NCBI RefSeq assembly: GCF_036507355.1
Contig: NZ_AP027877.1
Source of the DNA: Escherichia coli
GTDB lineage: Bacteria > Pseudomonadota > Gammaproteobacteria > Enterobacterales > Enterobacteriaceae
Strand: one strand, 5' to 3'
Length of the DNA stretch: 64,000 nucleotides
The notes under the pieces are model-generated. The model ran no database searches. It saw only the letters and a program-made list of their open reading frames with translations, and was not told where the DNA came from. Positions 1 through 64,000 of this stretch are shown here, piece by piece; positions within the stretch are counted from its first letter, which is position 1; each line of letters starts with the position of its first letter. The translations under genes were made by a program, and so were the position numbers.

Positions 1-294
1 GGACTGGAAACCCGTGCCATGCTGGAGATTATTATCCAGCAGGCCACAGTTCCGGTGGTTGTCGATGCTGGCATCGGCGTTCCCAGCCATGCCGCGCAGG
101 CGCTGGAAATGGGGGCCGACGCGGTGTTAGTGAATACGGCGATTGCCGTCGCGGACGATCCCGTCAACATGGCGAAGGCATTTCGTCTGGCAGTAGAAGC
201 AGGCCTGCTGGCACGTCAGTCCGGACCGGGCAGCCGCAGTTATTTTGCTCATGCCACCAGCCCGCTGACCGGATTTCTGGAGGCATCGGTATGA
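1..294 (+). CDS. thiG: thiazole synthase ThiG, C-terminal part (5' end outside window)
   Basis: Open frame runs from base 1; the translation matches the ThiG C-terminus and its stop overlaps the thiH start by 4 bp (ATGA). Confidence 0.85.
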
Positions 295-1424
295 AAACCT
301 TCAGCGATCGCTGGCGACAACTGGACTGGGACGACATCCGCCTGCGTATCAACGGCAAAACGGCTGCTGACGTAGAGCGGGCGCTAAATGCCTCGCAACT
401 CACCCGCGACGACATGATGGCGCTGTTATCGCCTGCCGCCAGTGGCTATCTGGAACAACTGGCCCAACGGGCGCAGCGTCTGACCCGTCAGCGATTTGGC
501 AACACAGTTAGTTTCTACGTCCCGCTTTATCTTTCCAATCTTTGCGCTAACGACTGCACGTACTGCGGATTTTCCATGAGTAATCGCATCAAGCGCAAAA
601 CGCTGGACGAAGCGGATATTGCCAGGGAAAGCGCCGCTATACGGGAGATGGGCTTTGAACATCTGCTTTTAGTCACTGGTGAACATCAGGCGAAAGTGGG
701 GATGGATTACTTTCGTCGTCATCTCCCTGCCCTGCGTGAACAGTTCTCTTCACTACAGATGGAAGTGCAACCGCTGGCGGAGACGGAATACACCGAGTTA
801 AAGCAACTTGGTCTGGATGGGGTGATGGTTTATCAGGAGACATATCACGAGGCGACTTATGCCCGCCATCATCTGAAAGGCAAAAAACAGGACTTCTTCT
901 GGCGGCTGGAAACGCCGGATCGGCTGGGGCGTGCGGGGATTGATAAGATTGGCCTCGGCGCACTAATTGGCCTTTCCGACAACTGGCGAGTTGACTGTTA
1001 TATGGTTGCCGAACATTTGCTATGGCTGCAACAGCATTACTGGCAAAGCCGCTACTCTATCTCCTTCCCGCGCCTGCGCCCATGTACTGGCGGCATTGAG
1101 CCTGCGTCGATTATGGATGAACGCCAGTTAGTGCAAGCCATCTGCGCCTTCCGGCTGCTTGCACCGGAGATTGAACTGTCACTCTCCACGCGGGAATCAC
1201 CGTGGTTTCGCGATCGCGTTATTCCGCTGGCGATCAATAACGTCAGCGCCTTCTCGAAAACGCAGCCAGGTGGCTATGCCGATAATCACCCCGAGTTGGA
1301 ACAGTTCTCACCGCACGACGATCGCAGACCGGAAGCGGTTGCTGCCGCGTTAACCGCTCAGGGTTTGCAGCCGGTATGGAAAGACTGGGACAGCTATCTG
1401 GGACGCGCCTCGCAAAGACTATGA
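291..1424 (+). CDS. thiH: 2-iminoacetate synthase ThiH (radical SAM)
   Basis: 377 aa ORF with the CxxxCxxC radical-SAM motif ([10 protein letters not shown]); position after thiG. Confidence 0.93.
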
Positions 1425-1807
1425 GACGGAATGTAAGGACGTAAATTTATTCCGAGCCGCTACGGAAGATGAAAAACGCAAGGTTGTTGAAAGCGTTGTG
1501 TTTTTTTATGGTAGTGCCGTCAGCAGGAATGTTGTCCAGGGCGAAAAGCTTCTTCCTCGTTTCGCCCTGCCTTTCTTAAAAATTCCGTAATGCAAAGTCT
1601 GAAGCCATCGCCTGTTGAGCAATGAAAGAGATCTGATTGTAAGAGAGTAAATACTCAACTATGATAGAGACGAAAATAAGAACACATGTTCTCATCTTCC
1701 AGGATGCAGCAGACTGAAGAAATTCAGACATCCCGCAACCTGCGATTATCGCAAGGTCAAGGCAAAGTCCGGTAATGGCGTTCTGAATACCAGAGATAAT
1801 TCTCTGG

Positions 1808-1840
1808 CGAAACCCACCTTAAGGTGGGTTTTGTTATTTT
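1808..1840. terminator. GC-rich hairpin with flanking T-run between the convergent thiH and yjaZ genes
   Basis: aaacccacc-ttaa-ggtgggttt followed by tgttatttt on the + strand; lies directly 3' of the yjaZ stop on the - strand. Confidence 0.5.
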
Positions 1841-2373
1841 GAGGGCTGAGGAAGCTGCTTATTTCTCAATAAGTTGTAGGCAATGGTGAAAAATTTCACT
1901 GATTTACCTTTCTGTTTTTCAGAAATGGGATAAGCGCTAGTTACATGCAAACGAAGTTTTTTCTTTTCCCTGAAAGCCCTGAACGCAACAAAGTAAAATG
2001 CCTTGTCTCCTCCGTTTAAATCCACTTCAATCACGGCATAGCTACCATACCCAGCATGAATAACGTTGCTTTCTGGCAGCGCCAAAATGGTTCTTTTTAA
2101 GTGTATGCGCGCTAAGTTATAACGGTGCTGGCAGAAGGGACGAGATTCTTTAGGCGCGTGGTACATTAACGATTGTTTTTCTTCGTTAGTCTGATGTTCA
2201 TAATCTTTTGTGAAGCAGTGAAGAGAGTAGGTAACCCAGAAGCGATACTCTAAAGGCTCTTTGCCCTCATGATGCTGAACGTAGACAGCCTGATGAGCAT
2301 CAAGAAATGATAAATCACGAATATCACCATCCGGATGTCCAAAAGGTCGCCACTTCTCCACTTCCTGTTTCAT
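1834..2373 (-). CDS. yjaZ: YjaZ/HtrC heat-shock-associated protein
   Basis: 179 aa ORF, the length expected for HtrC; located immediately downstream of rpoC. Confidence 0.85.
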   Translation of the reverse strand: MKQEVEKWRPFGHPDGDIRDLSFLDAHQAVYVQHHEGKEPLEYRFWVTYSLHCFTKDYEHQTNEEKQSLMYHAPKESRPFCQHRYNLARIHLKRTILALPESNVIHAGYGSYAVIEVDLNGGDKAFYFVAFRAFREKKKLRLHVTSAYPISEKQKGKSVKFFTIAYNLLRNKQLPQPSK

Positions 2374-2535
2374 TCTCGTTCCTTAAGAAAGTCACACAGG
2401 AATAGTATCGAATTCTTGCCGAGCTTGACTCAATTAGTTCAGTCAGTTTCAGGATATTAGTCATCTCTACATTGATTATGAGTATCCAGAAATTCATTAA
2501 ATATTCTGACAAATGCTCTTTCCCTAAACTCCCCC

Positions 2536-2562
2536 CATAAAAAAACCCGCCGAAGCGGGTTT
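2536..2562 (-). terminator. rpoC intrinsic terminator
   Basis: Hairpin cccgc-cgaa-gcggg followed by a U-run on the - strand, about 25 nt past the rpoC stop. Confidence 0.8.
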
Positions 2563-2585
2563 TTACGTTATTTGCGGATTAACGA

Positions 2586-5500
2586 TTACTCGTTATCAGA
2601 ACCGCCCAGACCTGCGTTCAGCAGTTCTGCCAGGCTGGCAGATGCGTCTTCTGCAGTCACCTGCGGTGCAGCCGGAGCTTCACCCGCAGCACGGCGACGC
2701 ATACGATCCTGGTGGTACGCGTAACCGGTACCTGCCGGGATCAGACGACCCACGATAACGTTCTCTTTCAGGCCGCGCAGTTCGTCGCGTTTGCCCGCAA
2801 CGGCTGCTTCGGTCAGCACGCGAGTGGTCTCCTGGAACGATGCCGCGGAGATGAAGGACTCGGTTGCCAGAGACGCTTTGGTGATACCCAGCAGATCGCG
2901 GGAGTAAGTTGCACCCACTTTGCCGTTCGCTTCCAGTTCGCGGTTTGCGATCTTGACGCGAGAGTATTCAACCTGTTCGCCTTCCAGGAAGTCGGAGCTG
3001 CCCGCGTTAACGATGGTAGCTTTACGCAGCATCTGACGAACGATAACTTCGATGTGTTTATCGTTAATCTTAACGCCCTGCAGACGGTATACGTCCTGTA
3101 CTTCGTTAACGATGTAACGAGTCACAGCATGAACACCACGCAGACGCAGAATGTCGTGCGGCGCTTCCGGACCGTCGGAAATTACGTCACCACGTTCTAC
3201 ACGTTCACCTTCGAACACGTTGAGCTGACGCCATTTCGGAATCATCTCTTCGTACGGATCGCTACCGTCTACCGGGGTGATAACCAGACGACGTTTACCT
3301 TTGGTTTCTTTACCGAAGGAAACGATACCGCTGATTTCAGCCAGGATTGCCGGCTCTTTCGGACGACGTGCTTCGAACAGGTCCGCAACGCGCGGCAGAC
3401 CACCGGTGATGTCCTTGGTACCGCCGGATTCCTGCGGAATACGCGCCAGGGTGTCACCAGAGCTGATCTGTACGCCATCTTCCAGCTGAACAATCGCTTT
3501 ACCCGGCAGGAAGTACTGCGCAGGCATATCGGTACCAGGGATCAGAACGTCGTTACCCTGAGCATCAACGATTTTCAGTGCCGGACGCAGATCTTTACCA
3601 CCTGCGGTACGTTCTGCGGAATCCAGAACCACCAGCGAAGACAGACCGGTCAATTCGTCGGTCTGACGCGTAATGGTCTGGCCGTCGATCATGTCAGTAA
3701 AGCGTACAAAACCGCTTACTTCGGTGATAACCGGCATGGTGTGCGGGTCCCAGTTTGCAACGGTTTCGCCGCCAGCAACCTGTTCGCCATCGCCTTTTGC
3801 CAGTACCGCACCGTAAGGTACTTTGTAGCTTTCTTTGGTACGACCGAATTCGTCGATCAGTTTCAGTTCGGTGTTACGGGAAGTGATAACCAGTTTACCG
3901 CTGGAGTTCACAACCGACTTCACGTTGCTGAGCTTGATGCTACCTTTGTTTTTCACCTGGATGCTGGATTCAGCAGCCGCACGAGATGCCGCACCACCGA
4001 TGTGGAACGTACGCATGGTCAGCTGTGTACCCGGTTCACCGATGGACTGTGCCGCGATAACACCGATTGCTTCACCCTTGTTGATGATGTGGCCACGCGC
4101 CAGGTCACGACCGTAGCAGTGCGCACATACACCAAAGTCGGTGTCACAAGATACAACAGAACGTACTTTAACCGCGTCGACAGAGTTCTCTTCCAGCAGG
4201 TCACACCACTGTTCGTGCAGCAGCGTGTTGCGCGGAACGAGGATATCAGCAGTACCCGGCTTCAGAACGTCTTCAGCAGTTACACGACCCAGTACGCGAT
4301 CGCGCAGCGGCTCTTTAACGTCACCACCCTCGATAACCGGAGTCATCATGATACCTTCATGGGTACCACAATCGTCTTCGGTAACCACCAGGTCCTGCGC
4401 CACGTCAACCAGACGACGAGTCAGGTAACCGGAGTTCGCAGTTTTCAGTGCGGTATCCGCCAGACCTTTACGAGCACCGTGGGTGGAGATGAAGTACTGG
4501 AGTACGTTCAGACCTTCACGGAAGTTCGCGGTGATTGGCGTTTCGATGATGGAGCCATCCGGCTTCGCCATCAGACCACGCATACCAGCAAGCTGACGAA
4601 TCTGTGCCGCAGAACCACGCGCACCGGAGTCGGCCATCATGTAGATGCTGTTGAAGGAAACCTGCTTCTCTTCCTGACCGTCACGGTTAATAACGGTTTC
4701 AGTTTGCAGATTATCCATCATCGCTTTGGATACACGATCGTTCGCCGCAGCCCAGATATCGATAACTTTGTTATAACGTTCGCCCGCAGTTACCAGACCA
4801 GACTGGAACTGCTCCTGAATTTCAGCAACTTCTGCTTCTGCCTCGGAGATGATTTCGTGTTTCTTCTCCGGGATGACCATGTCATCGATACCAACAGATG
4901 CACCAGAACGCGCTGCATATGCAAAGCCGGTGTACATGATCTGGTCCGCAAAAATAACGGTCGGTTTCAGACCGAGAATGCGGTAGCAGGTGTTCAGCAT
5001 TTTGGAGATTGCTTTTTTACCCAGCGCCTGGTTGACGATGGAGTAAGGCAGACCTTTCGGTACAATCATCCACAGAATGGCACGGCCAACGGTCGTGTCT
5101 TTCAGGCTGGTTTTCGCTACTAATTCACCGTTAGCATCTTTTTCATACTCGGTGATACGCACTTTAACGCGCGCATGCAGAGAAGCCAGACCAGAGCGAT
5201 ACAGACGTTCTGCTTCTTTCGGGCCAGTCAGCACCATGCCTTCGCCTTTGGCGTTAACACAGTCACGGGTCATGTAGTACAGACCCAGTACAACGTCCTG
5301 AGACGGAACGATGATTGGTTCGCCGTTCGCCGGGGACAGGATGTTGTTGGTAGACATCATCAGCGCACGCGCTTCCAGCTGGGCTTCCAGCGTCAGCGGT
5401 ACGTGAACAGCCATCTGGTCACCATCGAAGTCGGCGTTATATGCCGCACAAACCAGCGGGTGCAGCTGGATAGCTTTACCTTCGATCAGTACCGGTTCAA

Positions 5501-6809
5501 ATGCCTGGATACCCAGACGGTGCAGAGTCGGTGCACGGTTCAGCAGTACCGGGTGTTCGCGGATAACTTCGTCCAGGATATCCCAAACGACAGCTTCTTC
5601 GCGCTCAACCATTTTCTTCGCAGCTTTAATGGTGGTAGCAAGACCACGCAGTTCAAGCTTGCCGTAGATGAATGGTTTGAACAGCTCCAGCGCCATTTTC
5701 TTCGGCAGACCGCACTGATGCAGACGCAGGTATGGACCTACGGTGATTACAGAACGACCGGAGTAGTCAACACGCTTACCGAGCAGGTTCTGACGGAAAC
5801 GACCCTGTTTACCTTTGATCATGTCGGCCAAAGATTTCAGAGGACGCTTGTTAGAACCGGTGATCGCACGACCGCGACGACCGTTATCCAGCAGAGCGTC
5901 TACCGCTTCCTGCAGCATACGTTTTTCGTTACGTACGATGATGTCCGGCGCAGCCAGATCCAGCAGACGTTTCAGACGGTTGTTACGGTTAATGACGCGA
6001 CGATACAGATCGTTCAGGTCAGAAGTCGCGAAACGACCACCATCCAGCGGAACCAACGGACGCAGATCTGGCGGCAGTACCGGCAGAACGGTCAGGATCA
6101 TCCACTCTGGTTTGTTACCAGACTGAACGAACGCTTCCAGCAGTTTGATACGCTTGGTCAGCTTTTTACGCTTAGTTTCGGAGTTGGTTTCGTTCAGCTC
6201 TTCACGCAGCTGTTCGCACTCTTGCTCCAGATCCATGCTCTTCAGCAGAGCCTGGATTGCTTCCGCACCCATCTTCGCGTCGAATTCGTCACCGAACTCT
6301 TCCAGCGCGTCCAGATACTGCTCTTCAGTCAGGATCTGCTGGCGTTCCAGGTTGGTCATACCGCCTTCAATAACCACATAGGATTCGAAGTACAGTACGC
6401 GTTCAATATCGCGCAGCGGCATATCGAGCAGTAGGCCGATACGGGACGGCAGCGATTTCAGGAACCAGATGTGCGCAGTCGGGGAAGCCAGTTCGATGTG
6501 GCCCATACGCTCACGGCGTACTTTAGTCTGGGTCACTTCAACGCCACACTTCTCACAGATGACGCCACGGTGTTTCAGGCGCTTGTACTTACCGCACAGG
6601 CACTCGTAATCTTTTACCGGCCCAAAGATACGGGCGCAGAAAAGGCCGTCACGTTCTGGTTTGAACGTACGGTAGTTGATGGTTTCCGGCTTTTTAACTT
6701 CACCGAAAGACCATGAACGGATCATGTCTGGCGAAGCCAGAGCAATTTTGATCGCATCAAACTCTTCGGTTTTAGTCTGCGCTTTCAGAAACTTTAATAA
6801 ATCTTTCAC
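2586..6809 (-). CDS. rpoC: RNA polymerase beta' subunit
   Basis: 1407 aa ORF beginning [64 protein letters not shown]. Confidence 0.98.
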
Positions 6810-6885
6810 GGATTTGCTCCCGTCGGAGTTAGCACAATCCGCTGCCGGGTTTTACCCCGACAGCAGTGACCTGTTTGAGCGAGAA

Positions 6886-9800
6886 TTACTCGTCTTCCAG
6901 TTCGATGTTGATACCCAGCGAACGAATCTCTTTCAACAATACGTTGAAGGATTCTGGCATGCCCGGCTCCATCTGATGGTTGCCGTCCACGATGTTTTTA
7001 TACATCTTAGTACGACCGTTCACGTCATCAGACTTAACGGTGAGCATTTCCTGCAGGGTGTATGCTGCGCCGTATGCTTCCAGCGCCCACACTTCCATCT
7101 CCCCGAAACGCTGACCACCGAACTGTGCCTTACCACCCAGCGGCTGCTGAGTAACCAGGCTGTAAGAACCGGTGGAACGCGCGTGCATCTTGTCGTCGAC
7201 CAGGTGGTTCAGTTTCAGCATGTACATGTAACCAACGGTTACCGGACGTTCGAACTGTTCACCAGTGCGGCCGTCGTACAGGCGGATCTGACCAGAAGTC
7301 GGCAGGTCGCCAAGTTTCAGCAGCTCTTTAATTTCTGCTTCTTTCGCACCGTCGAACACCGGCGTTGCGATTGGCATACCTTTGCGCAGGTTTTCAGCCA
7401 GACGCATAACTTCTTCATCGCTGAAGGTACTCAGGTCAACTTTCTGACGAACGTCAGCGCCCAGATCGTACGCACGCTGGATGAATTCGCGCAGTTTCGC
7501 GACTTCCTGCTGCTGTTTCAGCATGGCGTTGATCTTGTCGCCGATACCTTTCGCAGCCATACCCAGGTGGGTTTCGAGGATCTGACCGATGTTCATACGA
7601 GACGGTACGCCCAGCGGGTTCAGTACGATGTCTACCGGCGTACCGTTTTCATCGTAAGGCATATCTTCGATCGGGTTGATCTTAGAAATTACACCTTTGT
7701 TACCGTGACGACCTGCCATCTTGTCACCAGGCTGGATACGGCGTTTAACCGCCAGATATACCTTAACAATCTTCAGCACGCCCGGTGCCAGATCGTCGCC
7801 CTGGGTGATTTTGCGGCGTTTCGCTTCGAGTTTCTTCTCGAACTCGTGTTTCAGTTCGTCATACTGCTCAGCCAGCTGTTCCAGCTGATTTTGTTTCTCT
7901 TCGTCGGTCAGGCCCAGCTCCAGCCAGCGATCGCGCGGCAGTTTGTCGAGCTTCTCAGCTTCAACGCCACCGGCTACCAGCACAGCACGGATACGGCTGA
8001 ACAGACCCGCTTCGAGGATCTGCAGTTCTTCAGACAGGTCTTTCTTCGCCTGTTTGAGCTGCATTTCTTCGATTTCCAGCGCACGTTTGTCTTTTTCTAC
8101 GCCATCGCGAGTAAAGACCTGAACGTCGATAACCGTACCGGATACACCGTTTGGTACGCGCAGAGAAGAGTCTTTAACGTCAGAGGCTTTCTCACCGAAG
8201 ATCGCACGCAGCAGTTTTTCTTCTGGGGTCAGCTGAGTTTCACCTTTCGGCGTTACCTTACCAACCAGAATGTCGCCACCGGTCACTTCCGCACCAATGT
8301 AAACGATACCGGATTCATCCAGTTTGGAGAGCGCAGCTTCACCCACGTTCGGGATGTCAGCGGTGATCTCTTCCGGCCCCAGCTTGGTGTCACGGGACAC
8401 ACACGCCAGTTCCTGAATGTGGATGGTGGTGAAACGGTCTTCCTGAACAACACGCTCGGATACGAGGATGGAGTCTTCGAAGTTGTAACCATTCCACGGC
8501 ATGAACGCTACGCGCATGTTCTGACCAAGCGCCAGTTCACCGAGGTCGGTGGACGGACCGTCTGCCAGCACGTCGCCACGTTCAACCGGTTCACCCAGAG
8601 ACACACACGGCATCTGGTTGATACAGGTGTTCTGGTTAGAACGGGTGTATTTGGTCAGGTTGTAGATGTCGATACCAGCTTCGCCCGGATACATCTCGTC
8701 TTCGTTAACTTTGATAACGATACGGGAAGCATCCACGTACTGAACAACACCACCACGTTTAGCTACCGCAGTTACACCGGAGTCAACGGCAACAGCACGT
8801 TCCATACCAGTACCAACCAGCGGCTTATCAGCACGCAGAGTCGGAACGGCCTGACGTTGCATGTTCGCACCCATCAATGCACGGTTGGCGTCATCGTGTT
8901 CCAGGAACGGGATCAGGGACGCACCGACGGATACCACCTGCTGGGTGGATACGTCCATGTAGTCAACCTGGTCGCGGCTGAACAAGCTGGATTCGCCTTT
9001 GCTACGGCAAGTTACCAGGTCTTCTACGAAGTGGCCTTCTTCATCCAGGTTGGAGTTCGCCTGGGCGATAACGTAGTTGCCTTCTTCGATAGCAGACAGG
9101 TAGTGAATTTCGTCAGTTACAACACCGTCGGTCACTTTACGATACGGAGTCTCAAGGAAGCCGTATTCGTTAGTCTGTGCGTACACGGACAGAGAGTTGA
9201 TCAGACCGATGTTCGGACCTTCAGGAGTTTCGATTGGACATACGCGACCGTAGTGAGTCGGGTGTACGTCTCGAACTTCGAAGCCTGCACGTTCACGGGT
9301 CAGACCGCCTGGGCCGAGTGCGGAGATACGACGTTTGTGCGTAATCTCAGACAGCGGGTTGTTCTGGTCCATAAACTGAGACAGCTGGCTGGAACCGAAG
9401 AACTCTTTCACTGCTGCGGAAATCGGCTTGGCGTTGATCATATCCTGAGGCATCAGGGTATCCAGATCGCCCAGAGACAGACGCTCTTTCACCGCACGCT
9501 CTACACGTACCAGGCCAACACGGAACTGGTTTTCCGCCATTTCGCCAACGGAACGGATACGACGGTTGCCGAGGTGGTCGATATCATCGACTTCGCCTTT
9601 ACCGTTACGGATATCGATGAGCTTTTTCATAACATCAATGATGTCGTCTTTGCTCAGGATACCGGAACCTTCGATTTCTTCGCGCAGCAGAGAACGGTTG
9701 AACTTCATACGACCAACCGCAGACAAGTCATAGCGATCTTCGGAGAAGAACAGGTTCTCAAACAGGCTTTCAGCTGCTTCACGAGTCGGCGGCTCGCCAG

Positions 9801-10914
9801 GGCGCATCATACGGTAGATTTCTACCAGTGCGCTCAGACGGTCGTTAGTTGGGTCGACACGTAAGGTTTCAGAGATATATGGGCCGTGATCCAGATCATT
9901 GGTGAACAGCGTTTCGATACGCTTGTGACCAGACTGGCTCAGCTTAGCCAGCAGATCCAGGCTCAGCTCCATGTTCGCTGCGCAGATCAGCTCGCCGGTA
10001 GACTCATCAATATAGTCTTTAGCAACCACTTTACCTGCGATGTACTCAACCGGGACTTCGATCAGTTTGACGTCGTCTTTTTCCAGCTGGCGAATGTGGC
10101 GCGCAGTAATACGGCGGCCTTTTTCTACGTACACTTTACCGTTAGCTTCGATGTCAAAAGATGCGGTTTCACCACGCAGGCGTTCCGGCACCAGTTCCAT
10201 CTGCAGCTTGTTATCACGGATTTCAAAGATAACTTTTTCAAAGAACAGGTCGAGGATCTGCTCTGTGGTGTAGTTCAGGGCACGCAGAATGATGGTCGCA
10301 GGCAGTTTACGGCGACGGTCGATACGTACGAACAGGTTGTCCTTCGGATCGAATTCGAAGTCCAGCCAGGAACCACGGTAAGGGATGATGCGCGCGTTAT
10401 ACAGCACTTTACCCGAAGAGTGGGTTTTACCTTTGTCGGAGTCAAAGAAGACGCCCGGACTACGGTGCAGCTGGGAAACGATAACACGCTCAGTACCGTT
10501 GATAACAAAGGTACCGTTGTCTGTCATGAGCGGAATTTCGCCCATGTAGACTTCTTGTTCTTTAATGTCTTTTACGGTGCCTTCCGGCGCTTCGCGCTCA
10601 TAGATCACCAGACGCAGTTTAACGCGCAGCGGTGCGGAATAGGTCACGCCACGGATTTGACATTCCTGGACGTCAAACACCGGTTCGCCAAGGCGGTAGC
10701 TGACGTATTGCAGCTCGGAATTACCGCTGTAGCTCTGAATCGGGAATACGGAACGGAAAGCAGCTTCCAGACCATACTGCCCTTCAGGATCTTGCTCGAT
10801 AAATTTCTGAAACGAGTCAAGCTGGATAGAAAGGAGATAAGGTACATCCAGAACTTGTGGACGTTTACCAAAATCCTTACGAATACGTTTTTTCTCGGTA
10901 TAGGAGTAAACCAT
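6886..10914 (-). CDS. rpoB: RNA polymerase beta subunit
   Basis: Start set at the internal [16 protein letters not shown] (1342 aa); the ORF track's 11-codon upstream extension is rejected. Confidence 0.97.
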
Positions 10915-11160
10915 AGGGTTCCTCAGCTCGCTGACAAGTCGACCCATCTGTCCATTGAGCGGACAGTTTGTGCAACACTATTTTGTTGACCGGAAAATGG
11001 AACACTTTCCGCAATGCCTGTTGCTATCACGCTTAAACCATTTCATTGCGATTTACACAGAACGGACGTCCTGTCGCAGTATATTAAGTCGTCGATAGAA
11101 ACAAGCATTGAAAGGCACAGCAGTAGTCAAACAGTGTGAAACGCTACTGGCGCCTTACAG

Positions 11161-11195
11161 CGCAAAAAGGCTGGTGACTAAAAAGTCACCAGCCA
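11161..11195 (-). terminator. rplL-rpoB intergenic attenuator hairpin
   Basis: On the - strand, GGCTGGTGACTTTTTAGTCACCAGCC followed by TTTTTGCG, in the known attenuator region between rplL and rpoB. Confidence 0.75.
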
Positions 11196-11233
11196 TCAGC
11201 CTGATTTCTCAGGCTGCAACCGGAAGGGTTGGC

Positions 11234-11599
<366 letters not shown>

Positions 11600-11665
11600 T
11601 TAAATTGTTCCTGAATATCAGAATAAGTTTATACGTAAGCGAATGCGTTAAAAAGATAACTGCGA

Positions 11666-12163
11666 TTAAGCAGCTTCTTTCGCATCGCGTACAGCAGCCA
11701 GAGTACGAACCAGTTTGCCAGCCGAAGCTTCTTTCATGGTTGCCATCAGGCGTGCAATTGCTTCTTCGTAGGTCGGCAGAGTTGCCAGGCGGTCGATCTG
11801 AGACGCCGGGATCAGCTCACCTTCAAAGGCAGCGGCTTTGACCTCAAATTTTGCATTCGCTTTCGCGAACTCTTTGAACAGACGAGCAGCAGCGCCCGGG
11901 TGTTCCATAGAGTATGCAATCAGGGTCGGACCAACAAACGCGTCTTTCAGGCACTCGAACGGAGTACCTTCAACAGCACGGCGCAGCAGGGTGTTACGAA
12001 CAACACGCATGTATACGCCAGCTTCGCGACCTGCTTTACGCAGTTCAGTCATTTTATCTACAGTTACGCCACGGGAATCCGCAACTACTGCAGACAGCGC
12101 GCCTTTGGCTACTTCGCTGACTTCAGCAACAATCGCTTGTTTGTCTTGAAGATTTAAAGCCAT
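11666..12163 (-). CDS. rplJ: 50S ribosomal protein L10
   Basis: 165 aa ORF in the conserved rplKAJL-rpoBC order. Confidence 0.97.
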
Positions 12164-12454
12164 TAGCTTTGCTCCTGGATGTTTGCCAGAGAAAATCTCT
12201 GGAACTCACTTCACTCCTCCAAACGGAGAGAGCGTCTTAATTACGGTGAGCAGAAACAAGCCAGAATATAAAAGAATAATCTTAGCGTTCTGTCACCGTC
12301 TACGCAGGGGATTAAGTTTCTTGCGAAACTCCTGCGGTCTTCGACGGAGGCCTGGATAGGCCAGGCTCCAACGAACAAATCTTTTTAGCTGCTAACTTTC
12401 GTTAGCATACGTGGGGCTAAGATTGTAGACAAAATCACCGCCCACGTAAAGGCA
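12164..12454 (-). promoter_or_regulatory. rplJ leader region (PL10 promoter and L10-L12 autoregulatory site)
   Basis: Long 291 bp untranslated gap between rplA and rplJ, as in the E. coli operon; no sequence motif was verified. Confidence 0.5.
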
Positions 12455-13654
<1,200 letters not shown>

Positions 13655-13749
13655 TTACGGGCAAGACCCATAAAAACAAAAGGCGCGAAATTGTATTCCA
13701 ATCTCGCGCCTTGTGCAACGATTAAATCGCCGCTTTTTTGATCGCTGGG

Positions 13750-14295
13750 TTAGGCTTTTTCAACCTGGCTGAAGTCCAGCTCTACCGGGGTCGCACGACC
13801 GAAGATAGAAACAGACACTTTCAGACGAGATTTCTCGTAATCCACTTCTTCAACAACACCGTTGAAGTCAGCGAACGGACCATCATTAACACGGACCATT
13901 TCACCCGGTTCAAACAGCGTTTTCGGTCGCGGCTTATCACCAACCTGCTGCAGGCGGTTCATAATCGCATCGACTTCTTTATCGCTGATTGGCGCAGGAC
14001 GATCGGAAGTACCGCCGATGAAGCCCATCACACGCGGTACGCTGCGCACCAGGTGCCAGCTCGCGTCGTTCATCACCATCTGAACGAGGACGTAGCCAGG
14101 GAAGAATTTACGTTCGCTTTTGCGACGCTGACCGCCACGGATTTCAACCACTTCTTCGGTTGGTACCATGACTTCACCAAACAAATCTTCCATGTTGTGT
14201 AATTTGATATGCTCACGCAGCGACGTTGCTACGCGGCCTTCAAAACCGGAAAACGCCTGAACGACGTACCAGCGCTTTTTAGGAGCTTCAGACAT
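13750..14295 (-). CDS. nusG: transcription termination/antitermination factor NusG
   Basis: 181 aa ORF; its start abuts the secE stop. Confidence 0.96.
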
Positions 14296-14296
14296 C

Positions 14297-14680
14297 TCAG
14301 AACCTCAGGCCAGTGATAAAGGATACCAGGCGAACCAGAATACCATCCAGTCCCCACAGGATCAGTGACATTACTGCGGTAACCGCAGCCACAATCAGCG
14401 TGGTGTGCAATGTTTCCTGGCGAGTCGGCCAAATGACCTTACGGACTTCGGTACGCGCTTCACGGGCAAAAGCAACGGTAGCTTTACCTTTTGTCGTTAA
14501 CAGCGCGACACCACCCGCTGCAGCAATCAGAATTACTACGGCCAGCGCACGCAGCGGCAGCATAATGTCGCGATAAAGGTAGTTGCCGACAATCGCCACC
14601 AGGAGCAATGCCACCACAACGACCCACTTCATCGCTTCCAGGCCGCGCCCGCCTCCTTGAGCTTCGGTATTCGCACTCAT
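14297..14680 (-). CDS. secE: preprotein translocase subunit SecE
   Basis: 127 aa membrane protein immediately upstream of nusG. Confidence 0.95.
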
Positions 14681-14909
14681 AAACCAACCTGTCAGAAGTA
14701 TTCTACAAACATTTTCACCCCGCGATCGCGAGGCAAACCAAATCGAAACGCGTATTAGCTTTTCGGATTATACGCCCTCAACAGAGCCTGTCTCAGCAAT
14801 GATTATGACAAAGAAAATCACTGATGAGCCAGGTTCTGGTACGAAAGCGTGCAAAAAGGGCATCAAATGATGCCCTTTTAGTGCGCATTGCGTCAAATGT
14901 TATCGGCAA

Positions 14910-16130
<1,221 letters not shown>

Positions 16131-16208
16131 TCACCACATCAACCAGGCAACATGCCCGACTTGTTGAATGCAATAAACAGAAGGAAAAAACAGGGAGGAG
16201 AAAAGAAG

Positions 16209-16284
16209 TGGTGCTGATAGGCAGATTCGAACTGCCGACCTCACCCTTACCAAGGGTGCGCTCTACCAACTGAGCTATATCAGC
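16209..16284 (-). tRNA. thrT: tRNA-Thr (anticodon GGU)
   Basis: Reverse complement reads GCTGATATAGCTCAGTTGGTAGAGCGCACCCTTGGTAAGGGTGAGGTCGGCAGTTCGAATCTGCCTATCAGCACCA (76 nt). Confidence 0.95.
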
Positions 16285-16290
16285 ACATCT

Positions 16291-16365
<75 letters not shown>

Positions 16366-16481
16366 ATCCTGGAACTCGGCTACCTGATTTTCATTCTGCA
16401 CTGAATATCGAGAGAAGCTCTCTTTATTCGAGCCGGTAAGCGAACTTATCGTCTCGGGCTACGCCATCGCGTGGCCGAAAT

Positions 16482-16566
<85 letters not shown>

Positions 16567-16574
16567 GGACTTGA

Positions 16575-16650
<76 letters not shown>

Positions 16651-16654
16651 ATCA

Positions 16655-16700
16655 AGTAGCGCGCATTCTATGGAGACATGCGAGTTCATGCAACTAAAAA
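16655..16700 (-). promoter_or_regulatory. thrU-tyrU-glyT-thrT-tufB operon promoter
   Basis: - strand reads TTGCAT(-35), 17 bp spacer, TAGAAT(-10), just upstream of thrU. Confidence 0.6.
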
Positions 16701-17011
16701 ATTGCATAATTTGTTTTATTGGTCACATTTTATGCGACACGATGAAGAAACAGCCGAATGGAGGGCAGATTAGCACACTTTTTCAACATCATTGTGCTCA
16801 ACAATGCGCTCCTGCTAAACCATAATTCTTTTTATCAGATGGAATATCTGTCACATTGCTTTTCAACGATAGCTTCCTGGGAGAGATTTTTTCTTATTAT
16901 TCCTCCCCATCTGGTGTTACCCTCCTGCCCATTAACCCATTCAACAGAACTGTGACGCGCCATGGCAAATATCGCTTTGCCGATAGAGCTATGACCGCCA
17001 GAAACATGCTT

Positions 17012-17962
17012 ATGAGTATAAAAGAGCAAACGTTAATGACGCCTTACCTACAGTTTGACCGCAACCAGTGGGCAGCTCTGCGTGATTCCGTACCTATGAC
17101 GTTATCGGAAGATGAGATCGCCCGTCTCAAAGGTATTAATGAAGATCTCTCGTTAGAAGAAGTTGCCGAGATCTATTTACCTCTGTCACGTTTGCTGAAC
17201 TTCTATATAAGCTCGAATCTGCGCCGTCAGGCAGTTCTGGAACAGTTTCTTGGTACCAACGGGCAACGCATTCCTTACATTATCAGTATTGCTGGTAGTG
17301 TCGCGGTGGGGAAAAGTACAACCGCCCGTGTATTGCAGGCACTATTAAGCCGTTGGCCGGAACATCGTCGTGTTGAACTGATCACTACAGATGGCTTCCT
17401 TCACCCTAATCAGGTTCTGAAAGAACGTGGTCTGATGAAGAAGAAAGGCTTCCCGGAATCGTATGATATGCATCGCCTGGTGAAGTTTGTTTCCGATCTC
17501 AAGTCCGGCGTGCCAAACGTTACAGCCCCTGTTTACTCGCATCTTATTTATGATGTGATCCCGGATGGAGATAAAACTGTTGTTCAGCCTGATATTTTAA
17601 TTCTTGAAGGGTTAAATGTCTTACAGAGCGGGATGGATTATCCACACGATCCACATCATGTATTTGTTTCTGATTTTGTCGATTTTTCGATATATGTTGA
17701 TGCACCGGAAGACTTACTTCAGACATGGTATATCAACCGTTTTCTGAAATTCCGCGAAGGGGCTTTTACAGACCCGGATTCCTATTTTCATAACTACGCG
17801 AAATTAACTAAAGAAGAAGCTATTAAGACTGCCATGACGTTGTGGAAAGAGATCAACTGGCTGAACTTAAAGCAAAATATTCTACCTACTCGCGAGCGCG
17901 CCAGTTTAATCCTGACGAAAAGTGCTAATCATGCGGTAGAAGAGGTCAGACTACGCAAATAA
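17012..17962 (+). CDS. coaA: pantothenate kinase
   Basis: Start set at [20 protein letters not shown] (316 aa); P-loop GSVAVGKST; the ORF track's upstream extension is rejected. Confidence 0.93.
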
Positions 17963-17990
17963 TTTGCAGGGGAGCTAATGCTCCCCTTTC

Positions 17991-18956
17991 TTATTTTTCT
18001 GCACTACGCAGGGATATTTCACCGCCCATCCAGGGTTTTATTATTCCATCCTGCTCAAGCAATAAAGCGCCCTGTTTGTCTATTCCGCGTGAAATGCCAA
18101 ATATTTCTTTATCACCAATGATAAGTTTCACTGGGCGATTAATAAAATTATCCAGCTTTTCCCAGCGCGAAAGATAAGGTGCCAATCCTTCTTGTTCGAA
18201 GAGTTCCAGCGCCGCGCGTAATTCACGTATTAGCATGGCCGCCAACGTATTACGATCGAGATTGATCCCCGCTTCCTGCAGCGTGATCCACCCCTGATTA
18301 ACGACACTCTCTTCAACACGACGCATTGCCATGTTGATCCCGGCTCCAATGACTATTTGCGCCGCATCGCCGGTTTTACCAGTCAGCTCCACAAGAATGC
18401 CTGCCAGCTTGCGATCCTGCAGATAGAGGTCATTAGGCCATTTGACACGAACTTTATCTGCTCCCAGCTTGCGTAATACTTCCGCCATCACGATACCGAT
18501 AACCAGACTTAAACCAATCGCCGCCGCCGGGCCTTGTTCCAGACGCCAGAACATCGACAAATATAAGTTTGCGCCAAAAGGCGAAAACCATTTCCGCCCC
18601 CGGCGACCACGGCCAGCCTGCTGGTATTCTGCAACGCAGGCATCGCCCGATTTAAGCTCTCCGATACGATCAAGAAGGTACTGATTCGTGGAGTCAATAA
18701 CTGGCAGCACGGCTACACTACCGCCATCCAGCTGACCCAATATCTGTTCAGCATTAAGTAACTGGATGGGCTCAGGCAGGCTGTATCCTTTACCCGGAAC
18801 GGTAAAGACATCAACGCCCCAGTCACGCAGTGTCTGAATGTGTTTATTAATAGCCGCCCGGCTCATTCCCAGCGTTTCACCCAACTGCTCGCCAGAGTGA
18901 AATTCACCGTTCGCTAACAGGGCAATCAATTTCAGTGGCACGGTGTTATCCTTCAT
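17991..18956 (-). CDS. birA: biotin--[acetyl-CoA-carboxylase] ligase / bio operon repressor BirA
   Basis: 321 aa ORF; its start overlaps the murB stop by 4 bp. Confidence 0.95.
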
Positions 18957-19981
18957 GAAATTGTCTCCACTGCGCTCACTTCACCTGATGCACCAATAAA
19001 GCGGACTTCAGGCTCAAGCCAGACATTAAATTTTTCACCCACTTTTTGTCTTACATGGTGTGCCAGTTGCACCACATCTTCGCTTTTTGCATTGTCTTCA
19101 TTAATGAGAACTAACGCCTGTTGACGGTGCACCGCAGCCCCACCCATTTGCATCCCTTTTAGCTGGCACTGATCGATAAGCCAACCTGCTGCCAGTTTTA
19201 CTGAACCATCCGCCTGGGGGTAATTTGGTGCTGTTGGAAATTGTGACAGTAATGCTTTAGCCGTTTCGGCAGATACAACAGGGTTTTTGAAGAAACTACC
19301 GGCATTGCCATTCACTTTTGGATCAGGGAGTTTGGTGGTGCGCATATGACACACCGCATTAAATACTTGCTGTGGCGTTACTGTTGTAGGCTCCAGACGA
19401 GTTAAGTCACCATACGTTAGTACAGGTTGCCACTCTTTTGGCAGACGCAGACCTACGGCTACAATGGCGAAGCGGTCCTGGTATTCATGTTTAAAAATAC
19501 TGTCGCGATAGCCAAAACGGCACTCTTTGGCAGTTAAGCGCACTTGCTTGCCTGTCGCCAGTTCAACACAATCAACATAAGCGCAAACTCGCTGTAATTC
19601 TACGCCATAAGCACCAATATTCTGGATAGGTGATGAGCCGACACAACCAGGAATTAATGCCAGATTTTCCAGACCAGGCATACCTTCCTGCAAAGTGTAT
19701 TTTACCAGGCGATGCCAGTTTTCTCCGGCTCCTACATGTAAATACCACGCATCAGGTTCATCATGAATTTCGATACCTTTGATCCGGTTGATGATCACCG
19801 TGCCGCGATAGTCTTCCAGAAAAAGTACATTACTTCCTTCACCCAGAATAAGAACGGGTTGCCCTTCTGCGGTTGCATGCTGCCAGGCATTGAGTAGTTG
19901 TTGTTCGTCTTCGGCACATACAATGTGCTGAGCATTATGATCAATGCCAAATGTGTTCCAGGGTTTTAAGGAGTGGTTCAT
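18953..19981 (-). CDS. murB: UDP-N-acetylenolpyruvoylglucosamine reductase
   Basis: 342 aa [345 protein letters not shown], directly downstream of the rrn operon. Confidence 0.95.
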
Positions 19982-20059
19982 AGCTGCTTTCCTGATGCAA
20001 AAACGAGGCTAGTTTACCGTATCTGTGGGGGGATGGCTTGTAGTTATGACGACAGGGAG

Positions 20060-20112
20060 AGTTTGTAGAAACGCAAAAAGGCCCAGTCTTCCGACCGGGC
20101 CTTCTGCTTAAT
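20060..20112 (-). terminator. rrn operon terminator following the 5S gene
   Basis: - strand reads CAAATTAAGCAGAAGGCCCGGTCGGAAGACTGGGCCTTTTTGCGTTTCTAC: a GC hairpin plus U-run. Confidence 0.75.
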
Positions 20113-20115
20113 TTG

Positions 20116-20235
20116 ATGCCTGGCAGTTCCCTACTCTCGCATGGGGAGACCCCACACTACCATCGGCGCTACGGCGTTTCACTTCTGAGTTCGGCATGGG
20201 ATCAGGTGGGACCACCGCGCTACGGCCGCCAGGCA
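20116..20235 (-). rRNA. rrfB: 5S ribosomal RNA
   Basis: 120 nt; reverse complement reads TGCCTGGCGGCCGTAGCGCGGTGGTCCCACCTGACCCCATGCCGAACTCAGAAGTGAAACGCCGTAGCGCCGATGGTAGTGTGGGGTCTCCCCATGCGAGAGTAGGGAACTGCCAGGCAT. Confidence 0.97.
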
Positions 20236-20328
20236 AATTCTGTTTTATCAGACCGCTTCTGCGTTCTGATTTAATCTGTATCAGGCTGAAAATCTTCTCT
20301 CAATCCGCCAAAACAGCTTCGGCGTTGT

Positions 20329-23232
<2,904 letters not shown>

Positions 23233-23424
23233 CACAACCCGAAGATGTTTCTTTCGATTCATCATCGTGTTGCGAAAATTTGAGAGACTCACGAACAACT
23301 CTCGTTGTTCAGTGTTTCAATTTTCAGCTTGATCCAGATTTTTAAAGAGCAAATATCTCAAACATCACCCGAAGATGAGTTTTGAGATATTAAGGTCGGC
23401 GACTTTCACTCACAAACCAGCAAG

Positions 23425-23500
23425 TGGCGTCCCCTAGGGGATTCGAACCCCTGTTACCGCCGTGAAAGGGCGGTGTCCTGGGCCTCTAGACGAAGGGGAC
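23425..23500 (-). tRNA. gltT: tRNA-Glu (anticodon UUC), rrn spacer tRNA
   Basis: Reverse complement reads GTCCCCTTCGTCTAGAGGCCCAGGACACCGCCCTTTCACGGCGGTAACAGGGGTTCGAATCCCCTAGGGGACGCCA. Confidence 0.95.
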
Positions 23501-23585
23501 GTATCAGTCTGCTTCGCAAGACGCCTTGCTTTTCACTTTCTATCAGACAATCTGTGTGAGCACTACAAAGAACGCTTCTTTAAGG

Positions 23586-25127
<1,542 letters not shown>

Positions 25128-25289
25128 AAAAGTTTGATGCTCAAAGAATTAAACTTCGTAATGAATTACGTGTTCACTCTTGAGACTTGGTATTCATTTT
25201 TCGTCTTGCGACGTTAAGAATCCGTATCTTCGAGTGCCCACACAGATTGTCTGATAAATTGTTAAAGAGCAGTGCCGCTTCGCTTTTTC

Positions 25290-25460
25290 TCAGCGGCGCG
25301 GGGTGTGCATAATACACTTTCCCACTACAGAGTCAAGCATTTATTTTTGCTTTCTCTGCCGGAATTCTCAGGAGAACCCCGCTGACCCGGCGGCGTGTTT
25401 GCCGTTGTTCCGTGTCAGTGGTGGCGCATTATAGGGAGTTATTCCGGCCTGACAAGAGGA
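25290..25460 (-). promoter_or_regulatory. rrn P1 and P2 promoters and leader (boxA antitermination region)
   Basis: - strand shows P1 TTGTCAGGCCGGAATAACTCCCTATAATGCGCCACCACT, P2 TTGACTCTGTAGTGGGAAAGTGTATTATGCACACC, and boxA TGCTCTTTAACAATTTATCA. Confidence 0.85.
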
Positions 25461-25500
25461 AATTTAAAATAATTTTCCGACCGCGCAACATTCAACCAAA

Positions 25501-26358
25501 TCAGCCTAAAACTGCCAGTTTTTCGAGCGTTTCGAAGCCGTAACGCTGTAAAACGGGCAATAATTGTTCAGCTTCTGGCGTCATTGCCATACAAAAGGCA
25601 ATATTCGCATCGGCAGATTTTGCATCCGGGGCTTCATGTTCTAACAACCAGGCCGTTCGGCGAGCAATCGCTGCGCCAGAATCCACCAGCCGGGTTCCCT
25701 CTGGCAGCACTTGTAACAGTTCTTCTTGTAGTAGAGGGAAATGGGTGCAACCCAATACAACGGTATCTGGCGGCTCTTTCATTCTTAACCACGGGCGTAG
25801 GATACGTTTTAGTGCATCCAGAGAAACATCTTCGCCATGCAGCTTCGCTTCAGCCAACTCAACCATCTCTGCCGAGCCCAGCATTTCTATCTGGCATTCA
25901 TTAGCGAAACGCGCGATCAGCTCATGAGTATAAGAACGTTTAACTGTTCCGCGGGTTGCCAGTAATCCGACAATGCCATTTGCCGTCAGACGTGCAGCAG
26001 GTTTAATCGCCGGCACGACACCAACAACCGGGAAGTCGAACTTTTCGCGTAATGCAGGAAGTGAAACGGTACTGGCGGTGTTGCAAGCGACCACAGCCAG
26101 CGCAAGGGGATAACGTTCTTGCACCGCGGTGACAATTGCCACCACTCGCTCAACAATAAACGCTTCGCTTTTTTCGCCATACGGGAAAGCGACGTTATCG
26201 AAAGCATAAATGTAATGGAGATCCGGTAAGAGATGCCGGATCTCGTCATAGACCGACAACCCACCGACGCCGGAGTCAAACACCAGCACGGTGGGACGTG
26301 GTTCAGAAGGTGTAGCTGCCAGACAAGGTGTATTTCCGTCCTGCAGTTTGGTAGCCAT
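25501..26358 (-). CDS. murI: glutamate racemase
   Basis: Start set at [20 protein letters not shown] (285 aa); its 5' end overlaps the 3' end of btuB. Confidence 0.93.
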
Positions 26359-28147
26359 AGACTGTCTCATAATCTTTGTCGAACAGGTTGGCTATTTTAC
26401 CACGAACTGTCAGATGAGAGGTGACCGGATACGCAACCGCAAGATCCCACAAGCTCACACCGCCCATTTTAACGGTTTGATAAGGATAAGATGAGTAATC
26501 CTTATCATAGCGAGTGCCTAAATACTGATAAGTAATACCCCAGTCGAAGTCATACAACTGCCAGTCGAGCTGGTATTTCACCTGCTGTTTAGCACGGCGT
26601 AACAACGGCGTGTCGGTAATCGCATTGCGCGCATCGACATAATCATAACTCACAGTATGCGTCAGTGGTCCGGTATCAAAATTGGCGGTCGCCTCGACGC
26701 CCTTAATCCGCGCTTTCCCTTCGTTGTAATATTTCAGGGTGTGATCATCATAATCGATCAAGTCACTGACATCGTTACGATATCCGGAAATACGCCAGTT
26801 CACCCCAGCGGTTAAGCCTTCAAACGCGCCTTCCCACTGTTTGCTTTTCTCCGGGTCCAGATTTGGATTTCCGTAGAAGCCATACAGTTGCCCCAGATTT
26901 GGTGCCTTATAAGATGTCCCGTAGGAAGCAATGAAGCGATAACCTTCGATGAATTCCCAACCGGCGCTGGTTTGCCAGGTTCCATGACGACCAAACTGTG
27001 AGTTATCGTCGCTGCGTGCTGCGCCTTCAAAGGTAAAATCGCCGACTTGTTGCAGCCCGGTCAGATAGATGCCGGTATTACGTTGATCATATCCATCCTC
27101 AACATAACCTGTACCCGGCGTCGTAGTCTGTTTCTGCCAGTCGACACCCGCACCAATACTACCGTGACCAACGATGACATTGTTTGCCCACTGGACGGTG
27201 TATTGCTTCATCTCATCGAGCGTCGCCGACGAATCATAACGACCATAATGGGGATCGTAGTTGTAATCTTTGCTATGGCTATAGCTGGTAATGAGTTGTG
27301 ATTTAATCAGTTCGCCGTTATAGCGCAGCCCGGCGTCCCAACTTTGGCTATAGAGTTTACGGGTATCGACCAACGGTGAACCGGGAGAATAATACGCGTC
27401 ATAATTGGTACGGTTATCATAGCCATAGCCGCGCACAAAGCCGCTCCAGGCATCAGTAAAGTTATGCTCCAGCGCGCCATAAAGCGTTTTACTTAAAAAA
27501 CCATCGTTATCTGTCTGCGCTTGCGTTCCGGTATTACCATAGGCAACAACATCATAACCATGAGTATGGGCATAATCGCCCAACAACGTTACTCGTGTCT
27601 TATCACCCAGTTGTTGCTGTGTAGAGACATCATAGTTTTGATAACTATTGCTTCCCCACCCTGCTGAAATTTCCGTTCCGGGTTCATCGCGCGTCGTGAT
27701 GATATTCACCACCCCGCCTATTGCATCGGAACCATAAACGGCGGAGCGCGGCCCACGGATATATTCAACACGCTGGACAAGCGCAATCGGGAACTGGCTA
27801 AGGTCGGCAGAACCACTCACCCCCGCCAGATTCAGGCGTACGCCATCAATTAACACCAACACATGACTGGCATTTGTACCGCGAATAAAAATAGATGAGA
27901 GCTGACCTGAACCGCCGTTTTGGGTGATATCGACGCCCGGAAGACGGCGCAGCACATCATTAACCGAGGTCGACTGCCAGCGGTCGATATCCTGACGCGT
28001 CACAACGGTGGTTGGTGCAAGCACAGTGCTGCGCGGCTGTTCAAAACGGTTAGCAGTAACGACGAGAGTATCCGGGCTGGTATCCTGTGCCCAAGCGGAA
28101 AAGGCTGTGACAGAACACGCCGTCAGCAGCGAAGCTTTTTTAATCAT
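26303..28147 (-). CDS. btuB: TonB-dependent vitamin B12 outer membrane receptor
   Basis: Start set at [20 protein letters not shown] (614 aa); TonB box DTLVVTA; C-terminal ...YTLSGSYTF. Confidence 0.95.
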
Positions 28148-28386
28148 TGTAAAGCATCCACAATAGAAGAAGGATGCCGCAGGTTTCATCAATATTACGC
28201 GATGATGAGAACCAGATGCGACGTTGGCCGGCAGGTCTTCGGGCTTGGAGGGGTATCTAAGATACTAAGAGATGATGACTTCCCACCGAATGGCAGTGTC
28301 CGCATAACGCAATCATCGCACCTTTCCTTACCGCTGCGCGTCAGCTCCAGATTCGCACTGGATTCCCTATTAACTCACAGGACCGG
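28148..28386 (-). ncRNA. btuB 5' leader containing the cobalamin (B12) riboswitch
   Basis: - strand reads GCCGGTCCTGTGAGTTAATAGGGAATCCAGTGCGAATCTGGAGCTGACGCGCAGCGGTAAGGAAAGGTGCGATGATTGCGTTATGCGGACACTGCCATTCGGTGGGAAGTCATCATCTC..., matching the E. coli btuB leader as I remember it. Confidence 0.85.
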
Positions 28387-28515
28387 CAAGTGGATGCTAC
28401 AGGTTGTAACAAGTTACTGTCCAGACGTAGCTCACAAATAGGAATTCATCAAGATCTGGACATCTGATGAGCAATCCCTACAATCGCCGCGTACTTTAAT
28501 TTTTCAGGATACATC

Positions 28516-29616
28516 ATGACCCCCGAACACCTTCCAACAGAACAGTATGAAGCGCAGTTAGCCGAAAAAGTGGTACGTTTGCAAAGTATGATGGCACCGT
28601 TTTCTGACCTGGTTCCGGAAGTGTTTCGCTCGCCGGTCAGTCATTACCGGATGCGTGCGGAGTTCCGCATCTGGCACGATGGCGATGACCTGTATCACAT
28701 CATTTTCGATCAACAAACCAAAAGCCGTATCCGCGTGGATAGCTTCCCCGCCGCCAGTGAACTCATCAACCAGTTGATGACGGCGATGATTGCGGGTGTG
28801 CGTAATAATCCCGTTCTGCGCCACAAGTTGTTCCAGATTGATTACCTCACCACGCTGAGTAATCAGGCGGTGGTTTCCTTGCTGTACCATAAAAAGCTGG
28901 ATGATGAGTGGCGTCAGGAAGCGGAAGCCCTGCGCGATGCACTGCGAGCACAGAATCTGAATGTGCATCTGATTGGTCGGGCAACGAAAACCAAAATCGC
29001 GCTGGATCAAGATTACATCGACGAACGTCTGCCGGTCGCAGGGAAAGAGATGATCTACCGTCAGGTAGAAAACAGCTTTACCCAGCCGAACGCGGCGATG
29101 AATATTCAGATGCTGGAATGGGCGCTGGACGTAACCAAAGGCTCAAAAGGCGATTTACTGGAGCTGTACTGCGGCAACGGTAACTTCTCATTAGCCCTGG
29201 CGCGCAATTTTGATCGGGTATTAGCCACCGAAATCGCCAAGCCGTCAGTCGCTGCCGCGCAATACAATATTGCCGCTAACCATATTGATAACGTACAAAT
29301 TATTCGTATGGCGGCAGAAGAATTTACTCAGGCGATGAATGGCGTGCGCGAGTTTAACCGCCTGCAAGGGATCGACTTAAAGAGCTATCAGTGCGAAACC
29401 ATTTTTGTCGACCCGCCGCGCAGCGGTCTGGACAGTGAAACCGAGAAAATGGTGCAGGCGTATCCACGTATTCTGTATATCTCCTGCAATCCGGAAACGT
29501 TATGCAAGAATCTGGAAACATTAAGCCAGACGCACAAGGTCGAACGTCTGGCTCTGTTTGATCAGTTCCCCTACACGCACCATATGGAGTGCGGCGTATT
29601 ACTGACCGCGAAGTAA
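28516..29616 (+). CDS. trmA: tRNA (uracil54-C5)-methyltransferase
   Basis: 366 aa [369 protein letters not shown] with a SAM-methyltransferase fold. Confidence 0.95.
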
Positions 29617-29655
29617 AACCCATGCCGGATGCGCCAGCATCCGGCATGATACCGA

Positions 29656-30015
29656 TTACTCAGCAACTTCCTGCTTACGGTTACGCATCTTCGCGCCAAT
29701 CCAGAACACCATAATGACGGAGAGTACTGCCGGGAAGAAGTTAGAGCCGATATCCGGATATTCCGCACGAACTACCGTGCTGTACAGCAGTACGCCGAGA
29801 ATAAAACAGGCAGCTGCCAGACCCGGCAAGCCTACCGGCATGGTGCGATTAAGATAACGTTGATGCAGGCAGTAAACCGTCAGCACCAGGGAAATAATCG
29901 GGAATACAGAAAATGGCACAATGGAGCTAAACAGCGCTGCGAAAGTACCATTAATCGATAAGCCAGCAACCAACGCCAGCAGCAGCGTACCTCTATCTTG
30001 ATTTGCTTGTTTCAT
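29656..30015 (-). CDS. yijD: inner membrane protein YijD
   Basis: 119 aa hydrophobic ORF; its start overlaps the fabR stop (ATGA), consistent with a fabR-yijD operon. Confidence 0.9.
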
Positions 30016-30662
30016 TACTCGTCCTTCACATTTCCCGGAATAATTGCGGTTTTCTCTTGTTCACGGCGATACCAGTAATAAGCCCCTTTCGAAATCATTC
30101 GCAGTTGCAGTACCAGTCGCTCTTCTAATTGCCGACGTTGTTCGACGCCGACGTCCAACGCCTCGGCACCCGCACTGAAGACAATTGTCACCATTGCTTC
30201 GGCTTGCGCTTCAGTAAACGCACGCGGCATATGGTTTTCGAGTTCCAGATAGTCCGCAAGTTCCGCAATGAAGTGCTGAATTTCACGCGCAACGGCGGCA
30301 CGAAACGCAGCGGAGGTGCCGGAGCGTTCCCGCAATAATAACCGGAAGGCGTTAGGATTATTACCGATGAACTCCATAAATGTGGAGACCGAGGTGCGGA
30401 TCACACTCCCGCCTTTGGCGATACGCTGACGCGCCTGGCGCATGAGTTGGCGTAGCATTAAACCGCTCTCATCAACCATGGTCAGACCCAGTTCGTCTAC
30501 GTCGCGGAAATGCCGATAAAAAGAGGTGGGAGCAATGCCCGCTTCACGCGCCACTTCACGCAAACTCAGGCTGGCGAAGCTGCGTTCAGCACTTAATTGG
30601 CTAAATGCGGCTTCCACCAGCGAACGGCGGGTTTTTTCTTTTTGTTGCGCTCTTACGCCCAT
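30015..30662 (-). CDS. fabR: TetR-family repressor of unsaturated fatty acid biosynthesis FabR
   Basis: Start set at [13 protein letters not shown] (215 aa) with a TetR-type HTH; alternative upstream starts at 30719 and 30758 exist in frame. Confidence 0.85.
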
Positions 30663-30768
30663 CACGATGTCTGAATCCTTGCCAAAAGTACTGCTGGCAC
30701 TATACCAGAGAATGAACATACTGGATTGCTCCAGTATTGTGAATGAACGGTAACGCAATAAAACATAT

Positions 30769-32085
30769 TTACTGCAATTCTTTGGCCGGTTCTTTTACGT
30801 ACAACAACGCCAACATCGACAGCAACGTGCCTCCACCCAGATACCACGCCGGAGCCGTCAAACTATCCAGCAACACGATGGATTGCGTAGCGAAATATTG
30901 AGCAAAACCGCCAAAGATTGCCACACCAATGCTATAAACCAGCGCAAAACCCAATGCCCGAATCCGTTTCGGCAACAGTTCAGAGATCAACAACATCACT
31001 GGCACACCGCCAAGCGTGGTAAAGCTGACCATCACGAAAACCACCGTCAGCAACATGCCAGGGCTTGGGTAATTCACCAACAGCCAGAATGACGGCCAGC
31101 TACAGATCAGCACCATCACACGGGAGATTAAAATCAGCTTTTTACGCCCGACCGAATCGCACAACATCCCCACAAGCAGCGCACCCACAAACGTAATAAC
31201 GCCCGCCAGTAACATCGCTGCATGAGAATAATGTTGAGGCATCGCCAGATACTTCGCCGCCCAGGTGCCGTAATAAAAGAGGGAGATATAGGTTGCGACC
31301 GTGCTACCAATAGCGAGTAAAACGCCATTAACGATAGTCGCCTTATGTTGCAGGAGCAGAGAAAACGCGCTTTCGCTGGTAGCAGCTTTTTTATTGCGCA
31401 CAGGCTCAGGTACGTCATTTTCCAGACTCAAACGCAACCAACAGCCGACAGGCGCTAATAACACGCCAATAAAAAACGGCACACGCCAGCCCCATTCAGC
31501 CATGACGGTTTCTGAACCGGTCGCAAAGGGCAGCCATGCACTTAAACCTAAAGCGACAACACCTCCAAAAGTTGTTGCCAGGCCTTGAGTCGCCAGTGAC
31601 CAACTGCTGTAAAAACCGCGACGATTTGCCGGAGCTGATTCAACCAACAAAGACATTGAGGCACCGACTTCGCCTCCTGCCGCAACGCCCTGAATTAGAC
31701 GCGCTAGCACCAGCGTCGCGGTTCCCCAATAGCCCGCCGTCGCATACGTCGGCGCAATGCCAATCATCAACGTGCCGAGGCTCATCAGGGCAATAGTGAA
31801 CACCATCGCGGGTTTGCGTCCGAAACGATCGGCCCAGGCCCCGACGATAATTCCACCAAGCGGGCGCATAAAAAAACTCACGCCAAACGTTGCAAATGCC
31901 AGTAACAGCGCGACATTGTGATCAGCGCTGGGTGGGAAGAAAAGCGTACTGATATAGACCACAAAAAAGTTGTAAACGCCAAAATCAAAAAATTCGAGCG
32001 CATTGCCAAACGCCGAGGCAAAAATCACCCGCCTGCCACTAGGCTTTTTCTTCACACTCACGCTTTCATTTACGATCGCCGTCAT
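30769..32085 (-). CDS. MFS transporter, metabolite:H+ symporter (MHS) type (ProP/KgtP/ShiA-like)
   Basis: 438 aa, multi-span hydrophobic profile, with the MFS/MHS signature [13 protein letters not shown]; not expected between fabR and sthA in the K-12 order. Confidence 0.8.
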
Positions 32086-32128
32086 TCCATGTTCCTTGCC
32101 ATAAAGAGTTGTTGTGTTGTTTTTTTAT

Positions 32129-33295
32129 TTATTGCAGCCAGGCTTCTACCAGTGCGCCCCAGTAGCTGCTTGCCGGGATCAGACTTGCATCGTTGAAGTC
32201 GTAACCCGGGTTATGCACCATGCAGGAACCTTCCCCGACATCGCCATTACCGAATAACAGGAAACCGCCTTTGGGTTGGGCTTCCAGCATGAAAGAGAAA
32301 TCCTCACTGCCCATCAGGGGCTTGATGCCAAACTCGGCCCGATCTTCACCAAACGTTTTACACGCCACCTGCCAGGCGAAGCGCGCCATCTCCTCGTCAT
32401 TCACTAATACCGGTGTACCGTTAACATGCGTAACCTCAGCCGTAGCACCAAAGCTGGCAGCCTGGGCCTGTGCCAAAGCAGGAATACGGGTCAGAAGAAG
32501 TTGTCGGGTATCGCGGCTAAGAGAGCGGACGCTGATTTTCATCTCAGCACTGTCAGGAATGACGTTAGCCGCCTCCCCTGCAACAATGCTGCCAACGGTA
32601 ATTACCGCCGCTTCCAGCGGATCGACATTGCGTGACACAATGCTTTGTAATGCGGTGGTGATATGTGCGGCAACCAGCACCGGATCGATGGCTTTGTGCG
32701 GGATCGCACCGTGTCCGCCACAACCACGAACCGTAATATGGAACTGATCCATTGACGCCATCAGTGCCCCTGGCTGGAAATAAAACTTACCCACCGGCAG
32801 ACCGGGCATGTTATGCATGCCGAAAATGACATCGCAGGGGAAACGATCAAAAAGCCCCTCTTTAACCATGATCTCACCGCCGTTAATCATCTCTTCCGCA
32901 GGCTGGAAGATAAGACGTAACGTGCCGTTAAAACGGCGGGTTTCGGCAAAATAACGCGCGGCCCCCAGCAGTATGGTGGTATGCCCGTCATGCCCGCAGG
33001 CGTGCATTAAACCAGGATGTTTACTGGCCCAGGGCTTGCCACTATTTTCATAAATCGGCAACGCATCCATATCCGCCCGCAGGCCAATACTTTTCTCTCC
33101 GTCGCCCACTTTTAACGTGGCTACCACGCCGGTTGTCGCCAGCCCTTGCTCAACCTTATAGCCCCACTGGCGCAGCTTTTCCGCAACCAAAGCACTGGTT
33201 TTAAATTCTTGTAATCCCAGCTCCGGGTTTTCGTGGATCTGATGGCGGATCTCACGCAGTTCTTCCTCAAACCCTCGAATATAGTGTTCGATCAT
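32129..33295 (-). CDS. M20D-family amidohydrolase (hippurate hydrolase / N-acyl-amino-acid amidohydrolase-like)
   Basis: 388 aa with the metal-binding motif MHACGHDGHT typical of M20D amidohydrolases; 43 bp upstream of the MFS gene on the same strand, so likely one operon. Confidence 0.8.
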   Translation of the reverse strand: MIEHYIRGFEEELREIRHQIHENPELGLQEFKTSALVAEKLRQWGYKVEQGLATTGVVATLKVGDGEKSIGLRADMDALPIYENSGKPWASKHPGLMHACGHDGHTTILLGAARYFAETRRFNGTLRLIFQPAEEMINGGEIMVKEGLFDRFPCDVIFGMHNMPGLPVGKFYFQPGALMASMDQFHITVRGCGGHGAIPHKAIDPVLVAAHITTALQSIVSRNVDPLEAAVITVGSIVAGEAANVIPDSAEMKISVRSLSRDTRQLLLTRIPALAQAQAASFGATAEVTHVNGTPVLVNDEEMARFAWQVACKTFGEDRAEFGIKPLMGSEDFSFMLEAQPKGGFLLFGNGDVGEGSCMVHNPGYDFNDASLIPASSYWGALVEAWLQ

Positions 33296-33624
33296 CGGCT
33301 ATTCCTTTATTCACTTATAAACAGGCTAATTAACGGATTTTATTGATGGTATAAATACAAATAACCCATCAATATAAAATATTTATATGTTTGTTTTATA
33401 AGAAGATTTCATAAAGACAATAACAAAAAAGCACGCTTCGGCAAGATAAAACTATCAGCCATAATAAAAAGCGATTAATAGTGAATAAATGTGTTAAGAA
33501 GGAGGCAGACAAAGCAAAGGCCGCTCACGCTATAGCCAGATTAATGACGGGGATCAATTGGCTTACCCGCGATAAAATGTTACCATTCTGTTGCTTTTAT
33601 GTATAAGAACAGGTAAGCCCTACC

Positions 33625-35025
33625 ATGCCACATTCCTACGATTACGATGCCATAGTAATAGGTTCCGGCCCCGGCGGCGAAGGCGCTGCAATGGGCCTGG
33701 TTAAGCAAGGTGCGCGCGTCGCAGTTATCGAGCGTTATCAAAATGTTGGCGGCGGTTGCACCCACTGGGGCACCATCCCGTCGAAAGCTCTCCGTCACGC
33801 CGTCAGCCGCATTATAGAATTCAATCAAAACCCACTATACAGCGACCATTCCCGACTGCTCCGCTCTTCTTTTGCCGATATCCTTAACCATGCCGATAAC
33901 GTGATTAATCAACAAACGCGCATGCGTCAGGGATTTTACGAACGTAATCACTGTGAAATATTGCAGGGGAACGCTCGCTTTGTTGACGAGCATACGTTGG
34001 CGCTGGATTGCCCGGACGGCAGCGTTGAAACACTAACCGCTGAAAAATTTGTTATTGCCTGCGGCTCTCGTCCATATCATCCAACAGATGTTGATTTCAC
34101 CCATCCACGCATTTACGACAGCGACTCAATTCTCAGCATGCACCACGAACCGCGCCATGTACTTATCTATGGTGCTGGAGTGATCGGCTGTGAATATGCG
34201 TCGATCTTCCGCGGTATGGATGTAAAAGTGGATCTGATCAACACCCGCGATCGCCTGCTGGCATTTCTCGATCAAGAGATGTCAGATTCTCTCTCCTATC
34301 ACTTCTGGAACAGTGGCGTAGTGATTCGTCACAACGAAGAGTACGAGAAGATCGAAGGCTGTGACGACGGTGTAATCATGCATCTGAAGTCGGGTAAAAA
34401 ACTGAAAGCCGACTGTCTGCTCTATGCCAACGGCCGCACCGGTAATACCGATTCGCTGGCATTACAGAACATTGGGCTGGAAACTGACAGTCGCGGACAG
34501 CTGAAGGTCAACAGCATGTATCAGACCGCACAGCCGCACGTTTACGCGGTGGGCGACGTGATTGGTTATCCGAGCCTGGCATCAGCGGCCTATGACCAGG
34601 GGCGCATTGCCGCGCAGGCGCTGGTAAAAGGCGAAGCCACCGCACATCTGATTGAAGATATCCCTACCGGCATTTACACCATCCCGGAAATCAGCTCTGT
34701 GGGCAAAACCGAACAGCAGCTGACCGCGATGAAAGTGCCATATGAAGTGGGCCGCGCCCAGTTCAAACATCTGGCACGTGCACAAATCGTCGGCATGAAC
34801 GTGGGCACGCTGAAAATTTTGTTCCATCGGGAAACAAAAGAGATTCTGGGCATTCACTGCTTTGGCGAGCGCGCTGCCGAAATTATTCATATCGGTCAGG
34901 CGATTATGGAACAGAAAGGTGGCGGCAACACTATTGAGTACTTCGTCAACACCACCTTTAACTACCCGACGATGGCGGAAGCCTATCGGGTAGCTGCGTT
35001 AAACGGTTTAAACCGCCTGTTTTAA
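33625..35025 (+). CDS. sthA: soluble pyridine nucleotide transhydrogenase
   Basis: 466 aa [469 protein letters not shown]; FAD/NAD-binding flavoprotein disulfide reductase fold. Confidence 0.95.
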
Positions 35026-35925
35026 CACTTTATCGAAATGGCCATCCATTCTTGCGCGGATGGCCTCTGCCAGCTGCTCATAGCGGCTGCGCAGCGGTGA
35101 GCCAGGACGATAAACCAGGCCAATAGTGCGGCGTGGTTCCGGCTTAATGCACGGCAGATAAACAACCCCATCGCGTTTGCGCTCCGGCGGCACAGCCAGC
35201 GCAGGCAGTAAAGTGATCCCGCTACCTGCCGCCACCATGTTGCGCAGAGTTTCCAGGCTGGTCGCGCGGAAGTGTGTATCTTCATCCGCCCCGGCTTCAA
35301 AACAGAAACCCATTGCCTGATCGCGCAAACAGTGACCATCTTCCAGCATCAGCAGTTTTTCCCCAGCCAGATCGGCCATCGGTACGCATTCGCGGTTCGC
35401 CCACGGGTGGTCTTCATAGATAGCCAGCAACATTGGCTCATCAAACAACGGCACTTCAATGAATGCTTCGCTCTCTTTCACCAGCGCGAGGATCACGCAA
35501 TCGAGTTTGCCGCTGTCCAGTTGCGCCAGTAACTGGTGGGTCTGTGCTTCATGCAGATACATTTCCAGCTTTGGAAAGGTCTGGTGCAGCATCGGGATAA
35601 TATGCGGTAGCAGGTACGGTCCAACCGTGGGAATCAAACCAATATGCAGCGGTCCGGACATCGTCTCGCCCTGCTGGCTTGCCATCTCTTTAAGGACTTT
35701 CACCTCACGCAGCACGGTACGCGCCTGATCCACCAGCAGCATTCCCGCCTGGGTGAACAACACTTTACGGCTGGTCCGCTCCAGCAACATCACGCCCAGC
35801 TCATCTTCCAGCTTACGAATTTGCCCGCTAAGCGTCGGCTGGCTAACGTGGCAGGAATCTGCCGCACGCCGAAAATGGCGGTGTTCAGCCAATGCCACCA
35901 GGTACTCAAGATCACGAATATTCAT
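35008..35925 (-). CDS. oxyR: LysR-family oxidative stress regulator OxyR
   Basis: Start set at [55 protein letters not shown] (305 aa); its 3' end overlaps the sthA 3' end by 18 bp (convergent). Confidence 0.95.
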
Positions 35926-36020
35926 TATCCATCCTCCATCGCCACGATAGTTCATGGCGATAGGTAGAATAGCAATGAACGATTATCCCTATCAAGCATT
36001 CTGACTGATAATTGCTCACA

Positions 36021-36135
36021 GAAACGGAGCGGCACCTCTTTTAACCCTTGAAGTCACTGCCCGTTTCGAGAGTTTCTCAACTCGAATAACTAAAGCCAAC
36101 GTGAACTTTTGCGGATCTCCAGGATCCGCTTTTTT
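36021..36135 (+). ncRNA. oxyS: OxyS small regulatory RNA
   Basis: GAAACGGAGCGGCACCTCTTTTAACCCTTGAAGTCACTGCCCGTTTCGAGAGTTTCTCAACTCGAATAACTAAAGCCAACGTGAACTTTTGCGGATCTCCAGGATCCGCTTTTTTTT, divergent from oxyR and ending in a terminator hairpin plus U-run. Confidence 0.9.
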
Positions 36136-36191
36136 TTGCCATAAAAAAGCCCGGCGATAAGCCAGGCTCAAATTTGTACATATAAATGTTC

Positions 36192-37565
36192 TTACCCCAA
36201 CCGCGCCCTTGCAAAAGCAATCGCCTGCGCCACCTGCTGCGGTGAGACGCCGCCTTTTGCCGCACGCTTGTCGAGGCACGATTGCAGCGACAAAATCGGA
36301 TAGACATCTTCGCCAATCACCGGGCTGAATTTCTGCAACTCGTCGAGCGGCAGTTCTTCCAGCGGTTTGCCCTGACGAATGGCTTCCACCACCGCTTCAC
36401 CAACAATATGGTGCGCCTCGCGGAAAGGTACGCCTTTCGCCACCAGGTAATCCGCCAGTTCGGTGGCGTTGGCGTAACCCTGCTGAGCCGCTTCCTGGCA
36501 ACGTGGACGTTTCACCTGGATGCCGTCCAGCACCAGCGCCGCCATATGCAGGCAGTCCAGCCAGGTATCGAGCGCGTCGAACAGACCTTCTTTGTCTTCC
36601 TGCATATCTTTGTTGTAAGCCAGCGGCAAACCTTTCAGCGTCATCATCATGCCGGTTAACGCGCCCTGCACCCGACCGCATTTACCGCGAATCAGCTCCA
36701 GCGCATCCGGGTTTTTCTTCTGCGGCATTAATGATGAACCGGAAGTCACGCGGTCAGAAAGCTCCACAAACCCCGCTTCGCCGGTGTTAAAGAAAATCAG
36801 ATCTTCAGCAAAACGCGACAGATGCACCATGCCGATAGCGGCAGCCGACAGCAGTTCCAGCACGTGGTCACGGTCAGAAACGCTGTCGAGACTGTTACGG
36901 GTCGCTGAAGCAAAGCCCAGCCAGCCAGCTAACTGTTCACGGTCGATCTCATAAGCCGTTCCCGCCAGCGCGCCACAGCCTAACGGACTGACATCCAGAC
37001 GCTTAAGCGCATCCTGCAAACGGCTTTCATCACGCGCCAGCATCTCAACATAGGCCAGGCACCAGTGCGCGAACGTCACCGGCTGGGCGCGTTGCAGGTG
37101 AGTGTAACCTGGCATGACCGCGTCCTGATTGTTTTGTGCGGTTTCCACCAGCGCCGATTGCAGCTGTCGGTTAGCCGTCAGTAACTCGCTAACGGTATCT
37201 TTGCACCACAGTTTCAGGTCAGTCGCTACCTGATCATTACGACTACGCCCGGTATGCAGCTTTTTGCCTAACTGGCCCACTTTGTCGATCAGTTTCCCTT
37301 CCACCCAGCTATGGATATCTTCGGCGTCGCTTTCAAGGATTTGTTGTGGCCTGGCGCGAACATCTTCCAGCAGCACGTTCAGCGCCTCTTCCAGTTGCGC
37401 CTGCTCTTCTGCGGTTAACACGCCGACCGTTACCAGGGCTTTGGACCAGGCCACAGAGCCAACAATATCCTGCTCCGCCAGACGGTAATCAAAGCGCAGT
37501 GAGTCGTTGAATTGTTTGAACCGTTGATCTGCTGCCTGGGTAAAACGCCCGCCCCAAAGTGCCAT
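36192..37565 (-). CDS. argH: argininosuccinate lyase
   Basis: 457 aa [460 protein letters not shown]; fumarate-lyase signature [12 protein letters not shown]. Confidence 0.96.
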
Positions 37566-37625
37566 AACTCTGTTTCCTTATTTTGAAATTCAATGCCGGA
37601 AAGCTGCGCCTCCGGCCAACAAAAC

Positions 37626-38402
37626 TTAAGCTAAAATCCGCGTACCCATCGGCATACCGTTAAACAGTGCCGGAAGCTGCTCCGCATGACGCCAGGAGGC
37701 GATATCTACCGGACGGCCCAACGTGCGCGCAGCATCCAGCGCCGCGTTCACTTTCACTATCATGCCGTCAGTAATAATGCCCTGCTCAATCAGTTGTTCT
37801 GCTTTCGCGGCGGTCATTTCGGCAATACGTTGCCCTTTGCCGTCGAGAATGCCACTGACGTCGGAGAGCAAAATCAGATCCGCGCCCAGCGTTGCCGCCA
37901 GCGCCGTTGCCGCCTGGTCGGCATTGACGTTCATCAGTTGCCCTTCGTCTGTTACGCCAATGGAGCTGACCACCGGCAGATAACCGTTCTCCAGCAAGGA
38001 GTTGATAAGCTTAGGCGAACCTGGCTGCGCCAGTCCAACATGACCTAACTCTTCATCAAGCTGGGTCACTTTGACGCTGTCGCCGTCACCGAGAAACAAA
38101 CCTACGGCCGCAATCTGATGTTTCTTCGCCCATGCCAGCAGGGTTTTATTTGCCGTTCCCGCCAGTGCTCCAGTGATAATGTCTATCTGATCCGCAGGCG
38201 TCACCCGCAGGCCATTTTTCTTTTTCACCGGCAGATTCAGCCCTTTCATCAGCTCATCCACCACGCAACCGCCGCCGTGGACAATCACCAGCGGACGCTG
38301 ATGTGACTCACGATAATTCACCAGTGCGCTAAACAGACGCTCCAGCGCCTCTTCACTATCCAGCAGTACGCCACCCAGTTTGATAATTAATGGATTCATC
38401 AT
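37626..38402 (-). CDS. argB: acetylglutamate kinase
   Basis: Start set at [14 protein letters not shown] (258 aa); amino-acid kinase fold. Confidence 0.93.
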
Positions 38403-38409
38403 TGCACCC

Positions 38410-39414
38410 TTAAATAAGAGACTGCGTTTCCGCATAGCCGAAACGAATATTGGCGCACTGTACCGCTTGTGCCGCCGCGCCTTTCAGTAAGTTGTCTTCG
38501 GTCGCCACAATAATCAGATGTTCGCCCTGAACGGCAAACCCGATATCGCAAAATGGTAGCCCAACGACATTTTTCAGCGCCGGAACGCCTTTGTCATACA
38601 GCCGCACCAGCGGTTTATGGGCATACGCCTGCTGTAACACTTGCGCGACTTGCGCCTGGGTCACACCCGGTTTCAGGCGGCAGGTAATGGTTTCGAGAAT
38701 GCCGCGCGGGAAATTGCCCAGATGCGGGGTGAAGATAACGTCAGCACCGAGGTGTGTGGCGATCTCTGGTTGATGGCGATGAGTAAAGACGCCATACGGT
38801 TGCAGGCTAACTTCACAAAAACTATTTGAAATCGCTGCCTTACGTCCTGCACCGCTCACGCCGCTGGTGGCGTTGATCACCGGCCACTGATTGAGGTCAA
38901 GAAGATCGGCATCAATCAACGGTTTCAGCGCCAGCTGTGCCGCCGTCGGATAACAGCCTGGCACCGCAATCAAATTCGCTTCTTTTAATTTATTACCGCT
39001 CCACTCCGCCAGACCGTAGGCTGCCTGTTCCAGCAGTTCCGGGTATTGATGGGTAAAGCCGTAATATTTTTCATAGAAGGTGGCGTCGTTAACACGAAAC
39101 GCGCCGGAAAGGTCGAACACCACGCAGCCCGCTTCAAGAAACTGCGGCGCTAAATCGTGGCTAACTTCATGGGCGGTGGCGAGAAACACTACGTCCACCC
39201 CTGGGCTAAACTCGCTGATATCCGACATCGGCTGCAACGGCAGATCAACGATGCCTTTTAGCTGCGGATGCAAATCGGAGATTAACTTTCCCGCATCATT
39301 GCTTTGCGCTGAAACAGTCAAAGCGGTTATGTTCATATGCGGATGGCGATTTACATAGGTCACTAGCTCTGCGCCAGCGTAGCCGCTGGCACCCACAATC
39401 AGCGTATTCAACAT
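38410..39414 (-). CDS. argC: N-acetyl-gamma-glutamyl-phosphate reductase
   Basis: 334 aa [337 protein letters not shown]. Confidence 0.95.
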
Positions 39415-39499
39415 CGGGGCTATTCACCTTCTTATGTCTGGTTGCCAGGTTAAACGTAAAACATTCACCTTACGGCTGGTGGGTTTTATTACGCTCAAC

Positions 39500-39545
39500 G
39501 TTAGTGTATTTTTATTCATAAATACTGCATGAATATTGATACTAT
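39500..39545. promoter_or_regulatory. ARG boxes (ArgR operators) in the divergent argE / argCBH control region
   Basis: tATTCATaaatacTGcATGAATattgat contains two adjacent copies of the TnTGAATwwwwATTCAnw-like ARG box. Confidence 0.65.
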
Positions 39546-39567
39546 CATGACCAGAGGTGTGTCAACA

Positions 39568-40719
39568 ATGAAAAACAAATTACCGCCATTTATCGAGATT
39601 TACCGTGCTCTGATTGCCACACCTTCAATAAGCGCCACGGAAGAGGCACTCGATCAAAGCAATGCAGATTTAATCACTCTGCTGGCGGACTGGTTTAAAG
39701 ATTTAGGCTTCAATGTGGAAGTGCAGCCTGTGCCAGGAACTCGCAACAAATTTAATATGCTGGCAAGTACCGGACAGGGGGCTGGCGGCTTGTTGCTGGC
39801 GGGGCATACCGATACAGTGCCATTTGATGACGGTCGCTGGACGCGCGATCCGTTTACACTGACGGAGCATGACGGCAAGCTTTACGGCTTAGGCACCGCC
39901 GACATGAAAGGCTTTTTTGCGTTTATCCTTGATGCGCTACGCGATGTCGACGTCACGAAACTGAAAAAACCGCTCTACATTCTGGCGACTGCTGATGAAG
40001 AAACCAGTATGGCCGGAGCGCGTTATTTTGCCGAAACTACCGCCCTGCGCCCGGATTGCGCCATCATTGGCGAACCGACGTCACTACAACCGGTACGCGC
40101 ACATAAAGGTCATATCTCTAACGCCATCCGTATTCAGGGCCAGTCGGGGCACTCCAGCGATCCAGCACGCGGAGTTAACGCTATCGAACTAATGCACGAC
40201 GCCATCGGGCATATTTTGCAATTGCGCGATAACCTGAAAGAACGTTATCACTACGAAGCGTTTACCGTGCCATACCCTACGCTCAACCTCGGGCATATTC
40301 ACGGTGGCGACGCTTCTAACCGTATTTGCGCTTGCTGTGAGTTGCATATGGATATTCGTCCGCTGCCTGGCATGACACTCAATGAACTTAATGGTTTGCT
40401 CAACGATGCATTGGCTCCGGTGAGCGAACGCTGGCCGGGTCGTCTGACGGTCGACGAGCTGCATCCGCCGATCCCTGGCTATGAATGCCCACCGAATCAT
40501 CAACTGGTTGAAGTGGTTGAGAAATTGCTCGGAGCAAAGACCGAAGTGGTGAATTACTGTACCGAAGCGCCGTTTATTCAAACGTTATGCCCGACGCTGG
40601 TTCTGGGGCCGGGTTCAATCAATCAAGCCCATCAGCCTGATGAATATCTGGAGACGAGGTTTCTCAAGCCCACCCGCGAACTGATCACCCAGGTGATTCA
40701 CCATTTTTGCTGGCATTAA
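39568..40719 (+). CDS. argE: acetylornithine deacetylase
   Basis: Start set at [26 protein letters not shown] (383 aa); M20-family deacetylase. Confidence 0.95.
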
Positions 40720-40722
40720 AAC

Positions 40723-40946
40723 GTAGGCCGGATAAGGCGCTCGCGCCGCATCCGGCGCTGTTGCCAAACTCCAGTGCCGCAATAATGTCGGATGCGATGC
40801 TTGCGCATCTTATCCGACCTACAGTGACTCAAACGATGCCCAACCGTAGGCCGGATAAGGCGCTCGCGCCGCATCCGGCACTGTTGCCAAACTCCAGTGC
40901 CGCAATAATGTCGGATGCGATACTTGCGCATCTTATCCGACCTACA
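40723..40946. repeat. REP/BIME cluster: a roughly 101 bp unit containing palindromic units, duplicated in tandem (period 123 bp)
   Basis: gtaggccggataaggcgctcgcgccgcatccggc...gtcggatgcgat.cttgcgcatcttatccgacctaca occurs twice, at 40723 and 40846, with two mismatches. Confidence 0.9.
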
Positions 40947-41193
40947 CCTTTGGTGTTACTTGAGGCGATTTTTTAACATTCCCATAAGTTACGCTTATTT
41001 AAAGCGTCGTGAATTTAATGACGTAAATTCCTGCTATTTATTCGTTTGCTGAAGCGATTTCGCAGCATTTGACGTCATCGCTTTTACGTGGCTTTATAAA
41101 AGACGACGAAAAGCAAAGCCCGAGCATATTCGCGCCAATGCGACGTGAAGGATACAGGGCTATCAAACGATAAGATGGGGTGTCTGGGGTAAT

Positions 41194-43845
41194 ATGAACG
41201 AACAATATTCCGCATTGCGTAGTAATGTCAGTATGCTCGGCAAAGTGCTGGGAGAAACCATCAAGGATGCGTTGGGAGAACACATTCTTGAACGCGTAGA
41301 AACTATCCGTAAGTTGTCCAAATCTTCACGCGCTGGCAATGATGCTAACCGCCAGGAGTTACTCACCACCTTACAAAATTTGTCGAACGACGAGCTGCTG
41401 CCCGTTGCGCGTGCGTTTAGTCAGTTCCTGAACCTGGCCAACACCGCCGAGCAATACCACAGCATTTCGCCGAAAGGCGAAGCTGCCAGCAACCCGGAAG
41501 TGATCGCCCGCACCCTGCGCAAACTGAAAAACCAGCCGGAACTGAGCGAAGACACCATCAAAAAAGCAGTGGAATCGCTGTCGCTGGAACTGGTCCTCAC
41601 GGCTCACCCAACCGAAATTACCCGTCGTACACTGATCCACAAAATGGTGGAAGTGAACGCCTGTTTAAAACAGCTCGATAACAAAGATATCGCTGACTAC
41701 GAACACAACCAGCTGATGCGCCGCCTGCGCCAGTTGATCGCCCAGTCATGGCATACCGATGAAATCCGTAAGCTGCGTCCAAGCCCGGTAGATGAAGCCA
41801 AATGGGGCTTTGCCGTAGTAGAAAACAGCCTGTGGCAAGGCGTACCGAATTACCTGCGCGAACTGAACGAACAACTGGAAGAGAACCTCGGCTACAAACT
41901 GCCCGTCGAATTTGTTCCGGTACGTTTTACCTCGTGGATGGGCGGTGACCGCGACGGCAACCCAAACGTCACTGCCGATATCACCCGCCACGTCCTGCTG
42001 CTCAGCCGTTGGAAAGCCACCGATCTGTTCCTGAAAGATATTCAGGTGCTGGTTTCTGAACTGTCGATGGTTGAAGCGACCCCTGAACTGCTGGCGCTGG
42101 TTGGCGAAGAAGGTGCCGCAGAACCGTATCGCTATCTGATGAAAAACCTGCGTTCTCGCCTGATGGCGACACAGGCATGGCTGGAAGCGCGCCTGAAAGG
42201 CGAAGAACTGCCAAAACCAGAAGGCCTGCTGACACAAAACGAAGAACTGTGGGAACCGCTCTACGCTTGCTACCAGTCACTTCAGGCGTGTGGCATGGGT
42301 ATTATCGCCAACGGCGATCTGCTCGACACCCTGCGCCGCGTGAAATGTTTCGGCGTACCGCTGGTCCGTATTGATATCCGTCAGGAGAGCACCCGCCATA
42401 CCGAAGCGCTGGGCGAGCTGACTCGCTACCTCGGTATCGGCGACTACGAAAGCTGGTCAGAGGCCGACAAACAGGCGTTCCTGATCCGCGAACTGAACTC
42501 CAAACGTCCGCTTCTGCCGCGCAACTGGCAACCAAGCGCCGAAACGCGCGAAGTGCTCGATACCTGCCAGGTGATTGCCGAAGCGCCGCAAGGCTCCATT
42601 GCCGCCTACGTGATCTCGATGGCGAAAACGCCATCCGACGTGCTGGCTGTCCACCTGCTGCTGAAAGAAGCGGGTATCGGGTTTGCGATGCCGGTTGCTC
42701 CGCTGTTTGAAACCCTCGATGACCTGAACAACGCCAACGATGTCATGACCCAGCTGCTCAATATCGACTGGTATCGCGGCCTGATTCAGGGCAAACAGAT
42801 GGTGATGATTGGCTATTCCGACTCAGCAAAAGATGCGGGCGTGATGGCAGCGTCCTGGGCGCAATATCAGGCACAGGATGCATTAATCAAAACCTGCGAA
42901 AAAGCGGGTATTGAGCTGACGTTGTTCCACGGTCGCGGCGGTTCCATTGGTCGCGGCGGCGCACCTGCTCATGCGGCGCTGCTGTCACAACCGCCAGGAA
43001 GCCTGAAAGGTGGCCTGCGCGTGACTGAACAGGGCGAGATGATCCGCTTTAAATATGGTCTGCCAGAAATCACCGTCAGCAGCCTGTCGCTTTACACCGG
43101 GGCGATTCTGGAAGCCAACCTGCTGCCACCACCTGAGCCGAAAGAGAGCTGGCGTCGCATTATGGATGAACTATCAGTCATCTCCTGCGATCTCTACCGT
43201 GGCTACGTACGTGAAAACAAAGATTTTGTGCCTTACTTCCGCTCCGCTACGCCGGAACAGGAACTGGGCAAACTGCCGTTGGGTTCACGTCCGGCGAAAC
43301 GTCGCCCAACCGGCGGCGTCGAGTCACTACGCGCCATTCCGTGGATCTTCGCCTGGACGCAAAACCGTCTGATGCTCCCCGCCTGGCTGGGTGCAGGTAC
43401 GGCGCTGCAAAAAGTGGTCGAAGATGGCAAACAGAGCGAGCTGGAGGCTATGTGCCGCGATTGGCCATTCTTCTCGACGCGTCTCGGCATGCTGGAGATG
43501 GTCTTCGCCAAAGCAGACCTGTGGCTGGCGGAATACTATGACCAACGCCTGGTAGACAAAGCACTGTGGCCGTTAGGTAAAGAGTTACGCAATCTGCAAG
43601 AAGAAGACATCAAAGTGGTGCTGGCGATTGCCAACGATTCCCATCTGATGGCCGATCTGCCGTGGATTGCAGAGTCTATTCAGCTACGGAATATTTACAC
43701 CGACCCGCTGAACGTATTGCAAGCCGAGTTGCTGCACCGCTCCCGCCAGGCAGAAAAAGAAGGCCAAGAACCGGATCCTCGCGTCGAGCAGGCGTTAATG
43801 GTCACTATTGCCGGGATTGCGGCAGGTATGCGTAATACCGGCTAA
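41194..43845 (+). CDS. ppc: phosphoenolpyruvate carboxylase
   Basis: 883 aa [886 protein letters not shown]; PEPCase motifs VLTAHPTE and [10 protein letters not shown]. Confidence 0.97.
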
Positions 43846-43859
43846 TCTTCCTCTCCTGC

Positions 43860-43892
43860 AAACCCTCGTGCTTTTGCGCGAGGGTTTTCTGA
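43860..43892 (+). terminator. ppc intrinsic terminator
   Basis: aaaccctcgtgc-tttt-gcgcgagggtttt hairpin followed by a T-run, 15 nt after the ppc stop. Confidence 0.8.
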
Positions 43893-44026
43893 AATACTTC
43901 TGTTCTAACACCCTCGTTTTCAATATATTTCTGTCTGCATTTTATTCAAATTCTGGATATCCCTTCAGATATCCTTAAGGAATTGTCGTTACATTCGGCG
44001 ATATTTTTTCAAGACAGGTTCTTACT

Positions 44027-45760
44027 ATGCATTCCACAGAAGTCCAGGCTAAACCTCTTTTTAGCTGGAAAGCCCTGGGTTGGGCACTGCTCTACTTTTG
44101 GTTTTTCTCTACTCTGCTACAGGCCATTATTTACATCAGTGGTTATAGTGGCACCAACGGCATTCGCGACTCGCTGTTATTCAGCTCGCTGTGGTTAATT
44201 CCGGTATTCCTCTTTCCGAAGCGGATCAAAATTATTGCCGCAGTGATCGGCGTGGTGCTATGGGCGGCCTCTCTGGCGGCGCTGTGCTACTACGTCATCT
44301 ACGGTCAGGAGTTCTCGCAGAGCGTTCTGTTTGTGATGTTCGAAACCAACACCAACGAAGCCAGCGAGTATTTAAGCCAGTATTTCAGCCTGAAAATTGT
44401 GCTTATCGCGCTGGCCTATACGGCGGTGGCAGTTCTGCTGTGGACACGCCTGCGTCCGGTCTATATTCCAAAGCCGTGGCGTTATGTTGTCTCTTTTGCC
44501 CTGCTTTATGGCTTGATTCTGCATCCGATCGCCATGAATACGTTTATCAAAAACAAGCCGTTTGAGAAAACGTTGGATAACCTGGCCTCGCGTATGGAGC
44601 CTGCCGCACCGTGGCAATTCCTGACCGGCTATTATCAGTATCGTCAGCAACTAAACTCGCTAACAAAGCTACTGAATGAAAATAATGCCTTGCCGCCGCT
44701 GGCTAATTTCAAAGATGAATCGGGTAACGAACCGCGCACCTTAGTGCTGGTGATTGGCGAGTCAACCCAGCGTGGACGCATGAGTCTGTACGGTTATCCG
44801 CGTGAAACCACGCCGGAGCTGGATGCGCTGCATAAAACCGATCCGAATCTAACCGTGTTTAATAACGTAGTTACGTCTCGTCCGTACACCATTGAAATCC
44901 TGCAACAGGCGCTGACCTTTGCCAATGAAAAGAACCCGGATCTGTATCTGACGCAGCCGTCGCTGATGAACATGATGAAACAGGCGGGTTATAAAACCTT
45001 CTGGATCACCAACCAGCAGACGATGACCGCCCGCAATACCATGCTGACGGTATTTTCGCGCCAGACCGACAAGCAGTACTACATGAACCAGCAACGTACA
45101 CAGAGTGCGCGTGAATACGACACCAACGTGCTGAAGCCGTTCCAGGAAGTGCTGAATGACCCTGCGCCGAAGAAACTGATCATCGTTCATCTGCTGGGTA
45201 CGCATATCAAATACAAATACCGCTACCCGGAAAATCAGGGCAAGTTTGATGGCAATACCGATCATGTTCCACCGGGATTAAGCGCAGAAGAGCTGGAGTC
45301 ATATAACGATTACGACAACGCTAACCTGTATAACGATCATGTGGTTGCCAGCCTGATTAAAGACTTTAAAGCGGCAGACCCGAACGGATTCCTGGTTTAC
45401 TTCTCTGACCACGGTGAAGAGGTTTACGACACACCGCCGCACAAAACTCAGGGGCGTAACGAAGACAACCCGACGCGTCATATGTATACCATTCCGTTCC
45501 TGCTGTGGACGTCGGAAAAATGGCAAGCGACTCATCCGCGTGATTTCTCACAGGATGTTGATCGTAAATACAGCCTGGCGGAACTGATCCACACCTGGTC
45601 AGATTTGGCGGGCTTATCTTACGACGGTTACGATCCAACCCGTTCAGTGGTGAATCCGCAGTTCAAAGAAACTACCCGCTGGATTGGTAACCCGTACAAG
45701 AAAAACGCGCTGATCGATTACGACACGCTGCCATATGGCGACCAGGTAGGTAATCAGTAA
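44027..45760 (+). CDS. eptC: phosphoethanolamine transferase (lipid A / LPS core modification; sulfatase-like domain)
   Basis: 577 aa ORF with an N-terminal multi-span membrane region and a C-terminal sulfatase-type domain; position matches yijP/eptC. Confidence 0.9.
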   Translation: MHSTEVQAKPLFSWKALGWALLYFWFFSTLLQAIIYISGYSGTNGIRDSLLFSSLWLIPVFLFPKRIKIIAAVIGVVLWAASLAALCYYVIYGQEFSQSVLFVMFETNTNEASEYLSQYFSLKIVLIALAYTAVAVLLWTRLRPVYIPKPWRYVVSFALLYGLILHPIAMNTFIKNKPFEKTLDNLASRMEPAAPWQFLTGYYQYRQQLNSLTKLLNENNALPPLANFKDESGNEPRTLVLVIGESTQRGRMSLYGYPRETTPELDALHKTDPNLTVFNNVVTSRPYTIEILQQALTFANEKNPDLYLTQPSLMNMMKQAGYKTFWITNQQTMTARNTMLTVFSRQTDKQYYMNQQRTQSAREYDTNVLKPFQEVLNDPAPKKLIIVHLLGTHIKYKYRYPENQGKFDGNTDHVPPGLSAEELESYNDYDNANLYNDHVVASLIKDFKAADPNGFLVYFSDHGEEVYDTPPHKTQGRNEDNPTRHMYTIPFLLWTSEKWQATHPRDFSQDVDRKYSLAELIHTWSDLAGLSYDGYDPTRSVVNPQFKETTRWIGNPYKKNALIDYDTLPYGDQVGNQ

Positions 45761-45832
45761 ATGACCTTTGTATCGCGTCTGGCGCTATTTGCCGGATGCG
45801 ATACTGTCGCAATGTTTACATCGAACTCCCCT

Positions 45833-45862
45833 CAGGCCACACTTTTCAGGTGGCCTTTTTTA
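45833..45862 (+). terminator. eptC intrinsic terminator
   Basis: aggccacc-tttt-... read as ggccacacttttcaggtggcc followed by tttttt. Confidence 0.7.
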
Positions 45863-45908
45863 ATAATGCCAGTTACTGTTTTCCCGTCTACATACCTAAG
45901 GGAATAAC

Positions 45909-46760
45909 ATGTATCACGACGTCAGCTATCTGCTCTCCCGCCTGATCAACGGCCCGCTGTCCCTGCGCCAGATTTACTTTGCCAGCAGTAACGGCCCGGT
46001 GCCCGATCTTGCGTATCAGGTCGATTTTCCACGGCTGGAAATTGTGCTGGAAGGTGAGTTTGTTGATACCGGCGCTGGAGCAACGTTAATTCCCGGCGAT
46101 GTGCTGTACGTTCCTGCTGGTGGCTGGAATTTTCCACAATGGCAAGCCCCCGCCACTACCTTTAGCGTGCTGTTTGGCAAACAGCAACTCGGCTTCAGCG
46201 TCGTGCAATGGGATGGCAAACAATATCAAAATCTGGCGAAGCAACACGTCGCCCGGCGCGGCCCACGCATAGGTTCTTTTCTGCTACAAACGCTCAATGA
46301 AATGCAAATGCAGCCGCAGGAGCAGCAAACGGCAAGGCTTATCGTCGCCAGCCTGCTTAGCCACTGCCGCGATTTGCTCGGCAGCCAAATCCAGACCGCC
46401 TCACGCAGCCAGGCACTGTTCGAAGCTATTCGCGATTATATCGACGAACGCTATGCCTCCGCGCTTACCCGCGAATCTGTTGCACAGGCGTTTTATATTT
46501 CACCAAACTATCTCTCGCACCTGTTTCAAAAAACGGGGGCCATTGGTTTTAACGAATACCTGAATCACACGCGACTGGAGCACGCTAAGACGTTATTGAA
46601 AGGCTATGACCTGAAGGTAAAAGAAGTGGCGCACGCCTGCGGCTTTGTCGACAGCAACTACTTCTGCCGTCTGTTTCGTAAAAACACCGAACGCTCGCCG
46701 TCGGAATATCGTCGGCAGTACCACAGCCAACTGACAGAAAAACCGACTACTCCAGAATAA
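45909..46760 (+). CDS. yijO: AraC/XylS-family transcriptional regulator YijO
   Basis: 283 aa ORF with a C-terminal AraC-type HTH (...YLSHLFQKTGAIGFNEYLNHTRLEHAKTLL...); its 3' end overlaps frwD convergently. Confidence 0.9.
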   Translation: MYHDVSYLLSRLINGPLSLRQIYFASSNGPVPDLAYQVDFPRLEIVLEGEFVDTGAGATLIPGDVLYVPAGGWNFPQWQAPATTFSVLFGKQQLGFSVVQWDGKQYQNLAKQHVARRGPRIGSFLLQTLNEMQMQPQEQQTARLIVASLLSHCRDLLGSQIQTASRSQALFEAIRDYIDERYASALTRESVAQAFYISPNYLSHLFQKTGAIGFNEYLNHTRLEHAKTLLKGYDLKVKEVAHACGFVDSNYFCRLFRKNTERSPSEYRRQYHSQLTEKPTTPE

Positions 46761-47088
46761 GATGGGTTTGCTGCGGCGCAGAAAGCACTTTGCGCACCGC
46801 GCTCATTACCCGCTGCGGCTCACGCAGGAATGCGTAGATGCTGCATTGCACATAGCGGCAATGTTCAAATCGCTCGGCACCGGCAAGCTCGATATCCGTA
46901 ATCAACAGAGCAACATCCGCCCGACGGATATCCTCGTCCGCTAAACGATTCTCCGTTCCCAGCGCGCCCTGAGTTTCAATGCTGACTCCCCACTTCTCTA
47001 ACAGGCACAACTTTTCCAGCCGTTCCGCCGCCATATAAGTATGCGCCACGCCGCTTACGCAGGCGGTTACTGCCACCAGGTATGCCAT
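46747..47088 (-). CDS. frwD: fructose-like PTS EIIB component FrwD
   Basis: 113 aa ORF MAYLVAVTACVSGVAHTYMAAERLE... with an EIIB-Fru type active-site Cys region. Confidence 0.9.
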   Translation of the reverse strand: MAYLVAVTACVSGVAHTYMAAERLEKLCLLEKWGVSIETQGALGTENRLADEDIRRADVALLITDIELAGAERFEHCRYVQCSIYAFLREPQRVMSAVRKVLSAPQQTHLILE

Positions 47089-47089
47089 T

Positions 47090-47968
47090 TTAACCTCCCA
47101 CGGTAACCTGAAATCCGGCCCGTTCTGCCATTTCGCGCATCGTTGTCACATCGGCTGACGACGGCGCAGGCACCTCTTTCATCGACCATGTTTTCCCCAG
47201 CAGGCGGTATTTCGGTTCGCCGTACTGATGAAACGGTAACAGATGGATCTGCCTGATTTTCAGCGGGATCAGTACATCCAGCGCCTGCTGCATATTCTCC
47301 CGGCTGAGCGTGAAACCAGGGATCAGCGGTAAACGCGGGATCACGTTGACACCCTCACTCACCAGCAAACGCAGATTCTCCATCACGCGTGGCAGGTTCA
47401 TCTTCACCACATCCCGCGCCTGAGTCGCATCCATGATTTTTAAATCGAACAACACTTCATCGCACAATTTCGCCAGTGGTAACAGCTTGCTGGCTGGTGC
47501 GTCTCCGGCAGTTTCAATGGCGCATGACACACCCCACAGCCGCAGTCGCTGTAAAAAACGGGTAGCAAACTCCGCCTGCATTAACACTTCGCCGCCAGAA
47601 AGCGTGACGCCGCCGCCGGACGTGCGAAAGAAAATGTCATCTTTCATCACTTCCCGTTCCAGCGCGTCAAGGCTGATATCGCGACCAATCCGTTCAAACG
47701 CCCCGGAGGGGCATTCATCCGCATCACGCAAACATTTCGCACAGTGCAGACATTTCGCCTCTCTGCGTACCGTCTGGATTTTGCCGGAGATCGACTCCGG
47801 ATTAGCACACCACGGGCAAAGATGCGGACAGCCTTTAAAAAAGACCACCGTACGAATGCCCTCGCCGTCATTCAGTGAATAACGCTGAATGTTAAAAATG
47901 CGCGCCACATCATTGCGGCGCGTTTCCACAACGTTACAGCTGATGCGCTGTCCGGCGGATGATGTCAT
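47090..47968 (-). CDS. pflC: glycyl-radical enzyme activating protein (radical SAM) PflC
   Basis: Start set at MTSSAGQRISCNVVETRR (292 aa); CPHLCPWC radical-SAM cluster motif; overlaps the 3' end of pflD. Confidence 0.92.
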   Translation of the reverse strand: MTSSAGQRISCNVVETRRNDVARIFNIQRYSLNDGEGIRTVVFFKGCPHLCPWCANPESISGKIQTVRREAKCLHCAKCLRDADECPSGAFERIGRDISLDALEREVMKDDIFFRTSGGGVTLSGGEVLMQAEFATRFLQRLRLWGVSCAIETAGDAPASKLLPLAKLCDEVLFDLKIMDATQARDVVKMNLPRVMENLRLLVSEGVNVIPRLPLIPGFTLSRENMQQALDVLIPLKIRQIHLLPFHQYGEPKYRLLGKTWSMKEVPAPSSADVTTMREMAERAGFQVTVGG

Positions 47969-50231
47969 CCTGGATCTCCTTCGACAGTTCGACAAAGAAG
48001 GCGCTGTATCCGGCAACGCGCACCACCAGCCCGGCATAATCTTGTGGGCGCTGTTGCGCTTCCCGCAACGTGTCGGCGTTCACCACGTTAAACTGAATAT
48101 GTTGTAACTTAAGCTGGGTAAACGCCCGTAAGAAGTCGGCCAGTTTGCGTAATCCCGCTTCACCTTCCAGGGTCGCCGGAGTGAATTTCACGTTCAGCAA
48201 CGTACCGTTAGACAGCAGCGTATTATCGAGCTTACTGACTGACTTCAGTACCGCTGTTGGCCCTTGTGCGTCCTGGCCCAGCATGGGTGACAAGCCGCCG
48301 TCTGCCAGTTGTTCCCCGGCAAAACGACCGTCTGGCGTCGCACCAACCACCGATCCCAACGGGACGTGAGCAGAAACGGTATACGATCCCGGCGTGAAGT
48401 AACCGCCGCGCGGGTTCTGGTATTTTTCCACTTCTTTGCAGTAGTGGCGCAACAGTTCGGCGCTAATGTTATCCACCTCGTCGATATCGTTACCGTATTT
48501 CTCAAAGCGGTTAATTAAGCGAGCGCGGACTTTTTCGCCTTCTGGCGTTGCAAAGTTGGCTTTTAATACCGACAGCAATTCGTCAAAACTTAAACGCTGT
48601 TGATCAAAAACCATCCCTTTCAACGCATGGAGAGAATCGCTCAGGTTGGCGATACCAATTCCCTGTACGCCGGAGAAGTTATAACGCGCGCCGCCATCGG
48701 TAATATCGCGGCCTTTTTCCAGACAATCGCTGATAAACGATGAGAGCAGCGGTACAGGTGCCCAGTCGCGATGGCCGATATCACAAATATTGCTGCCCTC
48801 AACCATCAGGGTGATGTAGTGGCTGATCTTGGCGCGGATCTGCTCCAGTAAACCTTCATAAGTCAGCGCAGCATTGCCTTCATTTTCATGCAGGCAGATT
48901 TCCATCACTTTCAGCAGATTAAACATCGCGATGTCATGCAAGCCGTAGGTTCTGCCGGGAATAGATAATTCCACACAGCCCACTACGGAATAGTCGCGCG
49001 CATCTTCCAGCGAAACGCCACGGTTGAGGAACGCTGGCACCACCACTTCATCGTTAAAGATTTGCGGAATACCGGTGCCGAGGCGAATGGTTTCGGCGGT
49101 TTTCATCAGGAACGGCGTGTCGATCAAGGCGTTAGTGCGCACGCCGAGGTTCGGTTGCGGTAATTGTACGCTTTGATAGGCATCGAGGCAGAGGAACGAA
49201 AGCACGTTCACCGCGCTACGTCCGTTCTCGGTTAACCCGCCGAGCAGTGCGGTATAGCCAGTCGGGAAACCTGCGAAATAACGCGCGCTGCTGGTGGAGC
49301 GCAACAGCACAATGTCGTTGCATTTCACCCATAAAGATTCGAGCAGTTCTTTCAGGAACGCCGGATCTTCGCCCTGGGTTAAAGATGCCTGATAGAACGG
49401 CAACATATACTGGTCGAAGCGCCCTAAAGACAGCGAACTGGCGTTGGATTCGTATTGCAGAATGATGTTCATGTACCAGAATAACTGGCACGCCTGCCAG
49501 AACGTCTGCGGTTTATGTTCGGCGTTATGGCGGGAGATCTCCGCAATAGTCAGCAGTTCTTCGCGACGCTGGGCATCAGTGCAGCCTGCCGCCATCGTTT
49601 CCGCCAGTTCGGCGTAACGCAAAATGTGTTTCTGCGAGGCTTCGAGCAGTAACAGCGCTGCCTGATAAAAGTGATTCTCCGGCTGTTGCTGACAATGTTG
49701 CTGCATCTGTGCCACCAGCTCCCCCAGCCCGTGATTCAGCAGGCGCGGGTAATCAATAATAATGTGCCCCTGGCCTTTATCCGTCTGGTTGATGCTGAAA
49801 ATCTGCGTGCTGGTCGCGGCTTTTACTTCATCCGTCATCTGCCCGTTGATGAAATCTTTCATCGAACGTTTTTCCCAGTACGGGAACAACTCTTCGCGGT
49901 AGATACGTTTATCTTCTTCGCTGATAGCGAAGCGGTCCTGCGGACGCGTCGGGAACTGATCCAACTCTTTCAGCAGCCAGTAAGGATCCATTTCCGGCGA
50001 CATAATCCCGGCGCGCGGTTTTACGGTGCGGTTACCGGCAATCAGTTCTTCATCACGAATCGAAATTTCAACATGTTCAAGGATATACGCTGTTGCTTTC
50101 GCCCGGCGCAATATCACCGGTTCGCCTTCGGTTTGCCGATGGCTGGCGGTATAAAGCCGCGCACGCTCCAGCGAGATTTCACGGGTATTGGCAAACAGTG
50201 CAGTTTTGAGGCGAGAGATACGATTCGTCAT
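47934..50231 (-). CDS. pflD: pyruvate formate-lyase-like glycyl radical enzyme PflD
   Basis: 765 aa ORF with the C-terminal glycyl-radical motif ...VRVAGYSAFFVEL... Confidence 0.95.
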   Translation of the reverse strand: MTNRISRLKTALFANTREISLERARLYTASHRQTEGEPVILRRAKATAYILEHVEISIRDEELIAGNRTVKPRAGIMSPEMDPYWLLKELDQFPTRPQDRFAISEEDKRIYREELFPYWEKRSMKDFINGQMTDEVKAATSTQIFSINQTDKGQGHIIIDYPRLLNHGLGELVAQMQQHCQQQPENHFYQAALLLLEASQKHILRYAELAETMAAGCTDAQRREELLTIAEISRHNAEHKPQTFWQACQLFWYMNIILQYESNASSLSLGRFDQYMLPFYQASLTQGEDPAFLKELLESLWVKCNDIVLLRSTSSARYFAGFPTGYTALLGGLTENGRSAVNVLSFLCLDAYQSVQLPQPNLGVRTNALIDTPFLMKTAETIRLGTGIPQIFNDEVVVPAFLNRGVSLEDARDYSVVGCVELSIPGRTYGLHDIAMFNLLKVMEICLHENEGNAALTYEGLLEQIRAKISHYITLMVEGSNICDIGHRDWAPVPLLSSFISDCLEKGRDITDGGARYNFSGVQGIGIANLSDSLHALKGMVFDQQRLSFDELLSVLKANFATPEGEKVRARLINRFEKYGNDIDEVDNISAELLRHYCKEVEKYQNPRGGYFTPGSYTVSAHVPLGSVVGATPDGRFAGEQLADGGLSPMLGQDAQGPTAVLKSVSKLDNTLLSNGTLLNVKFTPATLEGEAGLRKLADFLRAFTQLKLQHIQFNVVNADTLREAQQRPQDYAGLVVRVAGYSAFFVELSKEIQDDIIRRTAHQL

Positions 50232-50281
50232 GAGGAACTCCTGTGGGAAAGCGAACCCGCCCTTGCGAGCGGGATAAGAAC

Positions 50282-50602
50282 TTAAGCGGTTTGCGCCAGG
50301 TGAGCTTCAATTTTGCTCATAATGGCATCAGCGCGTTTAACCGCGTCGCTGATGTTGACGCGCACGATGGTCTTGCCAGCAAAACGCTCTTCAAACTTGA
50401 TGCCGATATCTTTGGTCAGAATCACCATATCGGCGCTCGCCACGTCTTCCGCAGTCAGTTCATTTTCCAGACCAATCGAGCCCTGGGTTTCTACTTTCAC
50501 TTCCCAGCCTTTCGCTTTCGCGGCACTTTCCAGCGCCTCTGCCGCCATATAGGTATGGGCAACACCTGAAGGACATGCGGTTACTGCAATAATTTTCGTC
50601 AT
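50282..50602 (-). CDS. frwB: fructose-like PTS EIIB component FrwB
   Basis: 106 aa ORF MTKIIAVTACPSGVAHTYMAAEALE... Confidence 0.92.
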   Translation of the reverse strand: MTKIIAVTACPSGVAHTYMAAEALESAAKAKGWEVKVETQGSIGLENELTAEDVASADMVILTKDIGIKFEERFAGKTIVRVNISDAVKRADAIMSKIEAHLAQTA

Positions 50603-50616
50603 GGCTCGTTCCTCAA

Positions 50617-51696
50617 TTAATTAATTTCAAAATCCAAATCCAGGTCGTCTTCTTTTTCATCAGTCGAAGACCCATTTTTACGCGCCAGACTTTTCAGCAC
50701 GTTCACACAAACAGCCGTCACCACTGCTCCGACAGCCACTGCTGCGATATAACCCAGCTTGCCTTCAACCACCGGCAGCACAATCAGACCACCCCAGCCT
50801 GCATAGCACTGCGCACCGACCAGCGCCGCAGTTACTGCACCACAAACTGAACCGACCATGATGGAAGGAATGACACGCAGCGGATCGGCAGCGGCGAAAG
50901 GAATCGCCCCTTCAGTAACCCCAACGCACCCCATCACCAGCGCCGCTTTACCAGTTTCGCGCTCTTCTGCGGAGAAATTTTTACGACCAATCAGCGTCGC
51001 CAGCCCCATCCCCAGCGGCGGGATACAAATACCCACGGCAGCAATGGCCACCACGGTATATACACCCTGAGCAACGCAAATCAGCATGAAGGCATAGGCC
51101 ACTTTGTTAACCGGACCGCCCATATCGAACGCCAGCATCAGACCCATGATCACCGCCAGCATAACAATGCTGCCCTGCTGCATCCCCTGAAGCCACTGAG
51201 TCAGGCTGTTGGTCAACGCCCCTACAGGCTCGCCCAGACCCCACATCATGATGCCTGCGGTAATCAGTGTGCCGATGATCGGAATGATGAAGATGGGCAT
51301 CACCGAGCGCAGAACTTTATGCACCGGAATTTTCTTCAGGTAATGCACCACGATGCCGCCGATAATCCCGGCGATCAGCGCACCAAAGAAGCCCGCACCA
51401 AAGCTGTTACCAACCCAGGCACCGATAGCGCACGGGGCCAGCGCAGAACGCTCTGCAATGGAGTAACCGATGTAAGCGGCGAGGAAAGGCACCATCAACG
51501 TCAAACCTGCAACGCCGATATCAAACAGTTTTTTCAAATTCGGATCGGCTACGGCATCCGGCACTGCGCCTTTGCCATACAACATGACGGAAACCGCCAG
51601 CAAAATACCGCCCGATACCACGAAGGGAATCATGTGTGAAACGCCCGTCATTAAGTGCTGACGGGTATTTTTCAGGATCTGCACCAACTCATTCAT
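50617..51696 (-). CDS. frwC: fructose-like PTS EIIC component FrwC
   Basis: Start set at MNELVQILKNTRQHLMTGVSHMIPFVV (359 aa); polytopic membrane protein; the ORF track's upstream extension is rejected. Confidence 0.9.
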   Translation of the reverse strand: MNELVQILKNTRQHLMTGVSHMIPFVVSGGILLAVSVMLYGKGAVPDAVADPNLKKLFDIGVAGLTLMVPFLAAYIGYSIAERSALAPCAIGAWVGNSFGAGFFGALIAGIIGGIVVHYLKKIPVHKVLRSVMPIFIIPIIGTLITAGIMMWGLGEPVGALTNSLTQWLQGMQQGSIVMLAVIMGLMLAFDMGGPVNKVAYAFMLICVAQGVYTVVAIAAVGICIPPLGMGLATLIGRKNFSAEERETGKAALVMGCVGVTEGAIPFAAADPLRVIPSIMVGSVCGAVTAALVGAQCYAGWGGLIVLPVVEGKLGYIAAVAVGAVVTAVCVNVLKSLARKNGSSTDEKEDDLDLDFEIN

Positions 51697-52004
51697 AAGC
51701 TGCTCCCGGGCTTGCAAAAGCCCATGTCCATATTTTTGATGGAGGAAACAATAGGCAATCGTAGGCGGAGCAAACAGTGGATAAAAAGGCCATTTACTGG
51801 ACTTTTGTAATATCAGTACAAAAATGCGATCCGCCTCATAACTTGCGAGAATCCGGAAGCACGCCACAAAACGGCGTCTTGTGAGACGCGTCGCAAATTG
51901 ACGGTTACATTACATTTGTCCAGCTTTTGGCAGATTTGTCACATGGCAGGCCGTTGCCGTGCGCTCTTATCCTGTAAACAGAAAACCGTACCGGGAGAGA
52001 GGCA

Positions 52005-54506
52005 ATGGCCCTGATTGTGGAATTTATTTGTGAGCTACCTAACGGCGTACATGCACGTCCGGCAAGCCACGTTGAAACGCTGTGTAATACTTTTTCATCA
52101 CAAATTGAGTGGCATAACCTGCGCACTGACCGCAAGGGCAACGCCAAAAGCGCCCTTGCGCTGATTGGCACCGACACGCTGGCGGGCGATAACTGCCAGT
52201 TACTGATTTCCGGGGCCGACGAACAGGAAGCGCACCAGCGTTTAAGCCAATGGCTGCGCGATGAATTCCCCCACTGCGATGCGCCGCTGGCGGAAGTTAA
52301 ATCTGACGAACTGGAACCACTGCCGGTTTCACTGACCAATCTGAATCCGCAAATTATCCGCGCCCGCACCGTGTGCAGCGGTAGCGCAGGCGGCATTCTG
52401 ACGCCGATCTCTTCTTTAGATCTCAATGCGCTGGGTAATCTTCCCGCAGCCAAAGACGTTGACGCCGAGCAATCCGCACTGGAAAACGGCCTGACGCTGG
52501 TACTGAAAAACATTGAGTTTCGTCTGCTGGATAGAGACGGTGCCACCAGCGCGATTCTGGAAGCGCACCAATCCTTGGCTGGCGATACTTCCCTGCACGA
52601 ACATTTACTGGCAGGCGTCAGCGCCGGATTAAGCTGCGCCGAAGCGATTGTCGCCAGTGCGAATCACTTTTGTGAAGAGTTTTCCCGTTCCAGCAGCAGC
52701 TACCTGCAAGAACGTGCCCTGGACGTACGCGACGTCTGTTTCCAGTTACTCCAGCAAATCTACGGTGAGCAACGCTTCCCGGCACCGGGCAAACTGACGC
52801 AGCCCGCCATTTGTATGGCTGATGAACTCACCCCCAGCCAGTTCCTCGAACTGGATAAAAATCACCTCAAAGGATTGTTACTGAAAAGCGGCGGCACCAC
52901 CTCACATACGGTGATCCTTGCCCGTTCGTTCAACATTCCGACACTGGTTGGTGTAGATATTGATGCCCTTACTCCGTGGCAGCATCAAACGATTTATATC
53001 GACGGCAACGCCGGGGCGATTGTGGTTGAGCCAGGGGAAGCCGTAGCTCGTTATTATCAGCAAGAAGCCCGCGTACAGGACGCCCTTCGTGAGCAACAGC
53101 GTGTCTGGCTGACCCAACAAGCCCGTACCGCTGACGGTATCCGCATTGAAATTGCCGCTAACATCGCTCACTCCGTGGAAGCGCAGGCCGCATTCGGCAA
53201 TGGTGCGGAAGGCGTTGGTTTGTTCCGCACTGAAATGCTCTATATGGATCGCACCAGTGCACCGAGCGAAAGCGAGCTGTACAACATTTTTTGTCAGGCG
53301 CTGGAGTCTGCCAACGGACGCAGCATTATTGTGCGCACTATGGACATTGGCGGCGACAAACCCGTTGATTATCTGAACATTCCGGCAGAAGCTAACCCGT
53401 TCCTCGGTTATCGCGCTGTGCGTATTTATGAAGAATACGCCTCGCTGTTCACCACACAACTACGGTCGATCCTGCGCGCCTCCGCTCACGGCAGCCTGAA
53501 AATCATGATCCCGATGATCTCTTCAATGGAAGAGATCTTATGGGTGAAAGAAAAACTGACGGAAGCCAAACAGCAACTGCGTAACGAACACATTCCGTTT
53601 GATGAGAAGATCCAGCTCGGCATTATGCTGGAAGTGCCATCGGTGATGTTCATCATCGATCAATGCTGCGAAGAGATTGATTTCTTTAGTATTGGTAGTA
53701 ATGACCTGACGCAATATCTGCTGGCGGTGGATCGCGATAACGCTAAGGTTACTCGTCACTACAACAGCCTGAATCCGGCATTCTTGCGGGCGCTCGATTA
53801 CGCCGTGCAAGCGGTGCATCGCCAGGGCAAATGGATTGGTCTGTGCGGTGAGCTGGGAGCGAAAGGTTCCGTGCTGCCGTTGCTGGTCGGCTTAGGGCTG
53901 GATGAACTCAGCATGAGCGCACCATCAATTCCGGCGGCGAAAGCGCGGATGGCGCAACTTGATAGCCGTGAGTGCCGCAAGTTGCTCAACCAGGCAATGG
54001 CCTGCCGTACTTCGCTGGAAGTGGAACACCTGCTGGCGCAATTCCGCATGACCCAACAAGACGCACCGCTGGTCACCGCCGAGTGCATCACACTGGAAAG
54101 CGACTGGCGCAGCAAAGAAGAAGTGCTCAAAGGCATGACCGATAACCTGCTGCTGGCAGGGCGCTGCCGCTATCCGCGTAAACTGGAAGCCGACTTGTGG
54201 GCGCGCGAGGCCGTTTTCTCTACCGGTCTGGGCTTTAGTTTTGCCATTCCCCACAGCAAATCAGAACACATTGAGCAATCCACCATCAGCGTAGCGCGTC
54301 TGCAAGCGCCGGTGCGCTGGGGCGATGATGAAGCGCAATTCATCATTATGTTAACCCTGAACAAACACGCTGCGGGCGATCAGCACATGCGCATTTTCTC
54401 GCGCCTCGCTCGCCGCATCATGCACGAAGAATTCCGTAACGCGCTGGTTAACGCCGCCTCTGCCGACGCTATCGCCAGCCTGCTGCAACATGAACTGGAA
54501 CTGTAA
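52005..54506 (+). CDS. ptsA: multiphosphoryl transfer protein PtsA/FrwA (HPr-like, Enzyme I and EIIA-Fru domains)
   Basis: 833 aa ORF with an N-terminal HPr-like His (NGVHARPA), a central PEP-utilising Enzyme I domain, and a C-terminal EIIA-Fru-like domain ([11 protein letters not shown]). Confidence 0.95.
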
Positions 54507-54517
54507 AAGGAAACATC

Positions 54518-55180
54518 ATGGAACTGTATCTGGACACCGCTAACGTCGCAGAAGTCGAACGTCTGGCACGCATATTCCCGATTGCCGGGGTGACAACTAA
54601 CCCGAGCATTATCGCTGCCAGCAAGGAGTCCATATGGGAAGTGCTGCCGCGTCTGCAAAAAGCGATTGGTGATGAGGGCATTCTGTTTGCTCAGACCATG
54701 AGCCGCGACGCGCAGGGGATGGTGGAAGAAGCGAAGCGTCTGCGCGACGCCATTCCGGGCATTGTGGTGAAAATCCCGGTGACTTCCGAAGGTCTGGCCG
54801 CCATTAAGATGCTGAAAAAAGAGGGTATTACTACGCTTGGCACCGCAGTGTACAGTGCTGCACAAGGGTTACTGGCCGCGCTGGCAGGGGCAAAATACGT
54901 TGCTCCGTATGTTAACCGCGTAGATGCCCAGGGCGGGGACGGCATTCGTACGGTTCAGGAGCTGCAAGCGCTGTTAGAAATGCACGCACCAGAAAGCATG
55001 GTGCTGGCGGCCAGCTTTAAAACGCCGCGTCAGGCGCTGGACTGTTTACTGGTAGGATGTGAATCCATCACCCTGCCCTTAGATGTAGCGCAACAAATGC
55101 TCAACACCCCTGCGGTAGAGTCAGCTATAGAGAAGTTCGAACACGACTGGAATGCCGCATTTGGCACTACTCATCTCTAA
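54518..55180 (+). CDS. fsaB: fructose-6-phosphate aldolase 2
   Basis: 220 aa [223 protein letters not shown]; transaldolase-like fold. Confidence 0.95.
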
Positions 55181-55190
55181 AGGAGCAATT

Positions 55191-56294
55191 ATGGACCGCA
55201 TTATTCAATCACCGGGTAAATACATCCAGGGCGCTGATGTGATTAATCGTCTGGGCGAATACCTGAAGCCGCTGGCAGAACGCTGGTTAGTGGTGGGTGA
55301 CAAATTTGTTTTAGGTTTTGCTCAATCCACTGTCGAGAAAAGCTTTAAAGATGCTGGACTGGTAGTAGAAATTGCGCCGTTTGGCGGTGAATGTTCGCAA
55401 AATGAGATCGACCGTCTGCGTGGCATCGCGGAGACTGCGCAGTGTGGCGCAATTCTCGGTATCGGTGGCGGAAAAACCCTCGATACTGCCAAAGCACTGG
55501 CACATTTCATGGGTGTTCCGGTAGCGATCGCACCGACTATCGCCTCTACCGATGCACCGTGCAGCGCATTGTCTGTTATCTACACCGATGAGGGTGAGTT
55601 TGACCGCTATCTGCTGTTGCCAAATAACCCGAATATGGTCATTGTCGACACCAAAATCGTCGCTGGCGCACCTGCACGTCTGTTAGCGGCGGGTATCGGC
55701 GATGCGCTGGCAACCTGGTTTGAAGCGCGTGCCTGCTCTCGTAGCGGCGCGACCACCATGGCGGGCGGCAAGTGCACCCAGGCTGCGCTGGCACTGGCTG
55801 AACTGTGCTACAACACCCTGCTGGAAGAAGGCGAAAAAGCGATGCTTGCTGCCGAACAGCATGTAGTGACTCCGGCGCTGGAGCGCGTGATTGAAGCGAA
55901 CACCTATTTGAGCGGTGTTGGTTTTGAAAGTGGTGGTCTGGCTGCGGCGCACGCAGTGCATAACGGCCTGACCGCTATCCCGGACGCGCATCACTATTAT
56001 CACGGTGAAAAAGTGGCATTCGGTACGCTGACGCAGCTGGTTCTGGAAAATGCGCCGGTGGAGGAAATCGAAACCGTAGCTGCCCTTAGCCATGCGGTAG
56101 GTTTGCCAATAACTCTCGCTCAACTGGATATTAAAGAAGATGTCCCGGCGAAAATGCGAATTGTGGCAGAAGCGGCATGTGCAGAAGGTGAAACCATTCA
56201 CAACATGCCTGGCGGCGCGACGCCAGATCAGGTTTACGCCGCACTGCTGGTAGCTGACCAGTATGGACAACGTTTCCTGCAAGAGTGGGAATAA
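55191..56294 (+). CDS. gldA: glycerol dehydrogenase
   Basis: Start set at [24 protein letters not shown] (367 aa); iron-containing alcohol dehydrogenase family. Confidence 0.95.
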
Positions 56295-56339
56295 CCTACT
56301 CCAAACTCCCGGCTTGTCCGGGAGTTTGAACGCAAAATT

Positions 56340-56440
56340 GCCTGATGCGCTACGCTTATCAGGCCTACGCAATCTCTGCAATATATTGAATTTGCGTGCT
56401 TTTTAGGCCAGATAAGGCGTTCACGCCGCATCCGGCACTC
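56340..56440. repeat. REP (repetitive extragenic palindrome) elements downstream of gldA
   Basis: gcctgatgcgctacgcttatcaggcctac and aggccagataaggcgttcacgccgcatccggcac are both classic REP palindromic units. Confidence 0.85.
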
Positions 56441-56567
56441 TGTGCCAGTAATCTGAAACTCCCACGTTGTTCAGGAGTTTTTTATCCGCTTCTGGACATT
56501 TTCTCTACAGAACAATCGTTATCCCGGAAGGTCGAATCTGTGACTCTTATTTTCACGGACGAACCAG

Positions 56568-57185
56568 ATGAAAGCTTCACTGGCGCTGCTCAGCCTGCTA
56601 ACGGCATTTACCAGCCACTCCTTAAAATCTCCCGCCGTTCCACCAACCGTGGTACAAATCCAGGCCAATACCAACCTTGCCATCGCAGACGGTGCCAGAC
56701 AGCAAATCGGCAGCACGCTATTTTACGATCCGGCGTATGTGCAGCTTACCTATCCTGGCGGTGATGTCCCGCAAGAACGCGGGGTATGTTCCGATGTGGT
56801 GATCCGTGCATTGCGCAGCCAGAAGGTCGATTTGCAGAAACTGGTGCACGAAGATATGGCGAAGAATTTTGCCGATTATCCGCAAAAGTGGAAGTTAAAG
56901 CGCCCGGACAGCAACATCGATCACCGTCGGGTGCCTAATCTGGAAACCTGGTTTACCCGCCACGATAAAACACGCCCCACCAGCAAGAACCCCAGTGACT
57001 ATCAAGCGGGCGACATTGTCTCCTGGCGATTAGATAACGGGCTGGCACATATTGGGGTGGTGTCAGATGGCTTCGCCCGCGACGGTACGCCGCTGGTGAT
57101 ACATAACATTGGCGCAGGTGCGCAGGAAGAAGATGTGCTGTTTAGCTGGCGCATGGTGGGGCATTATCGTTATTTTGTTAAATAA
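56568..57185 (+). CDS. yijF: DUF1287-family protein YijF (signal peptide predicted)
   Basis: 205 aa ORF MKASLALLSLLTAFTSHSLKSP... in the expected position between gldA and yijE. Confidence 0.88.
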   Translation: MKASLALLSLLTAFTSHSLKSPAVPPTVVQIQANTNLAIADGARQQIGSTLFYDPAYVQLTYPGGDVPQERGVCSDVVIRALRSQKVDLQKLVHEDMAKNFADYPQKWKLKRPDSNIDHRRVPNLETWFTRHDKTRPTSKNPSDYQAGDIVSWRLDNGLAHIGVVSDGFARDGTPLVIHNIGAGAQEEDVLFSWRMVGHYRYFVK

Positions 57186-57211
57186 GCGATCGCCCCACAT
57201 GAAGAAAAAAT

Positions 57212-58117
57212 TCAGATCCTTTTTACACTAACGGCTTCTTTTTTCTTACGGCTCACCAGCGCCAGTGCCAGCACAATCAGCACAATACCGCTACCTTCAA
57301 CGGTCCCCGGATTCTCGTCGAGCAGCCACCAGGAAAAGAGTACGCCGCAAACGGGAACGGCCAGTGTGCTTAAGCTGGCAATACTGGCAGGCAAGTTTTT
57401 CAATACAAACAACCATAAGCTCCACGCCAACGCCGTCGCCAGAATCGCACTGTAGGCCAGAGCCCAGAACACAGTGGGCTGCCAGTCAATTTCACGTTGC
57501 GGCACCAGTAAAGCGACCACACTCATCACCAGCGCCGCATAGAGCATCTGCCAGGATGTTAACGACAATAAATCCACGCGCGGATGACGGGCATACAGAC
57601 GTTTAGCAACAATCGCGCTCGCCCCCCAACTAACACCGGAGAGGATTGCCAGCATGGCACTTTTCATCGAAGAGAAATCGAGTTGCCACGGCTGCAACAC
57701 CAAAAATAAGCCGAAAGCGGCAATCAGAATCGCGAAATATTGCCCACGTCGCAGGCGTTCACCGAGAAACACCGCGGCGAAAATCACCACCCAGAACGGC
57801 ATGGTATAGCTCAGGATCGCCACCTTCCCCGCTCCGCCGCTGACCAGCGCCCACTGCGCCAGGCCAACCATCCCGCAGGTTTGTAACAGGGCAATGGCTA
57901 AGGTGTATTTAAACGGTGTCGGGCGCATTCCGCGACCACGTAATAAAAGGACGATGAATAAAACGAGAGCGCCGAAAATGCAGCGTAAGGCGGTAAAGTC
58001 GAAGGCACCGATGTAGCTGGTGACTTGCTTCATGAAAATCCAGCTATAACTCCAGATAAGTGTGAGCACAACCAGGCCACTGATTGCCAGTGGGTTGCTC
58101 TTTCCTGCGGCAGACAT
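57212..58117 (-). CDS. yijE: EamA/DMT-family inner membrane transporter YijE
   Basis: Start set at [22 protein letters not shown] (301 aa); ten-span hydrophobic profile. Confidence 0.9.
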
Positions 58118-58210
58118 GAGAGATCCAGTGTGTAGTTTTCCTGTGGACACTATACGCCGGTAAAGAAACTTCAGCGACTGCCTGAAAGACAGTCGCTGAA
58201 GAAGGTCAGA

Positions 58211-60520
<2,310 letters not shown>

Positions 60521-60719
60521 GATCGTAATTAAGCTTTTTTGATTATGTCCGAATTCGGACAAATGCTTTATAAAAAAGGGTTTTAGCTTCATATCCTTCA
60601 AGTAATGAGGGAGAAAACAAGGCTGATAACCTTATTTTCCCGCCCTCATTTCGAGGCAGCATTTTGTGCTCTGTTTAAAATTTGTGATCACTGTGTGATT
60701 TTCGCAAAAGCCACACTAT

Positions 60720-61613
<894 letters not shown>

Positions 61614-61654
61614 TTACCTCATCAATCGCTTGTCGTTATATGTTGTGTTGTGCA

Positions 61655-61700
61655 CATCTATCCGTTTAGACGTCCAGATGTAAAGATGAAGGAAAAGCCG
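61655..61700 (-). promoter_or_regulatory. metF promoter with MetJ boxes
   Basis: AGACGTCT-like met boxes (tttagacgtccagatgtaaagatg) lie 50-90 bp upstream of the metF start. Confidence 0.6.
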
Positions 61701-62108
61701 AAGGGCGTCAACCGAAAAATGACCAATGATGGTGAGGAAAAATCAGGGAAGATGAATTTTCTTCATCTGTATATGGGAGTAGATAGGTTCTCTCGCATTA
61801 TCGCGTCGTGAAGTAATGAATAAATGCTTAAGCCATCGGCTGGAAATTTATTTAAATAAGAGTTAATTAATATTCACGACGGTGTTAGCTGAACACTTAT
61901 TTAAATAAAACAAATAGATACCATAATTTGCATTCATTACTGCATGTTTATTATTTGAACTACTTCAAACTATTAATAATTTTTCAAAAATTATGTTGCA
62001 GAGCAATTATGTATCCCCCACGATAAGTAGAACGTTCTACTAGAACGTTCTACTTATACAAAAAAGACTAATTCGCGCAGCTTTATGCGCTATTCGGGGG
62101 AAATCAGC

Positions 62109-63434
62109 ATGAGTCTGATGTCGAGTTTCGTGAAGTCACTTTCTAAATTATCGATGATTGGTCGCGCCCTAATGCTACCAATTTCGCTTCTGCCTGCCGC
62201 GGGGTTGTTACTCGCGTTCGGCGATAAATTCCATTTGCCGTTGATGATGAATGCGGGCGGCATTATTTTTGATAACTTGCCGATGCTTTTTGCTATCGGT
62301 TCCGCCGTAGGGCTGGCTTCTGAATCGGGAATTGCGGCGTTATCCGCAGCCGTTTCCGTTTTTGTCACCAATATCACCATCAGCACCGTACTTAGCATTA
62401 CGCCAGAAATGGCCGGGCAAGGCGGCAAATACGCGATGGTGGTGGGGATCCCAACACTGCAAATGGGCGTTTTTGGCGGCCTGATATGCGGGATTCTGGC
62501 GGCGTGGTGTTACAACCGTTTTCATACAATGCAATTGCCAGAATTCCTTGGTTTTTTCTCCGGAAAACGCTTTGTGGCTATCGCGACGGCTTTTCTCTCC
62601 TTCATTCTTGGCTTGTCACTGCCTTATGTCTGGCAACACATTCAGTCAGGAATCGATGCGTTATCGGTTATCGTTAATGGTAACAACCAGGCAGCATCAA
62701 CCTTTATTTTTGGTGTAACTGAACGGGCGCTCATTCCGCTTGGCCTGCACCACATCTGGTATCCATCGTTTTGGTATTCTTTTGGGGATTACACTACCCA
62801 TGCCGGGCAAATGATTCACGGCGATCAGACGATTTGGTTCAAGATGTTGGAAGAAGGGGTGAAATCATTTAGCAGCGACAGTTATCATGACGCTGGTAAA
62901 TTTATGCAAGGTGAATTCCCACTGATGCTGTTTGCCCTGCCTGCGGCGTGCCTGGCGATGTATCTGCTGCATGCACATATTGCCAAATCCTTCTCTGCGG
63001 GGCTTATTGACTATATTTCGTTTGGTATCCTGCCATCCTTTAATGGCTACGAAACCAACTTCCTGAGCGCCATTATCGTCGGCGTGCCAATGGCGGTGAT
63101 CTACTACTTCACCTTCCGCTTTGTTATTCGTCGTTTTGATGTAAAAACGCCTGGTCGCACCGAAACTACGGTTAGCGCTAATGATAAATCCGATGACGAG
63201 CTGGCAACAGAAATCATCACGCTGCTTGGCGGTCAGCAAAACGTTAAATCGGTAGGTTCCTGCATCACGCGTTTACGTCTGGAAGTCTCTGATAAAGAAG
63301 CGGTGGATCAGGATGGTCTGAATAATATTGGCGCCCGTGGCGTGGTTTTTGTCGGCGATAACGGCATTCAGGTAATTTTTGGCGCGCGAGCGCAATTTAT
63401 CGCGCAAACCATGTCGACGATGATCGGTAAATAG
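62109..63434 (+). CDS. PTS glucose/glucoside-family EIICB component (substrate unknown; alpha-glucoside-type suspected)
   Basis: 441 aa from MSLMSSFVKSL (the in-frame ATG at 62085 is less likely; GGGGGA SD sits before 62109); polytopic EIIC domain plus C-terminal EIIB with active-site Cys in GSCITRLRLEVSD; not expected upstream of metF in K-12. Confidence 0.8.
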   Translation: MSLMSSFVKSLSKLSMIGRALMLPISLLPAAGLLLAFGDKFHLPLMMNAGGIIFDNLPMLFAIGSAVGLASESGIAALSAAVSVFVTNITISTVLSITPEMAGQGGKYAMVVGIPTLQMGVFGGLICGILAAWCYNRFHTMQLPEFLGFFSGKRFVAIATAFLSFILGLSLPYVWQHIQSGIDALSVIVNGNNQAASTFIFGVTERALIPLGLHHIWYPSFWYSFGDYTTHAGQMIHGDQTIWFKMLEEGVKSFSSDSYHDAGKFMQGEFPLMLFALPAACLAMYLLHAHIAKSFSAGLIDYISFGILPSFNGYETNFLSAIIVGVPMAVIYYFTFRFVIRRFDVKTPGRTETTVSANDKSDDELATEIITLLGGQQNVKSVGSCITRLRLEVSDKEAVDQDGLNNIGARGVVFVGDNGIQVIFGARAQFIAQTMSTMIGK

Positions 63435-63515
63435 CCTTAAGATTACTCGATGTCAGAGGTTCTGGTCCCTGACCAGAACCTTCTTGCTATTTAAAGAATC
63501 AACGTTGTTCAGGGA

Positions 63516-64000
63516 GTGAGTTTGAAGAAAGTCAGCATAATTGATGTTGCTAAAAGAGCCGGAGTTTCCGTCTCTACCGTGTCGCTAGTGCTGCGCCAGA
63601 AAGGGAAAATCTCAGAGGCGACCATCGGGAAAGTTCATGCTGCTATTGACGAACTGGGCTACGTGCATAATGTTGCCGCCGCCAATTTACGTTCCCACAC
63701 TTCAAATCTTATCGGACTGATTTTACGTGATTTTAGCGATAGCTTTTCCATCAAAGTGATGGCTAGCATTGTTCAGGAACTGGAAGCCAAGGGCTATATG
63801 GTATTCCTTGGGCAACCACAGAACGAACATGAACATCTTGAACGTTGTTTACTTTCCTTCAAGCAACAAGGTGTTGCCGGAGTGATTTATCTGGCTTCCG
63901 ATGCGCATCGTGAAACCCTACCCACACTAATCCGCCAGTGTTCGCTTCCCCTTGTCGTCGCGTCACAAACGCCCATCAAAGATGAGTGCAACCTGGTGTT
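63516..64000 (+). CDS. LacI/GalR-family transcriptional regulator, N-terminal part (3' end outside window)
   Basis: HTH IIDVAKRAGVSVSTVSLVLRQKGKISEATIGKVHAAIDELGYVHNVAAANL; start at GTG 63516 or TTG 63522, preceded by an AGGGAG SD. Confidence 0.75.
   Translation, partial: MSLKKVSIIDVAKRAGVSVSTVSLVLRQKGKISEATIGKVHAAIDELGYVHNVAAANLRSHTSNLIGLILRDFSDSFSIKVMASIVQELEAKGYMVFLGQPQNEHEHLERCLLSFKQQGVAGVIYLASDAHRETLPTLIRQCSLPLVVASQTPIKDECNLV

What the first reader, a model, noticed from the sequence alone, without database searches (positions are those of the whole stretch)
62027..62053. Tandem perfect palindromes GTAGAACGTTCTAC / TAGAACGTTCTAC just upstream of the PTS gene
The 12 bp perfect palindrome TAGAACGTTCTA occurs twice, head to tail, 13 bp apart (62028-62039 and 62041-62052), about 55 bp before the EIICB start and downstream of a plausible sigma70 promoter (TTGAAC ... 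TATTAAT around 61955-61980). The central AACGTT core matches the general LacI/GalR-family operator architecture, so this is a strong candidate operator for the LacI-family repressor encoded right after the PTS gene. The closely spaced double site is unusual.
Basis: seen in the sequence. Interest (0 to 1): 0.45.

Follow-up and report, generated by a model that had tools for sequence, protein, structure and literature searches.

The report
Tandem LacI-type operator before PTS gene
Two identical 12-bp palindromes set 13 bp apart just upstream of a sugar-transporter gene are almost certainly the paired binding sites of the MalI-like repressor encoded next door. This layout recurs in the LacI family and was already predicted by computer for this regulator, so the finding is real but fairly ordinary.

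Summary
TAGAACGTTCTA occurs at 62028-62039 and 62041-52, and the two copies form one 35-bp palindrome (62023-62057), the longest in the window.

A protein-based, motif-blind search found the gene pair (glucose-family PTS EIICB followed by a MalI-like LacI regulator) in 80 species genomes of about 35 enterobacterial genera. All 78 with enough upstream DNA, plus two E. coli, carry both sites at exactly this 13-bp spacing, while the flanking DNA and neighbouring genes vary. No other copy was found in the window, in about 750 kb of related loci, or elsewhere in 5,426 E. coli genomes.

The sites sit 3 bp after a conserved weak promoter (TTGCAG-17-CACGAT), so they cover the inferred transcription start.

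The half-site resembles the E. coli MalI operator, and the regulator's recognition helix is identical to MalI's.

Tandem LacI-family sites 13 bp apart are a described but mechanistically unresolved class (GntR at gntKU). RegPrecise very probably lists this regulon already as "PtsR, 2 sites".

The window's PTS gene carries a 174-bp in-frame deletion. Nothing here has been tested experimentally.

Verdict: a new member of a known kind; modest interest.

The parts
61954..61969 (.). CRP/FNR-like 16-bp palindrome TTTGA-ACTACT-TCAAA. Inferred upstream activator site, about -70 from the inferred start.
   Evidence: Conserved block in the 81-sequence alignment. Kluyvera versions are TGCGATGTACATCGCA and TGAGAACTAGATCTCA, changing symmetrically in both halves. 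Its centre lies 45.5 bp upstream of TTGC in most genera and 34.5 bp in Escherichia, an 11-bp (one helical turn) difference. The identity of the binding protein is inferred, not tested.
61996..62001 (+). Inferred -35 hexamer TTGCAG.
   Evidence: TTGC is invariant in the alignment. Its distance to operator site 1 is fixed at 32 bp in 70 of 81 sequences and 33 bp in 4.
62019..62024 (+). Inferred -10 hexamer CACGAT (weak; 17-bp spacer). The implied transcription start is about 62030-62032.
   Evidence: Positions 2 (A, 62020) and 6 (T, 62024) are invariant. Variants include CACTAT, CAGTAT, GACGAT and CATTAT. The consensus scan does not call it, which fits an activator-dependent promoter. The start site has not been mapped.
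62026..62041 (.). Operator O1: AGTAGAACGTTCTACT, centre 62033/62034, overlapping the inferred +1.
   Evidence: The 12-bp core is perfect in 72 of 81 genomes, and ten of its twelve positions are invariant.
62039..62054 (.). Operator O2: ACTAGAACGTTCTACT, centre 62046/62047, about +15. It shares 3 bp with O1.
   Evidence: Present at exactly 13 bp from O1 in 81 of 81 sequences. Position -4 is G/A/T/C and +4 is C/A, so it is weaker than O1 in most genera.
62023..62057 (.). The complete 35-bp palindrome (17-bp arms around base 62040) made by O1, O2 and their flanks.
   Evidence: longest palindrome in the window. The centre base is C in 72 and G in 9 of 81 genomes, never A or T, so it always completes the 14-bp palindrome of one of the two sites.
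62075..62090 (+). Small GC-rich stem-loop in the 5' untranslated region: GCGCA-GCTTTA-TGCGC.
   Evidence: A 4-6-bp stem with an A-rich loop is predicted at the same place in most lineages, with different stem sequences such as AGCGC/GCGCT, GCAC/GTGC, GGGC/GCCC and ACGCG/CGCGT. Function unknown.
62109..63434 (+). PTS EIICB gene of the glucose family; ribosome-binding site GGGGG at 62096-62100. This copy has a 174-bp in-frame deletion after 62952.
   Evidence: NCBIfam: best match TIGR02002, below its cutoff. Homologues are 499 aa; the window copy is 441 aa. The deletion lies between 10-bp direct repeats TGGCGATGTA and removes the GITEPVEF segment.
63456..63482 (+). Terminator-like hairpin between the PTS gene and the regulator gene.
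   Evidence: A strong hairpin with lineage-specific stem sequences is present at this place in the loci inspected.
63522..64000 (+). 5' part (159 codons) of the MalI-like LacI-family regulator; TTG start, ribosome-binding site AGGGAG at 63511-63516. It runs off the window.
   Evidence: The full-length E. coli homologue passes the NCBIfam MalI subfamily cutoff (325.4 against 310). It is 97% identical over 159 aa to the E. whittamii homologue. The TTG start is used in 9 of the 10 loci printed.

Best explanation
The two palindromes are a composite operator, O1 plus O2. Each is a 14-16-bp LacI-type site, and the two share their terminal base pair. The binding protein is the MalI-like repressor (probably RegPrecise 'PtsR') encoded directly downstream of the PTS EIICB gene.

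The operator starts 3 bp after the -10 element of a weak sigma-70 promoter that probably depends on an activator (CRP-like site upstream). It covers about -5 to +24 relative to the inferred start. Without inducer, two repressor dimers probably occupy O1 and O2 together, about 1.24 helical turns apart and so on roughly perpendicular faces of the DNA. This would block RNA polymerase from forming an open complex or clearing the promoter. An unidentified sugar or sugar phosphate linked to the transporter would release them.

The regulator gene has no operator of its own. It probably depends on read-through of the intergenic hairpin and/or a weak constitutive promoter, with a poor TTG start codon.

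Shown: the sequence, its conservation, the gene linkage, the uniqueness of the motif, and the similarity to MalI operators.
Inferred: the binding itself, the stoichiometry, the transcription start, the CRP role, the direction of regulation, and the inducer.

In this particular genome the transporter gene carries an internal deletion, so the switch may control a dead gene.
For: 1. Conservation. A protein-based, motif-blind search found the PTS gene in 80 species genomes of about 35 genera. Every locus with enough upstream DNA has both sites at exactly 13-bp spacing, 69-91 bp before the ATG. The operator and its short flanks are the most conserved stretch of the upstream region apart from short promoter and ribosome-binding-site blocks.
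2. Linkage. The MalI-like regulator follows the PTS gene in 82 of 82 loci, while the flanking genes differ: metF, folD-ybcJ and others.
3. Specificity. The E. coli K-12 MalI sites read from the malI-malX region are GATAAAACGTTTTATC and GATAAAACGTTTTACC (a 16-bp MalI site at both promoters is stated in PMC5543585). O1 is AGTAGAACGTTCTACT. The regulator shares AGVSVSTVSLVL with MalI and passes the NCBIfam MalI subfamily cutoff.
4. Uniqueness. No other site scoring 10 bits or more occurs in the 64-kb window or in about 750 kb of loci. In 5,426 E. coli genomes the 35-mer occurs only at this locus, in the 8 genomes that carry the cassette. In a metagenome scan, 72 of 80 hits are this cassette.
5. 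Position. The distance from the conserved TTGC to O1 is fixed at 32 bp, with a [C/G]AnnAT -10 hexamer between them.
6. Both sites needed. No single-site variant occurs among the 81 sequences, although the direct repeat should slip easily. One genome, Siccibacter turicensis (L058), has three copies in the same register. The shared junction base is always C or G.
7. Precedent. Ravcheev 2014 reports the 13-bp class and lists a PtsR regulog with 2 sites in Enterobacter sp. 638. That strain's LacI-family protein ABP59667.1 clusters at 90% identity or more with these regulators.
8. Oligomeric state. The regulator aligns end to end with the dimeric repressors RbsR and PurR and has no LacI-like C-terminal tetramerisation tail.
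Against: - There is no experimental binding, footprint, start-site or expression data for this system.
- The operator sequence alone does not identify the protein. A LacI subfamily only about 25% identical, with a different recognition helix (VSTALVSVVF), uses the identical 25-bp composite in high-GC soil bacteria.
- Whether two dimers can sit 13 bp apart is unresolved in the literature.
- The promoter hexamers are weak (3 of 6 each) and were not called by the consensus scan.
- The link to RegPrecise PtsR rests on indirect evidence.
- Whole genomes of cassette carriers were not scanned for single sites, so the regulon may be larger.
Confidence: 0.8

Rival explanations
1. Only one dimer binds at a time. 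O1 and O2 are mutually exclusive alternative registers, or O2 is a tolerated by-product of a 13-bp slippage duplication. The second copy would then add at most about a two-fold gain in occupancy.
For: The contact zones of the two sites overlap by 1-3 bp. Ravcheev 2014 notes that the arrangement is hard to reconcile with known structures. O2 is degenerate in most genera. The triple array in L058 shows that 13-bp units can be added by slippage.
Against: - Both sites are kept at exact spacing in 81 of 81 independently sampled genomes, with no single-site variant.
- In a second LacI subfamily both copies changed in concert (AACGTT to ACCGGT) while the spacing stayed the same.
- The tandem GntR sites at gntKU are reported as functional.
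Confidence: 0.15
2. The palindrome works as a nucleic-acid structure rather than a protein site: a DNA cruciform, or a stem-loop at the 5' end of the mRNA that affects stability or translation.
For: From the inferred start, the RNA can form an 8-bp hairpin, AACGUUCU-ACU-AGAACGUU. The whole element is a perfect 17-bp-arm palindrome in the window.
Against: - Pair counts on 39 distinct sequences: the inner pair (columns 15-21) is broken in 20, with no compensating change. The fraction of paired cells barely exceeds the shuffled controls (87.3% against 86.7%).
- The folding energy of the 5' untranslated region is not exceptional (z = -1.5).
- No T-run follows, so it is not a terminator.
- If the start is near 62031, half of O1 is not transcribed.
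Confidence: 0.04
3. The sites are bound mainly by a regulator encoded elsewhere: the genuine MalI, which has the same recognition helix, or an unrelated factor that reads the central GTTCTA-N-TAGAAC inverted repeat.
For: The recognition helix is identical to MalI's. O2 in most genera is TAAAACGTTCTA, which is half MalI-like. The distant subfamily shows that different proteins can read this sequence.
Against: The operator travels with the adjacent regulator in every genome, whatever the context. O1 differs from MalI sites at positions 4, 7 and 8 on each side of the centre, that is 6 of 16 positions, consistently. The CG-centred register is the one that is conserved.
Confidence: 0.05
4. The regulator acts here as an activator or dual regulator rather than a simple repressor, as reported for Vibrio cholerae FruR.
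For: LacI-family activators exist (PMC7897506). The promoter is intrinsically weak.
Against: The sites lie over and downstream of the inferred start rather than in the spacer or upstream. A separate upstream activator-type site is present.
Confidence: 0.04

Closest known systems
E. coli K-12 MalI repressor and its 16-bp operators at the divergent malX and malI promoters
   Same: - LacI-family repressor; the regulator here passes the NCBIfam MalI subfamily cutoff.
- Identical recognition helix.
- Similar operator core: TAAAACGTTTTA in K-12, TAGAACGTTCTA here.
- The target is a glucose-family PTS EIICB gene with a CRP-type site upstream.
   Different: - Only 37% protein identity; the PTS protein is 34% identical to MalX.
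- The regulator lies downstream and in the same direction, not divergent, and there is no malY.
- The MalI sites are single and 79 bp apart, one per promoter. Here two sites are fused at 13 bp on one promoter.
- Operator positions 4, 7 and 8 on each side of the centre differ.
GntR tandem operators upstream of E. coli gntKU, the prototype of the 13-bp overlapping class in Ravcheev et al. 2014
   Same: Two LacI-family palindromes with centres 13 bp apart. In K-12 the sequence is ATGTTACCGATAACAGTTACCCGTAACAT: two 14-bp sites sharing one base pair. They lie close to the start of the regulated gene. Ravcheev 2014, citing Tsunedomi 2003, reports them as functional and conserved in orthologues.
   Different: A different subfamily and half-site (TGTTAC). 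The GntR sites are imperfect, whereas the two sites here are identical perfect palindromes forming a 35-bp super-palindrome. I could not read the primary paper.
RegPrecise regulog 'PtsR' (id 5738, Enterobacteriales; regulator Ent638_0983 of Enterobacter sp. 638)
   Same: A LacI-family regulator named after a PTS gene, 'sugar utilization', one regulator, two predicted sites. Enterobacter sp. 638 has an orthologue of this regulator, ABP59667.1. A contig encoding the identical protein carries GTAGAACGTTCTACTAAAACGTTCTAC upstream of the PTS gene.
   Different: It is a computational prediction in one genome only. I could not verify that the locus tag corresponds to this protein accession. Site sequences are not in the stored supplement.
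Cooperative double LacI-family sites at 21-22 bp (RafR, ScrR, V. cholerae FruR O1/O2) and LacI tetramer looping
   Same: More than one operator per promoter is used to strengthen control.
   Different: Those spacings are whole numbers of helical turns, or rely on a tetramerisation domain. Here the spacing is 1.24 turns and the protein has no tetramerisation tail.
Uncharacterised LacI subfamily of high-GC soil bacteria, found here
   Same: The identical composite TAGAACGTTCTA[C/G]TAGAACGTTCTA lies next to a TTGACA-type promoter and next to its LacI-family regulator. A relative has TAGACCGGTCTA-G-TAGACCGGTCTA with the same spacing.
   Different: The regulator is about 25% identical and has another recognition helix. 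It is transcribed divergently from its target. The targets are xylose-isomerase-like TIM-barrel and Gfo/Idh/MocA genes, not a PTS.

Membership tests
LacI/GalR-family operator | Even-length palindrome of 14-20 bp with a central CG step | tested here: met
   GTAGAAC|GTTCTAC occurs twice. The central AACGTT is invariant in 81 sequences except for one base in one genome.
LacI/GalR-family operator | A cognate LacI-family regulator is encoded at the locus and co-occurs with the site | tested here: met
   The regulator lies directly downstream in 82 of 82 loci. Pfam LacI and Peripla_BP domains are present.
LacI/GalR-family operator | Site placed where a bound protein interferes with RNA polymerase | tested here: inconclusive
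   The comparative promoter model puts O1 over +1. The transcription start has not been mapped experimentally.
LacI/GalR-family operator | Direct, effector-sensitive binding by the regulator | not testable with these tools
   Needs gel-shift or footprinting experiments.
MalI regulon (orthologue of E. coli malI-malXY) | Regulator orthologous to MalI | tested here: not met
   37% identity to K-12 MalI. It passes the broad NCBIfam subfamily model (325.4 against 310), but it is an additional copy in E. coli strains, which are expected to carry malI as well. It is therefore a paralogue.
MalI regulon (orthologue of E. coli malI-malXY) | Divergent malI and malX-malY arrangement with one operator per promoter | tested here: not met
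   Here the order is PTS then regulator, in the same direction, with no malY and fused operators on one promoter.
13-bp overlapping tandem LacI-family operators (Ravcheev 2014 class) | Two sites of the same motif with centres 13 bp apart | tested here: met
   The centres are 62033.5 and 62046.5. The same geometry was read at K-12 gntK.
13-bp overlapping tandem LacI-family operators (Ravcheev 2014 class) | The arrangement is conserved among orthologous regulons | tested here: met
   81 of 81 sequences.
13-bp overlapping tandem LacI-family operators (Ravcheev 2014 class) | Both sites contribute to regulation | not testable with these tools
   Supported only indirectly: no single-site variants, and a concerted change of both copies in a second subfamily.
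RegPrecise PtsR regulog | The regulator is the orthologue of Ent638_0983 | tested here: inconclusive
   Enterobacter sp. 638 encodes an orthologue, ABP59667.1. The correspondence between locus tag and accession was not verified.
Dispersed repeat family (REP/ERIC-like) | Many copies at unrelated loci in one genome | tested here: not met
   Only these two copies occur in the 64-kb window. None occurs elsewhere in the loci. There is one place per genome in the 8 E. coli carriers. Whole-genome scans for single copies were not possible.
Intrinsic terminator or structured RNA | Stem followed by a T-run, or base pairing kept by compensatory changes | tested here: not met
   No T-run follows. The inner pair is broken in 20 of 39 distinct sequences without compensation.

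The most novel reading that the evidence does not exclude
The 13-bp tandem may be an obligatory composite binding mode of LacI-type dimers, not just two neighbouring operators. In this mode two dimers would pack at the closest spacing that avoids overlapping base contacts, about 90 degrees apart around the helix, possibly with DNA unwinding or bending. No structure of such a complex has been solved.

The composite appears to have been kept or reached independently in at least three subfamilies: GntR, this PtsR group, and a high-GC soil group in which both half-sites changed in concert. This locus, a perfect 35-bp palindrome, would be the cleanest model for solving it.
Probability: 0.3. Interest if true: 0.55.

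Novelty: new member of a known kind. Interest (0 to 1): 0.3.

Why it matters
- **Annotation.** The finding gives a concrete regulatory model for a widespread but unstudied two-gene sugar-uptake cassette of Enterobacteriaceae. It also corrects the automatic label "MalI", which is misleading: the regulator is a paralogue with its own operator.
- **Open mechanistic question.** The system is unusually clean for asking how two LacI-type dimers can use sites only 13 bp apart. The two sites are identical and perfectly symmetric, a natural three-site variant exists, and a second unrelated subfamily has the same layout.
- **This genome.** The practical importance is small, because the transporter gene is internally deleted.

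Tried and rejected
Rejected: the spacer is 10 bp, and across genera the element behaves as a symmetric CRP-like site.
- **-10 element as GATAAG with TTGCAG as -35.** Rejected: the spacer would be 20 bp and the final T is missing.
- **Second, autoregulatory operator before the regulator** (ATCAACGTTGTT at 63499-63510). Rejected: it scores below threshold, and the segment is an insertion found only in the window and E. whittamii.
- **Literature search for the motif string.** It returned only eukaryotic heat-shock elements.
- **Searches for the locus tags and for 'PtsR'.** Nothing relevant was found.
- **Tsunedomi 2003.** The paper is not held in the library.
- **RNA or DNA hairpin reading.** Tested and not supported.
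- **Repeat-family reading.** Tested and not supported.
- **Palindrome at 61976-61994** (ATAATTTTT-C-AAAAATTAT). Not conserved outside the closest relatives.
- **Organism of the high-GC subfamily.** Not identified: all relatives are unnamed metagenome proteins.

Full report
**Observation.** The window reads ...CACGATAAGTAGAACGTTCTACTAGAACGTTCTACTTATAC.... TAGAACGTTCTA is at 62028-62039 and 62041-62052, and these are the only matches in 64 kb even with two mismatches allowed. The two copies and their flanks form a single palindrome, 62023-62057, with 17-bp arms around base 62040. A single 12-bp palindrome means little: the window has 19, against 17.5 expected. The 17-bp-arm palindrome, however, is the longest in the window, and an identical palindrome repeated within 20 bp appeared in only 1 of 200 simulated sequences.

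**Context.** Upstream, on the minus strand, lie katG and metF, 98% identical to E. coli. Downstream lie three features:
- A glucose-family PTS EIICB gene. Its conserved start is ATG 62109, preceded by GGGGG.
- A terminator-like hairpin at 63456-63482.
- The first 159 codons of a LacI-family regulator that starts with TTG at 63522.

The same island lies between metF and metL in only 8 of 5,426 complete E. coli genomes, at about 87% DNA identity. There it also carries a 5'-nucleotidase-like gene and a hypothetical gene. The closest relative of the window's island is that of Escherichia whittamii, at 93%.

**Conservation.** I searched one genome per species with the full-length PTS protein, which is blind to the motif. 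This returned 80 loci from about 35 genera of Enterobacteriaceae and Erwiniaceae.
- All 78 loci with enough upstream DNA, plus the two E. coli loci, carry two sites at exactly 13-bp spacing, 69-91 bp before the ATG.
- The regulator follows the PTS gene in 82 of 82 loci, while the outer neighbours differ.
- In an alignment of 81 distinct upstream regions, the operator and its short flanks are the most conserved stretch apart from short promoter and ribosome-binding-site blocks.
- O1 is nearly invariant. O2 varies at position -4 (G 27, A 45, T 8, C 1) and at +4 (C 68, A 13).
- The base shared by the two 14-bp palindromes is C in 72 and G in 9 genomes, never A or T. It therefore always completes one of the two sites.
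- No genome has a single site. Siccibacter turicensis has three sites in the same 13-bp register.

**Uniqueness.** A weight matrix built from the sites finds nothing else scoring 10 bits or more in the window or in about 750 kb of related loci. This includes the region upstream of the regulator gene. A BLAST search with the 35-mer against 5,426 E. coli genomes hits only this locus in the 8 carrier genomes. The element is therefore not a repeat family.

**Promoter.** Across genera, 61954-61969 (TTTGA-N6-TCAAA) behaves as a symmetric CRP/FNR-like site.
- The Kluyvera versions are TGCGA-N6-TCGCA and TGAGA-N6-TCTCA.
- Its distance to the core promoter is 11 bp shorter in Escherichia than in most other genera. 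That is one helical turn, as expected for a face-dependent activator site.

The conserved core promoter is TTGCnn (61996-62001), 17 bp, then [C/G]AnnAT (62019-62024), with the A and the final T invariant. The TTGC-to-O1 distance is fixed at 32 bp. This places the start near 62031, O1 over +1, O2 near +15, and the CRP-like site near -70. All of this is inference; the consensus scan did not call this weak promoter.

**Who binds.** The E. coli K-12 MalI operators, read directly from the malI-malX region, are GATAAAACGTTTTATC and GATAAAACGTTTTACC. That MalI binds a 16-bp site at both promoters is stated in PMC5543585. O1 is AGTAGAACGTTCTACT: the same core, with symmetric differences at positions 4, 7 and 8 on each side of the centre. 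The regulator is 37% identical to MalI overall but shares AGVSVSTVSLVL, the recognition helix. It passes the NCBIfam MalI subfamily cutoff. It aligns end to end with the dimeric RbsR and PurR, without a LacI-type tetramerisation tail. The PTS protein is 34% identical to MalX and closest to the glucose-specific model TIGR02002, below its cutoff. The system is therefore a paralogue of MalI-MalX, not its orthologue.

**Comparison with what is known.** Ravcheev et al. 2014 (PMC4052901) report peaks at 13, 22 and 32 bp in the distances between LacI-family sites. They found 13-bp overlapping pairs at 110 operons, cite GntR at gntKU as functional, and call the binding mode unresolved. I confirmed the same geometry in K-12 upstream of gntK: ATGTTACCGATAACAGTTACCCGTAACAT. 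Their supplement lists a regulog "PtsR" (Ent638_0983, Enterobacter sp. 638, 2 sites). That strain encodes an orthologue of this regulator, and a contig encoding the identical protein has the double site upstream of the PTS gene. So this regulon has very probably already been predicted by computer. I found no experimental work on it.

**A second family.** A metagenome scan for the composite returned mostly this cassette: 72 of 80 loci, plus 2 loci cut off at one end. Five hits were unrelated contigs, four of them with 69-71% G+C. In these the identical 25-bp composite lies between a divergent LacI-family regulator and an operon of xylose-isomerase-like TIM-barrel and Gfo/Idh/MocA genes, next to a TTGACA-type promoter. 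That regulator is about 25% identical to the one here and has the recognition helix VSTALVSVVF. Relatives of that regulator keep the layout. One, 63% identical, has TAGACCGGTCTA-G-TAGACCGGTCTA: both copies changed together while the spacing was kept. This shows two things. The 13-bp composite is an architecture found across the family. And the operator sequence alone does not identify the protein; gene linkage does.

**Rival readings.**
- A nucleic-acid hairpin is not supported. The inner pair is broken in 20 of 39 distinct sequences without compensation, the fraction of paired cells matches the shuffled controls, folding is unexceptional, and no T-run follows.
- Mutually exclusive binding of one dimer cannot be excluded. 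It fits poorly with the complete retention of both sites and the concerted change seen in the second family.
- Cross-binding by the genuine MalI, or an activator role for the regulator, remain minor possibilities.

**State of the cassette in this genome.** The window's PTS gene lacks 174 bp after 62952. The loss lies between 10-bp direct repeats (TGGCGATGTA), stays in frame, and removes the GITEPVEF segment of the EIIC domain. All other copies examined are full length. From general knowledge of glucose-family EIIC domains, this segment is needed for sugar binding. The transporter is therefore probably inactive here, while its operator remains perfect.

**Verdict.** The promoter assignment is corrected. 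The "unusual" spacing belongs to a described class whose mechanism is still open. This is a new member of a known kind, of modest interest.

Noticed in passing
window 62952/62953 (within the PTS gene, 62109-63434): The PTS EIICB gene has a 174-bp in-frame deletion between 10-bp direct repeats TGGCGATGTA. It removes 58 residues, including the GITEPVEF segment. All 82 homologues examined are full length (499 aa), so this copy is probably non-functional.
   Followed up: yes
L107:3081, L134:8621, L150:4830, L158:5064, L102:934; also L208:2417-2445, L209:2419-2447, L210:2377-2405: The identical 25-bp composite TAGAACGTTCTA[C/G]TAGAACGTTCTA occurs in unrelated contigs, four of them high-GC soil contigs. 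It lies between a distant LacI-family regulator (about 25% identity, different recognition helix) and sugar isomerase/oxidoreductase genes. One relative has TAGACCGGTCTA-G-TAGACCGGTCTA: both copies changed in concert at the same 13-bp spacing.
   Followed up: partly
L058:3905-3960 (Siccibacter turicensis LMG 23730): Three operator copies in a row at 13-bp intervals: GTAGAACGTTCTAC TAAAACGTTCTAC TAAAACGTTCTAC. This is a natural three-site variant, probably produced by slippage of the 13-bp unit.
   Followed up: partly
window 62075-62090: A small GC-rich stem-loop with an A-rich loop lies in the 5' untranslated region between the operators and the ribosome-binding site. It is present in most lineages with different stem sequences, which suggests a conserved RNA structure of unknown role.
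   Followed up: partly
window 61954-61969: A CRP/FNR-like palindrome whose distance to the core promoter differs by exactly 11 bp (one helical turn) between Escherichia and most other genera.
   Followed up: partly
window 63456-63482 and 63522: A strong hairpin with lineage-specific stem sequences separates the PTS gene from the regulator gene in the loci inspected. The regulator uses a TTG start codon in 9 of the 10 loci printed (GTG in the other). Both features suggest deliberately low regulator expression.
   Followed up: partly
window 61757-64000 compared with 58211-61610: The katG-metF backbone is 98% identical to E. coli. The island is only about 86% identical to the island of the 8 E. 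coli carriers and 93% to that of E. whittamii. This suggests separate acquisition of the island, or its replacement by recombination.
   Followed up: partly
window 1809-1831: A 22-bp perfect palindrome, AAACCCACCTTAAGGTGGGTTT, followed by a T-rich run lies between convergent ORFs. It looks like an ordinary bidirectional intrinsic terminator.
   Followed up: partly
L001:8854-9984: The hypothetical gene at the far end of the E. coli island gives weak matches to an IS1-type zinc-binding N-terminal domain.
   Followed up: no

What the first reader, a model, noticed from the sequence alone, without database searches (positions are those of the whole stretch)
61848..61908. Second pair of perfect palindromes TTATTTAAATAA spaced 49 bp apart in the metF / PTS intergenic region
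The 12 bp perfect palindrome TTATTTAAATAA occurs at 61848-61859 and 61897-61908 in the AT-rich region between the divergent metF and the PTS island. An exact 12-mer repeated twice within 60 bp is unlikely by chance even in AT-rich DNA. It could be a pair of binding sites for a global regulator or nucleoid protein, or a remnant of the insertion junction.
Basis: seen in the sequence. Interest (0 to 1): 0.3.

Follow-up and report, generated by a model that had tools for sequence, protein, structure and literature searches.

The report
Twin AT-rich palindromes upstream of PTS operon
Two identical 12-base A/T palindromes really do sit 49 bp apart in a very AT-rich, Escherichia-only stretch of DNA between metF and a sugar-transport operon; they are not chance and not an insertion scar, but they lie outside the operon's conserved control region and are at most auxiliary protein-binding or architectural DNA of modest interest.

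Summary
TTATTTAAATAA occurs at 61848-61859 and 61897-61908 and nowhere else in the window. It is absent from 570 kb of other enterobacterial DNA. Local dinucleotide shuffles reproduce a repeated 12-nt palindrome in 0-2 of 20,000 trials.

Both copies lie on the non-K-12 side of the junction, 78-140 bp inside it. They sit in a ~185-bp spacer (73-76% A+T) found only in Escherichia versions of a metF-[PTS EIICB, malI-like repressor]-metL cluster. The operon's real control region starts downstream: a CRP/FNR-type site, TTGCAG, and two TAGAACGTTCTA operators conserved in ~78 of 80 loci. Other genera lack the spacer and the motif.

Among seven Escherichia alleles the perfect pair exists only in the window/E. 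whittamii type. The other type has TTATTTAAATGA and ATTTTCAAATAA. Two 12-nt blocks overlapping the copies are invariant at preserved spacing, while the DNA between them is randomised.

Junction scar, MalI or NagC/Mlc operator, structured RNA and mobile element are rejected. My best reading (0.4) is auxiliary A/T-tract elements of an H-NS-type bound upstream region. A functionless duplicate (0.35) is nearly as likely. Interest is low.

The parts
61848..61859 (.). Palindrome copy 1, TTATTTAAATAA
   Evidence: It reads TTATTTAAATGA (11/12) in all L-type Escherichia alleles and is identical in E. whittamii.
61897..61908 (.). Palindrome copy 2, TTATTTAAATAA
   Evidence: It reads ATTTTCAAATAA or ATTCTCAAATAA (9/12 or 8/12) in L-type alleles; only the right half is conserved.
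61846..61857 (.). Invariant block A, ATTTATTTAAAT, overlapping copy 1
   Evidence: Identical in all 7 distinct Escherichia alleles. Its start is 108 nt upstream of the start of the CRP-like site in both allele types.
61903..61921 (.). Invariant block B, AAATAAAACAAA (61903-14) plus AGATAC, of which GATAC (61917-21) is invariant across all seven alleles: the right half of copy 2 and the adjoining bases
61771..61953 (.). Escherichia-specific AT-rich spacer (73-76% A+T, the most AT-rich stretch of the 64-kb window) that holds both copies
   Evidence: composition. (no counterpart in Kluyvera or Klebsiella). (filler randomised between alleles at preserved length).
61847..61909 (.). Extended inverted repeat (18-nt arms 61847-64 and 61892-909, 17/18 complementary, 27 nt between the arms), a by-product of the two palindromes
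   Evidence: The fold gives -16 kcal/mol, z = -2.9. There is no consensus structure or covariation across alleles.
61753..61765 (.). TGAA-N5-TTCA inverted repeat (MetR-type box by own knowledge). It marks the end of the conserved metF control region and the point where the K-12, W and L haplotypes diverge.
   Evidence: The MetR assignment rests on own knowledge and was not tested.
61954..61969 (.). CRP/FNR-type 16-mer TTTGA-N6-TCAAA, the upstream edge of the conserved PTS control region
   Evidence: Matches TGAGA-N6-TCTCA and TGCGA-N6-TCGCA in Kluyvera and others. It lies 84-86 nt from operator 1 in other genera and 74 nt in Escherichia.
62027..62053 (.).
   Evidence: Conserved in ~78 of 80 orthologous loci. 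The downstream regulator passes the NCBIfam MalI cut-off and is annotated MalI by PGAP.
62109..63434 (+). PTS EIICB gene (glucose/NAG/maltose family) with an in-frame 58-codon deletion
60720..61610 (-). metF (divergent neighbour)

Best explanation
The two TTATTTAAATAA copies are the best-preserved A/T-tract elements of a ~185-bp, 73-76% A+T spacer. Only Escherichia versions of an old metF-[PTS EIICB, malI-like]-metL cluster carry this spacer, between the metF control region and the PTS promoter. They are not the operon's primary operators. That role belongs to a CRP/FNR-type site, a TTGCAG/CACGAT promoter and two TAGAACGTTCTA MalI-type operators further downstream. I infer that the spacer is bound by an abundant protein that prefers AT-rich DNA: H-NS/StpA class first, with Lrp, Fis or IHF as alternatives. 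On this reading the two blocks serve as preferred nucleation or bending points, roughly 130 and 180 bp upstream of the presumed transcription start. That would dampen the CRP-dependent PTS promoter and buffer it from the divergent metF promoter. The perfect identity and dyad symmetry seen in this window are allele-specific. They are better explained by descent from a short local duplication, or by template-switch correction of a quasi-palindrome, than by a requirement of a dimeric regulator. Shown: position, rarity, allele distribution, block and spacing conservation. Inferred: protein binding, the identity of the protein, the effect on transcription, and the transcription start site.
For: Non-random and rare. 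Located in the most AT-rich 176 nt of the 64-kb window (76% A+T). Palindrome positions are much better conserved between the two Escherichia allele types than the rest of the spacer: 20/24 against 68/152, Fisher p = 3.4e-4. Of the eight invariant runs of >=8 nt in the island-side non-coding DNA, six map to recognisable promoter parts and two overlap the palindromes. Spacing is preserved (49 vs 50 bp between copies; block A to CRP-like site 108 nt in both) although the filler shows no detectable homology (z = 0.8, -0.4, -0.4). Other intergenic DNA of the same island is 70-89% identical. Copy 1 with its flank (TAAATAAATT) fits 8/10 of the published H-NS template tCGATAAATT, and that paper reports two identical high-affinity sites in proU as a precedent (PMC2094087).
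Against: The palindromes are no better conserved than fourfold-degenerate sites of the neighbouring genes: 83% against 74-77%, p = 0.26. The real anomaly is the randomised filler, not hyper-conserved palindromes. Within-allele polymorphism is only marginally depleted (1 variable column in 24 against 30 in 176; about p = 0.07). H-NS matrix scores are mediocre: 7.45, rank 93 in the window, and 5.3 for the palindrome cores. The motif itself is weakly specific, since about 39 of 99 random 500-bp regions contain one. The operon works without any such spacer in roughly 78 other loci. The operon in this strain is decaying, so selection on its regulation may be relaxed. There are no binding or expression data.
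Confidence: 0.4

Rival explanations
1. No sequence-specific function. The pair is a mutational by-product in low-complexity AT-rich DNA, arising from a short local duplication or from template-switch perfection of a quasi-palindrome. It survives simply because too little time has passed for it to decay. The L allele shows that decay in progress.
For: Palindrome identity between alleles (83%) is statistically the same as at synonymous sites (74-77%; p = 0.26). Dyad symmetry is lost in copy 2 of all L alleles. The motif is absent in every other genus carrying the operon. It lies 46-106 bp upstream of the conserved control region. The L allele holds a third partial copy, AATTTATTTAC, showing that such words recur in this DNA.
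Against: It does not explain why the surrounding filler is randomised while the two blocks stay identical and all three filler lengths stay within 1-3 nt. Two shared 12-mers at syntenic positions in otherwise unrelated sequence are unlikely by chance (my estimate is around 1e-3 or less).
Confidence: 0.35
2. The blocks are recognition sites of a dedicated, still unidentified Escherichia transcription factor. It would recognise ATTTATTTAAAT and AAATAAAACAAA rather than the palindrome as such, and would co-regulate the PTS operon with CRP and the MalI-like repressor.
For: The blocks are as invariant as the CRP-like site and the operators across seven alleles, and they sit at a fixed distance from the CRP-like site.
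Against: The island carries no candidate regulator gene other than the MalI-like repressor, whose operator is TAGAACGTTCTA. The motif was not found elsewhere in the window or in 570 kb of related DNA. The two blocks differ from each other apart from a TTTATTT/AAATAAA core. The 12-mer gave no relevant literature hit.
Confidence: 0.15
3. A scar of the island's insertion: target-site duplication, att core or transposon ends.
For: The copies lie in non-K-12 DNA near a haplotype boundary, and they are both direct and inverted repeats of each other.
Against: Both copies are on the same side, 78-140 bp inside the boundary, which falls at the MetR-like box. There is no copy at the metL-side junction or in the K-12-type intergenic region. 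metF-PTS adjacency predates Escherichia. No integrase or transposase is present. The spacer has no relative in E. coli genomes, plasmids or phages.
Confidence: 0.02
4. The two copies pair to form a functional RNA hairpin or a DNA cruciform.
For: Predicted hairpin of -16 kcal/mol, z = -2.9.
Against: The pairing is an automatic consequence of two identical palindromes. The stem is all A-U. Rfam gave no match. The consensus fold across alleles is -0.3 kcal/mol with no compensatory changes. The simple consensus scan found only as many promoter-like sites in this region as dinucleotide shuffles give (2 found vs 2.1 expected), and no terminator-like site.
Confidence: 0.03

Closest known systems
H-NS high-affinity (nucleation) sites, e.g. 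the two identical TCGATATATT sites of the proU regulatory element (Lang et al. 2007, PMC2094087; Bouffartigues et al. 2007 as cited there)
   Same: Two identical short A/T-rich sites with TpA steps, embedded in a longer AT-rich tract next to a promoter. The tract composition (73-76% A+T) is typical of H-NS targets. Copy 1 with its flank fits 8/10 of the template.
   Different: The palindrome cores score poorly on a matrix built from the published sites (5.3). There are no CG dinucleotide positions. The sites are far upstream rather than flanking or downstream of the promoter. No binding data exist.
E. coli K-12 malI-malX control region (CRP-dependent promoters repressed by MalI); own knowledge plus the PGAP and NCBIfam naming here
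   Same: The neighbouring operon is a PTS EIICB gene plus a MalI-subfamily LacI repressor with a CRP-type site and ACGT-centred palindromic operators.
   Different: The TTATTTAAATAA pair is not part of that conserved architecture. It is absent from ~78 orthologous loci and bears no resemblance to the TAGAACGTTCTA operator.
Switched or replaced intergenic regions between conserved flanking genes in E. coli (regulatory-region replacement by recombination; own knowledge, not checked in the library)
   Same: Three unrelated haplotypes (K-12 type, W, L) start at the same point just beyond the metF control region. Filler DNA is non-homologous between W and L while the flanking genes are 91-100% identical.
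   Different: Two short blocks and all segment lengths are retained across the 'switch', which simple replacement does not predict.
Quasi-palindrome correction by template switching (own knowledge)
   Same: Could turn two imperfect inverted A/T-rich words, such as those in the L allele, into two perfect identical palindromes, as in the W allele.
   Different: The direction of change cannot be polarised because no outgroup carries the spacer. This was not tested.

Membership tests
H-NS high-affinity binding site (Lang et al. 2007) | 10-bp match to tCGATAAATT with a central TpA step | tested here: inconclusive
   Copy 1 plus flank, TAAATAAATT, has a template fit of 8/10 and a PWM score of 7.45 (rank 93 in the window). 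The palindrome cores score 5.3, just above the weakest published site at 4.9 (sites taken from PMC2094087).
H-NS high-affinity binding site (Lang et al. 2007) | Embedded in an extended AT-rich tract (ChIP-bound regions average about 61% A+T) | tested here: met
   The spacer is 73-76% A+T, the most AT-rich 176 nt of the window.
H-NS high-affinity binding site (Lang et al. 2007) | H-NS occupancy or footprint, and hns-dependent expression | not testable with these tools
   The locus is absent from K-12, so no public ChIP data could be consulted.
Operator pair of the island's own LacI/MalI-type repressor | Motif co-occurs with the regulator and its target gene across genomes | tested here: not met
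   The PTS and malI-like genes are present in 80 loci. TAGAACGTTCTA x2 is conserved in ~78 of them, while TTATTTAAATAA (<=2 mismatches, pair) appears only in E. whittamii.
Operator pair of the island's own LacI/MalI-type repressor | Conserved dyad symmetry with a central CG, typical of LacI-family operators (own knowledge) | tested here: not met
   The centre is TTT|AAA. Symmetry of copy 2 is lost in the L alleles.
NagC/Mlc (ROK) operator | 23-bp quasi-palindrome around a central base, with invariant TT/AA at positions +/-5,6 (PMC4288165) | tested here: not met
   The 12-mer has abutting arms and an even-length centre with no ~9-bp core. TT-N9-AA alone is non-diagnostic in AT-rich DNA.
Insertion junction: target-site duplication or att site | Repeats bracket the inserted segment at the boundaries between native and foreign DNA | tested here: not met
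   The boundary lies at 61756-61770. Both copies are inside it on the same side, and none occurs at the metL side or in the K-12-type sequence.
Dispersed repeat or MITE | Multiple copies elsewhere in the genome or in related genomes | tested here: not met
   The spacer had no match in 5,426 E. coli genomes, in plasmids or in phages.
Structured RNA or intrinsic terminator | Conserved structure with covariation, or a match to a described family | tested here: not met
   No relevant Rfam match, no terminator-like site, and a consensus fold of -0.3 kcal/mol with 0 compensatory pairs.

The most novel reading that the evidence does not exclude
The two invariant blocks (ATTTATTTAAAT and AAATAAAACAAA) are held at fixed distances from the CRP-type site while everything between them has been randomised at constant length. 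On the most novel reading they form a bipartite, spacing-dependent recognition element for an uncharacterised Escherichia DNA-binding protein or nucleoprotein complex. That element would have been recruited to an old PTS/malI-type operon only in this genus. The locus would then be a natural example of a regulatory module kept by selection while its surrounding DNA is swapped or scrambled.
Probability: 0.12. Interest if true: 0.4.

Novelty: new member of a known kind. Interest (0 to 1): 0.2.

Why it matters
If the blocks are real protein-binding elements, this locus would be a compact natural test case. It would show how an accessory sugar-transport operon wedged between two core met genes is silenced or insulated. 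It would also show how short A/T-tract sites and their spacing can be maintained while the surrounding intergenic DNA turns over. If they are not functional, the value is cautionary: an exact 12-mer repeat far beyond compositional chance can still be a lineage-specific mutational relic. The practical outcome for annotation is that the operon's real control elements are the CRP/FNR-type site and the two TAGAACGTTCTA operators, not this pair.

Tried and rejected
- **Chance from AT-richness:** rejected by local shuffles and by rarity in 570 kb of related DNA.
- **Junction scar, TSD or att site:** rejected.
- **Mobile or dispersed element, or plasmid/phage origin:** the spacer had no match in E. 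coli genomes, plasmids or phages. The metagenome pattern scan returned only one L-type contig.
- **Invertible segment between the inverted copies:** reverse-complement comparison of the W and L alleles shows nothing.
- **RNA hairpin, terminator or Rfam family:** rejected.
- **MalI-type operator:** rejected.
- **NagC/Mlc operator:** the geometry does not fit.
- **Literature search for the 12-mer and for the operator 12-mer:** only irrelevant primer or heat-shock-element hits. A search for a MalI/malX promoter paper found none in the library.
- **Consensus comparisons from memory:** Fis, IHF, Lrp, ArcA (AGTTAATTAA at 61861-70 between the copies), Fur, KdgR, RcsB, DeoR, PhoP, OxyR and CytR were compared by eye. 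None gave a convincing full-site match, and none was tested with a matrix. They remain leads only.
- **Promoter scan:** the promoter-like hits on the + strand (one uses the TTTAAA of copy 2 as a -35) are no more numerous than in shuffles and are not conserved in the L allele.
- **Small ORFs in the spacer:** they differ completely between alleles.

Full report
**1. The observation**

The 12-nt perfect palindrome TTATTTAAATAA is present at 61848-61859 and 61897-61908, 49 bp start to start. These are the only two copies in the 64-kb window, even when one mismatch is allowed. The local DNA is AT-rich: 70% A+T for 61757-62025 and 73% for 61800-61990, against 48% for the window. I therefore shuffled only the local region while preserving dinucleotides. 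A repeated 12-nt palindrome arose in 0-2 of 20,000 shuffles, and any repeated exact 12-mer in about 0.6%.

The motif is also rare in general. Similarity extends a little beyond the 12-mers: a 21-nt direct repeat matching 18/21, and 18-nt inverted arms matching 17/18. The 'first pair' implied by the title is TAGAACGTTCTA at 62028 and 62041.

**2. Context**

On the minus strand lie katG (58211-60430) and metF (60720-61610). On the plus strand, from 62109, lies a PTS EIICB gene followed by a LacI-family gene that runs off the window. The source is an E. coli lineage. The PTS protein is deposited as E. coli, and the flanking core DNA is at best 98.9% identical to RefSeq complete E. coli genomes.

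In 5425 of 5426 complete E. coli genomes, homology to the metF-PTS intergenic region stops at window 61756-61769. This point falls inside a TGAA-N5-TTCA inverted repeat at 61753-61765. By my own knowledge that repeat has the form of a MetR box, and it is conserved as far as Kluyvera and Klebsiella. Beyond that point the K-12-type sequence is unrelated and contains no such palindrome. Both copies therefore lie in non-K-12 DNA, 78-140 bp inside the boundary.

Eight complete E. coli genomes carry a related island at the same site: PTS EIICB, malI, a 5'-nucleotidase/metallophosphatase, a hypothetical protein, then metL. The same divergent metF-PTS adjacency is found in Kluyvera species and in Klebsiella spallanzanii. 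The 'island' is thus an old arrangement that most E. coli lack, not a recent insertion. No integrase or transposase accompanies it.

**3. The operon's real control region**

I compared the DNA upstream of the PTS gene in 80 loci from many Enterobacterales genera. Tandem TAGAACGTTCTA-type operators with a 13-bp period are present in about 78 of them. The downstream regulator passes the NCBIfam MalI-subfamily cut-off (325 bits against 310), and PGAP names it MalI.

An alignment of the metF-adjacent loci shows three further conserved elements:
- a 16-bp CRP/FNR-type palindrome, TTTGA-N6-TCAAA at 61954-61969 here, and TGAGA-N6-TCTCA or TGCGA-N6-TCGCA in Kluyvera;
- a TTGCAG motif at 61996-62001;
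- a CACGATAAG motif running into operator 1.

The CRP-type site lies 84-86 nt from operator 1 in other genera and 74 nt in Escherichia, one helical turn less. The transcription start is inferred at about 62031 and has not been mapped. None of these other genera has the AT-rich spacer or the palindromes. Their corresponding DNA is shorter, 42-62% A+T, and cannot be aligned.

**4. Variation within Escherichia**

I assembled seven distinct alleles of the intergenic region.

- **W type:** the window, a one-SNP variant, and E. whittamii. All have the perfect pair.
- **L type:** four sub-alleles from E. coli and Shigella-labelled records. Copy 1 is TTATTTAAATGA. Copy 2 is ATTTTCAAATAA or ATTCTCAAATAA. 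The spacing is 50 bp.

Dyad symmetry and identity of the two copies are therefore not the conserved property. What is invariant in all seven alleles is ATTTATTTAAAT (61846-57) and AAATAAAACAAA (61903-14), followed by AGATAC, of which GATAC is invariant across all seven.

Across the island-side non-coding DNA there are only eight invariant runs of >=8 nt. Six map to the CRP-type site, TTGCAG, the two operators, and the 5'UTR/RBS. The other two are these blocks.

**5. How much constraint?**

Between the W and L types the palindrome positions are 20/24 identical, against 68/152 for the rest of the spacer (Fisher p = 3.4e-4). But fourfold-degenerate sites of the adjacent PTS and malI genes are 74-77% identical. 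Against that yardstick the palindromes are not unusually conserved (p = 0.26), whereas the rest of the spacer is unusually diverged (p = 2e-11).

The three filler segments are indistinguishable from shuffled sequence (z = 0.84, -0.39, -0.41), yet they keep their lengths: 75/72, 45/46 and 32/31 nt. Block A starts 108 nt before the CRP-type site in both alleles. The island's other two intergenic spacers are plainly homologous: 70% identity (84% outside one indel) and 89%, with z = 12.6 and 16.1.

Within allele types, 30 of 176 spacer columns vary but only 1 of the 24 palindrome positions does (about p = 0.07). I have no tested explanation for filler that is randomised at preserved length. It fits either replacement of the regulatory region from a deeply diverged allele, with selection on the blocks and their spacing, or some local mutational peculiarity. 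This observation keeps a functional reading alive.

**6. Mechanisms tested and rejected**

- **Junction scar, TSD or att site:** both copies are on one side, well inside the boundary. None occurs at the metL side or in K-12-type DNA.
- **Mobile or dispersed element:** the spacer has no relative in E. coli genomes, plasmids or phages.
- **Inversion between the inverted copies:** no signal.
- **RNA hairpin or cruciform:** the -16 kcal/mol hairpin (z = -2.9) is the automatic result of two identical palindromes. There is no Rfam family. The consensus fold across alleles is -0.3 kcal/mol with no compensatory pairs.
- **Operator of the island's MalI-like repressor:** its operator is TAGAACGTTCTA, and the palindrome does not travel with the regulator.
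- **NagC/Mlc operator:** those are 23-bp quasi-palindromes with TT/AA at +/-5,6 around a central base (PMC4288165). Here the arms abut.

**7. The H-NS lead**

Lang et al. derived tCGATAAATT from footprinted sites and noted two identical high-affinity sites in proU (PMC2094087). I built a matrix from their Table 1.

- Copy 1 with its 5' flank (TAAATAAATT on the minus strand) scores 7.45. That is comparable to the weaker true sites, but only rank 93 in the window.
- The palindrome cores score 5.3, against 4.9 for the weakest published site.
- The motif is weakly specific by the authors' own control.
- The spacer is, however, the most AT-rich 176 nt of the whole window at 76%. By established knowledge, that composition makes it a likely target of H-NS-type proteins.

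**8. Verdict**

The repeat is real and non-random. It belongs to an Escherichia-specific AT-rich spacer outside the operon's conserved control region.

- **Best reading (confidence 0.4):** the two blocks are auxiliary A/T-tract elements of a spacer bound by nucleoid proteins. They would dampen or insulate the CRP-dependent, MalI-repressed PTS promoter. The perfect palindromic identity is an allele-specific legacy of a small duplication or templated correction.
- **Nearly as likely (0.35):** the pair has no sequence-specific function.
- **Dedicated unknown regulator:** 0.15.
- **Junction scar and RNA or cruciform structure:** about 0.02-0.03 each.

The operon in this strain is itself decaying. 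The PTS gene has an in-frame 58-codon deletion, the 5'-nucleotidase is cut to 135 aa, and one gene has been lost. This lowers the likely physiological relevance here. Interest is low (0.2). The one feature worth a specialist's second look is the conserved-blocks-in-randomised-filler pattern.

Noticed in passing
window 62023-62057: Two tandem palindromic operators (TAGAACGTTCTA at 62028 and 62041, 13-bp period; together a 17-nt perfect inverted repeat). They are conserved upstream of the orthologous PTS EIICB gene in ~78 of 80 loci across Enterobacterales, next to a MalI-subfamily repressor. No bacterial literature hit was found for the motif.
   Followed up: partly
window 61954-61969: CRP/FNR-type 16-mer TTTGAACTACTTCAAA. 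Its counterparts in other genera are TGAGA-N6-TCTCA or TGCGA-N6-TCGCA. It lies 84-86 nt from operator 1 elsewhere but 74 nt in Escherichia, one helical turn less.
   Followed up: partly
window 62109-63434: The PTS EIICB gene has an in-frame 58-codon deletion between two 'AMY' repeats (441 aa against 499 aa in all orthologues). This removes part of the EIIC domain and probably inactivates the transporter.
   Followed up: partly
L084 5504-5911 (same allele as the window, beyond its end): In this E. coli lineage the island is decayed. The 5'-nucleotidase/metallophosphatase is cut to a 135-aa C-terminal fragment (517 aa elsewhere), and the 376-aa hypothetical gene seen in strain LHM10-1 is missing.
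   Followed up: no
L091/L092 about 1420-1440 (E. coli/Shigella-labelled allele): This allele has lost exactly one 13-bp operator unit, leaving a single operator. It carries an acetyltransferase gene in place of the nucleotidase downstream of the malI-like gene.
   Followed up: no
window 61750-61770: Three unrelated haplotypes (K-12 type, W, L) diverge at the same point, within or just after a conserved AGATGAA-N5-TTCATCT inverted repeat (a MetR-type box by own knowledge). The site behaves as a recombination or replacement boundary.
   Followed up: partly
window 61771-61953 vs L001 3160-3339: Filler DNA of the spacer shows no detectable homology between the W and L alleles, yet each of the three segments keeps its length within 1-3 nt. 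The island's other intergenic regions are 70-89% identical. This remains unexplained.
   Followed up: partly
window 60546-60561 and 1813-1828: Two 16-bp perfect palindromes: TGTCCGAATTCGGACA in the katG-metF intergenic region, and CCCACCTTAAGGTGGG.
   Followed up: no
This is a recollection only. It was not tested, and the sequence is not conserved in the L allele.
   Followed up: no
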